A stretch of DNA of 64,000 nt from Chloroflexota bacterium (GTDB lineage: Bacteria; Chloroflexota; Anaerolineae; Anaerolineales; UBA4823), in NCBI GenBank assembly GCA_040752025.1, contig JBFMFR010000002.1, positions 34,232 through 98,231 on the forward strand. The letters are read 5' to 3'. Every line of letters starts with the position of its first letter. Position 1 is the first letter of the stretch. Below the pieces are notes generated by a model. That model saw nothing but the letters and a program-made list of their open reading frames with translations. It did not search any database and had not been told where the DNA came from. Shown in pieces: positions 1-64,000 of the stretch. Made by a program: the position numbers and the translations under genes.

Positions 1-516
1 GTGAATGTGGCTGATGTGGTCATGATGGGGCGCATCGGCAAGCTGGGCTTCTTTCAATGGCCGCGCCGCCGGGATTGGGAGCTTGTCCACCAGGCGCTGG
101 CCGATGTCGGGCTGGAAAGCCTGTCCAAACGGCAAATCGACGAGCTGTCTGGAGGCCAGCAACAGCGCATGTTCATCGCCCGCGCCCTGGCCCAGGAAGC
201 AGAATTGATGCTGATGGACGAACCCCTGACCGGTGTCGACGCCACTTCGCAAGAGGCCATCTTCACCATCCTGGACACCCTGCGCCAGCGCGGGGTGACA
301 GTCATGATTGCCACGCACGATCTGGAACAGGCCGCCGGGATGTTTGATCGCGTCATGCTGCTCAACCGCCGCATGCTGGGGTTCGGCGAGCCCGCCCAGG
401 TTTTCACGCCCGCGCTGCTCAGGGATGCATACAGCGGTCATTTGCGCCTGGTCGAGGCGGGCAACGAGGTCCTGGCGCTGACAGACACCTGCTGTGAAGA
501 TCGGGAGGATAGGTGA
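1..516 (+). CDS. Metal (Zn/Mn-type) ABC transporter ATP-binding subunit; 5' end cut by window edge
   Basis: ABC signature LSGGQQQR, Walker B LMLMDEP and H-loop ATHD. Followed by a cognate permease and a Fur/Zur-like repressor. Confidence 0.85.
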   Translation: MNVADVVMMGRIGKLGFFQWPRRRDWELVHQALADVGLESLSKRQIDELSGGQQQRMFIARALAQEAELMLMDEPLTGVDATSQEAIFTILDTLRQRGVTVMIATHDLEQAAGMFDRVMLLNRRMLGFGEPAQVFTPALLRDAYSGHLRLVEAGNEVLALTDTCCEDREDR

Positions 517-1388
517 TGGATTGGCTGAACCTGATCACCGCTCCCTTGAACCACAGCTTCATGGTGCGCAGCTTCCTGGCTGCTCTGATGGTAGGCGGCG
601 TATGCGCCACCGTGGGCACCTACGTGGTGCTGCGCGGCATGGCGTTTTTCGGCGATGCCCTGGCGCACGCCATTCTGCCGGGCTTGGCAATCGGCTACCT
701 GGTCAGCTCAGGAGCGCAAGAGCCGCTTTTCTGGTGGGCGCTGCTGACCGCCATCGCCAGCTCACTGGGTATCGGCGCTATCAGCAAGGGCACGCGCATC
801 CGCGAAGATACCGCCATTGGCATCGTCTTTGCCGGCATGTTCGCCCTGGGTATCGCCCTGATCTCGACTGCGCGCAGCGCCACCGTTACCGTTGATCTGA
901 CGCATTTCCTGTTCGGCGATGTGCTCGGCGTTTCGAGCACAGATTTATGGCGCATTGCCATCTTTGGCGGTGTGATTATCCTGGTGGTCGTCGCTTTTTA
1001 CAAAGAGTTCCTGGTTCTGACCTTCGATCCGGTCCTGGCCTACACCTTGCGCCTGCCTGCCAGGCTGCTGGAATACCTGCTGCTGGTGCTCATCGCCCTG
1101 ACCATTGTAGTATCCCTGCAAACGGTTGGCGTCGCCCTGATGGTGGCCATGCTGGTGACGCCCGCCGCGGCGGCATATCTGCTCACGCGCCGGCTGCCCG
1201 TCATGATGATCCTGGCCGCTGCCATCGCCTGTCTGTCGGGCGTGATCGGGCTATATATCTCCTATTATGCCAACATCGCATCCGGCGCAGCCATCGTGTT
1301 GACCAGCACCGCGCTCTTCGTGGTAGCCTGGACGGTCCGTAGTATTCAGAAGAAATTTAGCGGCAGCGCACAGAAGAGGATCGCATGA
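516..1388 (+). CDS. Metal ABC transporter permease (ZnuB/MntB-like, ABC-3 family)
   Basis: Polytopic hydrophobic protein in the expected operon position. ATG 516 is preceded by GGGAGG and overlaps the upstream stop; GTG 513 is also possible. Confidence 0.8.
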   Translation: MDWLNLITAPLNHSFMVRSFLAALMVGGVCATVGTYVVLRGMAFFGDALAHAILPGLAIGYLVSSGAQEPLFWWALLTAIASSLGIGAISKGTRIREDTAIGIVFAGMFALGIALISTARSATVTVDLTHFLFGDVLGVSSTDLWRIAIFGGVIILVVVAFYKEFLVLTFDPVLAYTLRLPARLLEYLLLVLIALTIVVSLQTVGVALMVAMLVTPAAAAYLLTRRLPVMMILAAAIACLSGVIGLYISYYANIASGAAIVLTSTALFVVAWTVRSIQKKFSGSAQKRIA

Positions 1389-1840
1389 ACGAGAAACCCT
1401 GTCCGCAACGAACCAGCCAATGGTTGGACTGCCTGCAATCCAACGGTTACCGCCTGACTGCCCCGCGCCAGGCGGTAGTAGACATCGTGGCTTCCAGCCA
1501 GCGCGTGCTCACTCCCCTGGAAGTTTATGAGTTAGCCCGCGCCCGCTACCCGAGGCTCGGTCTGGTGACCGTTTACCGCACCATGGAGAAGCTGGAGGAG
1601 TTAGGCTTGCTGCAGCGCGTCCACCAGCCTTCCGGCTGCCAGGGGTTTATCGCCGCATTCACCGGGCACCAACACCTGCTGATCTGCCAGGCCTGCGGGA
1701 TGGTCGAGTTTTTTGACGGGAGCCACGACAAAATCGATGCTATGATGGAAGATGTCGCTCAAAAGAGCGGTTACCATATCCAGGATCACTGGCTGCAGTT
1801 CTTCGGCTTATGCCGCGGCTGCAGAGGCTCTACAGATTAG
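1385..1840 (+). CDS. Fur-family metalloregulator (Zur-like)
   Basis: 151 aa with an N-terminal winged helix, HQHLLICQACG and C-terminal CRGC metal-site cysteines. ATGA overlap with the permease stop. Confidence 0.8.
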   Translation: MNEKPCPQRTSQWLDCLQSNGYRLTAPRQAVVDIVASSQRVLTPLEVYELARARYPRLGLVTVYRTMEKLEELGLLQRVHQPSGCQGFIAAFTGHQHLLICQACGMVEFFDGSHDKIDAMMEDVAQKSGYHIQDHWLQFFGLCRGCRGSTD

Positions 1841-1850
1841 CAGCCAGCCG

Positions 1851-3041
1851 TCAATGCAGTTGCTGGCTGGCCTGGTTGACCCGCTCTAAAATCTCGGCCG
1901 CTTCCTCAGGGCTGGCAATGTGTACACGCCCGTCCGCATCTGTGTGAGTGGGGATCATTTCATAGCCTAAATAGTGCGTGCCCTGGAACCTGACCAACAG
2001 GATCACCCCCTGGCGGTGGTCACGCAGACCCTGGTCGAAGACAAAATTACCCAGCCCGTAGAACACTTGAACGCCGTCGATCATCTGGAACGCCTGGACG
2101 ACGTGCGTATGGTTGCCTACTACCAGGTCCGCGCCTGCCCGGACAGAATAGATCGCCTGCTGCTGCTGCAGCCAGTTGGGCATCAGGATATCCTCTGAGC
2201 CCCAATGGGGCATGGCGATGACCACATCCGCCGCCTTTCGCGCCGCGGCAACTGCGGCGCGCATGTTTTCCTCGCTCAGAAATGCGATGCCGGGGTGATC
2301 TTCTTTGGCAAATACCACCTCATTCATCTTACTATCGCCCAGTGCGACGAAGCCAAAGCGGATGCCATTCACCGTCACCACTACCGGCTCCAGCGCCTCT
2401 GCCAGGTTATTCCCGCCCCCAACCGGCAGAATTCCCACCCTGCGGATGTTCTCCAGCGTATCCTGAAAAGTCTCCGTGCACCAGCTTTTCATCAGGCCGC
2501 AATCCTTGATGTGATTGGTAGCCACGCTCATCACATCGAAACCCGCGCGCTGCATCGCATCGGCGTTATCCGGGCTGCCTACTAACTGGTATGTCCAGTA
2601 GCAGCCAGTGCGCTCGGCCTTGTCGCTCATCGTGGCGTTGAACACCCCCACGGCGATATCCGCCTTCTGAATGATCTCTTTCACTTCCTCGTAAGGATAA
2701 TCCGGGTTTCCGATAGCATCCAGCTTGGCCTGCACGCAGCGCGCCGGCACGATCACACCCGTGAACAACAGCGTGGTGATGGGCAGCGGGCTGGGTGTGA
2801 ACGAAGGGGTTGGGCTGGGCGGGATCGGCGAGGCTGTTGCCGTTGGGGTTATCGTCGGCGGGAGCAGGGTAGCTGTCGGCGGCAGCGTAGGAGAAGGCGC
2901 TAAGATCGGCGGGCTCGCCGGCACAACCCGCTGCGTGGGGGTCGAGGATGGCAGCGGCGCAGCCAGGCCTGGCTGGCAGGCCGCGCTGAACAGCATAATG
3001 AACACAAACAAGCGGCGGAGATGAAACATCGTGATATTCAT
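1851..3041 (-). CDS. CapA/PGA_cap family metallophosphatase-like protein, secreted or lipid-anchored
   Basis: Motifs MSVATNH, MPHWGSE and VVGNHTH. N-terminal hydrophobic signal ending LFSAAC, followed by a PT-rich linker. Confidence 0.75.
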   Translation of the reverse strand: MNITMFHLRRLFVFIMLFSAACQPGLAAPLPSSTPTQRVVPASPPILAPSPTLPPTATLLPPTITPTATASPIPPSPTPSFTPSPLPITTLLFTGVIVPARCVQAKLDAIGNPDYPYEEVKEIIQKADIAVGVFNATMSDKAERTGCYWTYQLVGSPDNADAMQRAGFDVMSVATNHIKDCGLMKSWCTETFQDTLENIRRVGILPVGGGNNLAEALEPVVVTVNGIRFGFVALGDSKMNEVVFAKEDHPGIAFLSEENMRAAVAAARKAADVVIAMPHWGSEDILMPNWLQQQQAIYSVRAGADLVVGNHTHVVQAFQMIDGVQVFYGLGNFVFDQGLRDHRQGVILLVRFQGTHYLGYEMIPTHTDADGRVHIASPEEAAEILERVNQASQQLH

Positions 3042-3067
3042 ATGCGGTTAGGGAAAGCCTTCTGGGT

Positions 3068-5512
3068 TTAAACTTCGTCAACCGGCGGCGCAGCCGGTCC
3101 ATAGTCCAGAATTTCGCGCGTGCCGGTGGATGGATCTGGCGGGCCGACGATGCCCTTCTCCTCCATGGTCTCCACCAGGCGGGCCGCCCGCGTATAACCG
3201 ATGCGCAAGCGGCGCTGCAGCATCGATATCGAGGCCCTGCCCTGGCGGCGAGAAAGATCAATGGCTTCCTTCAGCAAAGGATCGGCATTCTCATCAACCT
3301 GGTTTTCTTCCCATAACAAGATCTGCTTGAGCGGGACGCCCGCCGGCAAAGTCGCTATCGTGCCCGCCCCGGCAACCGGCGCCGCTGTGGGAGTGCCAGC
3401 AAACTGCTGCCAATAGCTCACCAGGCGCAAGATCTCGCCTTCCGAGACGAACACCCCTTGCAAGCGCGCCGGCGCTGGGGCGTCGGGCGCCTGGAAAAGC
3501 ATATCGCCCCGCCCCAACAGGCGCTCTGCCCCGGGCTGGTCGAGGATCACCCGGCTGTCCACGCCAGACGCAACGGCAAAGGCGATGCGCGCCGGGAAGT
3601 TGGCTTTGATCAGCCCCGTAACCACATCCACTGAAGGGCGTTGGGTGGCAATCACCAGGTGGATGCCGGTCGCCCGCGCCAGTTGCGCCAGACGCGTAAT
3701 CGTGCGCTCGGTCTCATCCGGCGCCAGCATCATCAAATCGGCCAGTTCATCGATGATCAACACCAGGTAGGGCTCTTTCTTACCCCCGCGCGCCTCCTGG
3801 CGTGCATTATACTCCGGCAAGTTGCGACAGCCGGCCTCTGCCAGCTTCTGGTAGCGGCGGTCCATCTCGGCAGTCACCCACTGCAAAGCGCGCACGACGC
3901 GCTCTAACTCCACCACCACCGGAGTGAGCAGGTGGGGGACGCCGTTATAGCCGGTCAGCTCGACTCGCTTGGGATCGACCATGATCAGGCGCAGGTCATC
4001 CGGGGTATTGTGCATCAGCAGGCAGCAGATCAAGGCGTTGACGCACACCGACTTGCCCGAACCGGTTGCCCCGGCGATCAGCAGGTGAGGCATGCCAGAC
4101 AGGTCGGCAGCCACCGCGTTGCCGGCCACGTTCTGGCCCAGGGCGAAGCGTAGAGGCGACTTAATGCGTGTAAACGCTTCGTTCTCGATCACATCGCGCA
4201 GCGCCACCAGGGAGATTTCCTCGTTGGGCACCTCGATGCCCACGTATCCCTTCCCAGGCACAGGCGCCTGGATGCGGATCGTGCGCGCCGAAAGCGCCAG
4301 GGCCAGGTCGTCTGCCAGGGCCGTGATTTTTCCAACGCGCACGCGCATCCGCCCACCGCGCGACTCGACGAAATCCGGCTCGACCCCGAACTGCGTGATC
4401 GTTGGGCCCCGGTTGATTTCGACCACGCGCGCCGGCGCCCCAAAGGAAGACAGCGTTTCCTCGATCACCCGGGAGCGCTGTAAATCAACCTCGTCATCAT
4501 AATTCGTTTCACCGCCCTCGTCCAGGATATTCTCGATCGCAGGCAGAACCCAACTGCGCGGTTCCCCCATCGGGCCCGGTTCCGGAATGAAAGACGACGT
4601 CACAGGCGACATCAGGGGCGGCGGATTATCTGCACCAGAGGCGGGACCTGGTGGGGTATAGAGCGGGTAAGATGGCGTCGGCTGGCGCGCTGCGCTGCGC
4701 CGCTCGTGCAAAGTATCCAGGAACTCGAGCACCCCATCTTGCAGACGGAGCAAGACAGGCCCAATTCGCCGCGCCATCTCCACAATGGTGACATCTAGAG
4801 TGAGCACCAGGGACACAACCAACCAGGCCAGCAAAGCGATCGCCGCGCCGCCTTTCCCCAGGGCCGCATTCAAAAGCTGAAAAACCGCCGCGCCCAGGTA
4901 ACCTCCCCCCAGGCCGGCCTTGGCCAGGTCGAAGGGCGGCTGGTCCGAGCCTAAAGCAGCAAAGAAATGCAAGATTGCCAGCAGGTTGATGAAAAGTAAC
5001 CCAATGCCGATCAGGCGTTCGATCGCCAATTGGGGGATGCGCTCGAAATTTCGCAGGACCAGCCACAGGCCACATAGAATCAGGCCCACGGGGAACAGAT
5101 ACGCCCCGAACCCGAAAAGCTGGCGCAAGAAAGCCGTGCTGCTGACTGGTGAGAGTAAACTGAACATTGTTAGCAGACCCACCACGGTAAAGACCACGCC
5201 AATGATATCCAACTTGCGATCCAGAGAGAGGCCTTCACGGATCGGGCGCTTTGTTTTCGCCGGGCGTGGTAAGGCCGGCAGGCGCGGCATGCGCAGCCTA
5301 GGCGCCGCGCTGGGTTTACGCGCCGCGTTAGGTTTGCGCCCCGGCTGGCGGCGCGCCGGCTCGCTGGTCGTTTTCCGCTCCCTGGATGGCTGCGAACGGG
5401 TCGCGCTCGTTCTGGCAGGCGCTGCTTTCGACCGGGTAGACGGTTTGGCGCCAGACCGGGTGGTGCGCGAGCTCTTGGAGGCTTTAGAGGTCTTAGAGGT
5501 TTTCCGTGCCAT
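3068..5512 (-). CDS. ftsK: DNA translocase FtsK/SpoIIIE
   Basis: Walker A GATGSGKS, Walker B LIIDELADLM and a C-terminal gamma winged helix (ISMLQRRLRIGYTRAARL); TM segments after a basic tail. I moved the start to ATG 5512 (MARKTSK), because the longer tracked ORF runs into rnz. Confidence 0.9.
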   Translation of the reverse strand: MARKTSKTSKASKSSRTTRSGAKPSTRSKAAPARTSATRSQPSRERKTTSEPARRQPGRKPNAARKPSAAPRLRMPRLPALPRPAKTKRPIREGLSLDRKLDIIGVVFTVVGLLTMFSLLSPVSSTAFLRQLFGFGAYLFPVGLILCGLWLVLRNFERIPQLAIERLIGIGLLFINLLAILHFFAALGSDQPPFDLAKAGLGGGYLGAAVFQLLNAALGKGGAAIALLAWLVVSLVLTLDVTIVEMARRIGPVLLRLQDGVLEFLDTLHERRSAARQPTPSYPLYTPPGPASGADNPPPLMSPVTSSFIPEPGPMGEPRSWVLPAIENILDEGGETNYDDEVDLQRSRVIEETLSSFGAPARVVEINRGPTITQFGVEPDFVESRGGRMRVRVGKITALADDLALALSARTIRIQAPVPGKGYVGIEVPNEEISLVALRDVIENEAFTRIKSPLRFALGQNVAGNAVAADLSGMPHLLIAGATGSGKSVCVNALICCLLMHNTPDDLRLIMVDPKRVELTGYNGVPHLLTPVVVELERVVRALQWVTAEMDRRYQKLAEAGCRNLPEYNARQEARGGKKEPYLVLIIDELADLMMLAPDETERTITRLAQLARATGIHLVIATQRPSVDVVTGLIKANFPARIAFAVASGVDSRVILDQPGAERLLGRGDMLFQAPDAPAPARLQGVFVSEGEILRLVSYWQQFAGTPTAAPVAGAGTIATLPAGVPLKQILLWEENQVDENADPLLKEAIDLSRRQGRASISMLQRRLRIGYTRAARLVETMEEKGIVGPPDPSTGTREILDYGPAAPPVDEV

Positions 5513-5632
5513 CACCGCTGGATTATAGCACATATGGTCTGACCTTAGCGGATTAGCAGATTGGGCCCGGTGGGCAGGCAAGATGAGGTACAATAACCCT
5601 CCATACGACTCCAGGCGCGAAAGGGTACAGCT

Positions 5633-6577
5633 TTGTTCGAGATCGTCTTCCTTGGCACCTCCGCTGCGGCCCCATCCGCACACCGCGGTCTGTCATCCCA
5701 GATCGTCTTACACGATGAATACCGCTTCCTGATCGACTGTGGAGAAGGCACGCAGCGCCAAATCATGCAGTCCGGGTTGGGCTTCAAACGCCTCAACCGC
5801 ATCCTGATCACACACGGGCACCTCGACCACATCCTCGGATTGGGCGGGCTGCTCTCGACCTTTACGCGCTGGGAGACCATCGATAGCATAGAAATCTTTG
5901 GCGGGCGTTGGGCGTTGGAACGCATCCACGACCTGCTGTTTGGCGTGGTGCTGCGGGGCGCCACCCCCCCCATGGAAATTCAGTTCCACGCTATCCAGGA
6001 AGGGGTCATCTTTGAAGAGCAGGATTTCAAAATTTCCGCCTTTCAGGTCTATCACCGCGGGCCAGACTGCTTCGGCTTCCTGTTCGAAGAAAAATCCAGG
6101 CGTCCCTTCCTGCCGGAAAAGGCCGAGGCCCTGGATATCCCGCCGGGCCCGTGGCGGCGCGACCTGGTCAATGGGCAGACCGTCACCTTGCCCGACGGGC
6201 GACAGATTTTGCCGGACCAGGTGCTGGGCGAGCAGCGCCAGGGAACCCGCCTGGTGCACGTCGGCGACGCGGGCAGGACAGAGCCACTGGTATCCATCTG
6301 CCAGGACGCCGACGCCCTGGTGATCGAATCCACCTACCTGGAGGAGGAAGCCGAGATGGCGCACCAGTTTGCCCACCTGACCGCCCGCCAGGCTGCCGAG
6401 TTGGCCGTGCAGGCCGGGGTCAAGCATCTGATCCTGACCCACCTCTCACGCCGTTACCGCGAGCGCGACGTGATCGCTGAGGCGCGCGCCGTCTTCCCGG
6501 GGGCAATTGTGGCCCGCGACTTCGACAATTACCAGATCAAGCGAGACGAGCTGATCAAGATCACCCCAGAGGAATAA
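5633..6577 (+). CDS. rnz: Ribonuclease Z
   Basis: N-terminal FLGTSAAAPS and MBL motif HGHLDH; the 314-aa size is typical. TTG start. Confidence 0.85.
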   Translation: MFEIVFLGTSAAAPSAHRGLSSQIVLHDEYRFLIDCGEGTQRQIMQSGLGFKRLNRILITHGHLDHILGLGGLLSTFTRWETIDSIEIFGGRWALERIHDLLFGVVLRGATPPMEIQFHAIQEGVIFEEQDFKISAFQVYHRGPDCFGFLFEEKSRRPFLPEKAEALDIPPGPWRRDLVNGQTVTLPDGRQILPDQVLGEQRQGTRLVHVGDAGRTEPLVSICQDADALVIESTYLEEEAEMAHQFAHLTARQAAELAVQAGVKHLILTHLSRRYRERDVIAEARAVFPGAIVARDFDNYQIKRDELIKITPEE

Positions 6578-6584
6578 CAAAAAG

Positions 6585-6614
6585 TCTCCCGGAGAAGCGA
6601 TGTTCTCCGGGAGA
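6585..6614 (-). terminator. Intrinsic terminator hairpin between convergent genes
   Basis: Perfect 12-bp stem TCTCCCGGAGAA/TTCTCCGGGAGA with a 6-nt loop. On the minus strand it is followed by CTTTTTGTT. Confidence 0.6.
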
Positions 6615-6654
6615 TGAACGCACCAGGTTTTACAGGCTGCTGCAAGCTGGTCTG

Positions 6655-7293
6655 CTAACCAAAACGCTCCTCTTTCCAGACGTCGGCTTCGTTGTGATAG
6701 CCGGCCTGTTCCCAAAAGCCCATGCGATCCTGCGCCATGAACTCCAGACCGCGCAGCCATTTGGCGCCTTTCCATAAGTAAGGCGTTTTCAGGTCATCAC
6801 GCCCACCAAGATAACCTACCACGCCGCGCAGCGGGTAACCGTGATCGGGCGTAAGTGGCTCGCCGTTGAAATGCGTCGCCAGCAGGAAATTCTCTGCCAA
6901 AACAACTTCCAGCGGCAGGTTCACCGTAAAGCCATATTCGGCGTGCTGCAGCACGTAACGCGCCGTTGGCTTGGGTTTGATCAACCCTTGCTCCACCAGC
7001 GCCCGCACAGACACCCCCTCCCAGGTCGTGTCGAATTTGCTCCAATGCGTCACACAATGGATATCCATCGTGATGCGGCTGCGCGGCAGTTGCTGGAATT
7101 CTTCCCACGTCCAGCGCACTTCCTCTTCGACCTCGCCCCAGGCGCGCAGATCCCAGGCGGCCGGGTTGAAGCGCGGCACCGGGCCGTAGTGTAAAACGGG
7201 GAATTTTTGCGTCAGCGACTGCCCGGGCGGCAGCCGCCCTTCCTGCTCAAAACGGCGCTCGTCTTCCTTGCGCCGGAAGAAACTCTCGAACAT
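6655..7293 (-). CDS. Sulfite-oxidase-like molybdopterin oxidoreductase (single Oxidored_molyb domain)
   Basis: Family-typical size of about 210 aa with HCVTHWS and GYPLR motifs. ATG 7293 has GGAGGTG upstream; the tracked TTG at 7311 is less likely. Confidence 0.7.
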   Translation of the reverse strand: MFESFFRRKEDERRFEQEGRLPPGQSLTQKFPVLHYGPVPRFNPAAWDLRAWGEVEEEVRWTWEEFQQLPRSRITMDIHCVTHWSKFDTTWEGVSVRALVEQGLIKPKPTARYVLQHAEYGFTVNLPLEVVLAENFLLATHFNGEPLTPDHGYPLRGVVGYLGGRDDLKTPYLWKGAKWLRGLEFMAQDRMGFWEQAGYHNEADVWKEERFG

Positions 7294-7362
7294 AGTCACC
7301 TCCGAATGCAAAGAAGATTATATCAGACTGATCTCACCCGAAATAGAATAATTGATGAGATT

Positions 7363-8046
7363 TTACAGCGTGAAGCTCTCGCCTGGCTTGAGCACGTGCA
7401 CCTCGGCGCCGGTTTCGGCGCGCACGCGTTCGGCCCACGCCTGCGGGTCCTGGTCGATCAGATCCCAGGTGCCGAAATGGATGGGAATAACATGGCGTGG
7501 CTGGAGCATCTTGACCGCCCGCAAAGCATCCTGCGGGCCCATGGTGAAATTATCGCCAATCGGAATCACCGCCAGGTCGAGGCCTTCCTCACCGATCAAA
7601 CGCATATCGCCGAACAGGCCCGTATCGCCTGCCATGTAGATCTTCTCGCCCTGGTTGGTGGTCAGCAGCAAGCCAGCCGGGTTGCCGCCATAAGTGCCGT
7701 CCGGGAGCGCCGAGCCGTGCAGCGCCAGGGTCAGCTTGAGGTAGCCAAAGGGGTGCTGGTAGCCGCCCCCCAGGTGCTGCCCGTGTGCGTTGATGCCCTG
7801 GTTGCGCAGCCAGACGGCGATCTCGTTGTTACTGATCGCTAAAGCGCCGGTGCGTTTGGCGATGCTGACGGTATCCCCAACGTGGTCGCCATGACCATGC
7901 GTCACCAGGATGAAATCAGCCTGGGCCTTATCCGCGGACATGCTGGCAGCCGGGTTCCCAGAGAAGAAGGGGTCCACCAGGATCTGATAACCGCCGGTTT
8001 CCAGCCCCAAAGTTGCGTGTCCATACCAGGTAAGCTTGAAAGTCAT
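7363..8046 (-). CDS. UPF0173-type metal-dependent hydrolase (MBL fold)
   Basis: N-terminus MTFKLTWYGHATL, HGHGDH motif, 227 aa. GGAGG lies upstream of the ATG. Confidence 0.75.
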   Translation of the reverse strand: MTFKLTWYGHATLGLETGGYQILVDPFFSGNPAASMSADKAQADFILVTHGHGDHVGDTVSIAKRTGALAISNNEIAVWLRNQGINAHGQHLGGGYQHPFGYLKLTLALHGSALPDGTYGGNPAGLLLTTNQGEKIYMAGDTGLFGDMRLIGEEGLDLAVIPIGDNFTMGPQDALRAVKMLQPRHVIPIHFGTWDLIDQDPQAWAERVRAETGAEVHVLKPGESFTL

Positions 8047-8164
8047 TTGATCCTCCTATCACTGAAACGTTCACGGTTCGATAATCCAATTTGAGAATTG
8101 CTCGTAAACAGGCGCATCCAGGAACGAACGGCTCAACCCGCCAGATACCATCACTTTCACCTGC

Positions 8165-9616
8165 CTAGAATGGCCCATAGCCGATAGCAACGGCAATGCC
8201 CAGGAAAACCATAGTAATCAAAACGATCCAGGCCCACAGGCCCAACGTCCAGCGCATCCACTTGGGATAGCTGACCACCGTCAAACCCAGGCAGATGAGC
8301 AGGACCGGGTTGGTGGGATAGGCCAGGTTGGAGAAGCCATCCCCAAAGCAGTACGCCGTAACGGCCGCCTGGCGGGTTACGCCAACCAGGTCGGCCAAGG
8401 GGAGCAAGATGGGCATGAGCAAGAAAGCCTTGGCCGAACCGGATGCCACAAAGAATTCGATCAATAAAGCCAGCCCATAAACGATGAGAACAGCCAGGAA
8501 CGGGCTGGACTCGGGGAATACCTGGACGGCGCGGTACAGCACCGTGTCCAGGATGCCGCCCTGGGCGACGATGTGCTTGATGCTGGCTGCCATCAGGATC
8601 AGGGGAACAGCCGGCGCAATCCCGGCCAGTCCCTCGCCCACCGCGGTGAACACCTGGCGTCGCGCCGCGCCGCTCAGCAGGCCAGCGCCGATCCCGGCGA
8701 TGAAAAACAGCAGCCCCACCACTGGCAGTGAGAACGAGGCGATCGCCGGCACGAACGGGCCCGCCACCAGCGTCACCAGGATCAAGACGATGAAGACCAC
8801 CAGCCAGGCCAGGGCCCGCCTCAGGTGCGGGATTTCCACCGAATGCTCGCTGAAGTCCAGGTGCGCGTAGCGGGCGCGGCCGGCCTGGTCCTCGGCGTAC
8901 ACCGGCGAGGCCTGGGGCTCTCGTTCGATCTTGCGCGCGTAGCGCACCAGGAAGATGGCGAAGGCGATGTAAATCGCCAGGAAGATCGGGATGCGCAACC
9001 AGAAGCCGGAGAAAAGCGGCAGGCCGGCGATCTTCTGGGCCACCCCGATGGTGAATGGGTTGGTGATCGCTGCCGAGAAGCCCAGGTTGGTAGCCAGGAT
9101 ACTCATCCCCAGGCCTACGAGCGCATCCCAACCCAGGGTGTAGGACAGCGCCACCATCAGCGGCACCAGCGGCACGATTTCTTCGAAAATGCCGAAGAAA
9201 GCCCCGATCGCCATAAAGACAAAGGAGATAACCAGCAGAAGCTGGTACTTGCGCCCGCCGTAAGCCTGCACCAGGCGGCCGATGCTGGCGCGCAGCATGC
9301 CGCTTTTATCCAGCACGGCGAAGGCGCTGCCGATCATCAACAGGAAGATGATAATCACGATCACGGTCAGCCCATCCGGCCCCCACAGAACCTCCAGCGG
9401 GGCGGTGAACCAGCGCCAGACCGGGTAATCCGGAGCGGCTGTGTATTGGAATGAAGCCGGGTCGATCAACTCGCGCCCACCCTGGTCGATGCGCACGTAG
9501 CTCCCCGCCGGCACCACGCGGGTGAGCGCGCCGGCGATCATCATCAGCACGAACAGGATCAGCAAAGATTGGACGAAAGCACGCGTACTGATTTGGGCGC
9601 CAGCTTTAGGTTCCAT
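8165..9616 (-). CDS. YfcC/DcuC-like anion or amino-acid transporter family membrane protein
   Basis: Polytopic membrane protein of about 480 aa with a YfcC-like N-terminus. ATG 9616 is preceded by AGGAGG; the tracked TTG at 9637 is less likely. Confidence 0.65.
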   Translation of the reverse strand: MEPKAGAQISTRAFVQSLLILFVLMMIAGALTRVVPAGSYVRIDQGGRELIDPASFQYTAAPDYPVWRWFTAPLEVLWGPDGLTVIVIIIFLLMIGSAFAVLDKSGMLRASIGRLVQAYGGRKYQLLLVISFVFMAIGAFFGIFEEIVPLVPLMVALSYTLGWDALVGLGMSILATNLGFSAAITNPFTIGVAQKIAGLPLFSGFWLRIPIFLAIYIAFAIFLVRYARKIEREPQASPVYAEDQAGRARYAHLDFSEHSVEIPHLRRALAWLVVFIVLILVTLVAGPFVPAIASFSLPVVGLLFFIAGIGAGLLSGAARRQVFTAVGEGLAGIAPAVPLILMAASIKHIVAQGGILDTVLYRAVQVFPESSPFLAVLIVYGLALLIEFFVASGSAKAFLLMPILLPLADLVGVTRQAAVTAYCFGDGFSNLAYPTNPVLLICLGLTVVSYPKWMRWTLGLWAWIVLITMVFLGIAVAIGYGPF

Positions 9617-9818
9617 CAGGGTCAGCCTCCTGGTCAAGCGGTTTGGGGATCGAGTGCTTGGATGACTGAATTAATTATACATGATCCGCTTGTCAAACAG
9701 GGGAAGATCAGGATGATTCATCGCGCCGCGACGCCACACTCTTCATGCGCGCCGACCAGGTCGAAAGCGCCGGAGCCTCCATCGCCCAGGATGGGCGCAG
9801 TTGCCCTCAGCCCGCCTG

Positions 9819-10895
9819 TCAGGCCGGATGCCCGTTGCTGGCGACCTGCCTGGCGATGTAAGCCGCATCTGCGCCCACGCCGCCCAGCAGGGCCGAACTC
9901 AGCGCGCTCTGGAAGTGCAGGCCAACGAAATACAACCCCGGCGCTGCCGCCGCCACCCCGCGCTGGTGGCGCGGGTAGCCATACTCGTCGAACACCGGCA
10001 GGTCGATCCACTTGAAATTCGGGCGAAAGCCGGTTGCCCAGATCACGCTCTCCACTTGCAGTGTGCGACCATCCTCGCTTTGCGCTTGGCCCGCCTGGAC
10101 GCCGGCCACGCGTGATATGCATTCGACCCCGGCTGCTACCACCTCCTGCCGGTTGGAGCGGATCAGCGGGTTGCCGTGGTAGAGCACATTCGCTTTCATC
10201 TTTCGCCCCACAGGCGTATCCACGCTCAACACGTGGCTGAGGAACCACCAGTAGGGCCGCCCGCCGAAGGCCTTGCCCAGCGTATTGGCCGGGATGTGCC
10301 CCACGTCGCGCCCCGCCAGCCACACCTGCTTACCGGCCCTGGCGAGTTCCAGGGCGATCTCGGCCCCAGAATTGCCTGCCCCAACCACCAACACCGTCTG
10401 CCCTGTGATCTGTTCCGGGTTGCGGTAGGCGCTCGAGTGTAACTGCTGGATGCTCGGGTCGAGCTGGCTGGCAAAGTCCGGCGTATAGGGGGCCTGAAAT
10501 GGCCCGGTGGCGACGATTACATTCCTGGCAGAAAAACTGTCTCCGCCCGAGGCTACCTGGTAGGTTTGGTCGCTGCGCCTGAGCGCCTCCACCTTCACCC
10601 CGTGCCGCACCGGCAGGTGGAACTGCCCGGCGTAGCCTTCCAGGAAATCGGCGACTTCATCCTTCGTAGGGGAGTAGTAATCCGGTTTCGGGAACGGCAG
10701 CCCTGGCAGGCCGTCGAACTGGCTGGGAGTGAACAACCGCAGGCTGTCCCAGCGCTTGCGCCAGGTCTCGCCAGTGCGTTGACCCCCATCCAAAATGATG
10801 AAACCCTGGCCCTGTTGGGCGAGGAAATAACCGGCGGCCAGGCCTGCCTGCCCGCCGCCGATCACGATCGTCTGAAAGGATTTTTCGCTTGACAT
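9819..10895 (-). CDS. FAD/NAD(P)-binding flavin monooxygenase-like oxidoreductase
   Basis: Two dinucleotide-binding motifs, VIGGGQAGLAAG and VVGAGNSGAEIA. Divergent from the TetR gene. Confidence 0.75.
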   Translation of the reverse strand: MSSEKSFQTIVIGGGQAGLAAGYFLAQQGQGFIILDGGQRTGETWRKRWDSLRLFTPSQFDGLPGLPFPKPDYYSPTKDEVADFLEGYAGQFHLPVRHGVKVEALRRSDQTYQVASGGDSFSARNVIVATGPFQAPYTPDFASQLDPSIQQLHSSAYRNPEQITGQTVLVVGAGNSGAEIALELARAGKQVWLAGRDVGHIPANTLGKAFGGRPYWWFLSHVLSVDTPVGRKMKANVLYHGNPLIRSNRQEVVAAGVECISRVAGVQAGQAQSEDGRTLQVESVIWATGFRPNFKWIDLPVFDEYGYPRHQRGVAAAAPGLYFVGLHFQSALSSALLGGVGADAAYIARQVASNGHPA

Positions 10896-10916
10896 TCTAC
10901 ATCACCTGTAATATAA

Positions 10917-10951
10917 TATAGTCTAACTACAATGAATGGAGTTATACTATA
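10917..10951. promoter_or_regulatory. Candidate TetR operator (12-11-12 inverted repeat) in divergent promoter region
   Basis: TATAGTCTAACT (10917-10928) and AGTTATACTATA (10940-10951) are inverted repeats with one mismatch. They lie in the AT-rich 60-bp gap between the monooxygenase and TetR genes. Confidence 0.5.
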
Positions 10952-10955
10952 ATAA

Positions 10956-11582
10956 ATGACAGATGTCAAGAGGCAAAACAAGTCCACCCTGCGCCAGCGG
11001 CAGGCCCAGGCCACCCGAGACATGATCACCAGCGCCGCACAGGCGCTTTTTCTGGAGCAAGGCTATGCCTGCACCACCATCGAAGCCATCGCCGCGCAGG
11101 CCGGCGTAGCCGTCAGCACCGTGTATGCCGTATTCGGCTCCAAGCGCGGCATCCTGCGCGCCATCCGGCAAGCCTGGCACGAACACTCGCACATCCGCGA
11201 AGTCGCCTTCGGCGACCCGGGAGATGCCAGCCCGCAGGAGCGCATCCGCCAACTGGCGCAGGCCACCCGCAGGCAGTGGGAATCTGGCGCCCAGGTGCTC
11301 GCCATCTACACCGGGGCTTCTGCCGCCGACCCGCAGGCAGCCGCTGAGCTGGCCGAGGCGCTGGCAGGCCGGCGCAAAGGCATCCAGACCTTCGCCCGCA
11401 GCCTGGAGCCGCACCTCCGCCCGGGCCTGGATGCCGCCAGCGCCGCCGCCGTCCTGCAAGCCCTGTGCCTGCCAGAGGTGTACGATGAACTGGTGTGGCA
11501 CTCGGGTTGGTCGGCTGAGGCCTACGAAGCCTGGCTAACGCAGGCCATCCAACGGGAGTTATTGCCACAACAAACAGGTTGA
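10956..11582 (+). CDS. TetR/AcrR family transcriptional regulator
   Basis: N-terminal TetR HTH (TRDMITSAAQALFLEQGYACTTIEAIAAQAGVAVSTVYAVFGSK), 208 aa. Confidence 0.85.
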   Translation: MTDVKRQNKSTLRQRQAQATRDMITSAAQALFLEQGYACTTIEAIAAQAGVAVSTVYAVFGSKRGILRAIRQAWHEHSHIREVAFGDPGDASPQERIRQLAQATRRQWESGAQVLAIYTGASAADPQAAAELAEALAGRRKGIQTFARSLEPHLRPGLDAASAAAVLQALCLPEVYDELVWHSGWSAEAYEAWLTQAIQRELLPQQTG

Positions 11583-11593
11583 AGCTTGCGCCG

Positions 11594-12544
11594 TTACTGC
11601 CCAGCAAATGCGCTGACCTTCAGATCGAAACAGGCCGTTTCCGGGCTTTCCGTGATTAGCCGGTAGAATTCCTCATTGGTGAGCGCCGCCGCCTCTTCCA
11701 GGGATGTTCCCGTCGTGCGCGATGGGGGGTAGTGAGGCTCTTTGCCATACCACATTCGCATGGATGGCACCGGCGCTCGACCAGGGCAGAAATGATAGAA
11801 GTCCTCGCCTATTTCATCGATGAAAACCGACCTGTAAGAGATAATGACATCCTGGTCATCGAAAAACAGATCGTAATCGATGTAAATATAAAGTGGCTCG
11901 TTCCCATCATGCTGCATGCTTCGGAAAAGCCGTATCAAAGAAGGCACCCCGTATGTCCTCAAAATATTCTCCGGCCAATATGCCATCCACTCACTTCTTG
12001 GCGACTCGAGGTCAATATTCATAGATACTGATAAACTTGCGACAATATCATCTTCCACCTCAAAAAGAATTTCGCCTCCAAAATCGTTTTTGTATCTGTA
12101 AGGTACTCCATAAAAACTCGGTGTTGTATGGATCAGTTCTAGGCCTAATCTGGTCATCAGACCTTTTGCCTGGTTGAAATCTGTTTTACCCGGAACGATT
12201 CTCCAGAAACAGGGGGGCCCACAATCACCATTTGTCTTGAACAGCAACCGCATCCATTCTTCTCGTTCCTGTGCTGACAGCGTAGGAAATGGTGTGATGG
12301 TAGCGGTGATAGGCGTAGAAGAAAGAGTAGGTTGTATGCTATAAGGTGTGGGGGAAATTGTGCCTGAAAGCACAGTGGGTGCAATTGGGGATGTCAAAAT
12401 AGAAACTGGCTTTTCATCCGGCGAAGCCAGAGCAACCGGGGCGGCTGCTGTCGCCGCTAACGGCGCCTGGTGAGTGGAACAGGCGCAAAGTGTGAGCAAG
12501 ACGATCACATAAATTCCCCGGAAAGTAGAGGTTTGGTTGCACAT
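11594..12544 (-). CDS. Hypothetical lipoprotein
   Basis: Signal peptide with a lipobox-like LLTLCAC. Coherent ORF in a low-GC segment. No family recognised. Confidence 0.55.
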   Translation of the reverse strand: MCNQTSTFRGIYVIVLLTLCACSTHQAPLAATAAAPVALASPDEKPVSILTSPIAPTVLSGTISPTPYSIQPTLSSTPITATITPFPTLSAQEREEWMRLLFKTNGDCGPPCFWRIVPGKTDFNQAKGLMTRLGLELIHTTPSFYGVPYRYKNDFGGEILFEVEDDIVASLSVSMNIDLESPRSEWMAYWPENILRTYGVPSLIRLFRSMQHDGNEPLYIYIDYDLFFDDQDVIISYRSVFIDEIGEDFYHFCPGRAPVPSMRMWYGKEPHYPPSRTTGTSLEEAAALTNEEFYRLITESPETACFDLKVSAFAGQ

Positions 12545-12593
12545 TGCCTTATCGCAAAAATCTGCGTGAGCCTACATCTGCCGCTGCACTCTC

Positions 12594-12779
12594 TTATGAG
12601 TAATGCTTTCTCTTTTTGGAAGAATACACGATGAGAGCTACAAATAAGCCAAACACGGTTGCAAAGATTAAATCGTGCCCGAAGTTGAAACTGTCCGTTT
12701 GAATCAGATATCGAGTAAGTAAACTCCCGGATAAACCCCATAATACCAGACCAGCACAAAAAAAGCGATACTGCTCCAC
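12594..12779 (-). CDS. Small hypothetical membrane protein (61 aa)
   Basis: Two hydrophobic segments, GTG start with AAAGGAA upstream, located directly downstream of the XRE gene. Short, so uncertain. Confidence 0.35.
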   Translation of the reverse strand: MEQYRFFCAGLVLWGLSGSLLTRYLIQTDSFNFGHDLIFATVFGLFVALIVYSSKKRKHYS

Positions 12780-12800
12780 ATTCCTTTCAGCGTCGGGAAA

Positions 12801-13391
12801 TTACTTCACAATCGGGATACTCAGCGCATAATGGACAGGCTTATCGGACAGCGCTCGCATGGCATTAACGACACCCTGGTACATACAGAAAATGCCGATC
12901 AGCAAAAGCGGCATCGTGGAGCACATGACGAGTAACATAAAAGTGGGACCACCTTCCACAGTGTTTATTCCCGCTTCGCCCATGAAAGCAAGGGCAACTG
13001 GAACGATCATAAGCACGAATAGAACAGCAAAGAGCACCAGCGTCATAGTGATTTGGAAATTGAGCACCTGGCGGCCTTGTTTGTCGATCTTGACGGATTC
13101 CTTCTTCTTCCAGGACCATAGCAGCAGGGGAATGATGACGATGCAGAACATACTGCTGAGGTGCAGGAGAGCCAGCCAGAGATTCTCGTTAGCCGCGCCC
13201 TCGATGCTGAAATCGAATTCCAGCGCAGCGCTCAGGCATTGCAGCGTATAAGCGCGTGGGTCCACTTCGCCGCTTTCGATGCGCTGGATGGTGCGCAGGC
13301 TGACTTCACAGCTTTCCGCCAATTGTTCCTGTGTCAATCCTCTTTGCTGCCGCAGTTCAGAGACTTTGAGTCCGAGATCAGGTTGGTTCAT
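12801..13391 (-). CDS. XRE-family HTH protein with C-terminal multi-TM domain
   Basis: HTH LRQQRGLTQEQLAESCEVSLRTIQRIESGE followed by 3-4 hydrophobic helices. Confidence 0.75.
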   Translation of the reverse strand: MNQPDLGLKVSELRQQRGLTQEQLAESCEVSLRTIQRIESGEVDPRAYTLQCLSAALEFDFSIEGAANENLWLALLHLSSMFCIVIIPLLLWSWKKKESVKIDKQGRQVLNFQITMTLVLFAVLFVLMIVPVALAFMGEAGINTVEGGPTFMLLVMCSTMPLLLIGIFCMYQGVVNAMRALSDKPVHYALSIPIVK

Positions 13392-13734
13392 TAGTTACTC
13401 CTTTCGAAATTCTCCCTAATTATAGAAACAACCCGCAGAAACACAACGACGTAAGGACGACATTGCTACGACATTTCTCTTTTGGGCACGACATTTGCTC
13501 AACAAGGTCCCTGGCTCCTGGGAATACAGGCTGCCCAAAAAGGAAATCGCCCCCGGGAATGCAGGCAGCCGCCCTTCTCGAAGCGAAATTGCCGGCCTCT
13601 CATCCAAGATCAAGCCCTTGGTGATTGCCCATAAGTATAGCGCAATCCCACCTTACTTGCCAGGATGCCGTTGGTAGGGTCGTAGATGTAACCCGGTCTC
13701 GCCTAACCTCATTGTTTGCACCCAGGCCGAGGGC

Positions 13735-13797
13735 ATGAGCCTGAGCCAGTGGGCCAGCAAAGCCCTATCAGAGGCGGCAAGGCGCTCACCAGAGTGA
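13735..13797 (+). pseudogene. Relic of an antitoxin-like (HicB/CopG-type) C-terminus
   Basis: The in-frame peptide (TQAEG)MSLSQWASKALSEAARRSPE* resembles antitoxin C-termini. A stop lies immediately upstream, so there is no full ORF. Confidence 0.25.
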
Positions 13798-14000
13798 GGT
13801 AAGTTTCAACCTCATCAGAATCAACAGAGATCTACGTTTCATTCGAACCTCCTCTCTCCACATCCCATGCCATCGCCTCAAAACCCGCCAGAGTACTTTC
13901 AAATTTTACCGCATCCATCTGCGAAAATCTGCGCGCCTCTGCGGATCCCATCCAGCCCTTGGTGGTTGCCAATAAGATCTAAAGAACGCGACCCAGGATC

Positions 14001-14067
14001 GTGCGCTTCGAGCGCACTTGGCGTATCAGCCTGAGATTTGAATCTCAGGCGCCTGGCGCATTGTCAC
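14001..14067 (+). repeat. Partial copy (hairpins 3 and 4) of the structured repeat family seen at 38.6-38.9 kb
   Basis: GTGCGCTTCGAGCGCAC followed by GCCTGAGATTTGAATCTCAGGC then ..GTCACC, which aligns to 38671-38742. Confidence 0.7.
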
Positions 14068-14154
14068 CCTACAAGCTTCGCCCCGTTCAAGGTACAATCA
14101 TCTCCAGGCATCCACCGCATCCTGTTCATGCTGCACAGCGGACGAGGCGCAGAG

Positions 14155-14616
14155 ATGAAACCTTTCATTCCCATTGTAATTTGCATGCTCCTGCTCAGCG
14201 GGTGCGGGCTCGTTCCCGTTGAGCCGCCGACGCCCACGAAAACCATCACGCCCACACCCGCCTGCCAGGTGAAAAACGGGAAATGGGGTAGTAAATGGAC
14301 GGTGCTGAGCCTTGGAAGCGCCAGCCATACCCTTACTTTCACCGTCTATAACTGCACCATCATCTCCTGGGTCATCTGGACTTTTCCCCTGCCAGGAGAA
14401 CTGCTCTGGTGGACCGGCCTCGACGCCATCCCCATCATTGACAACCAGTTCTCCCACGAGGAAGACACTGGGGATGGGGTATTTACGCTGGCAGGCTCCT
14501 TTGATTCGGCTACTTCCAGCCACGGAACGCTGTTTTTCCCCAAGGGTTTTTCAGTCTTCGGCGCCATCCTGACCAAGGATGTAACCTTTCCTTGGACGGC
14601 CGCGCCGGCGCAGTGA
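14155..14616 (+). CDS. Hypothetical lipoprotein
   Basis: MKPFIPIVICMLLLSGCG lipobox. ATG 14155 chosen over the longer tracked start at 14038, which lies inside the repeat. Confidence 0.55.
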   Translation: MKPFIPIVICMLLLSGCGLVPVEPPTPTKTITPTPACQVKNGKWGSKWTVLSLGSASHTLTFTVYNCTIISWVIWTFPLPGELLWWTGLDAIPIIDNQFSHEEDTGDGVFTLAGSFDSATSSHGTLFFPKGFSVFGAILTKDVTFPWTAAPAQ

Positions 14617-14622
14617 GCACAG

Positions 14623-15648
14623 ATGGCGATATACCAGGCATTGGACGCCCTCCCTCTAGATGAGATCGAGCGCCTGCTCAGCCAGGCAGCCCGGCTCGGG
14701 CTGGAACAGTATCCCATCGATGAAAGACTGTCCCTGACGCCGCTCCGCCACAACGAAAACGCCACCTTCCGCGTGGAGGCGCAGGGCCAGCCGCGCTACC
14801 TGCTGCGCCTGCACTACCCCCGCACGTCCGCCCTGGACTTCACCCACGGCGACCTGGTCCTGATCGAGTCAGAGCTGGCCTGGCTGGAAGCCCTCGGCCG
14901 GGAGACGAAGCTGGCGCTGCCCAAACCGCTGCGCGCGCGTAACGGCCGGCTGGCCGTGTCAGTGGAGATAGCAGAGGCTGGCCTCAGCCTGCCGTGCTCG
15001 CTGCTGCACTGGGTGGCCGGGCAGCCTTACACCCGCGACCTGGAAAGCGAGTCCACCGCCCGCAGCCTGGGAGACACCATCGCCCGCCTGCACGAACACG
15101 GCAGCCGCTGGCAGCCGCCGCCGGGCTTCAAACGCACTCGGCGCGACGCCGCCTACTTCCAGGAAATGCTGGAGAACCTGCGCCGGGTTGCCGCCCAGTC
15201 GCCTATCCAGGCATCCGATCTGGAGATTTTCAGCCAGTCCGTATCCATCCTCGTGCAAGAGATGGCTCAACTGCCCGAGATCGCCCCGTTCTACGGGCTG
15301 ATCCACGCCGATTTACACAAAGGCAACCTGCTGCTGCACGCCGGCCAGGTGCGCCCGATCGATTTCTCCTTCTGCTCTTTCGGGCATTTCACCTTCGATT
15401 TGGCTATCGCCCTGTCAGATATGCGCCCCGAACTGCGCCAGGCGGCACTGGAGAGCTACCAGGCCGTGCGCCCGCTGCCGGAAAACTACGCCCGCCAGAT
15501 CGAAGGCTTCTTCGTCGGCAGCATGCTGGGCACCATCTACTTCATCGCCAGCCGGCCCGTAGAGCAGGAGTGGGTCGGCCGCCGTGTACCGCAAATCGCC
15601 GAAGATTACGCCCGCAAGTATAACCAGGGCATCCCCTTCTGGTTTTAG
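14623..15648 (+). CDS. APH/ChoK-family phosphotransferase
   Basis: Catalytic loop HADLHKGNLL and IDFS(F) metal-binding motif, 341 aa. Confidence 0.75.
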   Translation: MAIYQALDALPLDEIERLLSQAARLGLEQYPIDERLSLTPLRHNENATFRVEAQGQPRYLLRLHYPRTSALDFTHGDLVLIESELAWLEALGRETKLALPKPLRARNGRLAVSVEIAEAGLSLPCSLLHWVAGQPYTRDLESESTARSLGDTIARLHEHGSRWQPPPGFKRTRRDAAYFQEMLENLRRVAAQSPIQASDLEIFSQSVSILVQEMAQLPEIAPFYGLIHADLHKGNLLLHAGQVRPIDFSFCSFGHFTFDLAIALSDMRPELRQAALESYQAVRPLPENYARQIEGFFVGSMLGTIYFIASRPVEQEWVGRRVPQIAEDYARKYNQGIPFWF

Positions 15649-15654
15649 ATCAAG

Positions 15655-16863
15655 ATGGAGGTTTTCTTGAACACTTCGGATGACTTTCGCTTAACCGCAG
15701 TGCACCCGCACGAGCACCTCCAGGCAGTGGCGCAGATCACCTCGGACGCCTTTGCCAACGGGCAGTACGTGGAAGAAATCGCCGCCCAATACATCGGCAA
15801 CAGCCATTACGATTGGGATGTCTCGCGGCTGGTCTGGCATAAGGGGCAGTTAGTCCACCACTGGGGGGTGTGGGGCTATCCCATGCGCCTGGATGGCGTG
15901 TTGCTGAAAGTTGCCGGAGTCGGCGCCGTCACCACCCTGCCGGATTACCGCCAGCGCGGCCTGATGGCCCGCGCTGTCCTGGACTCTTTGCGGGGCATGC
16001 GTGAGAACGGCTACGACCTGAGCATCCTGCGCGGGCGGCATTACGTCAAATTCGGCTACGCCCGCGCCTGGAACTACGTCACCTACCGTTTGAAAGCGGA
16101 GGAACTGCCCGAGCTGCCCGCCCCGCCGCCCTATGAACTGCTCGGGCCGGAGCGCATGGCGGAGATCGAAGCCTGCTATAACCAGCACTACCAGGCCTAC
16201 AGCGGCGTAGCCGTGCGCCCAACCTACCGCATGCTGCAGGCCGGGGATATGAACGCTTACGGCTGGCAGGATGCAGATGGCCAGCTTGCCGGCTACATGC
16301 GCGCTGTGCCCACCGATGACAAAAAGACACTGCAATGCCTGGAGGCCACCGGCGATGCGCAGCAGGGCCTGGCGGTGCTGGGCGAGCTGTTCAAAGCAGG
16401 CGCATACGAAACCCTGGCCTTCTTTACCCTGCCGCACCAGCACCCCATCCTGCAGTGGCTCCGCCGGGGGGCTTGCGTGGTAGAAGACCGCTACTTCCAC
16501 AACAGCGGCTGGCGCGTGCGCATCGTCGACCTGGCCAGCGCCCTGCACAAGCTGCGCCCCCGCCTGGAGGCGCGTTTGCAGCGCTCTTGGCTGGCGGGTT
16601 GGCATGGCAGCCTGCTCCTGGATGCTGGCGAGCAGCAGGCCACCCTGCAAATCAAGGGAGACAAAGTGCAGGTGCTGGAGGCTGCCGAGAGCGAACACGC
16701 CATCCACGGTGGGGCCGAGATCGGGCGCCTGCTGATCGGCTCAGACCAGCCGGAAGAAGTGCTGGCCCAGGCGCAAATGTGCTGCACCGGGTTGGGCGCC
16801 GAGCTGGCCTGCGCCCTCTTCCCCAACCTGCACCCGGTGATGAGCCAGTGGGATGAGTATTAG
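15655..16863 (+). CDS. Eis-like GNAT N-acetyltransferase (GNAT plus SCP2-like C-terminal part)
   Basis: 402 aa. GNAT acetyl-CoA motif RQRGLMARAV and an Eis-family layout. Confidence 0.65.
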   Translation: MEVFLNTSDDFRLTAVHPHEHLQAVAQITSDAFANGQYVEEIAAQYIGNSHYDWDVSRLVWHKGQLVHHWGVWGYPMRLDGVLLKVAGVGAVTTLPDYRQRGLMARAVLDSLRGMRENGYDLSILRGRHYVKFGYARAWNYVTYRLKAEELPELPAPPPYELLGPERMAEIEACYNQHYQAYSGVAVRPTYRMLQAGDMNAYGWQDADGQLAGYMRAVPTDDKKTLQCLEATGDAQQGLAVLGELFKAGAYETLAFFTLPHQHPILQWLRRGACVVEDRYFHNSGWRVRIVDLASALHKLRPRLEARLQRSWLAGWHGSLLLDAGEQQATLQIKGDKVQVLEAAESEHAIHGGAEIGRLLIGSDQPEEVLAQAQMCCTGLGAELACALFPNLHPVMSQWDEY

Positions 16864-16866
16864 CCT

Positions 16867-17547
16867 ATGCGCATCGCACTCTTCTCCGACATCCACGGCA
16901 ACCTCAGCGGGCTACGGGCAGTCCTCGCCAAGATCGACCAGTTGGGCGGTGCCGATCGCCTGGTCGCCGCCGGGGACCTGATCGGTGGTGGACCCGGCGC
17001 CGATGACCTCTTCGACCTGCTGCTCGAGCGCCGCGTGGCGCTGCTGCGCGGTAACACCGAAGAGATGATGCTGGACGCCAGCCTGATCCACGCCCATGCC
17101 GCCTCACCCTATCTCGACTTGATGCTGCGCACGCACGATTGGCTGCACGCCCACCTGTCGCCAGCTTACTGGAAACTGATCGAAGAACTGCCGCTCTCGC
17201 TCAGTATCGAGGCTGCTCCTGGTCAGCGGATCTTCGCCTGCCACGCCGCGCCGCAGGATACCTGGGCGTATACTACTTCAGCCGAAGAGCCCGTAGAAAA
17301 GCTGCGGGCGGCTTACGGCCAGCTCCCGGCGCAGGTAGTCGCCTACGGCCATTTCCACCAGCACCATGTCCTCCGCCTGGACGATAAATTGCTGCTCAAC
17401 GTGGCCAGCGTTGGGCTGCGCTCGGATGGTCTGAGCGCCTTGACGCTTGTGGAATACCGCGCTGCCTGGGTCATCAGGCAGTTCCAGGTGCCTTATGATG
17501 TAGCAGAAGAACGGCGTTTGATGGCCGAGCGCCGCGTGCCAGGCTAG
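16867..17547 (+). CDS. Calcineurin-like metallophosphoesterase (YfcE-like)
   Basis: MRIALFSDIHGN, GDLIGGG and GHFH motifs. Confidence 0.8.
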   Translation: MRIALFSDIHGNLSGLRAVLAKIDQLGGADRLVAAGDLIGGGPGADDLFDLLLERRVALLRGNTEEMMLDASLIHAHAASPYLDLMLRTHDWLHAHLSPAYWKLIEELPLSLSIEAAPGQRIFACHAAPQDTWAYTTSAEEPVEKLRAAYGQLPAQVVAYGHFHQHHVLRLDDKLLLNVASVGLRSDGLSALTLVEYRAAWVIRQFQVPYDVAEERRLMAERRVPG

Positions 17548-17557
17548 GCGTTCGCCC

Positions 17558-19321
17558 TCAGGAACGGCGCAGGTAAGCCACCAGCACCACCGCCGCCGCC
17601 GCCAGCAGCACCAGCAGCAGCGTGACGCCGCAGCACAGGCCGGAGAACAGCATCAGGCGGGCGGTAGAAGTGTTCGCTGGTGTGGGGGTTGGCGTAGGGG
17701 TGGCGCTTGGCAGCGGCGTGATCGTAGGCCTGGGCTTTTCCTGCGTGCCCACCACCACGCTGAAGAGCGAGCCGCTTTCAGGCGTATCGTTGCCCCGCAC
17801 TCTCGCCGACCACTGCCCCGCCGCGGGGTTCTCGATCAACACCAGTTGCACGTTCTCATCCTTCTTGATGCTGACCTCGGACGAACTCTGGTCCAGCACC
17901 CGGCCAGTCGGGTCGAGGATTTCCAGGTCCAGGTCGCCCACCAGGTAGGTCAGTGTCAGGCTGAGTGAGGCGGTGTTCTCGAGCACTTCGAAAGTGCCCG
18001 CCTCGGCGGTCTGGCCCTTGAACACCCGGCTGGTGAAGCTCCGCACGTTCTCGGAGATCAGCCCCTGGCGGCAGGCGACGAAGAATGAAACCAGCTCCTG
18101 CCCGGAGCGGGCGAAGACATACTCTCCCTGGGTGTCGTCGGCCAGACCACGCAGCAGTTCCGCGTCTACATCCGTCTCCTGGCTGCCAAAGCCCACGCTG
18201 CACACCCGCGTCTTGAGCTGGTTGGCCTGGGGCGGGATTTGCTGGCGAATCTGCTCGGCGGTCAGCCCGGTGTTGGTCTGCCCATCGCTGAGCAGGATGA
18301 TGGCTGCTGGCTGGCCGGAGCGCAGGTTGGCGCGCAGTTCGTCCAGGGCCAGGGTCAGCCCGGCGCCCATGTTGGTGGCGTCCAGCGGCTGCAAGGCATC
18401 GATCTGCTGCTCTAACTGGGTGTAATCCTCAGTGAGAGACTGGCGGTTAGCGCCCTGCGTGGCGAAAGTCACCAGCCCGACCCGCGTCTGCCGGCCGGAA
18501 GCCAGCGCGTCCAGGCGGGAGAGATCCAGCATGGTCAGGGCTGACTGTTTGGCCAGGTCCAACCGGCTGGGGTAGCCCAGCTCCTTGGCGCGTTTGTCCA
18601 GATCCTCCTGAACCTGGTAATAGTTCTCGTTTTGGAGCAGCTCAGAATACTGCTTGGAGACCTCAGCATACCCCAGGGCCTCACGCGCCTGCTGGTAAGC
18701 CTGGTAGCGCTCGTCTCGGCTGGTTTTGAGATCCTGGTAAGCGCTGTTCGACAGGAAACCCAGCGCATTTTGAACGGCAGCGCGCAATTGGGGAGTGACG
18801 CCCACGCTCTGGCAGGCCGAATTCAGGATTTTGTCGGCATCCTCCAGGCTGTCCGCCGAGACCAGCGAATAAGCCCAGCTCTCGTTACAACCGGCGTCTT
18901 TGAGCTGCGTCTGAATCGTGCTGCGAATTTCATAGCTGTAGCCGTAACCGTTGGCGTTGAGCCAATCTTCAACGGCCAGGTTGGCTTGTTCGTACTGGCC
19001 GCGGGCCGCAGCTACCTGGGGGTCCTTTTCGATCTCTGCCATGTGCTCGGTCAGGCGTTTGTATTCCGGCGAGTTCTCGATCGCCTGGATACGGTCGCGC
19101 AGTTCGGCCAGGTCGGCGGGCAAATCGTCGGGCAGGACGATCGTGCCCATGCTGCCGGAAATATCGATGACCAACTCGATCTGTGGATTTAGAACCTCTG
19201 TCTGCAAACTGGGGAGATGAGAGCGCCCAGCGGGAGGGTGCTCATAGGGGATACCTCCCAGGCCGGAAAAAGCCAGGAACCAACCCAGCACGAAGAACCA
19301 ACGCAGCGCAGCCTTTGACAT
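17558..19321 (-). CDS. Membrane-anchored VWA-domain protein with large insertion after the MIDAS motif
   Basis: DISGS MIDAS (aa 53-57), RVGLVTF (aa 280-286) and LLSDGQTN. N-terminal signal/TM, PTPTPTP linker and a C-terminal TM. Confidence 0.75.
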   Translation of the reverse strand: MSKAALRWFFVLGWFLAFSGLGGIPYEHPPAGRSHLPSLQTEVLNPQIELVIDISGSMGTIVLPDDLPADLAELRDRIQAIENSPEYKRLTEHMAEIEKDPQVAAARGQYEQANLAVEDWLNANGYGYSYEIRSTIQTQLKDAGCNESWAYSLVSADSLEDADKILNSACQSVGVTPQLRAAVQNALGFLSNSAYQDLKTSRDERYQAYQQAREALGYAEVSKQYSELLQNENYYQVQEDLDKRAKELGYPSRLDLAKQSALTMLDLSRLDALASGRQTRVGLVTFATQGANRQSLTEDYTQLEQQIDALQPLDATNMGAGLTLALDELRANLRSGQPAAIILLSDGQTNTGLTAEQIRQQIPPQANQLKTRVCSVGFGSQETDVDAELLRGLADDTQGEYVFARSGQELVSFFVACRQGLISENVRSFTSRVFKGQTAEAGTFEVLENTASLSLTLTYLVGDLDLEILDPTGRVLDQSSSEVSIKKDENVQLVLIENPAAGQWSARVRGNDTPESGSLFSVVVGTQEKPRPTITPLPSATPTPTPTPANTSTARLMLFSGLCCGVTLLLVLLAAAAVVLVAYLRRS

Positions 19322-19421
19322 AGATACCCTCCCGAATCAATTCCAAAGCCAGGGCTGCCCGGAGGCTGGGTGCACAGGTTTCCCCCCATGCTGCCAAATT
19401 ACGCTGTAACGTGAGAGCCAG

Positions 19422-21128
19422 TTATTCCTGCTCGACTGGCTCCAGTGGGGCAGGCTCTGGTAAAACCAGGGGGAAGACCACGGTAAACGTGCTGCCTTGC
19501 CCCTCCTGGCTGTCCAGGCGGATCTCGCCGCCCATGATCTCCACCAGTCTGCTGACGATCGATAGGCCCAGGCCGGTGCCGCCGCGCTTGCTCACCAGGG
19601 CATTGCTCACCTGGTAGAACGGCTCGAAAATGTGGGGCAGTGCATCATTGGGAATACCGATGCCGGTATCCGAGACTTCCAGCGCCCAGTGCCCCGCATC
19701 CTGCTGGTAACAGCGCACCCTGACCTGGCCCCGTTCGGTGAACTTGACCGCATTGGTTACCAGGTTGTTCAAAATCTGGTTCAGGCGATGGATATCGCCC
19801 ACCAATTGGTCCGGCAGCGCCGGGTCGAGGTAGAAGGACAGCGCCAGATCCTTGGACTGTGCAGCAGGAGCAACTAATTCCTGTTGCCCGTCGAGCAGAT
19901 CCTGCGGGAAGAAAGCTGCCTTGTGGATAGTCACTTTCCCTGCTTCGATCTGGGCCTGATCCAACAAGTCATCCACCAGGTGTTTGAGCCTCTGGGCATT
20001 GGACATGACACGCACGATAAGATCTTGCTGCTTTTCATTTAGCGGGCCGTGCACGTGGTGCTGCAAAATCTCCACCAGGCCCAGGATCGCGTTGAGCGGA
20101 GAGCGCAGATCGTGAGAGACCATGGCCACGAAAGCGCTCTTCATCCGGCTGACCTCCACTTCACGGGTGACATCATGAAAAACGGCCACCTTGCCGATGT
20201 TTTCGCCCGAATCCAGGGATACCGGGGAAACGCTCACCGAAAGGATTTTCGCATCCCAATCCACGTTGAGAGGCGCCTCCCCAGGCATCTCAAACAAAGC
20301 CTGGAGTGTCGCCTGTTGCGCCTGGGGAGTCACCAACTGGATCCACTCATCCATCGCCAGTCCGCTCATGTCCGAGGTTTGTTGGCCGGTCAATTGAGCC
20401 AGCGCCGGGTTGGCAATGATGGTTTGCCCTTCCGCATCGAAAACCACCACACCATCGGCAATGCTCTGCAAGATCGCCTGGCGCTTGCCGGCATCGGCGC
20501 GCTCGCGCTCGTAAGCGAGGTTCAGTTCGCGGGTGCGGTCAGCCACGCGCTGGTCCAACTCCTGGTTGATCAAGCGCAGTTCCTTCAGCGCCTGTTCCAG
20601 GCCTTGCGTAGCCAGCCAGGCGACCAGGGCCACAACCATGAACAAAGCTGCCGTAGGGAAATTAAAGGGCTCCTGGATGCTTTGAGCCAGCCAGGCATGC
20701 AGCAGGATTATCAACCCAGCAGAAACCAGGCTGGCCGAAGGGCGGATCAGCACGCCAGCCAGGATGATCGGCAAAACGTAATTGATGACCGAGCGCCCCT
20801 GGATGAGCTGGAAAGTGTCATCGCTGACGGTGATCAGAACCGTCAAAAGCACCAGCAACAGAGCGCTGGCCAAACGCGCCGACCAGCGCCGACCAACCCA
20901 GTAGATGACGACCAGCATGACCAGAGCTGAGGTGACCGCCATCAGCAACCTGTAACCGGGGTCGATCGCCTGCACACTCTCGGTTGAAACCACAGAGACG
21001 ATGTAGGCCACCAGGGTTACGACCACAGCGGCCTCCAGCATCACCAGGATGATGTTGAGCAGCCGGCTGCGGCGGCTTTCGTCTGGGTCAATGGAGGGGA
21101 TATCAATCAGTCGGTGCCACAGATTCAT
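19422..21128 (-). CDS. Sensor histidine kinase (multi-TM, PAS, HisKA, HATPase_c)
   Basis: H-box SHDLRSPLNAI, N-box NLVTNAVKFT and G-boxes DTGIGI / GGTGLGLSI. No response regulator is adjacent. Confidence 0.9.
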   Translation of the reverse strand: MNLWHRLIDIPSIDPDESRRSRLLNIILVMLEAAVVVTLVAYIVSVVSTESVQAIDPGYRLLMAVTSALVMLVVIYWVGRRWSARLASALLLVLLTVLITVSDDTFQLIQGRSVINYVLPIILAGVLIRPSASLVSAGLIILLHAWLAQSIQEPFNFPTAALFMVVALVAWLATQGLEQALKELRLINQELDQRVADRTRELNLAYERERADAGKRQAILQSIADGVVVFDAEGQTIIANPALAQLTGQQTSDMSGLAMDEWIQLVTPQAQQATLQALFEMPGEAPLNVDWDAKILSVSVSPVSLDSGENIGKVAVFHDVTREVEVSRMKSAFVAMVSHDLRSPLNAILGLVEILQHHVHGPLNEKQQDLIVRVMSNAQRLKHLVDDLLDQAQIEAGKVTIHKAAFFPQDLLDGQQELVAPAAQSKDLALSFYLDPALPDQLVGDIHRLNQILNNLVTNAVKFTERGQVRVRCYQQDAGHWALEVSDTGIGIPNDALPHIFEPFYQVSNALVSKRGGTGLGLSIVSRLVEIMGGEIRLDSQEGQGSTFTVVFPLVLPEPAPLEPVEQE

Positions 21129-21191
21129 GGGAACAGTTCCGTCGCGCCTGATTATATCGCAAAGCAGCAGGGTATTGAGGATAAAGACGGG

Positions 21192-21230
21192 CTAAAATCA
21201 AAACGCCCAGGGAGATGATCCCCGGGCGTT
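21192..21230 (-). terminator. Intrinsic terminator downstream of clpC
   Basis: Stem AACGCCCGGGG/CCCTGGGCGTT (one mismatch). On the minus strand it is followed by TTTTGATTTT. Confidence 0.6.
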
Positions 21231-21250
21231 GTACCTGAAGATAAACTGTC

Positions 21251-23779
21251 TTATCCTGCCGCTACCGGCTCGGTCGGCTCGGTCGGCGAGGCCAGTTCGC
21301 CTTCCTGGCGAGACAAAACTACTTCGTCCTCCACCAGGTCGATCAGAATGGTATTCCCATCCTGGAACGTACCGGAAAGCAAAGCATCGGAAAGGGGGTC
21401 TTCGACTTTTTGCTGGATCACCCGGCGCAACGGGCGCGCCCCCATGTCGGGGTCGAAACCGAGGTCGGCCAAGCGCTCCAGGGCCTGGGGCGTAGCATCC
21501 AGGGTAATGGCGTGGTCTTCCAATCGTTGGGCGACTTTGTGCAATTCCAATTCGACAATCTGCTGGATGTCCTCCTTGTTCAAGGAGCGGAAGACAATCA
21601 CCGAATCCAGGCGGTTGATGAATTCCGGGCGGAAGACGCGCTTGAGCGAATCGAGCAGTTTCTTGCGCATATCCTCGTAAGCCAGGCGTTCCTCGACAAC
21701 CTCGTCGCGCTTGAGCGAGAAACCCAGCGAAGATTGGCGCTTGATCATATCCGCGCCGACGTTGGAAGTCATGACGATGATGGCGTTGCGGAAATCGACC
21801 TTGCGCCCGCGCGCATCCGAGAGATGGCCTTCTTCCATGATCTGGAGCAGCATGTTGTGCGCCTCGGGGTGGGCCTTCTCGACCTCATCGAAAACAACGA
21901 TGGAGTAGGGCCGGCGGCGCAGCGCTTCGGTCAGTTGCCCGGATTCTTCATAGCCAATGTAGCCGGGAGGGGCGCCCACCAGGCGGCTGACCGTGTGGCG
22001 TTCCATGAACTCAGACATGTCCAGTTGGATGAGGGCTTCCTCGCTGCCGAACATGAAGCGCGCCAGGGCCTTGGTCAGCTCGGTCTTGCCTACGCCGGTA
22101 GGTCCCAGGAAAATGAAGGAGCCAATCGGGCGGCGCGGGTCTTTGAGCCCGGCACGCGCCCGGCGCACCGCCTTGGCGATAGCCTGGATGGCTTCTTCCT
22201 GCCCGATGATGTGCTTACGAAGTTCGTCTTCCATCTGCAACAGGCGCTGGGATTCCTCCTGGGCGATCTGCATAACGGGCACGCCAGTCCACATGGAGAC
22301 CACCTCGGCGATATCCTGGGCGGTGACCACCGGGCTGTTGGCACGATCCCAACCGGTGCGCAGGCGTTCCAACTGCACTTCGAGAGCTTCCTGGCGCTCC
22401 AGGAAGTCCTGGGCGTCATCGTTGCGGCCGTCTTCCAGGGCCAGGGAGCGGTTGCCGCGGATTTCGCGCAACTGCTCGGTAAGTTCCTTGGCCTTGTGGG
22501 CCGCGTCACTCTTGTACATGCGCACGCGCGAAGAAGATTCATCGATCAAGTCGATGGCCTTGTCGGGCAGGAATCGCTCGGTTACGTAGCGTGCCGAGAG
22601 TTGAGCAGCCGCGTCCAGGGCGGCATCCGAGATGGTCAGGCGGTGATGTTCTTCATAAGCGTTACGCACACCGCGCAGGATCTCGATGGTCTCATCGATC
22701 GTAGGTTCGTCGACGACAATCGGTTGGAAGCGGCGTTCGAGGGCCGCGTCACTTTCGATATGTTTGCGATATTCGTTCAAAGTGGTCGCGCCGATCACCT
22801 GCAGCTCGCCGCGCGATAGAGCCGGCTTGAGGATATTGGCGGCATCCACCGAGGAACCCGCCGCGCCTGCGCCCACCAGCATATGCACTTCGTCGATGAA
22901 CAGGATGGCGCCGGAGGATTTCAATTCCTCGATGACACGCTTGAGACGCTCCTCGAACTGGCCGCGGTACATAGTGCCCGCTACCAGGGAGCCCACGTCA
23001 AGCTGGAGCACATGCTTATCGAGTAAAGGCGCGGGCACATCGCCTTCGATGATGCGCTGCGCCAATCCTTCAACAATAGCGGTCTTGCCAACGCCTGGCT
23101 CGCCGATCAGAGCAGGGTTGTTCTTCGTTCGGCGGGCCAGGATCTGGATAACGCGCTCGATCTCCATCTGGCGGCCGATGACAGGGTCGAGCTTGCCTTC
23201 CTCCGCCAGGCCGGTCAAATCCGTAGCAAGCTGATCGACCATCGGCGTCTTGGGCTTCTGTTGTTCCTGGCGGCTGCCCGCCGGCGATTTTTGCTGCCCT
23301 TGCTGCTGCTCGGTAGACGCGCCTGTCCGGCGCGAAGCGCTGCTTTCCTGCAAGACGCGCCGCGTCTGGCGGCGAATTTGCTCAGCGCTGACGCCTAACT
23401 TGCGCAGCACATCCATGGCGATGCCTTCGCCATGCCGTACCAGGCCCAGCAAAAGATGCTCAGTGCCAATATAGTGGTGGCCCATTCGCCGGGCTTCTTC
23501 GACCGCATATTCCAACACCTGCTGCGTGCCAGGGGAGAGATCCAGCTTACCGCCGCGATACTGGCCGGGACCAGTCAAACGTTCAACGATCTCTTGAACG
23601 CGATTCTCCTCCAAGCCTAACTCCCGCAAGACCCGTCCAGCTACGCCCCCTTCTTCGCGGATCAAACCCAAGAGCAGGTGCTCTGTTCCAATATAATTAT
23701 GGCGCATGCGCTCAGCTTCCTGGTGTGCCAGACTGAGAACCCGCCGCGCCCGCTGTGTAAATCGTTCCATACCAGCCAC
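21251..23779 (-). CDS. clpC: ATP-dependent Clp protease ATP-binding subunit ClpC
   Basis: Double Clp_N repeats, two AAA+ modules ([16 protein letters not shown]) and a UVR-like middle segment. GTG start with GGAGG 6 nt upstream. Confidence 0.92.
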
Positions 23780-23992
23780 GGTAAGCCTCCTGAAAGACCG
23801 CTACCTTGTAAGGGTACCTAACAGTGATTATGAGACATTTTGTCCGATTGGATTCTACCAGAGAATACCCAGCATGCATGCTTTTTTGGGTTAGAGGCTA
23901 TTAAGGTTAATATAACTCTTACAATTTGGGTAGGCACATCAAAACCAACCGGATTGAGGCAAAGAACAAAGGATAATGGAGATTGAGCAAAT

Positions 23993-24024
23993 AAAAAGAG
24001 CACGCAGAAGAGCGCGCTCTTTTT
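23993..24024 (-). terminator. Intrinsic terminator downstream of rpsA
   Basis: 13-bp stem with one mismatch (AAAAAGAGCACGC/GCGCGCTCTTTTT). On the minus strand the stem is followed by a T-run. Confidence 0.6.
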
Positions 24025-24057
24025 CTACGTCAGGATCATTCAGCAGCAAGCCGGATT

Positions 24058-25386
24058 TTATTCGTCCTGCGGCTCGGAGACATCTTCAGGTGTCTCCTCT
24101 ACTGTCTCCTCTACTATCTCCTCTGCAATTTCCTCCGGCGCTTCTTCCTCATCCGGTTGAACCTTGCCAACCTCATCGGCCAGGGCCATCTTCCAGTCCA
24201 GGTCGGCGTAAGCAGGGGAGTCGACTTTGCGCAGGCTCAAACCGATGCGGCGGCGCTCCAGATCGATCTTGATCACGCGCAGGGTGACAGTATCCCCCTC
24301 TTTGACCACCTCTTTGGGATGGTTGACACGGCCTTCGCTCAACTCAGACACGTGAACCAGACCTTCCAGGTCATCACCAATGCGGGCAAAGGCGCCAAAC
24401 TTGGTAAGGTGAGTGATCGTGCCTTCCACCAGCATGCCCTCTTTGAGATGCCCAACCTTTTGCGACCAGGGATCCTCCTGCAACTGGCGCATAGACAGGC
24501 CAATGCGGCGGCGCTCGCGGTCCACGCTGATCACCTTGACTTCAACTTCCTGCCCGACCTTGAGCACCTCGTTGGGGTGCTGGATGCGCTCCCAGGTGAT
24601 CTCAGACAGGTGCACCAGGCCATCAGCGCCATCGATGTTGACAAAAGCGCCGAAGTCTGCCAGGCTGGTGACGCGCCCTTTGCGAATTGTGCCTTCTTGC
24701 AGTTCTTCGAGCAGACGATCTTTGAGGGTTTCGCGGGTCTCCTGCAGCGCCAGGCGCTCGGAGAGGATCAGGCGGCGGCGGCCACGATCGACCTCGATCA
24801 CACGCACCCGGATATCTTCGCCCACCATCTTGCTGTAGCGCTGCTCGGCGTTCTCACCAACCGAAGGACGGCGCAGCAAGCTGATCTGGGAGGCGGGGAC
24901 AAAACCACGCAACTGACCCAAGGGGACAATTAAGCCACCTTTATTGTATCCAATCACTTTGCTCTCGAACGCGTCGTTGGTTTCGAGCAAACCTTCGACC
25001 ATTTCCCAATCCTTCTCTTCGCGTGCACGCAGGTAGGAAAGGACAACGTTACCATTCTGGTCTTCAGGGGCGATGACGAAAACGGGGATATCCTGGCCAA
25101 CCTGGAAAAGTTCCCGCTCTTCATCAGGAATCTGTTCCAATTCTCGGCCAGAAATGACACCTTCGGACTTGGTGCCGATGCTGACTAAAATCTCGTTCTC
25201 GCGGATGGTGGCGATAACTCCCTGGCGGATTTCGCCTTGGTTCGGGAAGTCCAGGCTGAGACCCTCCTCCAAAAGCGTCTGCATGGTCGCACTATCTTGA
25301 GCAGGCTGCTCGGCGGGTGCGACTGCATTGATTTGGTTGTTTTCAGGCTCTGCCTCTTGCCCTGTAAGGGCGTTGATGTGGTTCAT
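24058..25386 (-). CDS. rpsA: 30S ribosomal protein S1
   Basis: Tandem S1 domains (repeated G..V.G.V..I..FGAFV blocks) and an acidic C-terminal tail. Confidence 0.9.
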   Translation of the reverse strand: MNHINALTGQEAEPENNQINAVAPAEQPAQDSATMQTLLEEGLSLDFPNQGEIRQGVIATIRENEILVSIGTKSEGVISGRELEQIPDEERELFQVGQDIPVFVIAPEDQNGNVVLSYLRAREEKDWEMVEGLLETNDAFESKVIGYNKGGLIVPLGQLRGFVPASQISLLRRPSVGENAEQRYSKMVGEDIRVRVIEVDRGRRRLILSERLALQETRETLKDRLLEELQEGTIRKGRVTSLADFGAFVNIDGADGLVHLSEITWERIQHPNEVLKVGQEVEVKVISVDRERRRIGLSMRQLQEDPWSQKVGHLKEGMLVEGTITHLTKFGAFARIGDDLEGLVHVSELSEGRVNHPKEVVKEGDTVTLRVIKIDLERRRIGLSLRKVDSPAYADLDWKMALADEVGKVQPDEEEAPEEIAEEIVEETVEETPEDVSEPQDE

Positions 25387-25619
25387 ATTCTTACTAGCTC
25401 CAGTTTGCGGATAATATAGATAGGTTATTATAAATGTGAAAGGTCAACTTGGCAACCTTTATGATAAGATTAAGATTCGTGGAACATTGTTTAAGATTAT
25501 CCTGCGAGAGGCAGATTCGGGATTAAAATGGGTGTGCACACAGCCGCCCCCTGGGTGTAGCCTGTTGGTGCGCCACCGTTTTCCCCTGGCGCTGATCGTC
25601 AGGAAGCTTCGAGGAGCCA

Positions 25620-26717
25620 ATGCCGCCTATTTATCCATTTACTGCAATCGTTGGCCAGGAGCGCATGAAACGCGCCCTGGTGCTCAACGCTGTTGACCCT
25701 CGCATCGGCGGGGTCCTGATCCGGGGCGAACGCGGCACCGCCAAGTCCACCGCGGCGCGCGCCATGGCCGCCCTGCTGCCTCAAATCCAGGTGTTCAGTG
25801 ATTCGCCCTTCAACGACGACCCCGAAGCTCCCAATACTTGGTCGGACTGGGTCAAAGAACAGGTAAGCAGCGGCAAGGAACTGGTCGTCGAAACGCGCCG
25901 CATTCGCTTCGTTGATCTTCCAGTCAGCGCTACCGAGGATCGTGTCGTCGGCACCCTGGATATCGAAAAGGCCATCCAGAAAGGCGAACGCCACTTCGAA
26001 GCGGGCGTCCTGGCAGCCGCCAACCGCGGCTTGCTTTACATCGACGAAGTCAACCTGCTGGACGATCACGTGGTGGATCTGCTGCTGGACTCGGCCGCCA
26101 TGGGCGTGAACATCGTCGAGCGCGAAGGCATTTCCTTCTCACACCCGGCGCGCTTCATCCTGGTGGGCACAATGAACCCTGAAGAAGGCGATCTACGCCC
26201 GCAGTTGCTGGACCGCTTCGCCCTTTCGGTAGAGATTCACGGCATCCGCGATGCGCGCGAGCGCGTGCTGATCATGCAGCGCAACCTGGGGTTCGAGGCC
26301 GATCCGGATGGCTTCTACCAGGAATGGGCCCCCCGCGAACAGGAACTCTCACGGCAGATCGAGCAGGCGCGCACACTGTTGGGCGAGGTCAAGTACAACA
26401 ACCGCGACTTGCTCTCCATTGCTGCCCTGACTGCCTCCCTGAATGTGGACGGGCATCGCTCCGACCTGGTGATTTTGAAGACCGCCCGCGCCCACGCCGC
26501 CTTCGAACAGCGTGTGAACATCACCGATCGCGACATTGCCCTGGCGGCGGAGCTGGCCCTGCCTCATCGCATCAAGCGCGGGCCGTTCCACCAGGCAGAA
26601 ATCAGCATGGATGATTTGCAGGAGCGCATCGAGCAACTGCAAGGGGCAACCGCCAACCAGGGCGAGCCTGAGTTGAAGCCCGAGGAAAAGGCCGAAGCGC
26701 AAAAAAAAACGCGGTGA
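25620..26717 (+). CDS. BchI/ChlI-like AAA+ ATPase (chelatase I-subunit family)
   Basis: YPFTAIVGQERMKRAL, Walker A GERGTAKST and Walker B LYIDEVNLL. GAGGAG lies upstream of the ATG. Confidence 0.85.
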   Translation: MPPIYPFTAIVGQERMKRALVLNAVDPRIGGVLIRGERGTAKSTAARAMAALLPQIQVFSDSPFNDDPEAPNTWSDWVKEQVSSGKELVVETRRIRFVDLPVSATEDRVVGTLDIEKAIQKGERHFEAGVLAAANRGLLYIDEVNLLDDHVVDLLLDSAAMGVNIVEREGISFSHPARFILVGTMNPEEGDLRPQLLDRFALSVEIHGIRDARERVLIMQRNLGFEADPDGFYQEWAPREQELSRQIEQARTLLGEVKYNNRDLLSIAALTASLNVDGHRSDLVILKTARAHAAFEQRVNITDRDIALAAELALPHRIKRGPFHQAEISMDDLQERIEQLQGATANQGEPELKPEEKAEAQKKTR

Positions 26718-27667
26718 CGGTCTCGACTGAACTGAAAACTGAAGAACCCAGCCAGGCCACACCAGAGCCCTCCAAGCAGAACGTTTTCGACACGCTCAGC
26801 GCTAACTGGTGGGAAGGCGGCGAAAAGGTCAAGATCGGGCAGACCTTCACGCCGCGCAGAATCGATAACCCGCTCGACCGCATCACCCGCCGTCATGGAG
26901 GCCGGCGCTCGCGCACTCGCACGGAACGCAAGCGCGGGCGCTACATCCAATCCCGGCCGGCGAACGGCAAGACCAACGATCTGGCCTTCGACGCCACCTT
27001 GCGCGCCGCCGCCCCGCACCAGAAAGACCGCAGCGAGCAGCGCAAGCGCGTCGCCTTTGCGATCCAATCCAGCGATTTCCAGCGCAAGATCCGCGTGAAG
27101 AAGGCTGCCAACCTGATCCTGTTCGTGGTAGACGCCTCCTGGTCGATGGCCGTGGCCGAGCGCATGTCGGCCACCAAGGGCGCCATCCTATCCCTGCTGA
27201 CCGACGCTTACCAGCGGCGCGACCGGGTGGGCCTGGTGGTGTTCCAGAAGAACCGCGCCACGCTGATCCTGCCGCCAACCAACTCGGTGCAGCTCGCCCA
27301 ACGCGCCCTGGCAGACATCCCGGTGGGAGGCAAAACGCCGCTCTCGGCCGGGCTGTTCATGGCCCACGAAGTCATTGCCCGTGAGCGTGTGCTGCACCCA
27401 GACGTGAACCCACTGATTATCCTGCTCACCGACGGCGCCGGCAACGTGGCGATGAGCGCCTTACCCCCACAGGAAGAAGCCAAACGCCTGGCGCAGCAGA
27501 TCAGCGCCGATGAAATCCGCAGCGTGGTGATCAACATGGAACACGCCGCCTTCGACCAGGGTCTGGCGCAAAACCTGGCGCAGAACCTGGATGCCCCATG
27601 CTATACCCTCAGCGAACTGAAGGCCGAGACCCTGTACCAGAAAGTACGTGAAGAGATGAAAGCCTAA
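26714..27667 (+). CDS. VWA-domain protein equivalent to the linker plus C-terminal half of BchD/ChlD
   Basis: DLAFDATLRAAAPHQ linker motif, MIDAS DASWS, RDRVGLVVF, GGKTPL and LLTDGAGN. GTGA overlap with the upstream stop. Confidence 0.8.
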   Translation: MTVSTELKTEEPSQATPEPSKQNVFDTLSANWWEGGEKVKIGQTFTPRRIDNPLDRITRRHGGRRSRTRTERKRGRYIQSRPANGKTNDLAFDATLRAAAPHQKDRSEQRKRVAFAIQSSDFQRKIRVKKAANLILFVVDASWSMAVAERMSATKGAILSLLTDAYQRRDRVGLVVFQKNRATLILPPTNSVQLAQRALADIPVGGKTPLSAGLFMAHEVIARERVLHPDVNPLIILLTDGAGNVAMSALPPQEEAKRLAQQISADEIRSVVINMEHAAFDQGLAQNLAQNLDAPCYTLSELKAETLYQKVREEMKA

Positions 27668-27727
27668 ACCTTCCCGCTTCCAGGGCCTGCTGAACCATGA
27701 TATGATTCATACCTGGAGAGTGAACAC

Positions 27728-28777
27728 ATGAAAAATAAGAAACTGTTTTCCTTACTGCTTCTATTTATGCTGGTTCTCAACGTTGCTTGCTCATCAGGAG
27801 GCCAGCCGACCACCCAACCCACCCAGGCGGATGCCCAACCGGCCACCCCGCAACCGACGGATGTTGCCTTGCAGCCGCCCAAATCTGAATCGCGCTGCGG
27901 CGATAACATCTGTGACGGCTCAGAAAATGCAGAAAACTGCCCGGCGGATTGTGCTGGACAGGCGCCCACACAGGCTCCGCCTCCCGGTGTGCCCTCCCTG
28001 CGGGCCGGCGGCGTGGATCTGAACACCTACCGCGTCACCAACCCGACCAACGGTAATGACCTCTTCGTGCGCGTGCTGCACCCGGCCAACTGGAACGGCG
28101 ATGTCATGCCGACCCTGGTGCTGGTCCCCGGCGGCGTGGGCACGATCGAGCCCGACCGAGCTCAGGCGCTTGCCGACCAGGGCTTTGTAGTGGTTACTTT
28201 CGACCCCGACGGGCGCGGGCACAGCAAAGGCCAGGAGGATTTCGGCGGCACGCAGCAGCAAGATGGATTGATGGCTGTGATCCGCGCCATCACCGGCCTG
28301 GGTGAAGTCGATAAAGGTCGCATCGGCGTGGTTTCGTTCTCTTATGGCATCACCATCGCCAGCGGGGCGCTAGCGCGCTACCCAGACCTGCCGGTCAAGT
28401 TCCTGATCGACTGGGAAGGCCCGGCTGATCGCTATGACACGACTATGGATTGCGGGCCCATGCCGCGCGTCCAGTGGCCTTCTTGCTCAGACGATGCCGC
28501 CTGGTCGCAGCGCGAGGCGATAACCTTCATCAGCCAGATACGCATCCCTTACCAGCGACTGCAATCTGAAAAAGATCACATGCAGCCCGATAACTTGCAC
28601 GCCGTTAACATAATCAACGCCGCCGTCCAGGGCGGCGTGCCCTGGGTGCGCCTGAACGATTACCCGCCCAACCAGACCTACGATGCCGCCAACCCGCCGG
28701 CCATGCTCGCAGAAACTGAAGAAAAGAACCTGGAAGCCCTGATCGCCCGCTTCGCGCAAGAGCTTTTCGCCATGTAA
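27728..28777 (+). CDS. Secreted alpha/beta-hydrolase-fold lipoprotein
   Basis: Lipobox LNVAC, small Cys-rich module CGDNICDGSENAENCPADC, and a prolyl-oligopeptidase/dienelactone-hydrolase-like core (VSFSYG nucleophile elbow). Confidence 0.6.
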   Translation: MKNKKLFSLLLLFMLVLNVACSSGGQPTTQPTQADAQPATPQPTDVALQPPKSESRCGDNICDGSENAENCPADCAGQAPTQAPPPGVPSLRAGGVDLNTYRVTNPTNGNDLFVRVLHPANWNGDVMPTLVLVPGGVGTIEPDRAQALADQGFVVVTFDPDGRGHSKGQEDFGGTQQQDGLMAVIRAITGLGEVDKGRIGVVSFSYGITIASGALARYPDLPVKFLIDWEGPADRYDTTMDCGPMPRVQWPSCSDDAAWSQREAITFISQIRIPYQRLQSEKDHMQPDNLHAVNIINAAVQGGVPWVRLNDYPPNQTYDAANPPAMLAETEEKNLEALIARFAQELFAM

Positions 28778-28797
28778 GGCGTCCAAATACGATAAAA

Positions 28798-28825
28798 ATG
28801 CGGGCCGATCGGCCCGCATTTTTTA
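28798..28825. terminator. Bidirectional intrinsic terminator
   Basis: Perfect palindrome ATGCGGGCCGATCGGCCCGCAT flanked by AAAAA upstream and TTTTTT downstream. It lies between convergent genes. Confidence 0.8.
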
Positions 28826-28838
28826 TCCATTTATAAGA

Positions 28839-29531
28839 TTAGCGACACAAGCGCGCCAGCGCTTTGCGGTCGTGAACGGTAATGCGGCTTTTTTCATCTA
28901 CAGAAATATAGCCCTGCTGCTTGAAAGTTACCATCACCTGGTTGACCCGCTTGCGTGAGGCTCCCACCAGGTCGGCGATATCACTCTGCGTCAAACGAAT
29001 AGGGATGAGCAAATCGCCGTTATCGCCCGACCTGCCGTAGCGCTCGGCAAAGGCCAGCATCTGGCGAGCCACACGCCCGTGCACGTCCAGCGTCGCCAGG
29101 GCCTGGATCAATTCGTTCGCCAGGCGCACGCGCGTGGAAAGGATGCGCACCAGGTTTTGGGAAACCGGCAGGAAATTGCGCAGGCATTCCTGAAAAGTGC
29201 TGCCTGCCATCCAGATAAGCTGGCTCTCTTCGAGCGTGATCACGCTGGCCGAGCGGCCCGAGCTATCGATCAGGCTCATTTCGCCAACCACATCACCCGG
29301 CCCGAGGATCGCCAGGATCACATCGGTGCCATCCGCCTGCTCAACGTGGATTTTGACAGTTCCGCTGCGGATGATGTAGATGACTTCGCCCGGCTGCTCG
29401 GCAGTGATGATGCTGGCGCCGCCTGGATACGTACGGCAATACAGGCGTTCGCTGATCCAGTTCAACTGATCTGGCTCCAGGCCGTGGAACAGATCTATCT
29501 CATTCACCAGGCTGGGGTCTACCCCAGACAT
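28839..29531 (-). CDS. Crp/Fnr-family transcriptional regulator (cNMP-binding plus HTH)
   Basis: cNMP-binding fold (GDVVGEMSLID) and C-terminal HTH (LTQSDIADLVGASRKRVNQVM). I moved the start to ATG 29531 (MSGVDPS) with GGGAGAGG upstream. Confidence 0.85.
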   Translation of the reverse strand: MSGVDPSLVNEIDLFHGLEPDQLNWISERLYCRTYPGGASIITAEQPGEVIYIIRSGTVKIHVEQADGTDVILAILGPGDVVGEMSLIDSSGRSASVITLEESQLIWMAGSTFQECLRNFLPVSQNLVRILSTRVRLANELIQALATLDVHGRVARQMLAFAERYGRSGDNGDLLIPIRLTQSDIADLVGASRKRVNQVMVTFKQQGYISVDEKSRITVHDRKALARLCR

Positions 29532-29595
29532 TGCGCACCTCTCCCTGACCTGACCGATTAGCGTTCGACATCGAGCTGTCCCAGAAACAGCCTGA

Positions 29596-30603
29596 TTATA
29601 ACGCATCCCGGTTAGCGGCGGCCTGTTCATAAGCAACTCCTCTCTCGCTGTAACCAGCAGAAATGGGGGTTTCCAGGCGGATTTGCATGCCCTCGCTGGC
29701 AGCAAAAGCGGCTTTGAAGCGCCGCCGGGCGCTGGCTTCGATCTGGGCAACGCACTGGTCTGAATAGCCCGGGTCGTAATGGAAAAGCGCCAGCCGCCTG
29801 ACCCGGGCGGCCCGGGCCACATCGCAGGCCATGGAGGCGGTGGAATGTCCCCAACCCTGTGTGGAGCGCACTCCTGGCGACAGGCCCAGGTAATGCTCCT
29901 GCGTGTATTGGGCGTCGTGGATCAGCAGATCAGCCTGTTGGGCAAAATCGACCAGGCGACGATCGGTATTGGCATAGCCTTCCGTGTCGGTGGCATATAC
30001 GACCGCCTGGTCCTGCCATTCGATACGGTAGACCAGCACACCCCCCGGGTGGGCATAAGAGCGCAGCACCCGCACGATCACCACTTCGTCCGTGCGCGGC
30101 GGCGCGTGGTTGGCCGGCAGCACCCGGGGCCCATCTGGCTCACCCAGGATCAAGATCTGGTGCTCGTTCAGGCTGTGAATCTCCCTGGCTGCGCTCATAT
30201 CCTGCAAAGTCACCGGGAAAACCGGTGGAACCATATTATGCGCCAGGACCTGCTCGAGATCGCTTTCGAAGGTGTGTGGGCCGAAGATGTGCATGTGGGT
30301 GGAGAGGATGAAAGCCGGCGTAAAAAACGGGAACCCCTGGGTATGATCGTGGTGCATGTGGCTGAACAGTAATGTCACCGAGACCGGCTGTTCAGATTGA
30401 TGCGATCGCTGCATCAGCTCCTGCCCCAGGGGGATAATGCCTGTGCCGGCGTCGAGAATAAGTGTCTGCCCGGCCACACAAACTTCGACACAAGGCGTAT
30501 TGCCGCCAAAGCGCACCGTTTTCTCCCCTGGTGTGGGATAACTGCCGCGCACCCCCCAAAACTTGATACGAAAAGCTTCCGGTTTAGTTTGAATCCCTTT
30601 CAT
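29596..30603 (-). CDS. MBL-fold metallohydrolase (class-II-phosphodiesterase-like HxHxDH)
   Basis: LFSHMHHDHTQG motif. ATG 30603 has GGAGGTG 6 nt upstream; the tracked GTG at 30612 is less likely. Confidence 0.7.
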   Translation of the reverse strand: MKGIQTKPEAFRIKFWGVRGSYPTPGEKTVRFGGNTPCVEVCVAGQTLILDAGTGIIPLGQELMQRSHQSEQPVSVTLLFSHMHHDHTQGFPFFTPAFILSTHMHIFGPHTFESDLEQVLAHNMVPPVFPVTLQDMSAAREIHSLNEHQILILGEPDGPRVLPANHAPPRTDEVVIVRVLRSYAHPGGVLVYRIEWQDQAVVYATDTEGYANTDRRLVDFAQQADLLIHDAQYTQEHYLGLSPGVRSTQGWGHSTASMACDVARAARVRRLALFHYDPGYSDQCVAQIEASARRRFKAAFAASEGMQIRLETPISAGYSERGVAYEQAAANRDAL

Positions 30604-30724
30604 ATCGCTCACCTCCTTTCCTCTTGGTTTCTATTTTCATTATGACGTTTTTGCATTCCTGACGAAAGGAAATATTTCTCACCATCTTTTGGAAATCGTT
30701 CCCTTTTGTGTTTCCTCCCTGTTT

Positions 30725-31080
30725 ATATCCACACTTTAAGAATCTATATATTTATCGTAGTCGTAGTAGAGCCTGTGGATATGTGGATGGTTCTCCTTGA
30801 GCGTGATTTGAGCCTCATATGCAGGCTTCCAGAGAGTCGTACCCCGTAGATATAGGGGCACGACTCTCTGGAATTGTCCACAGGGACTCTGGAGGTAAAA
30901 AGAGCGAGAATCGGCCGGATTCCACTGCTTTCGTCTATCCCACAGGCGAAAGGGGTATTTGGGTGAATTGCCAGGATACCCCCCAGATATGGGGGTAGCG
31001 AATCGGGCAAAAACAGAACAGGATTTCGAGTTTTCCCCAATCCGAGGGGTTTATCCACAGTTTTTCGCGACTTATCCACA
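30725..31080. promoter_or_regulatory. DnaA-box cluster (candidate oriC core or DnaA-regulated/titration site)
   Basis: Perfect TTATCCACA at 31051-31059 and 31072-31080. One-mismatch boxes at 30725-30733 (+), 30774-30782 (-) and 30874-30882 (+). Weaker boxes at 30782-30790 and 31192-31200. Confidence 0.6.
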
Positions 31081-31200
31081 GTTTTTGGGGAAAACACATT
31101 TCTCCTGTGTCCGGACGAACCCCACATGTGGGGGTTGATTTAATGCTATTTTTATGCCCTTTTACGCCTTGACAATAATGGCTGGTTTGGATTATCCTCT

Positions 31201-31220
31201 AATTAGATAAATATCTAATT
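31201..31220. promoter_or_regulatory. 9-2-9 inverted repeat, candidate ArsR-type operator
   Basis: AATTAGATA-AA-TATCTAATT lies immediately upstream of the ArsR-family gene and downstream of a TTGACA at 31169-31174. Confidence 0.45.
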
Positions 31221-31257
31221 ACTGCCCAAGTGCTCTCTATTGAGGAGAAGATCGTTG

Positions 31258-32391
31258 ATGACAGACAGCTTATCATCGGAGAAAACTGTAAGCCTGGAAA
31301 CGCCAGGCGGCGCGGCTGCTCGCTCGCCGCGGCTGCACTGGGAGGCCGGCAGCGCCTACGACCTGTTCATCAGCCAGGTGGTCTTGCATGCCCCCGAGCG
31401 CTTCGGCCTGCGGGCTTCCTGGGCAGCCGGGGTGCGCTCGCGCTTACCCGCCGAAGCGCGCCAGGCCCTGGAAACGGCTCGCCTGCTGTTCGGCGCCCCG
31501 CTACACTGGATTCATGCATTGCCGCAGCCCAGGGATGCCGCCAGCGCTTTGTGGGTGCTGCACCAGATGTTGCCCGAGGAACGCCTGCCGCGCCTGGCGC
31601 TTTACCCGGAGATGAATCCGGAATTGCAGGAGATGCTGCAAAACGTGGCCGCTCGCCGCTCCTGGATGGAGCGGGACCTGGAGGTGCTGCACGAAGCCCG
31701 CTGCCAGGAGCGCCGTGAAGCGCTGCGCCCCAAGCCTGCGGCGAGCATCCTGGATGCCTGGGCCCAGGCCGGAGCGTTTGGGGAAGCCTACCTGGCGGCG
31801 CTGCGAACTTATCAGCAGGTATTTTTCGCCGAAGAAGAGCAGCGCATCCGCCTGGCTTTGCAGGCTGCCCTGGAGCAGGCCCAACTGCTGGCCCAGGAGT
31901 TGGAACTGCCGGAAGTGCTCGAGCGCTTGTCGCGCGGCGTGCAGATCCCCGACCTGTTCGAGAAAGAAGACTTGACTCTGGTGCCATCTTACTGGGGCGC
32001 TCCGTTGATTTTCCTGGGCCGGCTGAGCGCCAGCCACACCCTCCTGGCCTTCGGAGCGCGCCCGGCGAACGTCTCCCTGGTTCCGGGGGAGTGGGTGCCG
32101 GAGGCCCTGGTGCAGGCCTTGAAGGCCCTGGCCGACCCGACCCGGCTGCGCATCCTGCGTTACCTGGCAGGTGAGCCGCTTTCTCCCACCGAGCTGTCGC
32201 GCCGTTTGCGCCTGCGCGCGCCCACTGTCACGCACCACCTCAGCGCCCTGCGCCTGGCCGGGCTGGTACACCTGACCCTGGGCCCCCGGGGTGAGCGTGA
32301 TTATTCGGCGCGCCTGGAGGCGGTCTACGCCCTGCGCCAGCAACTGCAAGAATTCCTGGAGGACGAGGGTCAAGAGGGGGACAAGCTGTGA
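31258..32391 (+). CDS. ArsR/SmtB-family regulator with long N-terminal domain of unknown function
   Basis: C-terminal LKALADPTRLRILRYLAGEPLSPTELSRRLRLRAPTVTHHLSALRLAGLV. ATG 31258 has GAGGAG about 10 nt upstream; the tracked TTG at 31240 is possible. Confidence 0.8.
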   Translation: MTDSLSSEKTVSLETPGGAAARSPRLHWEAGSAYDLFISQVVLHAPERFGLRASWAAGVRSRLPAEARQALETARLLFGAPLHWIHALPQPRDAASALWVLHQMLPEERLPRLALYPEMNPELQEMLQNVAARRSWMERDLEVLHEARCQERREALRPKPAASILDAWAQAGAFGEAYLAALRTYQQVFFAEEEQRIRLALQAALEQAQLLAQELELPEVLERLSRGVQIPDLFEKEDLTLVPSYWGAPLIFLGRLSASHTLLAFGARPANVSLVPGEWVPEALVQALKALADPTRLRILRYLAGEPLSPTELSRRLRLRAPTVTHHLSALRLAGLVHLTLGPRGERDYSARLEAVYALRQQLQEFLEDEGQEGDKL

Positions 32392-33674
32392 TCAACCTGA
32401 GAGTTTTACCCCGCCGCGCCGGGAGCATCGCCAAAGAATATGGGCAGCGCGTCGGCGCTTTCCGGCCCAACGCCCGCCTGTACCTGTTGAACGTGGTCCT
32501 GGTGGGGGCCGCCATGGGAGTCTTCCGCCTGCTGTTCAACTTCTACGTGCTCAGCCTGGGCTACGATGAGGCCTTGCTGGGCCGCCTGGTGACCACCAAC
32601 AGCCTGGCGGCGCTGCTGGCGGCTTTGCCGGTTGGCTTCCTGGCCGACCGCCTGGGGCGCAAGCGCTCCCTGCTGCTCTCTGGCGGCCTGACCAGCCTGG
32701 CGCTGGCAGGCATGGTGCTGTGGCCCGGCATCCAGGTGTTTTACGTCACCAACGTGCTGTTCGGCCTGGCGCAGAGCCTGTCTGGCGTGACCATGGGCCC
32801 CTTCCTGATGGAAAACAGCGGCGAGCAGGAGCGCACTTACCTGTTCAGCTTCAGCTCTGGCCTGCAGATGGCTTCGGCCTCGGTGGGCAACTGGATCGGC
32901 GGCTACCTGCCCACCTGGGTGGGCGCCTGGCGCGGCGTGGCTGCCACCGACAGCCTGGCCTACGGCGGGGCGGTGATGGTGGTGGCGCTGGGGATGGCGC
33001 TGGCCCTGCTGCCGCTGGCCTTCCTGCGCACGCCGCGCCTGGAGCAGTCCGAGCGCTCGGTCTTTGCCCCCTTGCAGTACGCCGCCGCCCATCCGGCCAC
33101 CCTGGGCAAGCTGGTCCTGCCCATGTTGATCACTTCGATCGGGGCTGGCCTGATCATGCCCTTCATGAACGTCTTCTTCCGCCAGGTGTACCACCAGCCC
33201 GACCCGGTGATCGGGGCCCTGTTCGCCTGGGGCTCGCTGGCCATGGGCGTGGGCTTGCTGGTAGCGCCGCCCCTGGCCGAGCGCATGGGCAAGATCCAGT
33301 GCGTGGTGGTCACCCAGGCGCTCTCCATCCCCTTCTTGATCCTGCTGGGCTTCGCACCCTGGTTCTGGGTGAGCGCTGCCGCATATTACGTGCGCGTGGC
33401 CTTGATGAACATGAGCGGCCCGGTGTACCAGACCTTCGTCATGGAGCACGTCGAAGACTCGGCCCGGGCCACGGTCGCCAGCCTGGTGAGCATGTCGTGG
33501 AACTTCGGCTGGGCCTTCAGCCCGATGATCAGCGGCTGGATGCAGGTGCGCTACGGCTTCGGCATGCCCTTCCTGGGCACGATCCTGCTGTACTCGCTTT
33601 CGATTTACCTGTATTGGGCCTTTTTCTGGAAAGGGCGTGTGCAGCCCATGGCTGCGCCGCTGCCCGGAGATTAG
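32388..33674 (+). CDS. MFS transporter
   Basis: About 12 hydrophobic helices and the MFS loop motif GFLADRLGRKRS. GTGA overlap with the ArsR stop. Confidence 0.85.
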   Translation: MINLRVLPRRAGSIAKEYGQRVGAFRPNARLYLLNVVLVGAAMGVFRLLFNFYVLSLGYDEALLGRLVTTNSLAALLAALPVGFLADRLGRKRSLLLSGGLTSLALAGMVLWPGIQVFYVTNVLFGLAQSLSGVTMGPFLMENSGEQERTYLFSFSSGLQMASASVGNWIGGYLPTWVGAWRGVAATDSLAYGGAVMVVALGMALALLPLAFLRTPRLEQSERSVFAPLQYAAAHPATLGKLVLPMLITSIGAGLIMPFMNVFFRQVYHQPDPVIGALFAWGSLAMGVGLLVAPPLAERMGKIQCVVVTQALSIPFLILLGFAPWFWVSAAAYYVRVALMNMSGPVYQTFVMEHVEDSARATVASLVSMSWNFGWAFSPMISGWMQVRYGFGMPFLGTILLYSLSIYLYWAFFWKGRVQPMAAPLPGD

Positions 33675-33751
33675 CGTGTAACCTTTCCGCCTCGATTGCA
33701 TCCAAGGAACTGTAAGAATTAACAAAACAGCTTATTTGGAGGTAATTCGAG

Positions 33752-34150
33752 ATGGAAATGGTAATCGATTTTCCCGGCGGGGCGCGCGTGGATGCGCATT
33801 TTGGCCAGTTTACGGTGCACACCGACCAGCCGCCCGTGGCGTCTGCGCCAACGCCGTTTGCGACTTTCTTAGCTTCGATTGGCACCTGCGCCGGCATCTA
33901 CGTGCTGGGCTTCTGCCAGCAGCGCGGCCTGCCCACGGAGGGCATCCGCATCGTGCAGCGCCAGCGCGCCAACCCCTTCACCGGCATGATCGGCCAGATC
34001 GACCTGGAGATCCAGGTGCCGCCGACTTTCCCGGAGAAATATCGCCAGGCGCTGGTGCGCTCTGCCGAGCAGTGCGCCGTGAAGAAGCACTTCGAGCAGC
34101 CGCCGCAGTTCGAGGTCTTCACCCAGGTGGTCGAGCCAGCGATGGCTTGA
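33752..34150 (+). CDS. OsmC-family protein
   Basis: 132 aa with OsmC-like pattern (LASIGTCAGIYV .. AEQCAVKKH). Confidence 0.65.
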   Translation: MEMVIDFPGGARVDAHFGQFTVHTDQPPVASAPTPFATFLASIGTCAGIYVLGFCQQRGLPTEGIRIVQRQRANPFTGMIGQIDLEIQVPPTFPEKYRQALVRSAEQCAVKKHFEQPPQFEVFTQVVEPAMA

Positions 34151-34171
34151 GATTAGTTTGCCTGAAAAATC

Positions 34172-34212
34172 AGACTCCCGGAGTTTTGGAAACTCCAGGA
34201 GTCTTTTATTTT
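34172..34212. terminator. Bidirectional intrinsic terminator (OsmC-like gene / glgC)
   Basis: 15-bp stem AGACTCCCGGAGTTT/AAACTCCAGGAGTCT (one mismatch), loop TGG. Flanked by AAAAAT upstream and TTTATTTT downstream. Confidence 0.7.
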
Positions 34213-35470
34213 ACTCCGGCCCGATGTGCGTGCCCGGGTACAGGATCGTGCTCTTAGGGACGACCACGATGCCATCCTGCACCACCCAGTTGGTCTCGTC
34301 GATCTCGGCGCCGCGTGGGAAGGGCTTGATCACCACGCCTTCACCCAGGCGCACGTTCTTGTCCAGGATGGCGCCTTCGATGTGGCAGTTGGGGCCAACG
34401 CCCAGCGGAATGCCGCCTGGCGGGGGCAGGTCGGGATCATCGTAATAGTCTGCACCCATCATGATCGAGTTCTTCATTACCACGCCCTGCTCGATGTGAC
34501 TGCGCAGGCCGACCACGCAGTCGGTCAGTTTGGCTTTGTGCACCTGGCTGCCTTCGGCCAGCAGCACGTTGTGCAGCGTGGCCCCATCCACTACGCTGCC
34601 GGGCAGGAAGCGCGGGTGGGTGTAGATCGGGCGCACCGGGTCGTAAAAGTTGAAGGGCGATTCGGGGCGCGCCAGCAGCAGGTTGGTCTCGTAGAAGGAA
34701 CGGATTGTCCCGATGTCCTCCCAGTAGCCGCCGAACTCGTAGCCATAGATGGCGTGGGTCGCCAGGGCAGTGGGGATGATCTGCCGTCCGAAGTCTTCGT
34801 ACGCTGTGTCCTCCAGCATGTCGATCAGCACCTGCGTGTTGAAGACGTAGATGCCCATCGAGCCCAGGTAGGGCATTTCGGCATCGTCGCGGCTGACGAA
34901 CTGCGCCAGCACTTCGGGGTCGCGCGGCTTTTCGACGAAGGCCGAGACGCGCAAATCGGCGTCGCGCTTGAGCAGGCCCAACCGGGGAGCCGCCTCCGCC
35001 GCCACCGGCTGCATCGCCACGGTGATGTCGGCCTGGCGCTCCCAGTGGAAGCGCACCAGTTCAGCGTAATCCATGCGGTAAAGGTGGTCGCCAGCCAGGA
35101 TCAGCACGTACTCGGCCTTGGTGACCTTGATCTCGAACAACTGCTTGCGCACCGCGTCGGCGGTGCCCATGTACCAGTCCGAGCTGCGCGGCGTCTGCTC
35201 GGCCGCCAGGATCTGCACCCAGCCCTGGTGGAAGGCGTCGAAGTTGTAGGTCTGGGTGATGTGGCGGTGCAGCGAGACCGAGTTGTACTGGGTCAGGATG
35301 GCGATGCGCTGGATGTCGGAGTTGATGCAGTTGCTGATCGGCACGTCGATCAGGCGATATTTGCCGGCGATGGGCACGGCCGGCTTGGAGCGCTGCTTGG
35401 TGAGCGGGTACAGGCGCTTGCCCACCCCGCCGCCCATGATCACAGCCAGGACGCTTTCGAGAGATGGCAT
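34211..35470 (-). CDS. glgC: Glucose-1-phosphate adenylyltransferase
   Basis: N-terminal GGGVGKRLYPLT, the KPAVPIAGKYRLID motif and C-terminal left-handed beta-helix repeats. GGAGG lies upstream. Confidence 0.9.
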   Translation of the reverse strand: MPSLESVLAVIMGGGVGKRLYPLTKQRSKPAVPIAGKYRLIDVPISNCINSDIQRIAILTQYNSVSLHRHITQTYNFDAFHQGWVQILAAEQTPRSSDWYMGTADAVRKQLFEIKVTKAEYVLILAGDHLYRMDYAELVRFHWERQADITVAMQPVAAEAAPRLGLLKRDADLRVSAFVEKPRDPEVLAQFVSRDDAEMPYLGSMGIYVFNTQVLIDMLEDTAYEDFGRQIIPTALATHAIYGYEFGGYWEDIGTIRSFYETNLLLARPESPFNFYDPVRPIYTHPRFLPGSVVDGATLHNVLLAEGSQVHKAKLTDCVVGLRSHIEQGVVMKNSIMMGADYYDDPDLPPPGGIPLGVGPNCHIEGAILDKNVRLGEGVVIKPFPRGAEIDETNWVVQDGIVVVPKSTILYPGTHIGPE

Positions 35471-35613
35471 GGAAGACCTCCTTCAAAATGAATGCGGAAT
35501 TGCTCTTATTATACTTGGGAGTCGTTGGGCAGGGTGAGAGGAAGATGCAGTTGGTCACGGATTTGCGCGGATTTGCACGGATGTGGCTTTTGGCTTGTAT
35601 GCGGCCGGGAAAA

Positions 35614-35651
35614 CAGCCACGAATTTCACGAATTTTTCGAATTGGGCTTTG
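35614..35651 (+). repeat. Dispersed 38-bp repeat (copy 1), CAGCCrCGAATTTCACGAATTTTTCGAATTGGGCTTTG
   Basis: 37/38 identical to 37928-37965. Confidence 0.9.
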
Positions 35652-35727
35652 TGGGCGCCCCAGGGTGCGATGCACGTGTTCTTCGTGCGTTGCACCTGGA
35701 AATGTTATAATCAACGTAGCAGCACAC

Positions 35728-35859
35728 GTGCACCCCGAACTGGGCACGATCTGCTGGCCCAATGGGGCTGACCTGGATGCAGATGTGCTCTATGCTATCG
35801 TCGCTGGAGAACCGGCGCCGTCCTTCGATGAGAACCTGGCCCGTTACGCCGCCGATTAG
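35728..35859 (+). pseudogene. C-terminal relic of a DUF2442-like small protein
   Basis: The peptide HPELGTICWPNGADLDADVLYAIV... matches the conserved C-terminal pattern of DUF2442 proteins. The N-terminal half is replaced by repeat DNA. Confidence 0.35.
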
Positions 35860-35911
35860 CCGGGCAAGATAGCTGATACGCCATCCATGACCCGGGCGGG
35901 AGGGAATCCTC

Positions 35912-37885
35912 ATGCCACTATCAACCGGACAAATCCTGGAGAACCGCTACCGCATCGTCAAGCTGCTCGGGCAGGGCGGCTTTGGGGCGGTGTACCGCGC
36001 CTGGGACACCAAGCTGAACGGCCCGTGCGCCGTCAAGGAGAGCTTCGAGAGTTCGGCGGCGGCGCAGAAGCAGTTCGAGCGCGAGGCCTCGCTGCTCTTC
36101 AACCTGCGCCATCCCAACCTGCCGCGCGTTTTCGACTCGTTCATTTTGCCCGGGCAGGGCCTGTACCTGGTGATGGACTACATCGAAGGCCAGGATTTGC
36201 AGGAACTGCTCGAGCAGGCCGGCGGGCCGCTGCCCGAGGCGCAGGTGCTGCCCTGGATCGGGCAGGTTTGCGCTGCTTTGAGCTACCTGCACAGCCAAAC
36301 CCCGCCGGTGGTGCACCGCGACCTGAAGCCGGCCAACATCCGCATCACCCCGCAGGGGCAGGCTATGCTGGTGGACTTCGGCATCGCCAAGCTGTACGAC
36401 CCCAACCTGAAGACCACCGCCGGGGCGCGCGCCGTCACGCCGGGCTTCTCGCCGCCGGAGCAGTACGGGCGCGGCAGCACCGACCTGCGCTCGGATGTCT
36501 ACAGCCTGGGGGCCACGCTCTACGCCCTGCTGACCGGTCAGGCGCCGCCGGACAGCGTGGACGTGCTCACCGGCAACCAGCCCGCCCCGCACGCAGCCCG
36601 GGCGCTCAACCCGGGCGTTTCGGCGGGGGTCAGCGCCGCCATCGAGAAGGCCATGCGCCTGGAGCGGGCGGAGCGCTGGCCGAGCGTGGCGGCCTTGTGG
36701 CAGGCTTTGCAGGCCGGCGGGCCTCCAGCCCCCACCCCGCCCATCCCCCTGCGAGGGACAGCAGGGATGCAATCGCCCTCCCAGATGCAGAAAGGGGGCA
36801 CGCAGGTGGTGGGGTATGCCGGAGCGGACGGGCAGGCGGGCCGGGCCCGTCTGCCCCGGCCTGCGCAAGGTATCCCATGGAGTTGGGTGGCTGCGGCGCT
36901 GGGGCTGGTGATTTTAGCTTTGGGGGTGGCCCTGGTTCCCTCGCTGTTGGGCGGGGATAGCACCGCAGACAGCCAGGCGACGCAGACCGCCCTGGCCTGG
37001 CGGGCGGAGACAGCCGTGGCAGCAGCTACTCAGACCACCCGGCTGCCGGCGACCGATCCGCCCAAGGACATCGCGACTGCGAAGCCGCCTACGGCGACGC
37101 GTGCAGAGCCGACGCACACCTTGCCACCCACGGCGACACGTGCAGAGCCAACGCGGACTCTGCCGCCCACGCTTACACCCACCCCGGCCGCGCCAGAGGG
37201 CATGGTTCTGATCCCGGCTGGGGAGTTCCAGATGGGCAGCAAAAATGGGGGCGGCGATGAGAAGCCGGTGCACACAGTCTATCTGGATGCCTATTACATC
37301 GATGTCCACGAAGTGACCAACGCTCGCTACGCTGAGTGCGTGGCAGCCGGGGAGTGCACGCAGCCAGGTAGTGGCAGTAATTATGGCAATGCAGCCTATG
37401 CAGATCACCCGGTGGTCAATGTGGACTGGAACCAGGCGCGGGCCTACTGCCAGTGGCGCGGCGGGCGGCTGCCGACGGAGGCAGAGTGGGAGAAAGCGGC
37501 GCGGGGCGGGTTGGAAGGGATGGATTACCCCTGGGGGGATGAGACTCCGATCTGTGAAAAAGGAGCGAAGAACGGTGCGCAGTTCTCAGGTTGTGATGGG
37601 GACACAGTTCCAGTGGGTAGTTTTGCACCCAACGGCTACGGGCTGTACGACATGGCCGGCAACGTGTGGGAGTGGGTGCAGGATTGGTACCTGGAGAGCT
37701 TTTATGGCAGTTCGCCGCGTGACAACCCGACTGGCCCGGTCTCGGGCGAGTACCGCGTGGTGCGGGGCGGGGGCTGGGGCGGCAGTGGCGCTTTGCTCTC
37801 TGCCAACCGTGGCTGGAGCGCCCCTTCCAGCCGTAGCGGCAACCTGGGGTTTCGCTGCGTTGCGACGGTGAAGTCGCCTGAATAA
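35912..37885 (+). CDS. Ser/Thr protein kinase fused via TM and PT-rich linker to an FGE-sulfatase (SUMF1-like) domain
   Basis: Kinase motifs GQGGFGAVY, AVK, HRDLKPANI, DFG and SPPE. One TM segment. C-terminal FGE motifs (YIDVHEVTN, RLPTEAEWEKAARGG, GNVWEW, RGG.W). Confidence 0.9.
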   Translation: MPLSTGQILENRYRIVKLLGQGGFGAVYRAWDTKLNGPCAVKESFESSAAAQKQFEREASLLFNLRHPNLPRVFDSFILPGQGLYLVMDYIEGQDLQELLEQAGGPLPEAQVLPWIGQVCAALSYLHSQTPPVVHRDLKPANIRITPQGQAMLVDFGIAKLYDPNLKTTAGARAVTPGFSPPEQYGRGSTDLRSDVYSLGATLYALLTGQAPPDSVDVLTGNQPAPHAARALNPGVSAGVSAAIEKAMRLERAERWPSVAALWQALQAGGPPAPTPPIPLRGTAGMQSPSQMQKGGTQVVGYAGADGQAGRARLPRPAQGIPWSWVAAALGLVILALGVALVPSLLGGDSTADSQATQTALAWRAETAVAAATQTTRLPATDPPKDIATAKPPTATRAEPTHTLPPTATRAEPTRTLPPTLTPTPAAPEGMVLIPAGEFQMGSKNGGGDEKPVHTVYLDAYYIDVHEVTNARYAECVAAGECTQPGSGSNYGNAAYADHPVVNVDWNQARAYCQWRGGRLPTEAEWEKAARGGLEGMDYPWGDETPICEKGAKNGAQFSGCDGDTVPVGSFAPNGYGLYDMAGNVWEWVQDWYLESFYGSSPRDNPTGPVSGEYRVVRGGGWGGSGALLSANRGWSAPSSRSGNLGFRCVATVKSPE

Positions 37886-37927
37886 TTGTCTTGCACTGAG
37901 CGAGGTGACAAGACCTGCTGTTCCATA

Positions 37928-37965
37928 CAGCCGCGAATTTCACGAATTTTTCGAATTGGGCTTTG
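37928..37965 (+). repeat. Dispersed 38-bp repeat (copy 2)
   Basis: 37/38 identical to 35614-35651. Confidence 0.9.
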
Positions 37966-38000
37966 CAGGCGTTCGAGTGCGAGGTGCGTTTGTGACTGAA

Positions 38001-38033
38001 AGAAATCGAATTTTTGACAAAAATTCGATTTCT
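38001..38033. repeat. 33-bp perfect palindrome AGAAATCGAATTTTTG-A-CAAAAATTCGATTTCT
   Basis: 16-bp arms. The same arm sequence recurs at 43064-43110. Confidence 0.9.
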
Positions 38034-38047
38034 GGGCTGCCTGGGGC

Positions 38048-38356
38048 TTGCACCGTTTGGGCGAAGGTGTTTGTGTTGGGCGAAAGCCGCCTGCGGCCCT
38101 GGATCTGGAGGGCAGGCACATCGGCTACGCCATCCGCCCGGTGCGATGGCGGCGGGGCTACGGCACGCATATCCTGGCGCTGACCCTGGAGAAGGCCCGG
38201 GAGCGCGGCCTGCGGCGCGTGCTGGTGACCTGCGACAAGGAAAACACCGCCTCGGCGCGCATCATCGAAAAGAACGGCGGCCGGCTGGCGGGAGAGGCGC
38301 TTGCGGAGCGCAGCGGCAAACCGGTCTTGCGGTATTGGATCGAGTTGGGTGAATAG
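38048..38356 (+). pseudogene. 5'-truncated GNAT acetyltransferase (C-terminal about 90 aa only)
   Basis: HIGYAIRPVRWRRGYGTHILALTLEKARERGLRRVLVTCDKENTASARIIEKNGG is the acetyl-CoA-binding half of a GNAT of about 170 aa. The N-terminal half is absent and repeats lie upstream. Confidence 0.6.
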
Positions 38357-38358
38357 CC

Positions 38359-38456
38359 AGACCTGACAGGTTTTTTTTGAGCATCTATGTGGTTTGAGTA
38401 ACCAGGCTTGCATAGAGGCATGGCAGGCAGGGATGCAATGGAAACCTGTCAGGTCT
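38359..38456. repeat. Perfect 15-bp inverted repeats bounding a 68-bp segment (MITE-like or long stem-loop)
   Basis: AGACCTGACAGGTTT (38359-38373) and AAACCTGTCAGGTCT (38442-38456). Confidence 0.8.
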
Positions 38457-38591
38457 TTACGGCAGGCGGGGCGCAACCGTAGGGGCGGGTCTGCCCGTTC
38501 TGGTAAATCTACCTGCCCTACAGCCATCCTGCCTGGCCTGCGGCGCGCTTCGATCAACTCGACCCGCCCTTTGCCTTGCCCCGCCTCGCCA

Positions 38592-38885
38592 GCGCACCCG
38601 GCCAGGAATGTAATTCCCGGCCTGCCACCCAAAACGCGCTAAAAGCACGTTGGGGAAACGGCTCGGGGGAGTGCGCTTTGAGCGCACTTGGAGTACCAGG
38701 CTGGGGTTTTGAATCCCAGCCGTTGTTGGCCAGCGTGTCACCGGCGTGGCGTGTGCGCCCACCCGGCCAGGAATGCAATTCCCGGCCTGCCACCCAAAAC
38801 GCGCTAAAAGCGCGTTGGGGAAACGGCTCGGGGGAGTGCGCTTTGAGCGCACTTTGGGTATCAGGCTGGGATTTTGAATCCCAGC
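38592..38885 (+). repeat. Tandem 165-bp repeat (about 1.8 copies), each unit containing four hairpins
   Basis: Unit starts at 38596 and 38761, with about 7 substitutions over about 125 aligned nt by hand alignment. Hairpins: GGCCAGGAAT/ATTCCCGGCC, AACGCGCT/AGCGCGTT, GTGCGCT/AGCGCAC and GCTGGGAT/ATCCCAGC. Confidence 0.85.
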
Positions 38886-38958
38886 TATGGGGTGTTGTGC
38901 TAAAATTAATCAGGTCAACGGGCGAAAGTCCGAGTTTGTCCGCGATCGGGAGGCAGGG

Positions 38959-40452
38959 ATGACATTCGAGAAGGGTCATGCGTTGTTGGTTGGGGTGGGC
39001 AGCCACCCAAATGCGCGCCAATTGGATGTGTTGGAGACAGTAGCTGACGTTCAAGCGGTGGCGCAGGCGCTGGGCGATGAGCACCTGTGCGGCTATCCGT
39101 CCGGGCAGGTGCGCGTGCTGCACGACCAGTCCGCCACGCGCCAGGGCATCCTGGCCGGGCTGGATGAGCTGGCGGGGCGCGCCGGGCCAGACGACACAGT
39201 TTTTATTTTCTACAGCGGGCACGGCGATTACGGCACGGACGGGGCTTATTACCTGGTCAGTCACGATGCGCGTATCGAAAATGAGAAAGTTGCCAGCGGT
39301 ACGGGCGTCAGCCAGGCCGAACTGTTGGAGAAAATAGGCAAGATCCAGGCGCAGCGCCTCCTGCTGCTCTTCAACGCCTGCCATTCCGGGCAGGTCACGC
39401 CGGCCACGTTGGGCGCCGCGGCTGCCCCAGCCCTGGGCGCAAGGCCTCTGCCAGGCGCCGCCGCCGAGGCCCTGCTGGGCAGCGGCAGCGGGCGGGTGGT
39501 GATCACCGCCTGCCGCCAGGAGCAGTTATCCTACGTCGGCGACGGCCCGCAGACGCTCTTCGCCCAGGCGCTGCTGGATGCCCTGCACGGGCGCACCACC
39601 AGCGGGCGCGGCGGCTTCATCTCCGTTTTCGATCTGTACACCGCCCTGTACGACGCGCTCAGCGAGAAAGCCCCGCAGGAGCCGGAACTGACCGTGATCA
39701 AGGGCGTCGGCCCGTTCGCCGTGGCCCTGTACAACGGCGCCAGCCAGACCAACCTGGGCCTGGCCGAGGCGGCCCACGAGCCGCCTGAATACACCGCCGT
39801 GCGCCGCGTGCGCCCGGAGAAGGCCCGCTACCAGTTCCAGCAGCACAGCGCCGTGCACATCGGCAGCATCAGCGGGGTCAGCGGCGGGCAGATCAACATC
39901 GCCGGCCGGGACGTTAATACGCGGGTCGAGACGGGCGGGGGCGCTTACGTGGGCGGCAACGTGGACACCGGCGGGGGCAGCTTCGTGGGGCGCGATAAGC
40001 TGGTTTTCGGCGATGAGGTGCGCGGTGATAAGGTGCTGGGGGATAAGGTAACTGGGAACAAGGTAACTGGGGACCAGGTTGCCGGGGATAAAACTACGGT
40101 GGGAGACATCTCTGGCAGCACGGGGATTGCCATCGGGCGCAACGCCCAGGCGTATGTTTCGATGGGCGTGAGCGCGGCGGAGCTGGAGCGCCTGTTCCAG
40201 CCGCTGCTGGCGGCGGTCGCCCAGGCCCCGGCGCAGGCGCGCCCCGAGGCGGCGCGCATGGCGGAGCAGTTGAAGCAAGAGGCAGCTAAGGGCAAGCAGG
40301 CCGATGACAAGCTTATGGCCCGTTTGATCGAAGGCCTGGTGGACCTCGTGCCCGGGGCGGTCAGCGCCGTGGTGAGCGCCTTCGCTTCGCCGCTGCTGGC
40401 CGGCATCGCCGGCCCGGTGACGCAGTACGTTTTGTCGAAATGGCGCAAGTGA
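38959..40452 (+). CDS. Caspase-like (peptidase C14, orthocaspase) protein with C-terminal 5-aa repeats and helical tail
   Basis: His/Cys dyad contexts FIFYSGHGDY and LLLFNACHSGQ. Five 15-nt repeats (GDKVx) at 40024-40098. ATG 38959 has GGGAGG upstream; the tracked start at 38887 lies in the repeat. Confidence 0.8.
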   Translation: MTFEKGHALLVGVGSHPNARQLDVLETVADVQAVAQALGDEHLCGYPSGQVRVLHDQSATRQGILAGLDELAGRAGPDDTVFIFYSGHGDYGTDGAYYLVSHDARIENEKVASGTGVSQAELLEKIGKIQAQRLLLLFNACHSGQVTPATLGAAAAPALGARPLPGAAAEALLGSGSGRVVITACRQEQLSYVGDGPQTLFAQALLDALHGRTTSGRGGFISVFDLYTALYDALSEKAPQEPELTVIKGVGPFAVALYNGASQTNLGLAEAAHEPPEYTAVRRVRPEKARYQFQQHSAVHIGSISGVSGGQINIAGRDVNTRVETGGGAYVGGNVDTGGGSFVGRDKLVFGDEVRGDKVLGDKVTGNKVTGDQVAGDKTTVGDISGSTGIAIGRNAQAYVSMGVSAAELERLFQPLLAAVAQAPAQARPEAARMAEQLKQEAAKGKQADDKLMARLIEGLVDLVPGAVSAVVSAFASPLLAGIAGPVTQYVLSKWRK

Positions 40453-41336
40453 CGCCCGTGGATGCCGCCGCCATCACCCAGGCTTACCAGCGCCTGATCG
40501 AGAACTTCCTGGGCTGGGCGCAGGCTGAGGAAAACATCCGCGCCGCGGTGGTGATCGGCTCGCGGGCGCGCACGGACCACCCCGCCGATGCCTTCTCCGA
40601 CCTGGACGTGATCCTGGTGGTGCAGGATATGCAGCCGCTGGTGGAGGACTCCGCCTGGGTGGGCTGCGCCGGCCGGCCCTGGCTGACCTTCATCGAGCGC
40701 ACCGGCGACGGGAGAAGCTGGGAGCGGCGCGTCCTGTACGAAGGCGGGCTGGACGTGGATTTCGCCTTCGTGCCCCTGGAACAGGCGCAAATGCTGTGCG
40801 CCGCTGGCCCGTCTGCGCAGATGCCTGACGTCATGCAGCGCGGCTACCATGTCTTGCTGGATAAGGACGGCCTGCTGGCGGGCCTGCCGCCCTCGCCCGG
40901 CAGCGGGGCGCCGTTCGAGCCGGTGAGCCAGGCGGAGTTCCTCAACCTGGTCAACGATTTCTGGTACCACACCGCCTGGACCGCCAAGCACCTGCGGCGC
41001 GGCGAGCTGTGGTGGGGCAAGGGCTGCTGCGATGATTATCTCAAAGGGCTGCTGCGGCGCATGCTGGAGTGGCACGCCCAGGCCACCCGCCCGGGAACCG
41101 ACACCTGGCTGCGCGGGCGTTTTTTGGAAGAGTGGGCCGACCCGCGCGCTGTGGCCGCCCTGCCCCAGGCCTACGCCCACTACCAGGCGCAGGACATCTG
41201 GCGAGCCCTGTTCGTCACCATGGACCTGTTCGCCTGGTTGGAGCAAGAGACCGCCCAGCACCTGGGTTTCCCCCGCCCATTGGAAGGCGAAGCGCAGGCC
41301 GCCGCGCTGACCCGCCAGTTATTCGACGGCCGGTAA
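40440..41336 (+). CDS. ANT(6)/AadK-family nucleotidyltransferase (streptomycin adenylyltransferase-like fold)
   Basis: GSRARTDHPADAFSDLDVILVV NTase motif, VLLDKDG, EFLNLVNDFWYH..AKHLRRGEL and LLRRMLEWHA. Overlaps the caspase gene by 13 nt (4 nt if GTG 40449 is the start). Confidence 0.8.
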   Translation: MAQVTPVDAAAITQAYQRLIENFLGWAQAEENIRAAVVIGSRARTDHPADAFSDLDVILVVQDMQPLVEDSAWVGCAGRPWLTFIERTGDGRSWERRVLYEGGLDVDFAFVPLEQAQMLCAAGPSAQMPDVMQRGYHVLLDKDGLLAGLPPSPGSGAPFEPVSQAEFLNLVNDFWYHTAWTAKHLRRGELWWGKGCCDDYLKGLLRRMLEWHAQATRPGTDTWLRGRFLEEWADPRAVAALPQAYAHYQAQDIWRALFVTMDLFAWLEQETAQHLGFPRPLEGEAQAAALTRQLFDGR

Positions 41337-41338
41337 GC

Positions 41339-41556
41339 TGATTGACTGACAAATCTAACACGGAGATCACAGAGAAATCACGGAGTTCACAGAGTTTTGC
41401 CAAAAACTTCGTGTTCCTGGCGTTCTGCGCGGTGGAAAATAAAATCTGTCCACAAACACACATGGGGCACAAATTTCCGTTTCACCGGCGCTTCTTCTCC
41501 GTGCGCTCCGTGTTAAGTTGCAATTCAAGCGTTCTACATAATTTGTCAATCAATCA
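41339..41556. mobile_element. 218-bp MITE-like element with 16-bp TIRs and 11-bp flanking direct repeat
   Basis: TIRs are TGATTGACTGACAAAT (41339-41354) and ATTTGTCAATCAATCA (41541-41556), 15/16 complementary. Flanks are GGCCGGTAAGC at 41328-41338 and 41557-41567. Subterminal inverted repeats TAACACGGAG/CTCCGTGTTA. No ORF. Confidence 0.8.
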
Positions 41557-41616
41557 GGCCGGTAAGCATATTTGATTCTTCTCATATCTACGAAAATCGG
41601 TGTAATCTGCAGATCG

Positions 41617-41654
41617 AAAAAATGGCGAAGGGCGCCCCACTTTTGGGGCGCCCT
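41617..41654 (-). terminator. Intrinsic terminator downstream of the MerR-family gene
   Basis: Perfect 11-bp stem AGGGCGCCCCA/TGGGGCGCCCT, loop CTTT. On the minus strand it is followed, after 6 nt, by TTTTTT. Confidence 0.65.
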
Positions 41655-41667
41655 GGGTTGGTGGCGC

Positions 41668-42972
41668 TTATTCGATCGGCACGTAAATCGTCAGTTGCGA
41701 GCCCTCCACCCCGGGTTCGAAGTTCTCGTCATAGTACTCGAAGTCCGGGCCCTTGGCGGCCTTGTAGCCGGAGCCCGGCAGCCAGGTCTCGAAGGCGTAC
41801 TGGTAGGTCTCGTGGATGTTTTGCAGCGTGCAGGGGAAGACGGCGTACTTCTGCGCAGGGACTTCCCAGGTGGTCATGCCCTCGGGGATGGCCTCGGTGC
41901 TGGATACGGCAAAGCCCGCCATGTACTGGAAGGCGCCGCTCTCCTCCACCTGCCCGCAGATGCCGAAGGCGCCATCCACGATGTGTTTCACTTCGGGGAT
42001 GCGCGGGTTGAACTGCTGCCACAACTGGCCGATCTCGTCGTTCTCATTCTTGCCATGATAGAGCAGGCCGACGGCGGTAAAGGCTGGTCTTTCAACGATT
42101 TGAGGTTGCATCGCTTTTTTCTCCTGGTTTGTTGAAATGAAGAAGGGGGTAGGTTTCTTTTGCACGGGGAGCTGCACTTCGGTGACGGGCGCTGCCTCGC
42201 CAGCCTCGTCGGCCGGGCGCTGCAGGTACACCTCCCGGTTGGGGCCCAGGCTGCGGTAGCCGGAGGTTTCGACCCAGCTCAGCAGGGCGTTGTAGGCCTC
42301 AGGCAGGCGGTTGTACGACCCGCTGTGGATGGCGCAGGCCATGTTTTCCGCCCCGGGCAGCTCGTGGACGGCCACGCGCCGGCTGCCTGGCAGGCGCTGG
42401 GACAGCGGCACAGCGGCTTCTACGTCCAGGGTCTGCTCGCTGAACTCCGAGTCGTAATAGACCGCCAGGGTCGCCAGGCTGGCCTCCAGGGTCAGGTCCC
42501 GGCTTCGCAGGTAGGCATCCAGCTCGGAGAACAGCGGCGGCAGCTCGTGCATGCCGTGGATCACGGCGCGCACGCCGGCCACGCGCTGGGCGGGCACGCT
42601 CTTGAGCACCACTTCGTAGGCCGGCAGGCAGCCCTCCTGCTCGATCTGCCGCAACCGTTCGGCGACGCGCTCCAGGCGCTCCTGTTCGGCCTGCACCTGG
42701 CGTTCCAGCTCGGCCTGCTTCATGCGCAGCATGCCGCGCAGCTCGGCGGCTGGCAGGTCCTGGCGCAGCAGTTGCTGGATCTGCTCCAGCGAGAAGCCCA
42801 GGTCCTTGAGCGCCAGGATGCGGTTCAGGCGCTGCAACTGCCCGGCGCTGTAGTAGCGGTAGCCGGTGAAGCGGTCGATCCAGGCCGGGCGCAGCAGGCC
42901 CAGCTCGCCGTAGTGCCGCAGGGCCTTGATCGAGACCTGCGCCAGCTTGGAGAAGTCGCCAATCTTGAACAT
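41668..42972 (-). CDS. MerR-family regulator with two tandem GyrI-like effector-binding domains
   Basis: MerR HTH MFKIGDFSKLAQVSIKALRHYGELGLL..YRYY and a coiled-coil. This is followed by a BmrR-like GyrI domain and then a second GyrI-like domain starting MQPQIVERPAF. Confidence 0.8.
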   Translation of the reverse strand: MFKIGDFSKLAQVSIKALRHYGELGLLRPAWIDRFTGYRYYSAGQLQRLNRILALKDLGFSLEQIQQLLRQDLPAAELRGMLRMKQAELERQVQAEQERLERVAERLRQIEQEGCLPAYEVVLKSVPAQRVAGVRAVIHGMHELPPLFSELDAYLRSRDLTLEASLATLAVYYDSEFSEQTLDVEAAVPLSQRLPGSRRVAVHELPGAENMACAIHSGSYNRLPEAYNALLSWVETSGYRSLGPNREVYLQRPADEAGEAAPVTEVQLPVQKKPTPFFISTNQEKKAMQPQIVERPAFTAVGLLYHGKNENDEIGQLWQQFNPRIPEVKHIVDGAFGICGQVEESGAFQYMAGFAVSSTEAIPEGMTTWEVPAQKYAVFPCTLQNIHETYQYAFETWLPGSGYKAAKGPDFEYYDENFEPGVEGSQLTIYVPIE

Positions 42973-43017
42973 GTCTCACTCCACGTGCAAGTTTCACTTC
43001 TGGCCAGAAGTACCCCC

Positions 43018-43048
43018 ATTGTACACTCTCCTGTAAGAGGAGAGTCAA
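43018..43048 (-). promoter_or_regulatory. MerR-type promoter: TTGACT - 19 nt spacer with dyad - TACAAT
   Basis: On the minus strand, -35 TTGACT (43043-43048) and -10 TACAAT (43018-43023) with a 19-nt spacer. The 8-bp dyad ACTCTCCT/AGGAGAGT (43025-43045) spans the spacer. Located 46 nt upstream of the MerR ATG. Confidence 0.65.
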
Positions 43049-43063
43049 GGGGTAAAGGCTACC

Positions 43064-43110
43064 AGAAATCGAATTTTGCCGCCAAGGCGGTGTCTAAAAT
43101 TCGATTTCTA
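43064..43110. repeat. Palindromic repeat AGAAATCGAATTTT ... AAAATTCGATTTCT with nested GC hairpin
   Basis: 14-bp arms identical to the arms at 38001-38033. The element overlaps the DUF1848 stop codon. Confidence 0.85.
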
Positions 43111-44019
43111 TCCAGTTTCTTCCCAATGCAGCAGGGCCGGCCGGTTGGGGTCGTGGCGGGCGTGGTTGGCGCGGGCGCGCTCGAAGCTGCTGGTGGCGTA
43201 GCAGTACGGGCAGCCGAACAGGCAGGTGTCGTACACGCCGATGTCTTTGCTGATCACGCAGCCGCAGGCCTTGCGCTGGCCGGGATCCTTGGTGTGCGAT
43301 ACCTCCAGGCCGAAGACTTCCTGGATGTACTCGTCATCCACGCACTTGCCCGGCTGGATGCCGTATTGCTCCAGGGGCAGTTCGGAGGCGCAACTGGTGA
43401 TTTGCATGCCGTTAGCCCGCGCCGCCGAAGCCAGGCCGCCCAGCAGACCGCCGAACCAGTCGTCCTGGGGACTATAGGGCAGCAGCGCCGCGCCCTGGTC
43501 CGCCAGGGCCTGCATGCGTTTCTTGATCTTGTCGTAGGGGGTCAGCAGGCTGATCACCGAGCGCCGCGTGGCGCCGCGCAGCGCCCGGGCCAGGCGCTGG
43601 TAAGTCTCCAGGTGGAAATCCGGTGGGGTGATTTCAGTGAAGACCAGCGGGTCGTAGCGCCAGATCACGCGTTCGGGGCCGATGCGCTCCGCCAGCTCAT
43701 GGAAAGCTTGCAGCCGGGTCTTGAGCGGGGAGCGCATCTCGAGCGGGCGCGGGTAGTTGAGCAGCGTGTATTGGAAGTAATAGCGGTAGCCGCGCGCTTC
43801 CAGGCCGGCCAGGTGCGGGAAGAGCGGGCGCGGGTCGCGCGTCCAGAAGACGATCACGTCCACATCCTCGGGCGCCAGCGAGACGCGCAGGACTTGCCGG
43901 GGGTTGAAGGGGTGGGGTACTTCGCAGGCACCGGCCTGAATGCGCTTGATGAACCACTCGGCGTAGAAGGCAGGGATATCGGTGCGGCGGCTGGCGCTGA
44001 TGATCATGCCCGCAATCAT
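43108..44019 (-). CDS. DUF1848-family protein
   Basis: MIISASRRTDIPAFYAEWF N-terminus and C-terminal Cys cluster CGCV..C..GCPYCYA. The start could be 44019 or 44007. The tracked 44058 would overlap the divergent promoter. Confidence 0.65.
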   Translation of the reverse strand: MIAGMIISASRRTDIPAFYAEWFIKRIQAGACEVPHPFNPRQVLRVSLAPEDVDVIVFWTRDPRPLFPHLAGLEARGYRYYFQYTLLNYPRPLEMRSPLKTRLQAFHELAERIGPERVIWRYDPLVFTEITPPDFHLETYQRLARALRGATRRSVISLLTPYDKIKKRMQALADQGAALLPYSPQDDWFGGLLGGLASAARANGMQITSCASELPLEQYGIQPGKCVDDEYIQEVFGLEVSHTKDPGQRKACGCVISKDIGVYDTCLFGCPYCYATSSFERARANHARHDPNRPALLHWEETG

Positions 44020-44031
44020 ACCGCAAAACCC

Positions 44032-44059
44032 TTGACAAAAGGGTAAATCTGTGTACAAT
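44032..44059 (+). promoter_or_regulatory. Sigma70-like promoter TTGACA-16-TACAAT for the GntR operon
   Basis: TTGACA at 44032-44037 and TACAAT at 44054-44059. The -10 is the first unit of the TACAAT array. Confidence 0.5.
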
Positions 44060-44108
44060 TATGACAATGATACAATGATACAATTATACAATTATACAAA
44101 GATACAAT
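44054..44108. repeat. Tandem 8-bp array, seven TACAAT-type units
   Basis: TACAAT/GACAAT/TACAAA units start at 44054, 44063, 44071, 44079, 44087, 44095 and 44103. On the minus strand the array gives TATAAT at 44083-44088 and 44091-44096. Confidence 0.9.
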
Positions 44109-44156
44109 GTAAGCATGACAACATCCGGAGTTTCTATGAAATGAGAGCAGACGAAT

Positions 44157-44558
44157 ATGCATATCCAACTTGATTTTCGTTCCGGACATCCGATTTATAT
44201 GCAAATTGTGGAGCAGATTCGACAGATGATCGCCAACGAAGAACTGAAACAAGGCGACCAGTTGCCTACTGTGCGCCAACTGGCTACGGACCTGAGGGTC
44301 AATTTCAACACCGTCGCCCGGGCTTACCGCCTGCTGGACGAAGCCGGGCTGATTTCCACCCAACACGGGCGCGGCACCTATATCTGGGAGTCGCCTTCCG
44401 AGGAGGCCGTGCACAAGCTGCGCTTTCAAGGGCTGCAAGACCTGGTGGAGCGCTTCATCAACGAAGCCCAGCGCCTGGGCTACGATCCGGACGAGGTGAT
44501 TGCAGCCTTCGAGCGCCAGGCGGCTGTTTGGAAAGCAGAGCAAGAAGCAACAGATTGA
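44157..44558 (+). CDS. GntR-family regulator, short YtrA-like subfamily
   Basis: PIYMQIVEQIRQMI..GDQLPTVRQLATDLRVNFNTVARAYRLL winged HTH, only 133 aa. Confidence 0.85.
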   Translation: MHIQLDFRSGHPIYMQIVEQIRQMIANEELKQGDQLPTVRQLATDLRVNFNTVARAYRLLDEAGLISTQHGRGTYIWESPSEEAVHKLRFQGLQDLVERFINEAQRLGYDPDEVIAAFERQAAVWKAEQEATD

Positions 44559-44621
44559 TCTGGAAGACACAGCCTGATCGAAAATCTGGAATGATTCTGA
44601 TCGTAAAGTACGGAGGAAAAC

Positions 44622-45563
44622 ATGAAGAAAACTTCGCAAGAACAATTTTTAGCGGGTAAGCCAGACAGCGTGCGCGTCAGCGCCATCGCGGTGCTGTTAT
44701 TCAACCTGCTGCTGGCGGCGGCTATCGCTGCCGGAGTAATCCTGTCTGGCCTGGGGGTAGGGGAGGGCTGGATCGCAGCAACCGTCGTCGCTATCTTGCT
44801 GGTGGCGTTCTACCTGTTGTTCGCTCTCAAAGTCGCCAGCCAGTGGGAGAAAGCCATCGTGCTGCGCCTGGGCAAGTACCGCGGCCTGCGCGGGCCGGGC
44901 TTTTTCAGCATCATCCCGGTGGTGGACAGCACGCCGGTGTGGATCGACCACCGCGTGATGGTGACGCCCTTCAACGCCGAGAAGACTCTCACCAAGGACA
45001 CCGTGCCGGTGGATGTGGACGCAGTCTTGTTCTGGATGGTGTGGGATGCCGAGAAGGCCGCCCTGGAGGTGGAGAACTACCAGGCGGCGATTGCCTGGGC
45101 TGCCCAGACGGCGCTGCGCGAAATCATCGGGCAGATGAGCCTGGCGGACATCCTGGTGGGGCGGGCCAAGATGGACGCCGACCTGCAAAAGATCATCGAT
45201 GAGCGCACCACACCCTGGGGCGTGTCGGTGCAGTCGGTGGAAATCCGCGACGTGGTCATCCCGCAGGACCTGGAGGATGCCATGAGCCGCCAGGCGCAGG
45301 CCGAGCGCGAGCGCCAGGCACGCGTCATCCTGGGCGAATCAGAGGAACAGATCGCCCACTCGTTTGCAGAAGCCTCACGCGCTTACATCAACAACCCCAC
45401 TGCCCTGCACCTGCGAGCGATGAACATGCTCTTCGAGGGTCTGAAGGAGAAGGGCGCCCTGGTGATCGTGCCGAGCAGCGCTGTGGACACGATGAACCTG
45501 GGCGGGTTAGCTGGCATGATCTCGCTATCGCAGAATGTCGCCCCGGTCGAGCGAGAGGAATAG
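44622..45563 (+). CDS. SPFH/band-7 (stomatin-like) membrane protein
   Basis: N-terminal TM helices followed by SPFH core motifs (EKAIVLRLGKY.., TKDTVPVDVDAV, REIIG, RAEAERE-like QAQAERERQA). Confidence 0.85.
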   Translation: MKKTSQEQFLAGKPDSVRVSAIAVLLFNLLLAAAIAAGVILSGLGVGEGWIAATVVAILLVAFYLLFALKVASQWEKAIVLRLGKYRGLRGPGFFSIIPVVDSTPVWIDHRVMVTPFNAEKTLTKDTVPVDVDAVLFWMVWDAEKAALEVENYQAAIAWAAQTALREIIGQMSLADILVGRAKMDADLQKIIDERTTPWGVSVQSVEIRDVVIPQDLEDAMSRQAQAERERQARVILGESEEQIAHSFAEASRAYINNPTALHLRAMNMLFEGLKEKGALVIVPSSAVDTMNLGGLAGMISLSQNVAPVEREE

Positions 45564-45566
45564 GCT

Positions 45567-45788
45567 ATGACAGACATTGTGCGTTGGGAATATCGCGTTG
45601 CCACTTGCGGTTCGGCGTTGAGCGGCGCTAAGGATGAGGAGTTGGAAGTGCTGCTGGATGCCTGGGGCGAAGAAGGCTGGGAAGTGATCAGCGTGCACAA
45701 CCCCACCAACAGTAACAAGGTGCGCATCGTGGCCAAGCGCCGGCTGGATTCCACCACGCGCCGCCAGCGCACCTGGCCGACTTACTAA
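45567..45788 (+). CDS. DUF4177-like small protein
   Basis: 73 aa. The pattern WEYRV...LDAWGEEGWEVISV is typical of DUF4177. 3-nt gap after the SPFH gene. Confidence 0.55.
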   Translation: MTDIVRWEYRVATCGSALSGAKDEELEVLLDAWGEEGWEVISVHNPTNSNKVRIVAKRRLDSTTRRQRTWPTY

Positions 45789-45866
45789 GCGCCTGCATGA
45801 ACGGATCTATATCGAGTTCGAGGCAGGGTTGCCGCCCTGCCTCGAACTATGTAGCGAGATAAGAAA

Positions 45867-46778
45867 ATGAACATTCAACGAAAATCGATCATCTGGTTCT
45901 TGACCCTGGCTTTTGGCCTGGCGTGGATATTGTTTTTGCTGCCCCTGGCCTTCGGTTCGCCGGGTTCGCCGGTGCGCCAGGCCGCTGCGCTGGTGTGCTG
46001 GTCGGCGGCGATGTGGGCGCCCGGGTTGGCGGCCATCCTGGTGACCCGCTTTGTGGAGCGGGAAAGCCTGGGCAGGCTGAACTTCACCCACCTGGGCGAT
46101 AAGCGCGCCTACCTGTGGGCCTGGCTGCTGCCGCCAGTCCTGGCGCTGCTGGCGGGCGTCGTGACCTGGACCCTGGGCCTGGGGACTCTGGACTTGACTT
46201 TTACAGCGATGCGCGCACAGATCACCTCGGCTTCGGGCACGAGCAGTCTGCCGTTTCCGGTGCAGGTGCTGGTGGCTATCAACCTTTCGGCGGCGATCAC
46301 CATCGCCCCTCTGATCAATACCCTCTTCGCCTTTGGAGAAGAGTTGGGCTGGCGCGGCTACTTGCTGCCCAGGCTGCTGCCGCTCGGGCAGGGGCGCGCC
46401 CTGCTGTTGAGCGGAGTCATCTGGGGTGTGTGGCACGCCCCGGCGATTTTACAGGGGCATAACTATCCGGGGCATCCCTACCTGGGGGTGCTGCTGATGG
46501 TGGGCTTTTGCGTCTTGTTGGGAGTGATCCTGGGCTGGTTGTACTTACGCACAGGCAGCCCGTGGGCTCCGGCCCTGGGACACGGGGCAGTGAACGCCGT
46601 CGCCAGCCTGCCGCTGGTGTTCATCACCGGCGTTGACATCACCTATGGCGGCACGCTGGCCAGCCTGGCGGGCTGGCTGCCGATGGCGCTGTTCATCGGC
46701 TGGCTGGTCTGGAGCCGCCGTCTGCCGGTGAGTACAGCAGGTGTGCAGCCGGCCGAGATACTATTCCCGGAAGCCTGA
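45867..46778 (+). CDS. CPBP-family intramembrane glutamic endopeptidase (CAAX protease-like)
   Basis: Motifs EELGWRGYLLPRL, WGVWHAP and HGAVN in a polytopic membrane protein. Confidence 0.85.
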   Translation: MNIQRKSIIWFLTLAFGLAWILFLLPLAFGSPGSPVRQAAALVCWSAAMWAPGLAAILVTRFVERESLGRLNFTHLGDKRAYLWAWLLPPVLALLAGVVTWTLGLGTLDLTFTAMRAQITSASGTSSLPFPVQVLVAINLSAAITIAPLINTLFAFGEELGWRGYLLPRLLPLGQGRALLLSGVIWGVWHAPAILQGHNYPGHPYLGVLLMVGFCVLLGVILGWLYLRTGSPWAPALGHGAVNAVASLPLVFITGVDITYGGTLASLAGWLPMALFIGWLVWSRRLPVSTAGVQPAEILFPEA

Positions 46779-46780
46779 AT

Positions 46781-46796
46781 TGTTTCACGTGCAACA
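46781..46796. promoter_or_regulatory. parS-like site 1 (TGTTTCACGTGCAACA)
   Basis: 15/16 match to the consensus TGTTNCACGTGAAACA. Confidence 0.6.
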
Positions 46797-46840
46797 TCGC
46801 CGAATCATGCGAGCGCTGGCAAAACCACCAGCGCTCGTTA

Positions 46841-46856
46841 TGTTTCACGTGCAACG
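46841..46856. promoter_or_regulatory. parS-like site 2 (TGTTTCACGTGCAACG)
   Basis: 14/16 match to the parS consensus. Lies exactly 60 bp from site 1. The 10-bp hairpin CGAGCGCTGG/CCAGCGCTCG (46810-46837) lies between the two sites. Confidence 0.5.
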
Positions 46857-46878
46857 TGGCTGTAAACGCTGCGCTTTT

Positions 46879-47889
46879 TCAGGCATACTCGGCGCCGTTC
46901 TGGCGCGCCCAATCCTCCAGGGTTTCTTCAACTTGATCCAGGTAGGCGTCCAGGGCGTCTAGACGGTCTGAGGAGGCCACATCCAGTAAACCCAGAAATT
47001 CGAAAGCTCGCTGCCAGGCCTGCCACTCCGCCGAGTCCAAGGGAAGCTGCAGGATCGCCAGGGTCCAGGTGCGCAGCAGCGGCCATAACACCGCCTGGGG
47101 CGCGGGCCCGACGAGTATGGCTTCGAAGGCGCGCTGGTAATAGAGCCGGCGGCTGGGATGCAGGCGGGCGGGTGCTTTTTCAGCCGGGATGGCGCAGTAG
47201 GCTGCGCGCCACCCCGGCAGCCAGGCGCTGAGCGAGTCGGGCTCCAGGTAAGCCGCCCCCAATAAACCCAGCAGCCCGGCGTACAGCCCGGGCCGGTCGA
47301 CGGCGGCAGCGCGCTCCGGGAATCCCAGCAGCAGCCTGCGCTCGGTCAGCGGCGGGCCGTTCAGGCTGGCGATAGCGTTGGCGGCTTGCCCAACGGCGCG
47401 CAGGTAGCCGAATACGCTCTGCGGTCCGGGCGCTGGCGGTTCGGTCTGGTAGCAGAGCCAGATGCGGCGCGCCTGGTCCGCTTGTTGGCGGGAGCGCTGC
47501 AAAACGTAATCAGAGCGGTCGAACTGGCCGCGCACGCTGGCCTGGGTGAAATCCAGGAAGTGCTGCGGGTCGTAAAGCATTTTGCAGGTAGACAGTGTCG
47601 GCCCGACCCAGGGGTGAGGGCGCAACTGCCGCGCCTGGCGGTAGAGCTTTTGGCCGTGATGGGCGATATCCAGGTGGACTTCGTCCGTCAAGGAAACGAT
47701 CTCGCGCTCCTGGGATGGCGTGTCGATGTGGATCAGCACCAGGTCGATGTCGGCTGCGCCGCCCAGCAGGTAATCCTCGCCCAGCAGAGAGCCGCACAGG
47801 TAAGCGGCTACCAGGTTTCGCTCGGCGCGGGCGCGCCTGTCTACGGTATCCTGGGCGATTCTCAGTAAAGTGTCCTGGGTGATGCGCAT
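46879..47889 (-). CDS. Pol-beta-superfamily nucleotidyltransferase-domain protein with helical C-terminal domain (hypothetical)
   Basis: CGSLLGEDYLLGGAADIDLVLI NTase motif. I moved the start to ATG 47889, which has AGGAGG upstream. Confidence 0.55.
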   Translation of the reverse strand: MRITQDTLLRIAQDTVDRRARAERNLVAAYLCGSLLGEDYLLGGAADIDLVLIHIDTPSQEREIVSLTDEVHLDIAHHGQKLYRQARQLRPHPWVGPTLSTCKMLYDPQHFLDFTQASVRGQFDRSDYVLQRSRQQADQARRIWLCYQTEPPAPGPQSVFGYLRAVGQAANAIASLNGPPLTERRLLLGFPERAAAVDRPGLYAGLLGLLGAAYLEPDSLSAWLPGWRAAYCAIPAEKAPARLHPSRRLYYQRAFEAILVGPAPQAVLWPLLRTWTLAILQLPLDSAEWQAWQRAFEFLGLLDVASSDRLDALDAYLDQVEETLEDWARQNGAEYA

Positions 47890-47927
47890 GGTTTTTCCTC
47901 CTGGTGAGGCGCCGGTCGCTAAGCCAA

Positions 47928-48566
47928 TTAATCCAGTGGCAGCTCTGCCTGGAAAGGCGGCAGCCGCAGCGCCTGGCGAATGCGGTTCTCGACCCATTTG
48001 AGATGCTCCGGGTCGCGGACGTAGTCCAGTTCATCGGTTTCGATGGCGAGCACCGGCGAGCGGCGCGACTGGTGATCGTTGAAGAAGTCCTCGTAAGCGC
48101 CATTGAGTTCAGCGATGTAAGCGCGCTCCATGTTACGCTCGTAGGGACGGTCGCGCATGGCAATGCGCTGCATCAAAACGTTCGTGCTGGCGCGCAGGTA
48201 GACGATCAGGTTGGGGACAACGATTTTTTCTGCCAGGGCTTCGTGGACGCGGTAGTACATCTCCAACTCATCGCCCTTGAGATTGATGCGCGCGAATAAT
48301 GCATCTTTTTCAAAGGTGTAATCGGCCACCAGGCTGTCCTCCTGCTCAAGCAGTTCGGCCACGGTGCGCCGCTGCTGGTGGTAGCGGCTGAGCAGGAAGA
48401 AAATTTGCGTCTGGAAGGCGTAGCGCTCGCGGTCGGCGTAGAAATCGGAGAGGAAAGGATTCTCTTCGAAGACTTCCAGCAGCAGCCTGGCGCGGAAGGC
48501 CGGCTGCAGCAAACGGGCGAGGGTGGTTTTCCCTACCCCGATGACTCCTTCAATGGCAATGTACAT
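47928..48566 (-). CDS. Deoxynucleoside kinase
   Basis: P-loop IEGVIGVGKTTL, ERS-like DRERYAF and a DRPYER lid motif. I moved the start to ATG 48566 (MYIAIEG). Confidence 0.8.
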   Translation of the reverse strand: MYIAIEGVIGVGKTTLARLLQPAFRARLLLEVFEENPFLSDFYADRERYAFQTQIFFLLSRYHQQRRTVAELLEQEDSLVADYTFEKDALFARINLKGDELEMYYRVHEALAEKIVVPNLIVYLRASTNVLMQRIAMRDRPYERNMERAYIAELNGAYEDFFNDHQSRRSPVLAIETDELDYVRDPEHLKWVENRIRQALRLPPFQAELPLD

Positions 48567-48825
48567 AGGCGTGAATCTCAGGTATCCAAGAGTATAGAGC
48601 GCAATATATTTTGAAATTCTTTTATTTATTGCAATATATATTATGCGCGCAACCGGTGGAGCGGCGCTCCCTGCCCTGTTGGGGATTGCACGCGTTGCTT
48701 TGCTAAGGATACCAGCGATTGGCGCAGAATGCAACCTGTCGCAGGCACTTGACAAGATTAGAACTCAGGTTAAACTGTATATATCAATCCTGGTTCAACT
48801 GTTTTGTGTACCCAAGGAGAAACAA

Positions 48826-49212
48826 ATGCCATCTCTAAATCGTGTACAACTGATCGGCTATCTGGGAAGGGATCCTGAAACGCGTTTCACGCCCACAGGG
48901 AAGAAGGTCACCCAGTTTAGCGTCGCGGTCTCGCGCCGGTGGCGGGGAGCTGAGGGCGAGAGCAAAGAGAGAACCGACTGGTTCAACGTAGAGGCCTGGG
49001 GAAAGCTTGGAGAGACTTGCCAGGAATACTTGCATAAGGGGAGTCTGACCTATATTGAGGGGCGTTTACAGACGGACCAGTATGAGCAGGAAGGGGAAAA
49101 GCGCTACTTCACTAAAGTTGTAGCTTCACATATGCAAATGTTGGATCGAAAGTCTGGTGAAGAAGAGGTTTTGCCCCCGCCGGTCGAGGATGAAGAGTTC
49201 CCTTTTGAGTAA
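48826..49212 (+). CDS. ssb: Single-stranded DNA-binding protein
   Basis: MPSLNRVQLIGYLGRDPETRFTPTGKKVTQFSVAV OB fold and acidic C-terminal tip EEFPFE. AAGGAGA lies upstream of ATG 48826. Confidence 0.9.
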   Translation: MPSLNRVQLIGYLGRDPETRFTPTGKKVTQFSVAVSRRWRGAEGESKERTDWFNVEAWGKLGETCQEYLHKGSLTYIEGRLQTDQYEQEGEKRYFTKVVASHMQMLDRKSGEEEVLPPPVEDEEFPFE

Positions 49213-49272
49213 ACGCCTGTCCGGGCCAGAGCGGTCTGGACAGGCGCAAGCAACCTGATCCCGGAAAACGAT

Positions 49273-49326
49273 ACCCGGCGCAAGCGCTGCCCGCCAGGGC
49301 GATGCGGCTTGCGCCGGGTGTTTTTT
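49273..49326 (+). terminator. Intrinsic terminator downstream of ssb
   Basis: Perfect 13-bp stem ACCCGGCGCAAGC/GCTTGCGCCGGGT followed by GTTTTTT. Confidence 0.8.
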
Positions 49327-49328
49327 CA

Positions 49329-50006
49329 TCAGGATTGACCCGTCGGGCCAGTCGCCAGCGCTTGCATGGCTTGCAGCAAGGTCTGGATGGCCAGCTTGCC
49401 GGATTGGTAGCGGTGCGGTGTGCGGCTGAGCGGGCTGATGGAAACCGCCGCGTCTGCCAGCACTTCTGCCCGGCTGCCGCCGCGTTGTTTGGCCTGCAGG
49501 TAGGCTATGCCGAACTCGAAAAGCGTGCCCATATCCAGCGGGCGGCTGGAGGCGGGCTGCCCATTCTGCGCCTGCCCCCAGTTCGCCAGGCCGGAGACCA
49601 GCGCTTTGAGCAAGTCGCTCTTGCGCAGTTCTGGGGCAGGTTCCTGGGAGGCCTCGCGGCTGGCCTCGGACAGGGCGCCCTGCACAAAAGTCACCAGGTC
49701 TGGCAGGCTGATCTCGCGTTCCTGAAACTGCTGTGCGAACTGCTCCAGCCCGCGGGCGTAGAGCTGCGCGGAGCCATTCTGCCTGGCCTGTTCGAGCAGG
49801 CAGCCAGCGTGTCGCATGGCTTCAGCCAGGCTGGCTTGGCGCTTTTCCTGGGCGGCGCGCACGGCCAGGTCGAAGATTTCCACCATGTGGTCGCCGTGGT
49901 TCCCGTTGTACGGGTCCGCCTGGTTGAAATCCTGCTGGCGCTGGCGCAGAACCTTTCCGACTGCCTGGAAGAGCGGAGCCAGCTCGATGGGTGAATTCGC
50001 TTCCAT
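49329..50006 (-). CDS. Hypothetical protein, possibly DAK2/DhaL-like
   Basis: DPYNGNHGDHMVEIF resembles the DhaL D..GDGDHG.NM motif, and the 225-aa helical layout fits. Weak call. Confidence 0.35.
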   Translation of the reverse strand: MEANSPIELAPLFQAVGKVLRQRQQDFNQADPYNGNHGDHMVEIFDLAVRAAQEKRQASLAEAMRHAGCLLEQARQNGSAQLYARGLEQFAQQFQEREISLPDLVTFVQGALSEASREASQEPAPELRKSDLLKALVSGLANWGQAQNGQPASSRPLDMGTLFEFGIAYLQAKQRGGSRAEVLADAAVSISPLSRTPHRYQSGKLAIQTLLQAMQALATGPTGQS

Positions 50007-50027
50007 GAATGTGCCTGCTGCCGGGGG

Positions 50028-51803
50028 TCAGGGCACGGGCAGGGCTTCGAGCTGGGCGACCAGGCGGGCGATGACATCGTAGCCGCCCTGCCAGAAGTCT
50101 GGGCTGAATACATCCACGCCGGCCTGTGAGAGGATTTGCACCGGCGGTTGGGAGCCGCCAGCCGCCAGGATGTCGATGTAGCGCGGCTTGAAGCTTTCGC
50201 CTTCGGCCTTGTATTGCTGGTACAGCGAGAGCACCAGCAGTTGGCCGAAACTGTAGGCGTACACGTAGAACGGCACCTGGTAGATGTGCGGGATGGAAAC
50301 CCACTCCCAGCGAAACTCGTCGCTGACCTCGACTGAATCACCAAACTGATCTCCCAGGTTCTTCATATAAATCTCGGCCAGTTCGTCCACAGAAGCGCCT
50401 TGCCAGATGAGGTCATGCGCCTGGCGCTCGAACAGGGCGAAGTAGATCTGGCGCATAATCGTGGCGTAAGAGTCATCCACCTGGCCGAAAAGCAGGTCGC
50501 GGCGCACGGCTTCATCTTCTTCCTCAGCCAGCAGGCGGTCAACCAGCAGCATTTCGCCGAAGGTGGATGCGGTTTCGGCCAGGGGTAGGCAGGCATGTTG
50601 GGTGAAAACGCTGTGCTGGTCGGCCAGCAAAGCGTGCACGGCATGGCCCAATTCGTGCGCCATGGTGGCAACGTCATCGGCGCGCCCCTGGTAATTGAGC
50701 AGCACCCAGGGCGATAGATCGGGCGTCACGGTGGCGCAGAAAGCGCCGCTGCGCTTGCCCTTGCGCACTTCGCTGTCCAGGTGGTTGCTATCGAAGATCT
50801 TGCGAGCCAGCCTCGAGACGCGTGGGTCGAATTTGGCGAACGAGTCTAACACCATTTCGGCGGCGTCATCGAAGGCGTAGGTCTTGTCGGATTTGGCCAC
50901 CGGCGCGTAAACATCGTAACGGCGCAGGCGCGGCATGCCCAGCCAGCGCGCTTTGAGGCGGAAGTAGCGCTGGAAGACTGCCGCGTTGCGCTGGCTGACG
51001 TCCAGCAGCGTGTCGATGACCGCGTCGGGGATATCGTTGATCAGGTTGCGTGCTGCGATCGGGCTGGAAAAGTGGCGCAGGTCGATCTGTTCGTTGTGCC
51101 AGTCGCGCACCAGGGTCTGGTAGATCTGGCCCAGGATGGGGCCATCCTGCCCGTAGACCCGGTAAAGTTCCTGGTAAGCGTTGGCGCGTAAAGATGGCTC
51201 ATGGTGACGGGCGTACACCATCACCTCGCCGCGGGTGAGTTCTTTCTCCTCGCCGTCTACGTTCAGTTTGAAGGCATAGCGGTTGGTAATCGCGTCGTAC
51301 AGCCTGTGCAGCGCACTGACGCCGGTGGTGTCCTTGATGTTGACGATTTTTTCTTCAGGCTCGCTGAGAGTATGCGGCTTGAAATGGCGCATTTCCTCCA
51401 GCCAGTAATGGTAATCTCCAGAGCCGCTCATCAGCTTCTGGGCGACGGCCTCATCCAATTCCTTCCACCACAGGCTGAAGAACAAGACGCGGTTCTGAAT
51501 GCCCGCCAGGGTTTGCTGTACCTGAGCCATGAAGGTCTGGGCGGCCTGGTCCTGGGTGTTGGCTGAGAACTGCAAGCTGGCGAAGCCGTAAATGCGATAG
51601 CCCAAGCTTTCCAGGGCTTCCAGTTCGCTGATCGTTTCCAGGAAGGTTTCCGGGGAAATTCCATCGTTTAGCGCGCCTCGACGGTTTTCGAAGGCCGCGG
51701 CGCGCTGCTCCAGTTCGGCGAAGGCGGCTTGCATGTCAGCGCCATCCTGAGCGGTGAACAGGTCGGATAGACTCCAATGGGTTTGTTGGTAGGTGTTGTT
51801 CAT
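50028..51803 (-). CDS. pepF: Oligoendopeptidase F family (M3B) metallopeptidase
   Basis: HELGHAVH zinc motif and downstream E (ETASTFGE). I moved the start to ATG 51803 (MNNTYQQ). Confidence 0.85.
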   Translation of the reverse strand: MNNTYQQTHWSLSDLFTAQDGADMQAAFAELEQRAAAFENRRGALNDGISPETFLETISELEALESLGYRIYGFASLQFSANTQDQAAQTFMAQVQQTLAGIQNRVLFFSLWWKELDEAVAQKLMSGSGDYHYWLEEMRHFKPHTLSEPEEKIVNIKDTTGVSALHRLYDAITNRYAFKLNVDGEEKELTRGEVMVYARHHEPSLRANAYQELYRVYGQDGPILGQIYQTLVRDWHNEQIDLRHFSSPIAARNLINDIPDAVIDTLLDVSQRNAAVFQRYFRLKARWLGMPRLRRYDVYAPVAKSDKTYAFDDAAEMVLDSFAKFDPRVSRLARKIFDSNHLDSEVRKGKRSGAFCATVTPDLSPWVLLNYQGRADDVATMAHELGHAVHALLADQHSVFTQHACLPLAETASTFGEMLLVDRLLAEEEDEAVRRDLLFGQVDDSYATIMRQIYFALFERQAHDLIWQGASVDELAEIYMKNLGDQFGDSVEVSDEFRWEWVSIPHIYQVPFYVYAYSFGQLLVLSLYQQYKAEGESFKPRYIDILAAGGSQPPVQILSQAGVDVFSPDFWQGGYDVIARLVAQLEALPVP

Positions 51804-51961
51804 TTTCCTCTCGTCTGTAACAGGTACTCGCTGGGATTGCGTCCCGATTATACTCGAAGTTGGCAGCCGCAAGAGTCGCTTTGTGAGGGATGCACTCGCA
51901 AGATCATTGCCAGAAGCGCCGGATTCGGTTATATTGGGGCCAGGATACCAAGGAGGTCGCT

Positions 51962-52960
51962 ATGAAAGTATTGTTCATCGGGGGCACGGGTATTATCAGC
52001 TCGGCTTGTTCGCAGTTGGCCGTCCAGCGCGGCATCGATCTGTATTTGCTTACCCGCGGGCAGAGCGCCCGCCCCGTTCCGCCAGGGGCGCACGTGATCG
52101 CCGGCGATATCCGCCAGCCCCAAGCGAAGCCAGGGGTTCGCCAGGCGCTGAAAGGGCACACTTTCGATGCAGTGGTACAGTGGGTTGCTTTTGAAGCCAC
52201 GCACATCCAGACGGATATCGAGCTTTTCCAGGGGATCACCGGGCAGTATGTGTTCATCAGTTCGGCCTCGGCCTACCAGACGCCGCCTGCCAGCCTGCCC
52301 GTGACGGAGTCCACTCCGCTGCACAACCCGTATTGGGCCTATTCGCGCGCCAAGATCGCCTGCGAGGAGCGTCTGCTGGAAGCTTATCGACACGAGCAGT
52401 TCCCGTTGACCATCGTGCGCCCTTCGCACACCTACGATAAGACCATGCTGCCCGTGGAAGGGGGATATACCGCCATCGCCCGGATGCGCCAGGGCAAACC
52501 GGTGATCGTGCCAGGCGATGGGACCTCGTTGTGGACTCTGACTCACCATGCCGATTTCGCCGTCGGGTTGGTAGGTTTGTTAGGTAATCCCCAGGCGCTT
52601 GGACAGGCCTTTCACATCACTTCCGATGAATGGCTGACCTGGAACCAGATTTATGAAATCCTGGCGCACGCCGCGGGATGCGAAGCGCGCCTGGTTCATG
52701 TTCCCTCCGACTTGATCGCAGCTTACGATCCTGAATGGGGCGCAGGCCAGTTAGGGGATAAGATGCACAGTATGGTTTTCGACAATCGTAAGGTCAGGCG
52801 TCTGGTGCCGGATTTCAACCCTTGCATCCCCTTCGCCCGCGGCGCCCAGGAGATGTTGGCCTGGTATGATGGCGATCCGCAGCGGCAGATCATCGACCCG
52901 GCGTTCAACGCTTTGGTGGATCGCATCCTGGCGGCTTATCAATCAGCCTGGCCCAGGTGA
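51962..52960 (+). CDS. NAD-dependent epimerase/dehydratase (extended SDR)
   Basis: GGTGIISS Rossmann motif and catalytic YxxxK (YSRAK). AAGGAGG lies upstream of ATG 51962. Confidence 0.8.
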   Translation: MKVLFIGGTGIISSACSQLAVQRGIDLYLLTRGQSARPVPPGAHVIAGDIRQPQAKPGVRQALKGHTFDAVVQWVAFEATHIQTDIELFQGITGQYVFISSASAYQTPPASLPVTESTPLHNPYWAYSRAKIACEERLLEAYRHEQFPLTIVRPSHTYDKTMLPVEGGYTAIARMRQGKPVIVPGDGTSLWTLTHHADFAVGLVGLLGNPQALGQAFHITSDEWLTWNQIYEILAHAAGCEARLVHVPSDLIAAYDPEWGAGQLGDKMHSMVFDNRKVRRLVPDFNPCIPFARGAQEMLAWYDGDPQRQIIDPAFNALVDRILAAYQSAWPR

Positions 52961-53104
52961 GAATTGTCGTTAGGCCTGCCGGCGATGAGAGAAAGATGTA
53001 ACCTTTTGCCGCGGGCGGCATCTAAAGTAGATGCAAGTCGATTTGCCGCTAAAGCCGGCAGATCATCAATCCTGGCAAAGTGCCGATCGTGGGAGGATGT
53101 GTTT

Positions 53105-53314
53105 ATGCCGCTGTTTGAATTTGTCTGTTCTTCCTGCAACCAGCCTTTTGAAGAGTTGGTGCGCAGCTCCACTGCTGTGGAGGGGGTAGTCTGCCCGGTG
53201 TGTGGCAGCCAGGAAGTCAAGAAGAAAATTTCGACGTTTGCTTCTAAAGTTTCTGGCAGCAGTTCGTTTTCGCTGGGCGCCAGTTCGGCGGCTTCGTGCA
53301 GCACGAGCACCTGA
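53105..53314 (+). CDS. FmdB-family zinc-ribbon protein
   Basis: MPLFEFVCSSCNQPFE...CPVCGS, 69 aa. Confidence 0.75.
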   Translation: MPLFEFVCSSCNQPFEELVRSSTAVEGVVCPVCGSQEVKKKISTFASKVSGSSSFSLGASSAASCSTST

Positions 53315-53354
53315 GGGATTTCACGCTAGCGGCCGTGCGCCGCACAACGTGGAT

Positions 53355-53399
53355 GCGAGAAGGCGGTTTCCGAAGTAGGGAAACCGCCTTCTCGCTTTG
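53355..53399 (+). terminator. Intrinsic terminator
   Basis: Perfect 17-bp stem GCGAGAAGGCGGTTTCC/GGAAACCGCCTTCTCGC, loop GAAGTAG, then TTTGA. Confidence 0.7.
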
Positions 53400-53504
53400 A
53401 TCGAACCAGGGTGATTAACCTTGAAAATGCGGGAAATTGCAGTAAAATCGCCCCAGGAATGGCTGGATTCATTCGATCGCTTCAGAAAAATTGCTCCTGA
53501 GAAT

Positions 53505-53533
53505 TTGACACAGCTACCAGATCAGAGTAAACT
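53505..53533 (+). promoter_or_regulatory. Sigma70-like promoter TTGACA-17-TAAACT
   Basis: TTGACA at 53505-53510 and TAAACT at 53528-53533, 22 nt upstream of ATG 53556. Confidence 0.5.
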
Positions 53534-53555
53534 GGTAGAAAAGGAAAAGCGATAG

Positions 53556-54965
53556 ATGTGCGCATTTGGCTCCCCTGACCGACAGTTTGAGGATTTGCTT
53601 TACGATGGGATTTCCGCGGTGAAATCCGGCAACAAGCGCGCCGCGCAGTCTTTGCTGAACCGGGCGATCATGATCAAGCCGGTGGACGCACGCCCTTACC
53701 TGTGGCTTTCAGCGACCACGGATAACCCGGACGAGCAGCGTGAATACCTGGAGAAAGCGGTGGCCCTCGATCCGTACAACGTGCAAGCCCGGCGCGGATT
53801 GGCGCTTCTGACCGGTAAGATCGACAAGAGTCGCATGATGCTCGAAGGGGCGGGCGTCGCTGCAGGGGAAAGGCCTGGAGATGTGCAGGCCCAGGCGCGC
53901 TCGTTCAAGTGCCCGCAATGCGGCGGGCGCATGGCTTACACGGTGGCTTCGGGCCTCTTGCGCTGCGAATACTGCGGCTATCAGCAGGCCCCGACGCTCG
54001 TGGATAACAGCCCAACGCCGATCGCCGACCGGGCCGAACAGGTTTTGGACTTCGTTATGCCTACCGAGGCGGGACACCGCTGGGCCGAAGCGCAGCAGCA
54101 TGTCACTTGTGAACATTGCGGGGCGATCAGCTTGCTGCCGCCAGGGCAAAAAGCCACGCAGTGCGCTTACTGCGGCTCTAACCAACTCGTAGAGTCGCCC
54201 GAGCTGGGCGAACTGATGGATCCTCAGGTGATCGCGGTGATGCGCATCGATGAAAAAGATGCCTACAAGCGCGTGCGGGATTGGCTGGGCCGGGGGTTCC
54301 TTGCTCCAGATGATCTGCTGGCGGTGGCGCGTGAGTTGCGCCTGCGCCCGGCTTATTACTCCTGTTGGACTTTCGATGGCACTCTGGAAGTGCGTTGGAA
54401 CTGCGAGGTGGCAGAAGGCAGCGGGAATTCGAAGCGCTGGATGCCCGTTTCTGGAATCCATATGCAGTTTTTCAACGATGTCCTGGTGCCGGGCGTGAAA
54501 GCGCTGACCATGCGTGAATTGATCGGCATCGAGCCTTTCAGCCTGATAGATGTCGAGGAATTCGCGCCGGAATACCTGGCCGGCTGGCCGGCGATGATCT
54601 ACGACCGCTCGCTTTCCGATGCTTCACTGGTAGCGCGCGAGAAGGTTTTGAAACAATTACGGCCGCAGTTGACGTATTTGATCGAAGTCGGGCGCGAGAA
54701 GCGTAATCTCAACCTGGGCGCCAGTAGCTGGAGTGGTATGACTTTCAAGCATGTGCTCCTGCCGGTATGGATTGGCACTTACCATTACCAGGGCAAGGAA
54801 TACCACCTGCTGGTGAACGGGCAATCCGGGAAAGTTGGGGGCTATAAGCCGCGCGACCCGGTGAAAATGTGGTTTACGATCGGCATTACCCTGGCATTCT
54901 TCGTTTTCCTGTTCATCCTGTATTGGATATGGGAACAGGGTGGGGGCGGAATCTTCCCTCCCTAG
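53556..54965 (+). CDS. TPR plus double zinc-ribbon protein with C-terminal TM anchor (hypothetical)
   Basis: N-terminal TPR-like repeats, two CxxC..CxxC ribbons (CPQCGG..CEYCG; CEHCG..CAYCGS) and a C-terminal hydrophobic helix. Confidence 0.6.
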   Translation: MCAFGSPDRQFEDLLYDGISAVKSGNKRAAQSLLNRAIMIKPVDARPYLWLSATTDNPDEQREYLEKAVALDPYNVQARRGLALLTGKIDKSRMMLEGAGVAAGERPGDVQAQARSFKCPQCGGRMAYTVASGLLRCEYCGYQQAPTLVDNSPTPIADRAEQVLDFVMPTEAGHRWAEAQQHVTCEHCGAISLLPPGQKATQCAYCGSNQLVESPELGELMDPQVIAVMRIDEKDAYKRVRDWLGRGFLAPDDLLAVARELRLRPAYYSCWTFDGTLEVRWNCEVAEGSGNSKRWMPVSGIHMQFFNDVLVPGVKALTMRELIGIEPFSLIDVEEFAPEYLAGWPAMIYDRSLSDASLVAREKVLKQLRPQLTYLIEVGREKRNLNLGASSWSGMTFKHVLLPVWIGTYHYQGKEYHLLVNGQSGKVGGYKPRDPVKMWFTIGITLAFFVFLFILYWIWEQGGGGIFPP

Positions 54966-55019
54966 AAATACGATAAAAGCAGGAAAATTTATCTGCTCTA
55001 CAGGCCGCGCCGTGATATA

Positions 55020-55790
55020 ATGCCGCACATGGATGATCAAACTACTATCCCTTCTAATGAATCCCCCTCTGTAGCGGAATCTGCGGAGGATAAGATTACC
55101 TTCAAGCGCTCGCACCTGTACATGGCGCTGTTACCGTTGGCCTTTGTGGTCGGCCTGAGCGTTGGTTACCTGTTCTGGGGACGCCAGTCGCCGCCGCGCG
55201 CCGCTGCACCGCAGGCGACTCCCCAGGCCGCCGCGCAAGAAGAACGCCCGCAGGCAGCCAAGCGCTATGACGTCCCGGTGGATGATGACCCCATTTTGGG
55301 ACCTGAGAACGCACCGATTACCCTGATCGAATTCAGTGACTACGAATGCCCGTACTGCCGGCGCTGGCATACAGAGGTCTTCGATCGTTTGATACAGGAG
55401 TATCCAGATCAGATCCGCTTCGTTTACCGCGATTTCCCTTTAAGTTCGATCCATCCAGAAGCAACGCCAGCGGCTGAGGCGGCTGACTGTGCGAACGAGC
55501 AGGGCGCCTTCTGGCAGTTCCAAAACCTGCTTTTCAGCAGTTCGGATTTGTCCACAGAAACGTATATCCAGTATGCAACGGACTTGAACCTGGATGTACA
55601 ACAGTTTACTACCTGCATAGAATCTGGAAAGTACAGCGATGAGGTGCAGGCAGATTACCAGTATGCCGCCGAGCTGGGGGTGCGTTCCACGCCGACTTTC
55701 TTCATCAACGGGTTGCCGGTAGTGGGCGCCCAGCCTTACGATGTTTTCAAGGATATCATCGACCGGGAGCTGGCGGGCGAAATCCCATGA
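55020..55790 (+). CDS. DsbA-family thioredoxin-fold protein, membrane anchored
   Basis: N-terminal TM helix and CPYC active site in the context LIEFSDYECPYCRRW. Confidence 0.8.
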   Translation: MPHMDDQTTIPSNESPSVAESAEDKITFKRSHLYMALLPLAFVVGLSVGYLFWGRQSPPRAAAPQATPQAAAQEERPQAAKRYDVPVDDDPILGPENAPITLIEFSDYECPYCRRWHTEVFDRLIQEYPDQIRFVYRDFPLSSIHPEATPAAEAADCANEQGAFWQFQNLLFSSSDLSTETYIQYATDLNLDVQQFTTCIESGKYSDEVQADYQYAAELGVRSTPTFFINGLPVVGAQPYDVFKDIIDRELAGEIP

Positions 55791-55822
55791 TCTAGGGCCT
55801 GCTTTATTGTGTTTTGTCAGGA

Positions 55823-55852
55823 GACTCTGGTGGCACGTACCAGAGTCTTTTT
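55823..55852 (+). terminator. Intrinsic terminator
   Basis: 9-bp stem GACTCTGGT/ACCAGAGTC followed by TTTTTGTT. Confidence 0.6.
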
Positions 55853-55971
55853 GTTGCGATGCGATGACGCCCATGTGATCCGCGCCTCAAAAGGCCTTCC
55901 CAAAAGGGTAAGATCAGGCAGACGCGGTTATAATCGAGAGGTATGACTTATCTTTTCAATTGGTGAGCTAA

Positions 55972-58900
55972 ATGCCTGAACAAAAACGAAACTTTCAAGA
56001 GATTATCATCAGCCTGCAGAATTTTTGGGCTGAGTATGGTTGCCTGATCTGGCAGCCGTACTACGCCCAGGTGGGTGCGGGCACGATGAACCCGGCAACT
56101 TACCTGCGCGTTTTGGGGCCAGAACCGTGGAACGTGGCCTATGTGGAGCCGTCTATCCGTCCGGACGACGGGCGCTATGGCGAAAACCCCAACCGCATGC
56201 AGATGCATTACCAGTTCCAGGTGATCCTCAAGCCCGACCCGGGAAACCCGCAGGAGGTCTACCTGCGCTCGCTGCAGGCGCTGGGCATCGACCCGCGCCA
56301 GCACGACATCCGCTTCGTAGAAGACAATTGGGAGTCGCCAGCTCTGGGCGCCTGGGGCCTGGGCTGGGAGGTCTGGCTGGATGGACAGGAGATCACCCAG
56401 TTCACTTATTTCCAACAGGCCGGGGGAATTGTACTCGACCCGGTTTCTGTAGAAATTACCTACGGCCTGGAGCGCATCGCAATCGCCCAGCAGCGGGTCA
56501 ACAGCTTCCGCGAGATCCAGTGGAGCCCCACCCGGACGGACGGCGACGTAAACCTGCAAGGAGAGCAAGAACACAGCAAGTATTACTTCGAAGTGGCGGA
56601 TGTAGCCCGTTTGCGCCAGATGTACGATCTCTTCGAAGCTGAAGCGCACGCCTGTTTGGAGCAAGGCTTGGTCCTGCCCGCGCATGATTATGTGCTCAAG
56701 TGTTCACACACTTTCAATGTGCTGGACACACGTGGCGCAGTCGGGGTGACCGAGCGCCAGGCTTTGTTCGGCCGCATGCGCGATCTCTCCCGGCGCGTGG
56801 CCGAGGCTTACCTGGAGCAGCGCCGCTCGCTGGGCTTCCCCTGGTTGGCTGGAGCCAGCCAGGAACCGGCCGTCCAGGCAGCAAAGGCTGGCGGGATCCC
56901 TGGTGCACAGCCTGGCGTTCGCTCGCCGCTCCTGGTGGAGGTCGGGGTCGAGGAGTTGCCGGCAGGTGACCTGGAGTCGGCCATGCAGCAACTGGGCGAG
57001 CGTCTTCCAGCCTGGCTGGGTGACCTGCGCCTGGCGCATGGAGAAGCGCGCATCCTGGGAACGCCGCGCCGCCTGGTGCTTTATGTAGAAGATGTGGCTT
57101 CGACCCAAGAGGATGTAGAGCAGGTAATCAAGGGTCCTCCGGCGGACCGCGCTTTTGGGCCGGACGGCGCTCCGACCAAAGCGGCGGAGGGCTTTGCCCG
57201 CAGCAAGGGAGTAGCGGTAGAAGCGCTGCAGGTGCGCGAGATGGATGGCGGGCGCTATGTTGTCGCCGCTGTGCGCCAGGTGGGTCGCCCGGCGATTGAA
57301 GTGCTGGGTGAAGCGCTGCCAGGCCTGATTGCCTCCCTGCGCTTCGAGAAGTCGATGCGCTGGAACAGCAGCGGCGTGGCTTTCTCGCGCCCCATCCGCT
57401 GGCTGCTGGCCTTGCTGGGCGAGGGCCAGGTAGTGCCTTTCGAGTATGCCGGACTGGTTTCTGGGAACGTGACGCGTGGTTTGCGCTTCCTCCAGCCGCT
57501 GGAGCAGCGCGTGAATTCCCCGGCCGAATACTTCGCTTTCCTGGCCGGCCAGGGCATCCTGTTGGATAAAGATGAGCGCCAGGCGCGCATCCAGCGCCAG
57601 GTGTCGCAACTGGCCGCCGAAGTAGGCGGGCGTGTGGCAGAGGATCCCGGACTGTTGACCGAGGTGACGAACCTGGTGGAAGCGCCTACGGCGCTGCGCG
57701 GTAGTTTCGACCCGGCTTATTTGCAATTGCCGCGCCAGGTGTTGGTTTCGGTGATGAAGAAACACCAGCGCTATTTCCCGGTGATTGGGCAACCCGATGA
57801 TCCGGTAGGGTCGAGCCCGGAGCAGTTCGCGCTCCTGCCTTACTTCATCGCCGTTCGCAACGGGGATGAAGATTTCCTGGAGGTAGTGACGGATGGCAAC
57901 CAGCATGTGGTCCGGGCGCGCTTTGCCGATGCGGCTTTCTTCGTGCGCGAGGATCTCAAAAAGCCCTTGGCCGACTATTTGCCACGCTTGAGCACGCTGA
58001 CCTTCCAGGTGCGCCTGGGGTCTATGCTGGATAAAACGCATCGTATCCAGGCTTTGGTGGAAGACCTGGCAGGTAAGTGTGGCTTGAGTGAAGCTGAATT
58101 GAGCGTGGCGCGCCGGGCGGCGGAGTTGTGTAAAACTGACCTGATGACGCAAATGGTCGTGGAGATGACTTCGCTGCAAGGCCAGATGGGAGAATATTAC
58201 GCCCTGAAGTCCGGCGAATCGCCCGAAGTGGCCCAGGCGATTTTCGAGCACTACCTGCCGCGTTATGCCGGTGACTATCCGCCTCGCAGCCGTGCAGGCC
58301 TGGTGGTGGGCCTTGCAGACCGGCTGGATAGCCTGGCGGGCTTGTTTGCCGCTGAGCTGGCCCCCTCCGGAAATAAAGACCCCTTCGCTCAGCGGCGCGC
58401 CGCTTTGGGCCTGGTGCAGAATCTGATTGCCTGGGAGTTGGATTTCGACCTGCGCTCGGCTTTGCAAGCGGCAGCCGTACATTTGCCCCTGGAGGCCAGC
58501 CCACAGAGCGGCTACGCACAAGATGCGCTGTTGCAATTTGTCATCGAGCGCTTACGCAACGCTTTGTCGGAGCAGGGCGGGCGCTACGATGTAATCGATG
58601 CCGTGCTGGCAGCCCAGGGGCACAACCCTGCTGGGGCAGCGCGCGCTGTGCAATCCCTGGGTGAGTGGGTGGCGCGCCCGGATTGGAATACGATCCTGCC
58701 GGCTTATGCCCGCTGTGTGCGCATCACGCGCGATCTGGCGGAGCGCTTGCCTGTGGATGAGTCTGGGTTTGCCCAGGCGGAAGAGCGGGAACTGTATTTG
58801 GCTCTATCCCGGGCCGAAGCGGTGCAGCGTGCACCGGGTTCGCCGGATGACTTCTTGAGCGCTTTTCTGCCGATGATTCCGACTGTGAATCGTTTCTTCG

Positions 58901-59019
58901 ATGCTGTGCTGGTAATGGTTGAGGATGAATGCCTGCGCCGCAATCGCCTGGGTTTGCTGCAGCGCATCCGCGCGCTGGCGCAGGGTGTCGCGGATCTGTC
59001 CAGGTTGGAGGGGTTTTAG
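55972..59019 (+). CDS. glyQS: Glycine--tRNA ligase, fused alpha and beta subunits
   Basis: The alpha part ([17 protein letters not shown], about the first 290 aa) continues without a stop into the beta part ([14 protein letters not shown] ... RNRLGLL). 1015 aa. Confidence 0.9.
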
Positions 59020-59068
59020 GTGAACTTCACTGTTATAGGCAGGTGAACGTAAGTGTAAGGAGGTCGAG

Positions 59069-60667
59069 ATGGAAGCAAGGATTGTGGTGCAAACGGGCGT
59101 CAAAGCTGTGACGGTTTATCCTGACCGGGCGCGGGTTGTACGGCAGGGTCAGACAGAAGTGGAAACGGGCGTGCAGCGCCTGGAGATCGCCGACCTGCCG
59201 CTGTCGATGAACCCGGACTCGGTGCGCGCCACTGCCCGCGGCACGGCGCGAGTGCGCCTGCTGGGCTTGCAGATCGAGCGCCAGTACTACAGCGAAACGC
59301 CTGCCGAGCAAGTTCGCGGTCTGGAAGCCAGGGTCGAAAGCGCTCAGGATGAGATGCAGGCGCTGGAAGCCGAGGCGCTCTTGCTGAGAAAGGAGGGCGA
59401 GCGCCTGGAAGCCCTGGCTGGGCACACTCAGGTGTTTGCCACCGCCCTGGCCTCGGGCGAGATGAGCCTGGAAACGCAGCTGCAAATGTTAGCCGGTTTG
59501 CGCCAGCGCGCCGCCCAACTGAACACCGAACTGCAAGAAAACGGCCTGAAAAAGCGCGCCCAAGAGCGCCGCCTGGAACAGCTCAAAAGGCAGCTCGAGC
59601 AGGTGCGCAGCGCACGGCCGCGCGAGCGTTACGCTGCTTTTGTGGAAGTGGATGTGCAGGGCGCGGGCAGCCTGGGGGTGGAATTGACTTACGTGGTCTC
59701 TGGGGCGGGTTGGAAGCCGCTTTACGATCTGCGCCTGTTGGAAGCGGACCAGGCCGTGCTGGAAGTGGGTTACCTGGCGCAGGTCAGCCAGCAAACTGGC
59801 GAGGATTGGGCCGATGTGGAATTGGTGCTTTCGACCGCTCGCCCGGCATTGGCGGCCGTGCTGCCCGAGTTGCAGCCCTGGTACATTCGCGAGCGAAGCC
59901 GCCCACAGCCCCCGCCGCCGGCTCCCAGGCAAATGGCAATGAAAGCTGCCGCGATGCCGCAGGCAGCCATGGATACTATGGCGGTGGGGTTCGAGCCTGA
60001 AGCTGTTCCCGAAGTGGAGGCCGAAGTGGCAATGGCCAACGTGGAATCATCTGGCGCCGCGGTAACCTACCGCCTGGCTGGTAAAGTGGGCATCCCCTCG
60101 GATGGCGCGCCGCACAAGGTGACTGTGGCGCAGTTCTCGCTGCCTCCCAGGCTGGATTACGCCTGCGCCCCCAAACTGGCGGAGGCGGCTTACCGGCGTG
60201 CCAAAGTAACCAACGACAGCCCCTACACCTTGCTGCCCGGCGCGGCCAACCTGTTCGCTGGGGAGGAGTTCATCGGGGCGACGCGCCTGGAATTGACCGC
60301 TCCGCAAGGTGAGATCGAGCTCTACCTGGGCGCCGATGACCGGGTCAAGGTTGAGCGTGAGTTGGTGCGTCGTGAGGTGGAAAAAGCGCTGATCGGCGGC
60401 AAACGCCGCCTGCACTTCGCTTACGAGATCCGCCTGGAGAATCTGCTGGCTGATGAAGTCAGGATCACAGTGCACGACCAGATGCCAGTTTCGCGCCACG
60501 AAGACATCAAAGTGCGCCTGGAAGGGGCCGAACCAAAGCCGAGCGAACAGACGGAGTTGAACTTGTTAGATTGGGAGTTGACCCTGGCTTCCAGGGAGAA
60601 GCGCACCTTGCGCTTCGAATTTGCCGTCGAGTATCCGCAGGCGCTGGAGGTTATCGGGCTGCCATAG
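59069..60667 (+). CDS. DUF4139/DUF4140-family protein (MuiA-like)
   Basis: The N-terminal V.VYPDRA.V.R pattern, central coiled-coil and C-terminal DUF4139-like beta region match this family. AAGGAGG lies upstream. Confidence 0.6.
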   Translation: MEARIVVQTGVKAVTVYPDRARVVRQGQTEVETGVQRLEIADLPLSMNPDSVRATARGTARVRLLGLQIERQYYSETPAEQVRGLEARVESAQDEMQALEAEALLLRKEGERLEALAGHTQVFATALASGEMSLETQLQMLAGLRQRAAQLNTELQENGLKKRAQERRLEQLKRQLEQVRSARPRERYAAFVEVDVQGAGSLGVELTYVVSGAGWKPLYDLRLLEADQAVLEVGYLAQVSQQTGEDWADVELVLSTARPALAAVLPELQPWYIRERSRPQPPPPAPRQMAMKAAAMPQAAMDTMAVGFEPEAVPEVEAEVAMANVESSGAAVTYRLAGKVGIPSDGAPHKVTVAQFSLPPRLDYACAPKLAEAAYRRAKVTNDSPYTLLPGAANLFAGEEFIGATRLELTAPQGEIELYLGADDRVKVERELVRREVEKALIGGKRRLHFAYEIRLENLLADEVRITVHDQMPVSRHEDIKVRLEGAEPKPSEQTELNLLDWELTLASREKRTLRFEFAVEYPQALEVIGLP

Positions 60668-60698
60668 GTTCGTCGAGCGTAGCCAGTGTGAGCCTTCT

Positions 60699-62627
60699 AT
60701 GTCCACGATTGATGAGATCAAAGCCCGTATCGATATTGTAGACCTGGTTTCCGAGACGGTGCAGTTGCGCCGTTCTGGGAAGAACTACACCGGGTTCTGC
60801 CCATTTCATGCCAATACGCGCACGCCGGCCTTTGCCGTGTTTGCCGACTCGGGCACCTGGCGCTGCTTCGGGCAGTGCAATGAGGGCGGCGATATCTTCA
60901 AATTTGTAATGAAGAAAGAAGGCTGGGATTTCGCCGAGGCGCTGCGCTATCTGGCGGAGCGAGCCGGGGTGGAATTGCAGCCGCAAACGCCCGAGGCGCA
61001 GGCCGCCGCCGAGGAAAATGATGCCCTGCGGGCCCTGTTGGAGGAGGCGGTGACTTTCTACCGCCACCAACTGTTGAATACGCCTGCGGGCGAGCAGGCT
61101 CTCAGTTACCTGCGCCAGCAGCGCGGGTTGCGCGATGAAACCATCGAAACCTTTGGGTTAGGTTATGCGCCGCAAGCCTGGGATGCGGTTGTGCATCACT
61201 TCAGAGCGAAGGGTTATTCTGAAGATGATTTGTTAGCTGCCGGGCTGGTGAGCGCCCGCGATTCGGGCGGGGTGTACGATCGTTTCCGCCACCGGGTGAT
61301 GTTCCCAATTCGCGACGAGCGCGGGCGCATGGCGGGTTTTGGAGCGCGCATTCTCAATCCTGAGGATGTGCCCAAGTTTTTGAACTCGCCGCAGACAGTG
61401 GTCTTCGACAAGGGTCACCTGTTATATGGCCTGGATCTTGCCCGGCGCAGCATCCGGCAACAGGATCAGGCGGTGATTGTGGAAGGCTACCTGGATGTGA
61501 TCGGTTTGCACCAGGCAGGCTTCACCAACGCGGTTTCACCGATGGGCACGGCGCTGACCGAGCACCACCTGCGCCTGCTCAAGCGCTTCAGCCGGCGCAT
61601 CGTGCTGGCCCTGGACCCGGATGCCGCTGGCGACCAGGCCACGCTGCGTGGTTTGCAGGTGGCCCGCCAGACCCTGGATCGCCAGCAGGATCCGGTCTTC
61701 GATGCGCGTGGCCTTTTGGGTTACGAAGGGCGTTTGCAGGCCGACATCCGTGTCACGGTGCTGCCGGAGGGCATGGATCCCGATGAGGTGGTTGGGCGTG
61801 ACCCTCAGGAATGGGCCCAGATCGTCGAGCAGGCTCGCCCTGTGGTGATCCATGTCATGGAGACGCTGGCTGTTGATCGCGATCTGGATGATCCCAAGGT
61901 GAAAAGTGAGATTGCCGCCCAGGTTCTGCCCCTGATCGAGGATGTCCCCAACCCGGTGGAGCGCGACACCTATCGCCAACGATTGGCGCGCCTGCTGCGC
62001 ATCAGCGAACAAGCCTTGTTAGGTCCGGCGCAGCCGCCGCGCCGCCGTCCTGCATCTCGCTCCCCGCAGCCGGATACCCAGGCTGGCATGCTGCCAGCCG
62101 ATGCATTGAGCGTTTCGGCAATTACCAATTATGCCCAGGAAGCGCACTGCCTGGGGGTGTTGCTGCGCCGTCCGGATTTGTTATACCAGGTGGACCGCCG
62201 CCTCCAGGAGGCAGGGCTGGCGCGCCTGGCGCCGCAGGATTTCCAGCACGCCGATCACCAGGTGATCTTGCGCCTTTTCCAGCAATCATTGGAGCAGGAT
62301 ATGGCCGAACCCCTGGATTTCGTGCTCAATTACCTGGACCTGCCCATGATGGAAATGGCAGATGCACTGCTGGAGCGTACCGCCAAACTGGATCCCAGCC
62401 AGGAACGCGTCTTGGAGGATTTGATGCGCGGTTTGCTCGATCTGCGCCGCCGTAATTTGCATCAGGAGGTTGAGTATCAGCGTTATCTCATTGAAGATGC
62501 TCAGCAACAAGGCGACTTAAAAGCCACACAATACTTGCAATCTATGGTACAACTTACAGAAGTAAAGCGATGTATCGATAAAGCCATGGCCCACTATACC
62601 CATCGCGCTGCCAGTACAAATTTGTAA
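60699..62627 (+). CDS. dnaG: DNA primase
   Basis: Zinc ribbon CPFHANTRTPAF..C.GC, a TOPRIM domain (VIVEGYLDV, ALDPDAAG) and a C-terminal helical domain. I moved the start to ATG 60699. Confidence 0.9.
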   Translation: MSTIDEIKARIDIVDLVSETVQLRRSGKNYTGFCPFHANTRTPAFAVFADSGTWRCFGQCNEGGDIFKFVMKKEGWDFAEALRYLAERAGVELQPQTPEAQAAAEENDALRALLEEAVTFYRHQLLNTPAGEQALSYLRQQRGLRDETIETFGLGYAPQAWDAVVHHFRAKGYSEDDLLAAGLVSARDSGGVYDRFRHRVMFPIRDERGRMAGFGARILNPEDVPKFLNSPQTVVFDKGHLLYGLDLARRSIRQQDQAVIVEGYLDVIGLHQAGFTNAVSPMGTALTEHHLRLLKRFSRRIVLALDPDAAGDQATLRGLQVARQTLDRQQDPVFDARGLLGYEGRLQADIRVTVLPEGMDPDEVVGRDPQEWAQIVEQARPVVIHVMETLAVDRDLDDPKVKSEIAAQVLPLIEDVPNPVERDTYRQRLARLLRISEQALLGPAQPPRRRPASRSPQPDTQAGMLPADALSVSAITNYAQEAHCLGVLLRRPDLLYQVDRRLQEAGLARLAPQDFQHADHQVILRLFQQSLEQDMAEPLDFVLNYLDLPMMEMADALLERTAKLDPSQERVLEDLMRGLLDLRRRNLHQEVEYQRYLIEDAQQQGDLKATQYLQSMVQLTEVKRCIDKAMAHYTHRAASTNL

Positions 62628-62682
62628 GAGCGAAGCCGCCGCAAGGCCCAGCGAAGCCGTCGAAAGACCCGGATGAGCCTTT

Positions 62683-64000
62683 ATGGGAAAGAAACCCAAA
62701 GCGCCTGAGCCCCCTTTTGAAGAATTGTCTCTGGATGCACAGCCGGATGAAGCCGCAGAGCCGGACGATGATTCTATCCTGTCGGCGGAGCAGGATCGTG
62801 ATTTGTCTGAGGATGATTTGGATGGGCTGTTAGAGAACGAGAACGGTTTACTGAATCAGGATGACCTGGATGAAGATGATGTCCTGTCGTTGGAATCAGA
62901 CGAGGAGGTTGATGATTTTTCCCAGGCAGAACCGGAGGACGCTTTGGATTTACTGAGCGTAGCCCGTGATCCGCGCCTGCTGAGCGAAGTCAGCGAAGAC
63001 CCGGTGCGGCTGTACCTCAAAGAGATTGGCGATATTGATCTGCTGGATCCAGACCGGGAGTTCTGGCTGGCGACGCGGTTGGAGGCTGAGCGCCGCCTGG
63101 ATATCCTCAGCCGCGCTCACCCGCTGGCGCGCGGCGACCCATCGGCGCAGCCAGCGCAGCCTGCAGATTGCCGCGAGGCCGGTGCCGAGTCCGAGCAAGG
63201 CCAGGCCCACAATGCCCGGCGCATCTACCGCGCCCTGTATGAGGAAATGGCCACTTCCGCCATGCGCCTGGCGGAGGACACCCGCCGTCTGGGTTATGCC
63301 AGCCCGGATTTGGGACTGATCTTGTGGGAGGCGCAGATGCTGCGGGGTACCTGGGAGAGCGAGCAGCCCTCTTACCTGCGGGCTTACCTGGATAACGGCA
63401 GTTGGGGCATCGATGAGTTGTGGACGGAGGTAGCCCGGCAGGCTTTTACCGTATTCCTGTATCTGTATATGCTCCCGGAGGCGTTGGCCGAGCCGCTGGG
63501 CAAGTACGTCAGCAAACACGGCAAGCTGCCAGCGGCGCGCCTTTTCTGCCGCCATCTGCCTGACACCGAAGTGCTGGAGCAGGAATTGGAATCGATCCGG
63601 CGGCGCAGCGAGGAAGCGCATAACGCCATCATCCGCGCCAATTTGCGCCTGGTGGTGAGCGTGGCGAAACGCTACATTGGGCGGGGCAGCTCTTTCCTGG
63701 ATTTGATCCAGGAAGGCAATATTGGCTTGCTGCGCGCCGTAACCAAATTCGATCCAACACGGGGCTACAAGTTTAGCACCTATGCCACCTGGTGGATCCG
63801 CCAGTCGATCAGCCGTTCGATCGCCGACCAGGCGCGCACCATCCGCATCCCGGTGCATATTTTCGAGTCGATCAACCGCCTGCTGCGCATCCAGCGCGAC
63901 CTGATCCAAAAGCTGGGGCGCGAGCCAACCGTGGAGGACATCGCCCTTGAGTCGGGTTACCTGGAACCCAAGGACCGCCAGGCGATCTTGCAGTCGCGGG
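62683..64000 (+). CDS. rpoD: Primary RNA polymerase sigma factor RpoD/SigA; 3' end cut by window edge
   Basis: My own translation (this ORF is not in the supplied track): acidic N-terminus, region 1.2 [11 protein letters not shown], region 2 [46 protein letters not shown] and region 3 IRIPVH. Confidence 0.9.

Follow-up and report, generated by a model that had tools for sequence, protein, structure and literature searches.

A very probable DnaA-dependent chromosomal origin, unlinked from dnaA, in an Anaerolineales (Chloroflexota) bacterium

Introduction

In the oriC of Bacillus subtilis, the part known as incC is made up of two DnaA boxes (DnaA-box#6/#7), a GC spacer, an array of DnaA-trios and an AT-rich 27-mer. 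The textbook example of an origin unlinked from dnaA is Escherichia coli oriC, located between gidA and mioC, where AT-rich DNA is followed by a spacer and then, on the side that unwinds, by an TGTGGATAA-type box (R1), an order that is also found at the locus described here. The E. coli elements datA and DARS are not known to contain DnaA-trios or an unwinding module, nor to mark a switch in strand composition. What does an origin look like in the Anaerolineales, a group that is abundant in the environment and mostly uncultured? No relevant description of an oriC from Anaerolineae or Chloroflexi was found in the literature, and a large published survey of basal unwinding systems (BUS) reports only weak modules in predicted Chloroflexi origins, including that of Anaerolinea thermophila.

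Here we describe a gene-free gap in a 64-kb stretch of DNA from an Anaerolineales bacterium (this whole stretch is called the window). The gap, at 30604-31257, carries the sequence elements of an origin, these elements are conserved among relatives, and the strand composition switches at the same place. It is very probably the DnaA-dependent chromosomal oriC of this bacterium. Elements of this kind are well known, but none had been described from this lineage.

DnaA boxes in the intergenic gap

If delimited by the longest ORFs, the gap extends from 30613 to 31239, as stated in the original prediction; the likely ATG starts with Shine-Dalgarno sequences give 30604-31257. The left flank is a minus-strand gene (29596-30603) for a metallo-beta-lactamase (MBL)-fold protein (Pfam Lactamase_B_2; 335 aa from the ATG at 30603, with a Shine-Dalgarno sequence). 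The right flank is a plus-strand operon (31258-33674) encoding an ArsR-type HTH protein of 377 aa (31258-32391) and an MFS transporter (32388-33674), both assigned by Pfam. Rfam and tRNA scans of the window returned no matches, and a reading of the gap as an RNA gene was dropped on these grounds.

The perfect DnaA box TTATCCACA occurs twice in 64 kb, against 0.21 copies expected, and both copies are in the gap (31051-31059 and 31072-31080, plus strand). They lie 21 bp apart in a single orientation within the 15-nt repeat in which they had first been noticed, a direct repeat of 15-20 nt with the same 21-bp offset. Boxes with at most one mismatch number 15 in the window, and five of them fall in the gap. 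The three with one mismatch start at 30725 (+), 30774 (-) and 30874 (+), exactly where they had been proposed. Could such a cluster arise by chance in an AT-rich intergenic region? The gap is indeed richer in AT than the window (44% versus about 60% GC). However, the observed five boxes were never obtained in 5000 shuffles of the gap alone at its 44% GC, nor in any 650 bp of 300 whole-window shuffles, the maximum being three in both cases, and the element is conserved block by block over more than 60 contigs. A compositional artefact can be regarded as refuted. A criterion of Mackiewicz, in the form quoted in a passage of PMC7561715, defines an oriC by at least three DnaA boxes with an average spacing below 100 bp; the boxes at 30725, 30774, 30874, 31051 and 31072 have a mean spacing of 87 bp, and the gap qualifies as a box cluster in this sense.

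Several individual boxes have counterparts in related origins. The box at 30874-30882 (+) is TTGTCCACA, with one mismatch, and the majority sequence at this position is TTATCCACA. A weak box, TTTTCCCCA (31031-31039, +; two mismatches), lies 20 bp upstream of the perfect pair, reads TTTTCCACA in most relatives and has an inverted twin at 31086-31094. The box ATATCCACA at 30725-30733 (+; one mismatch) is located beyond the unwinding element and points towards the boxes of the BUS; a plus-strand box with at most one mismatch is present 35 to 43 bp before the BUS core (-35 to -43) in 10 of 55 related origins, compared with 1.4% in shuffles. Two weaker matches had also been listed. That at 30782-30790 has turned out to be the second box of a conserved abutting pair, and that at 31192-31200, which overlaps a promoter's -10 region, probably arose by chance.

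The basal unwinding system

At 30755-30790 the gap contains TAG-type DnaA-trios, separated by a GC spacer of 4 bp from a pair of DnaA boxes that abut each other. The trio array, 5'-TCG TAG TCG TAG TAG-3' on the plus strand (30755-30769; read 3'-GAT-5'), is followed by the spacer AGCC (30770-30773), which is GGCC in most relatives, and by the minus-strand pair TGTGGATAT and TGTGGATGG (30774-30790). The first of these boxes (30774-30782) is the minus-strand form of ATATCCACA, with one mismatch; the second (30782-30790) is that of CCATCCACA, with two, and in many relatives it is TGTGGATAA.

How closely does this arrangement follow the rules of Pelliciari et al. 2021? These call for a DnaA box with at most two mismatches within 16 bp of the first trio, and here ATATCCACA, with one mismatch, lies 4 bp from the first TAG. 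They further call for a second box in tandem, with at most four mismatches, that adjoins the first and points the same way; here CCATCCACA, with two mismatches, abuts its neighbour. Reversing the boxes inactivates incC in B. subtilis (PMC6669920), and the orientation of boxes relative to trios is the same in the window as in B. subtilis, by comparison with the NC_000964 supplement string and PMC6669920. The rules also include at least three consecutive NAN trios, and on this point the window departs from them: it reads TAG TAG TCG TAG TCG, with only two consecutive central adenines. Trios 1, 2 and 4 are canonical, while trios 3 and 5 have a central C. This departure weakens a strict, rule-based assignment to the BUS and leaves untouched the claim that the module works in a BUS-like manner. 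The array is invariant across the window and the related loci L001 and L002. Of 57 related origins, 49 have a non-canonical trio 3 (C in 31, T in 16, G in 2), a central C in trio 5 is shared by the window and eight relatives, and the dnaA-dnaN origins L094, L109 and L120 read TCG TCG TCG TAG TAG. In B. subtilis, when the central adenine of a trio is replaced, only cytosine leaves strand separation close to the native level (PMC10721633). Strand separation of the BUS type is what the sequence predicts for this locus.

Next to the trios is the AT-rich stretch CTTTAAGAATCTATATATTTA (about 30734-30754), the probable DNA unwinding element. The 30-mer at 30726-30755 (-30.1 kcal/mol) is the second least stable of the gap, and that starting at 30731 (-30.8 kcal/mol) belongs to the least stable ~0.1% of the 30-mers of the window. 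AT-rich DNA is found left of the trios in all 120 related loci among the matches listed. The gap has the easily melted, AT-rich element beside boxes that is expected of an oriC. The least stable 30-mer of the gap is not this element but an operator at 31192-31221. Unwinding had originally been placed in the AT-rich segment 31137-31230, a proposal that has to be given up, as this segment is the conserved promoter (TTGACA, 18 nt, TATCCT) and 10-2-10 operator palindrome (TAATTAGATA-AA-TATCTAATTA, 31200-31221) of the ArsR-MFS operon, together spanning 31169-31221 (+). The same TTGACA and TTAGAT-N4-ATCTAA are present in the related loci L201 and L202, the alignment rows of L089 and L182 show the same operator palindrome, and 10 related loci have ArsR-MFS orthologues immediately to the right of the origin. 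Because of the BUS layout, and by analogy with B. subtilis, the site of unwinding is probably at about 30734-30754, left of the trios.

Related loci and linkage to dnaA

The 24-nt core of the BUS, TAGTAGRGCCTGTGGATATGTGGA, has exact matches in at least 120 metagenome contigs. Among the matches listed, about 30 contigs have the 24-mer between dnaA and dnaN: dnaA ends 120-570 bp (mostly ~200) to its right in 28 contigs, and dnaN starts 45-235 bp (mostly <100) to its left in about 30. Another 60 contigs among the matches listed have the layout of the window, with neither gene beside the 24-mer. In the alignment, conserved blocks alternate with variable, indel-bearing DNA, which is a non-coding pattern. 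This layout and the tandem perfect boxes are common to 63 loci among the matches listed, including the window, L001 and L002; the pair is kept at +255 to +325 from the BUS core, and its distance to the BUS varies across loci in steps of about 11 bp (277 bp in the window). L201 (on a contig of 1.0 Mb) and L202 (3.05 Mb) show synteny (clpC-rpsA-MoxR-VWA / origin / ArsR), and no element of the origin is missing from either. Homologous sites lie near 2.681 Mb on the 3.05-Mb relative ERZ25039533 contig_12334 (3,054,499 bp) and near 0.958 Mb on ERZ25039527 contig_8132.

Neither dnaA nor dnaN was found in the 64 kb by tblastn (with B. subtilis DnaA and DnaN) or by Pfam annotation, in agreement with the original prediction, and the same tblastn queries detect both genes at classical loci. 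Adjacency to dnaA or dnaN, a common and not obligatory property of oriC, is therefore lacking; 'dnaA-unlinked' refers here to 30 kb on each side in the window and 10 kb on each side in relatives. With the C-terminal DnaA fragment of L151 as query, only short domain-IV fragments were recovered, none of them on the 1.0- or 3.05-Mb contigs. In the lineage of the window the origin would no longer be linked to dnaA and dnaN.

Is the element instead an appendage of its neighbouring genes? MBL-fold orthologues with 65% identity adjoin the same element in L001 and L002. Homologues of this gene in Herpetosiphon, Chloroflexaceae and Roseiflexaceae have no box cluster beside them, so the element is tied to the lineage and not to the MBL-fold gene. 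The left neighbour varies among relatives (MBL-fold gene, VWA gene, M1 peptidase or ABC binding protein) and the element remains constant.

GC skew and gene context

A cumulative GC-skew analysis had been suggested as a check and was carried out on local stretches. In the window the cumulative G-C curve is lowest at 30756, 8 bp from the BUS (permutation p < 5e-5), with skews of -0.035 in the left flank and +0.066 in the right; this minimum is local, since the visible stretch is 64 kb of a 285-kb contig, and the curve around it is flat between about 29.6 and 34.6 kb. Local stretches of relatives gave minima 104 bp from the BUS in L201 (-0.094 left, +0.076 right; p < 5e-5), 45 bp in L202 (p = 0.01) and 630 bp in L001 (p = 5e-5), and almost no skew change in L002. 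On such local stretches, the window and three of four syntenic relatives thus show at the module the sign change expected of an oriC. The right-flank skew exceeds the left-flank skew in 12 of the 14 related contigs that have both flanks.

The surrounding genes fit forks leaving from the gap to some extent. Annotation bears out the arrangement first reported, with ftsK, clpC and rpsA on the minus strand to the left and ssb, glyQS, dnaG and rpoD on the plus strand to the right. These flanking genes are core housekeeping genes, and coding bases are co-directional with the inferred forks for 61% on the left and 71% on the right, a modest bias that carries little weight. The parS-like sites reported nearby were also recovered, TGTTTCACGTGCAACA at 46781 (one mismatch) and TGTTTCACGTGCAACG at 46841 (two mismatches), together spanning 46781-46856 (+), 15.7 kb right of the origin; two such sites compare with 0.08 expected, and no shuffle contained two.

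Could the gap be a DnaA-binding regulatory site, one that controls the divergent promoters of the MBL-fold gene and ArsR-MFS or acts like datA or DARS, with oriC located beside dnaA elsewhere? The window without dnaA and dnaN, the small number of boxes with at most one mismatch (only five) and the location of the perfect boxes about 90 bp upstream of a conserved promoter would suit such a site. However, regulation does not need trios, spacer, abutting boxes and AT-rich DNA to be arranged exactly as in B. subtilis, the 24-mer also belongs to bona fide dnaA-dnaN origins, the element outlasts changes of its left neighbour, and a titration site would not produce a sign change of the skew in the window and three of four relatives. 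Titration or promoter control as the primary function, the alternative offered in the original prediction, is very improbable with the unwinding module and the skew switch against it; DnaA may have a secondary regulatory effect on the ArsR-MFS promoter.

A different possibility is that the genome has two origin-like loci, the gap acting as a secondary origin, as a dormant one or as one used under particular conditions, or else providing the unwinding half of a widely split origin, and a dnaA-side box cluster sharing or dominating initiation. DoriC-based work does put the origin of Anaerolinea thermophila near coordinate 1 (420-460), and bipartite origins exist in other phyla (PMC7561715). But the BUS score of the Anaerolinea entry is low (5 trios, 7 versus 25 in B. 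subtilis), as are those of all other Chloroflexi entries found in the table, the skew switches at the present locus in four genomes, and high-affinity boxes together with an unwinding module make it self-sufficient by B. subtilis criteria (PMC6669920). This arrangement is unlikely. A single oriC in the gap, unlinked from dnaA as originally predicted, is the reading favoured by the B. subtilis-type module, the 24-mer shared by dnaA-dnaN origins and 60 dnaA-less contigs, the skew switch and the lack of dnaA and dnaN in 64 kb.

Palindromes of the origin

Another feature of the gap is a set of three palindromes. Copy 1, CCCCGTAGATATAGGGG (30842-30858), is enclosed in an inverted repeat with 19-nt arms (30827-30873), which as a single-stranded DNA hairpin has a folding energy of -19.4 kcal/mol (z -8.6); the arms are not obviously kept in L001 or L002, and the inner palindrome is kept at the same offset in some relatives. 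Copy 2, CCCCCCAGATATGGGGG (30979-30995), is the best conserved non-DnaA element of the origin. Copy 3, CCCCACATGTGGGGG (31120-31134), contains the 14-bp palindrome CCCCACATGTGGGG (31120-31133) to which DnaA half-boxes had been attributed. The palindrome is there, but it is a copy of an origin-specific family and not a pair of half-boxes. The starts of the copies are 137 and 139 bp apart. The family has the pattern C-run, ATAT-like core, G-run (CCCCC-ATATAT-GGGGG). A palindrome is carried by 30 of 54 distinct related origins, in most of which copy 2 lies at about +205 from the BUS core, and the family is found nowhere else in 1.6 Mb.

NrdR boxes, whose consensus includes an ATATAT core and which usually occur in close tandem, were considered for these palindromes and rejected: only the core is common to both, the copies are not in close tandem and they occur nowhere else in 1.6 Mb. 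As origin-exclusive sequences they are candidate sites for a lineage-specific origin factor. It is conceivable, if rather doubtful, that Anaerolineales-type origins form a distinct oriC variant in which a second factor or a DNA structure would act besides DnaA at three to four origin-exclusive palindromes about 138-140 bp apart, combined with an array of trios that is regularly broken at a non-canonical trio 3. It would then follow that the database origins of Anaerolineae located next to dnaA, and perhaps those of other Chloroflexi, are misplaced.

Proposed mechanism and implications

How might this origin open? The steps of DnaA binding, looping, unwinding and helicase loading can be modelled on the basal unwinding system of B. 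subtilis. DnaA would occupy the perfect boxes at 31051 and 31072 together with their weaker neighbours, as well as the abutting pair at 30774-30790. From this pair a DnaA-ATP oligomer would grow leftwards over the 4-bp spacer onto the plus-strand TAG-type trios (30755-30769), capture their bases and open the AT-rich DNA at about 30734-30754, whose other end is marked by the box at 30725. From a distance of 277 bp, the tandem perfect boxes probably feed DnaA to the BUS through a helically phased loop, comparable to the distal boxes of B. subtilis. After opening, forks would leave in both directions.

The near-perfect B. subtilis-type module at a dnaA-less locus of the Anaerolineales implies that some of the Chloroflexi origin predictions used in the survey may be in error and that the BUS may be more widespread, or even more nearly universal, than the survey table suggests. 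The related origins also offer natural variation to set against B. subtilis mutagenesis, in the third trio, the ~11-bp steps and the facing box. On the practical side, growth-rate estimates from metagenome read depth need the position of the origin, and a located origin helps these estimates as well as genome rotation and annotation.

Comparison with known systems

The closest likeness is to B. subtilis oriC (incC; Richardson 2016/2019; Pelliciari 2021, 2023), in which, as in the window, a GC spacer of 4 bp separates abutting boxes from 3'-GAT-5' trios and AT-rich DNA comes next, with one order and orientation throughout. Written 3' to 5', as in PMC8287927, the sequence of the window is GGTAGGTGT ATAGGTGT CCGA GATGATGCTGATGCT, and that of B. 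subtilis is AATAGGTGT TTAGGTGT CCGG GATGATAATGAAGATGAT (PMC8287927 supplement), its spacer being GGCC on the strand equivalent to the plus strand of the window. L002, with TAGTAG-GGCC-TGTGGATA-TGTGGATAA, is closer still. Both systems have high-affinity distal boxes a few hundred bp off, at a distance that appears helically phased. Unlike in B. subtilis, the module of the window is not between dnaA and dnaN, trio 3 is non-canonical in most related origins, trio 5 of the window has a central C, and an extra box stands opposite the BUS across the unwinding element. The three or four origin-specific C-run/ATAT/G-run palindromes are a further difference.

With E. coli oriC the locus shares its position as a chromosomal origin apart from dnaA. 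In contrast with E. coli, the gap has no 13-mer L/M/R repeat family and different neighbouring genes, and it contains a single GATC (31250), hence there is no sign of Dam/SeqA-type control; the trios of the window are far more canonical than those of E. coli. datA and DARS are likewise DnaA-box clusters away from dnaA, but the unwinding module and the skew switch set the present locus apart from them, and it does not belong to that class.

A more closely related comparison comes from the Dehalococcoidia MAG L151 (DnaA fragment P0121; NCBI-named), which has the same 24-nt core, a pair of TTATCCACA boxes at +302/+323 and related C-run/G-run palindromes. In L151 this layout sits just downstream of dnaA, whose end is about 665 bp to the right of the BUS, with a further box pair before dnaA, which is the classical linked arrangement; where L151 has dnaA, the lineage of the window has ArsR-MFS or other genes.

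The gap and its DnaA boxes

The gene-free gap bordered on the left by a metallo-beta-lactamase-fold (MBL-fold) gene (29596-30603, minus strand) and on the right by an ArsR-type regulator gene (31258-32391, plus strand) is very probably a chromosome replication origin. The 64-kb window has just two perfect TTATCCACA boxes, and both lie in this gap, at 31051 and 31072, as do five of the window's 15 DnaA boxes with at most one mismatch. This density was reached by none of 300 whole-window shuffles, and five boxes by none of 5000 shuffles of the gap alone, which is AT-richer than the window. The original prediction had described this cluster, and it is borne out by these counts; its coordinates all proved correct on re-reading the sequence, and the genes it named are indeed minus-strand on the left (ftsK, clpC, rpsA) and plus-strand on the right (ssb, glyQS, dnaG, rpoD).

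Further features lie elsewhere in the window. The two parS-like sites also claimed were recovered, both near-consensus and intergenic (46781-46796 and 46841-46856, 1 and 2 mismatches to TGTTTCACGTGAAACA, 60 bp apart), flanked on one side by an Rce1-like protease gene and on the other by a gene without a Pfam match; neither parA nor parB was identified within the 64-kb window. A low-GC stretch at 11000-14000 (0.50-0.54 versus about 0.61), with an HTH_3/DUF4870 gene (12801-13391, minus strand) and ORFs of poor coding signal, may be an acquired island. A Ser/Thr protein kinase fused to an FGE-sulfatase (sulfatase-modifying-factor-like) domain is encoded at 35912-37885, near a caspase-domain protein (38887-40452).

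A probable basal unwinding system

What would open such an origin? The gap was aligned with L001 and L002, its two closest relatives in the genome collection, which are Chloroflexota MAGs with an MBL-fold gene 65% identical to that of the window. Conserved blocks are interrupted by variable, indel-bearing DNA, and the longest block invariant in all three, 30755-30788, reads 5'-ATCGTAGTCGTAGTAG-AGCC-TGTGGATA-TGTGGATGG. Written 3' to 5', as Pelliciari et al. 2021 do, the block is GGTAGGTGT ATAGGTGT CCGA GAT GAT GCT GAT GCT, and the B. subtilis entry retrieved from their supplement (PMC8287927) is AATAGGTGT TTAGGTGT CCGG GAT GAT AAT GAA GAT GAT. Because the two are alike in the order and orientation of an abutting box pair, a 4-bp GC spacer and DnaA-trios, we read the block as the parts of a basal unwinding system (BUS). 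AT-rich DNA (30734-30754) lies beyond the trios, as the BUS layout has it, and across it the BUS is faced by the box at 30725, whose offset recurs in related origins. The box at 30874 is conserved as well, and so is the perfect pair at 31051 and 31072, which a weaker third box precedes by 20 bp.

The window trios are TAG TAG TCG TAG TCG, and the central C in trios 3 and 5 leaves no run of three consecutive NAN trios, the minimum of the published search program. Is the array then defective? Among the matches listed (L081-L200), 49 of 57 origins without dnaA have a non-canonical trio 3 (central C in 31, T in 16, G in 2), and in this class trios 1, 2, 4 and 5 are mainly TAG or TAA. Of 51 dnaA-dnaN loci among these matches, 36 keep a central A in trio 3 (TAG in 34), and three origins of this class carry TCG TCG TCG TAG TAG. 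Work on B. subtilis showed that, in place of the central adenine, cytosine alone leaves strand separation near native and still lets initiation proceed well in vivo (PMC10721633). Since most of the group shares the break at trio 3, B. subtilis tolerates C and TCG occurs in dnaA-dnaN origins, we treat the interrupted array as a presumably tolerated variant of the BUS.

Between the BUS boxes and the tandem boxes, distances in related origins fall in steps of about 11 bp (234, 245, 256, 267, 278, 289), for which nominal p-values are inflated, the sequences being related. The steps fit the helical phasing shown by the distal boxes of B. subtilis (PMC6669920). Three palindromes (30842-30858, 30979-30995 and 31120-31134, starts 137 and 139 bp apart; weaker copy at 30812-30826) combine a C-run, an ATATAT-like core and a G-run. 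Of 54 related origins, 30 keep them at corresponding offsets, and neither 384 kb of flanking sequence nor 1.19 Mb of other Chloroflexota DNA has a palindrome of this type. The first is enclosed by an inverted repeat (30827-30873; 19-nt arms, 95% complementary, 9-nt loop) with a predicted single-stranded hairpin of -19.4 kcal/mol (z -8.6) and no obvious conservation in L001 or L002.

Predicted unwinding site and ArsR promoter

The original prediction placed unwinding at 31137-31230. That stretch turned out to be a promoter (TTGACA at 31169, -10 element ending at 31198) upstream of the ArsR-type gene, with a perfect 10-2-10 operator palindrome, TAATTAGATA-AA-TATCTAATTA (31200-31221). L201 and L202 (contigs of 1.0 and 3.05 Mb) have the same arrangement ahead of their ArsR orthologue, and the palindrome is also present in the related loci L089 and L182. 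Both AT-rich stretches, 30734-30754 and 31137-31230, fall within the least stable ~0.1% of window 30-mers, so thermodynamics alone does not tell them apart; the BUS layout favours the left one as the predicted unwinding site.

The promoter serves an operon of ArsR-type regulator and MFS transporter genes (31258-33674), found immediately to the right of the origin in 10 or more lineages (also L201 8840-11284 and L202 10001-11074) with a conserved promoter and an operator palindrome of 16-22 bp. The regulator has 377 aa, the first 290 without a Pfam match. The MFS protein is more than 70% identical over at least the best 120 of 2,961 significant homologues, unusually high for a transporter; several of these MFS homologues, and homologues of the ArsR protein too, have 'Anaerolineales bacterium' as source name.

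Strand composition

Could the locus instead be a DnaA titration site or a regulated promoter? Neither would produce the difference in skew seen between the flanks. Run locally on the 64-kb window, part of a 285-kb contig, the cumulative G-C check gave a minimum at 30756, 8 bp from the first base of the BUS 24-mer (30764), with skews of -0.035 to the left and +0.066 to the right (permutation p < 5e-5). L201 (47% GC) and L202 are syntenic with the window (clpC-rpsA-MoxR-VWA, origin, ArsR); their minima lie 104 bp (-0.094, +0.076; p < 5e-5) and 45 bp (-0.067, +0.011; p 0.01) from the 24-mer. The offset is 630 bp in L001 (-0.033, +0.079; p 5e-5) and 859 bp in L002, with no clear change (-0.002, +0.008; p 0.37). 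Of the 14 related contigs with both flanks, 12 are more G-rich on the right side than on the left.

Relatives with and without dnaA

The 24-mer, TAGTAGRGCCTGTGGATATGTGGA, has exact matches in at least 120 metagenome contigs. In about 30 among the matches listed it lies between dnaA and dnaN, with the end of dnaA 120-570 bp (mostly ~200) away on the right and the start of dnaN 45-235 bp (mostly <100) away on the left, which marks it as an origin unwinding module. Another 60 contigs among these matches share the layout of the window, L001 and L002, with perfect boxes in tandem, spaced 21 bp, at +255 to +325. Neither dnaA nor dnaN adjoins these origins, and about 384 kb of DNA flanking them is free of dnaA. 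Two loci depart from this: L151, a named Dehalococcoidia MAG, has the layout directly downstream of dnaA, and L089 has dnaN 3.8 kb away. The DnaA and DnaN queries retrieved full-length homologues at 41-65% and 24-39% identity and were thus adequate. From the two exceptions we infer that dnaA linkage is ancestral and was apparently lost in the window's lineage. An origin without adjacent dnaA, as originally proposed, is thus backed by the BUS module, the dnaA-dnaN relatives of its 24-mer and the skew switch; the chief remaining alternative is that initiation is divided between it and a second origin-like cluster next to dnaA.

Five short proteins (P0152, P0163, P0174, P0205, P0207; 98-155 aa) have only the DnaA C-terminal DNA-binding domain (PF08299); their contigs are long (46-204 kb), and they may be stand-alone domain IV proteins, not truncated genes. 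In Herpetosiphon aurantiacus (CP000875, 53866-74777) the MBL-fold orthologue lies ~64 kb from the DoriC origin near coordinate 1, and no DnaA-box cluster adjoins it.

Comparison with known origins

The 2021 BUS survey has, in the supplement entries retrieved (PMC8287927), weak predicted modules with low trio scores for all eight Chloroflexi: Dehalococcoides (two), Herpetosiphon, Roseiflexus, Chloroflexus, Thermomicrobium, Anaerolinea and Caldilinea, the Anaerolinea thermophila entry placing the origin at 420-460. A near-perfect module in an Anaerolineales locus without dnaA suggests that some Chloroflexi database origins may be misplaced. We found no description of an Anaerolineae origin in the searchable literature. 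Separation of the origin from dnaA is a familiar arrangement, with E. coli as its textbook case, and the BUS concept is already established. The origin described here therefore adds a member to known systems and not a new kind.

Follow-up and report, generated by a model that had tools for sequence, protein, structure and literature searches.

The window analysed here, a 64-kb stretch of Chloroflexota DNA, carries a gene for a caspase-like protease followed on the same strand by a gene for a nucleotidyltransferase (NTase) of the ANT(6) family (Table 1). Both lie within a syntenic block, GlgC / GNAT / caspase / NTase / MerR-GyrI / DUF1848, and the rest of the window is chromosomal core (FtsK, Clp ATPase, GlyRS, DnaG). 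The nearest relatives of the sequence are MAGs of Caldilineaceae, Ardenticatenaceae and Anaerolineae. Parts of the window sequence also occur in sludge metagenomes, and the runs that contain it are DNA only. Looked up as exact sequences, neither the caspase nor the NTase of the window is on record. An earlier note on this locus had described the two genes as translationally coupled within a repeat-bounded islet, with a conflict module as one possible explanation.

Table 1. Features of the caspase-NTase locus (window coordinates)
Feature	Coordinates	Strand	Basis or remarks
GlgC-type NTP transferase, left anchor of block	34211..35470	-	Pfam; 81% identical to L101 orthologue
Ser/Thr kinase fused to FGE-sulfatase (FGS) domain	35912..37885	+	Pfam
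GNAT acetyltransferase remnant, 5'-truncated, C-terminal half	38048..38356	+	Acetyltransf_3 profile positions 81-137 of 138
Intergenic repeats	38359..38885	.	Hairpin element 38359-38456 (15-nt perfect arms) and tandem duplication
Orthocaspase gene, 497 aa and stop	38959..40452	+	C14 motifs; GGGAGG Shine-Dalgarno before ATG
Caspase (C14) domain, residues 1-298	38959..39852	+	PF00656, AF2 model, Foldseek
Gly/Asp/Lys-rich linker, residues 299-402	39853..40164	+	Predicted disordered, pLDDT ~30
C-terminal helical domain, residues 405-497	40171..40449	+	Divergent TCAD2 (PF19971)-like, by profile comparison
ANT(6)/PF04439-family NTase, 292 aa from conserved GTG 40458	40458..41336	+	Pfam, orthologue starts
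MITE-like insertion, 220 bp	41338..41557	.	Terminal inverted repeats, target duplication, empty site
MerR-GyrI-like regulator, convergent with NTase	41668..42972	-	Pfam; conserved NTase neighbour
DUF1848 protein, part of block	43108..44058	-	Pfam; 70% identical orthologue at same position in L100

The orthocaspase and its helical tail

The protease ORF matches Pfam Peptidase_C14 (E 1.9e-13) and contains the motifs FIFYSGHGDY and LLLFNACHSGQ, bearing out its earlier assignment as a C14 caspase with a His/Cys dyad. The catalytic residues His88 (codon 39220-39222) and Cys141 (codon 39379-39381) are unchanged across an alignment of 34 homologues, and all homologues share an N-terminus, M-x-F-x-x-G-H-A-L, that falls at the ATG of the window gene. 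The AF2 model of the caspase domain is confident, and its best Foldseek matches are 3bij, MALT1 and metacaspases (E ~1e-9). Against L082, a 92%-identical relative, dN/dS for the caspase gene is 0.19. Judged by its sequence, the protease is an orthocaspase with an intact His/Cys active site, and proteolytic activity is predicted.

Within the linker, five exact-period 15-nt units at 40024-40098 encode GDKVL/GDKVT/GNKVT/GDQVA/GDKTT, as previously described; TRF reports period-15 arrays over the same repeat, and the number of repeats differs between caspase homologues. The helical nature of the tail, also proposed earlier, is reproduced in the predicted model, which has helices throughout at a pLDDT of ~90. 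A Pfam search gives no direct TCAD2 match for the window protein itself, and finds TCAD2 in two of its homologues (P0112 and P0040); a structure and profile check of this region, which had been suggested for the locus, returns a TCAD2-like domain, with hhalign aligning the tail to TCAD2-bearing homologues at a probability of 97.7% (E 2.4e-12). On this profile evidence the tail can be classed as a divergent member of TCAD2. We take Pfam TCAD2 (PF19971, 'Ternary complex associated domain 2') to be the domain of the 2020 paper on conflict systems. The same type of tail is also fused to TIR and CHAT domains in other proteins. Comparison of the C-terminal region with NCBIfam gave no match, and a search of PDB folds with the tail model was uninformative because nothing matched with E below 0.6. 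Within the window, an HMM search of the six-frame translation found no second protein with this tail.

The family to which the window caspase belongs is large and mostly from Chloroflexota, with a fixed architecture of caspase domain, disordered Gly/Asp/Lys linker and helical tail of ~95 aa. Homologues come chiefly from lineages that are filamentous or multicellular (Chloroflexota, cyanobacteria, Thiodictyon). We know of no experimental study to date of a caspase family with this TIR/CHAT-shared tail. Gene neighbourhoods were surveyed at 79 homologue loci, 8 kb around each, a sample in which the number of homologues with context is limited and many contigs are short; none of the 79 has a PF04439-type NTase within 8 kb. 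The recurring neighbours are STAND-like NTPases directly 3' of the caspase (13 of 79 loci), FGS-domain proteins and Ser/Thr kinases (12 loci each) and MoxR (5 loci). Downstream of the closest caspases with known context (P0002 and P0003) lie TPR and POR genes, neighbours other than those in the window, and genomic context changes even within one caspase clade. Compared to its neighbours in the block, the caspase diverges faster (47% identity versus 63-81%).

The nucleotidyltransferase

The assignment of the downstream gene to the ANT(6) family holds: the ORF ending at 41336 contains all of the motifs quoted for it earlier and matches PF04439 over nearly the whole profile (E 8e-48, 163 bits, profile positions 4-272 of 279). 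Its active site, a second feature singled out for checking, aligns at the GSR, DxD and third Asp with PDB entries 2pbe and 8vxb (E ~1e-16). As in the ANT(6) enzymes AadK (2PBE), ANT(6)-Ib (8VXB) and aadS, the PF04439 region is full-length and is accompanied by a helical C-terminal domain. Against the equivalog models, however, the window NTase scores only 114.6 bits for ANT_6_aadS (cut-off 450) and 72.9 bits for ANT_6 (cut-off 420), and so does not reach the threshold of a curated NCBIfam resistance gene.

The NTase belongs to a broad environmental clade of Chloroflexota, and the family, with more than 1,900 matches, is overwhelmingly solitary and found in varied contexts. At ~12 distinct loci of NTase homologues outside the one syntenic lineage, no caspase lies beside the NTase. 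Lengths in the lineage range from 292 to 302 aa, with no N- or C-terminal extension added in the caspase-linked lineages relative to L100, a syntenic relative that lacks the caspase. PADLOC matches of the NTase to two candidate-defence models (PDC-S09 and PDC-M05A) reach 15-26 bits over the N-terminal motif only, and were set aside as generic NTase-fold similarity. As for the caspase, dN/dS against L082 is 0.19; purifying selection acts on both genes, and their dS values are equal.

The junction between the two genes

The earlier note had the caspase stop overlapping the NTase start by 13 nt or 4 nt. The caspase TGA lies at 40450-40452 and GTG 40458 follows 5 nt further on, and it is to this GTG that the starts of the NTases of L082, L100 and L101 map, each opening with ATG-GA(C/T) at the matching position. 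Alternative in-frame starts at ATG 40440 and GTG 40449 are possible, but the called start of no orthologue agrees with them, and a stop/start overlap is doubtful. Measured from the caspase stop to the conserved start, the gap is 5 nt in the window and L082 and 8 nt in L101. Because the spacing is tight and the junction has no predicted terminator, co-transcription is plausible.

Flanking repeats and the MITE

Repeats do flank the pair on both sides, as had been noticed, together with a truncated gene on the left. The latter is a GNAT remnant, syntenic at its 3' end with GNAT in both L100 and L101, and it is followed by the hairpin element and a 165-nt tandem duplication (38592-38885, copies 95% identical). 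These upstream intergenic repeats show raised metagenome depth and are absent from L101. Further upstream, 61-nt direct repeats (35613-35673 and 37927-37987) flank the kinase-FGS gene, which is likewise absent in L101, where GNAT directly follows GlgC.

The element inserted at the NTase stop codon is a MITE: it has terminal inverted repeats (CTGATTGA(C/T)TGACAAAT), a 9-bp target duplication (GCCGGTAAG, at 41329-41337 and 41558-41566) that includes the stop codon, multiple copies, and an empty site in L082. In a sludge metagenome (run X1) its depth is ~104 versus ~11 for unique sequence, and the window itself holds a single copy.

Synteny and history of the pair

The earlier note had considered that the pairing might be unique to this genome. 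It is found in two related lineages, window/L082 and L099/L101, whose NTases are 63% identical, and it recurs only inside the block. The MerR-GyrI-like regulator occupies the same position in L099/L101 (72% aa identity) and in L100 (68.5%). In L100, the GNAT gene is separated by 34 nt from the NTase, which is followed by MerR and DUF1848, and the caspase is absent; in L101, 39 nt separate the GNAT stop from the caspase start. The idea of an islet whose parts arrived as a unit does not survive this comparison, as the NTase and both flanks are syntenic with relatives that lack the repeats. An islet defined by composition was also rejected, the GC content of the pair (65-72%) being that of its neighbours.

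A single recent insertion of the caspase was likewise rejected, because L100, which lacks the caspase, is supported as sister of L101, which has it, by 200 of 200 bootstraps. This position of L100 calls for either ancestral presence followed by precise loss or two gains.

Comparison with described systems

A literature search on TCAD2 and on the pairing of orthocaspases with NTases gave nothing relevant, in agreement with the earlier statement that no described system pairing the two families was known to its author. The closest likeness of the caspase is to the caspase effectors of Kaur, Burroughs, Iyer and Aravind 2020 (eLife, PMC7159879), with which it shares an N-terminal His/Cys caspase domain and, as in other effectors of these NTP-dependent conflict systems, a TCAD2-type helical tail common to caspase, CHAT and TIR proteins. 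The term TCAD2 was not found in the text or in one supplementary file of PMC7159879. Some homologues of the window caspase adjoin MoxR, CHAT, STAND or FGS genes, a further likeness to these systems (PMC7159879). Unlike them, the window caspase has neither a MoxR-vWA-VMAP core nor a STAND NTPase nearby: no linked MoxR, VMAP or STAND partner or sensor was found within the 64-kb window, and the sole vWA protein (17561-19321) lies 20 kb away without a MoxR neighbour.

The two-gene EACC1-caspase system (Kaur 2020 'System 4'; Evans et al. 2025 preprint, PMC12642450) resembles the locus in that its protease also has a variable C-terminal region, and the nearest NCBIfam model of the window caspase is NF047832, 'caspase, EACC1-associated type', which it matches at 95.3 bits (cut-off 140). 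An EACC1 gene was not found 5' of the window caspase, where the ORFs have no NCBIfam match and the region consists of repeats. This system was rejected on the score below the cut-off and the lack of an upstream EACC1 gene, the upstream gene in L101 being GNAT. Protease-gated modules, in which a protease is paired with an MBL, alpha/beta-hydrolase, Pepco or EACC1 protein, share with the window pair a same-strand enzyme directly adjoining the protease, but co-occurrence and co-phylogeny are conserved across phyla in those modules (PMC12642450), whereas here co-occurrence is limited to one syntenic lineage and is missing in one of its members.

Interpretation of the locus

The gene-neighbourhood survey that the earlier note had proposed found co-occurrence at neither the 79 caspase nor the ~12 NTase loci outside one syntenic lineage; these surveys yielded no evidence for a two-gene caspase-NTase system, and the pairing appears confined to one narrow lineage of Chloroflexota. 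On the likeliest reading these are two functionally independent genes that adjoin, an NTase resident in the block and a caspase that fills the GNAT-NTase spacer as a single-gene cassette. The NTase would be a resident of a conserved chromosomal block running from GNAT to the ANT(6)-fold NTase, convergent with the MerR-GyrI-like regulator and DUF1848, and would most likely adenylylate a small molecule, aminoglycoside-like or otherwise hydroxylated, through a Pol-beta-type GSR...DxD...D site. The caspase gene would be dispensable, exactly filling the short spacer in part of the lineage, and its family suggests a role as effector in the NTP-dependent conflict systems, of the abortive-infection or programmed-death kind, described by Kaur et al. 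2020. The tail may be an adaptor, common with TIR and CHAT effectors, that links the protease with a sensor or switch whose gene lies elsewhere, be it a STAND NTPase or one of the MoxR-vWA systems; the protease, when triggered, would cleave proteins of the cell or partner proteins. Among the earlier suggestions, a resistance gene that landed beside an orthocaspase comes closest, with the roles exchanged: it is the NTase that is resident and the caspase that is the variable insert.

One alternative holds that the orthocaspase serves filamentous Chloroflexota as a housekeeping or developmental protease, with linker and tail used for localisation or oligomerisation. In its favour, Chloroflexota carry the family very widely and its architecture is conserved, many of its loci have no obvious defence partner, and the window context is chromosomal core; but presence or absence of the gene between close syntenic relatives, its shifts of context within one clade, its faster evolution than that of its neighbours, the tail common to TIR and CHAT proteins and the recurrence of STAND, MoxR and FGS neighbours make this reading unlikely. 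The proposal of a lineage-specific protease-effector module, in which the co-transcribed NTase is a latent effector or signal generator licensed by orthocaspase cleavage, draws on the same-strand juxtaposition at 5-8 nt held in the window, L082 and L099/L101, on the missing terminator and the shared purifying selection, on the weak PADLOC matches of the NTase N-terminus, and on protease-effector pairing being a common logic of defence (PMC12642450). Against it, the NTase family is overwhelmingly solitary, the syntenic L100 has the NTase without the caspase, no caspase locus of the 79 has an NTase, the caspase-linked NTases carry no extra terminal extension, and the PADLOC matches span the generic motif only; we regard such a module as decidedly improbable. 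Nor does the comparative evidence support the translationally coupled conflict module of the earlier note.

Adjacency at 5-8 nt in two lineages fits an operon, and functional coupling acquired after the genes came together is compatible with it. Capture of the resident NTase as an operonic partner of the inserted orthocaspase, whether its role is that of a protease-licensed effector or of a nucleotidylating regulator, nonetheless has a slim chance of being correct; if true, it would represent a new protease-NTase module at an early stage of system assembly. An NTase that acts like an antitoxin or sets a threshold, nucleotidylating the caspase or its tail and so holding the protease inactive, is very improbable indeed, as adjacency and probable co-transcription are all that speak for it, while same-clade caspases occur in contexts without any NTase and the NTase has the full length of an ANT(6)-type enzyme, with a small-molecule-binding C-terminal domain that aligns to AadK and ANT(6)-Ib.

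If the two genes are indeed independent, the locus provides a clean case of a conflict-type effector gene existing as a single-ORF cassette, filling the 34-nt spacer of a conserved block and present or absent between close relatives. This reading opens no new mechanism, and the caspase family with its TIR/CHAT-shared tail remains worth following. For annotation, an 'aminoglycoside 6-adenylyltransferase' should not be taken for a defence partner on the strength of an adjoining caspase, and the caspase itself is best labelled as a TCAD2-tailed orthocaspase; PADLOC matches the window protease as 'caspase'.

Architecture of the caspase and its tail

Both open reading frames described in the earlier note are real. 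The start of the caspase ORF agrees with M-x-F-x-x-G-H-A-L, with which all aligned homologues begin, and the protein matches Pfam Peptidase_C14 (E 1.9e-13) and the PADLOC 'caspase' model (2e-21), and scores 95 bits against the NCBIfam 'caspase, EACC1-associated type' model, below its cut-off of 140. The proposed dyad contexts FIFYSGHGDY and LLLFNACHSGQ do contain His88 and Cys141, invariant in a 34-sequence alignment, and a Foldseek search with the N-terminal domain finds 3BIJ, MALT1 and metacaspases. The entire caspase-linker-tail architecture is present in about 500 homologues, chiefly in Chloroflexota (Caldilineaceae, Ardenticatenaceae, Chloroflexaceae, Roseiflexus and Anaerolineae), with some in cyanobacteria and Thiodictyon.

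A PDB fold search with the helical tail alone gave no match. Pfam TCAD2 ('Ternary complex associated domain 2') is present in the tail of several caspase homologues, and a profile-profile comparison of window-type with TCAD2-type tails gives a probability of 97.7% (E 2.4e-12). Searching 1.8 billion representatives with the tail returned 395 proteins; among those scanned, the tail is preceded by a caspase, CHAT or TIR domain. TIR- or CHAT-headed proteins ending in such a tail include P0259, P0242, P0315 and P0366 of the representative library; many tail matches are short (120-280 aa) and are probably 5'-truncated gene calls. The effector-associated domains described in conflict systems by Kaur et al. 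2020 (PMC7159879) show this pattern of a constant tail behind a varying death or signalling domain. The caspase would belong to a conflict-effector family known computationally, and appears to be a dispensable, fast-evolving, TCAD2-tailed orthocaspase cassette. No second TCAD2-like protein was found in the window.

Features of the window around the caspase gene (residue numbers refer to the caspase)
Feature	Position	Strand	Remarks
APH-family phosphotransferase	14623-15645	+	adjoins the next gene
Acetyltransf_9 (Eis-like) GNAT	15655-16860	+	
vWA protein	17561-19321	-	587 aa; weak PPC-domain match; no adjoining MoxR ATPase
Direct repeats, 61 nt	35613-35673, 37927-37987		84% identical; 27-nt exact core
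DUF2442 remnant	35728-35859	+	C-terminal third only; Pfam 22.9 bits, just below cut-off; between left repeat and kinase gene
Ser/Thr kinase fused to FGE-sulfatase (FGS) domain	35912-37885		between the 61-nt repeats
Perfect 16-nt palindrome	38001-38033		AGAAATCGAATTTTTG/CAAAAATTCGATTTCT; AT-rich spacer just before GNAT remnant
GNAT remnant	38048-38356		C-terminal half of domain only
Hairpin element	38359-38456		15-nt perfect arms, 68-nt loop; directly after GNAT stop
Tandem duplication, 165 nt	38592-38885		left of caspase
Caspase ORF	38959-40452	+	497 aa; GGGAGG Shine-Dalgarno upstream
Caspase domain	residues 1-298		confident in AlphaFold2
Gly/Asp/Lys-rich linker	residues 299-402		unmodelled in AlphaFold2 (pLDDT ~30); GDKVx unit number variable
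Five 15-nt units	40024-40098		GDKVL/GDKVT/GNKVT/GDQVA/GDKTT, as earlier noted; no indel
Helical C-terminal domain (tail)	residues 405-497		confident in AlphaFold2
NTase ORF	ends 41336		
MITE, 220 bp	41338-41557		terminal inverted repeats CTGATTGA(C/T)TGACAAAT

The nucleotidyltransferase and its junction with the caspase gene

The NTase is a full-length PF04439 protein (Pfam E 8e-48) that aligns to the solved ANT(6) enzymes 2PBE and 8VXB (E ~1e-16) with the GSR, DxD and third-Asp motifs kept, and its assignment to the ANT(6)-fold family thus holds. Although it has the motifs of the ANT(6) resistance enzymes, its scores against the NCBIfam equivalog models (73-115 bits) lie far under their cut-offs of 420-450. 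Its more than 1,900 homologues are usually annotated as aminoglycoside 6-adenylyltransferase. The sequence and its setting point to a resident small-molecule nucleotidyltransferase of the GNAT/NTase/MerR-GyrI/DUF1848 block; the APH and Acetyltransf_9 genes are further small-molecule-modifying enzymes in the window, like those of the block.

The proposed overlap of the caspase stop with the NTase start is doubtful, because the orthologues in three related contigs (L082, L100 and L101) begin with ATG-GA(C/T), whose equivalent in the window is GTG 40458, 5 nt past the caspase TGA; in-frame starts at ATG 40440 and GTG 40449 are possible. Co-transcription of the two genes is plausible, since no terminator is predicted between them.

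Caspase and NTase as a candidate module

The observations of the earlier note were largely correct, but the caspase-NTase module that it proposed is unsupported. A tblastn search able to detect NTases down to 36% identity found no PF04439 homologue within 8 kb at any of the 79 caspase loci surveyed in GTDB species representatives, and the syntenic contig L100 retains the NTase but has no caspase. Of the caspases whose context could be retrieved, the two closest (P0002 and P0003, 59% identity) have TPR and pyruvate:ferredoxin-oxidoreductase genes downstream, and no caspase lies near NTase homologues at about 12 distinct loci with context, where the neighbours varied. The pairing is not restricted to one genome: it recurs in L082 at 92% nucleotide identity (dN/dS 0.19 for each gene; dS 0.30 and 0.28) and in L099/L101, with a caspase (P0022) 47% and an NTase 63% identical.

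The L099/L101 contigs are syntenic with the window across the whole block, with 81% identity in GlgC (-) and nucleotide identities of 75% in the GNAT 3' end, 67% in the caspase, 71% in the NTase and 78% in MerR-GyrI (-). In L100 the GNAT stop is followed after 34 nt by the NTase start, then by MerR-GyrI and DUF1848. Because caspase-less L100 is sister to caspase-bearing L101 (200/200 bootstraps; NTases 73% and MerR proteins 76% identical), one of two histories applies: an ancestral caspase was cleanly lost in L100, or caspases entered the same spacer twice. Under both, the NTase would have been retained without the caspase, and same-clade caspases occur without an NTase. The adjacency appears to follow general synteny and is not a sign of a selected partnership, and a functional capture of the NTase in this lineage is very improbable.

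Flanking elements

The surroundings are as earlier described, since the GNAT remnant, left repeats and right MITE were all found, as was an uninterrupted, MITE-free site in L082. The 9-bp target duplication of the MITE, GCCGGTAAG, takes in the NTase TAA. Read depth over the MITE and the hairpin element in a sludge metagenome is 5 to 10 times that of unique sequence; the hairpin, several-fold deeper than its flanks in these contigs, is therefore a multi-copy small repeat. The window's ~600 nt of repeats are later intergenic insertions, because in L101 the GNAT stop and caspase start are separated by 39 nt free of repeats. A run of N at L101 1864-1962 masks whether that GNAT gene is intact. A compositionally distinct islet is ruled out, as the pair and its neighbours have equal GC content.

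The kinase-FGS gene looks like a separate insertion in the window lineage, given its flanking repeats and the absence of the whole segment from L101, where GlgC abuts GNAT; this insertion probably explains the 5' truncation of GNAT.

Neighbours of the caspase family

At the same 79 loci, STAND-like NTPases are the commonest conserved partner, lying directly 3' of the caspase on the same strand at 13, followed by Ser/Thr kinases and FGE-sulfatase-domain proteins (12 each) and MoxR-type ATPases (5). Chloroflexaceae, Roseiflexus and Oscillochloris supply the large downstream STAND-like NTPases (AAA_16/nSTAND plus helical repeats), at L016 9442-14583, L024 9452-11737 and 11 further loci; one Caldilineaceae locus has AAA_5, CHAT and NACHT genes upstream as well. 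No STAND, MoxR, CHAT or NACHT-type partner was found in the window, the rest of which is core chromosome (FtsK, Clp ATPase, GlyRS, DnaG, GlgC and PepF). The kinase-FGS protein is a conceivable partner of the caspase, because FGS domains recur both near the caspase family and in the systems of Kaur et al. (PMC7159879). The vWA protein is probably unrelated to the caspase.
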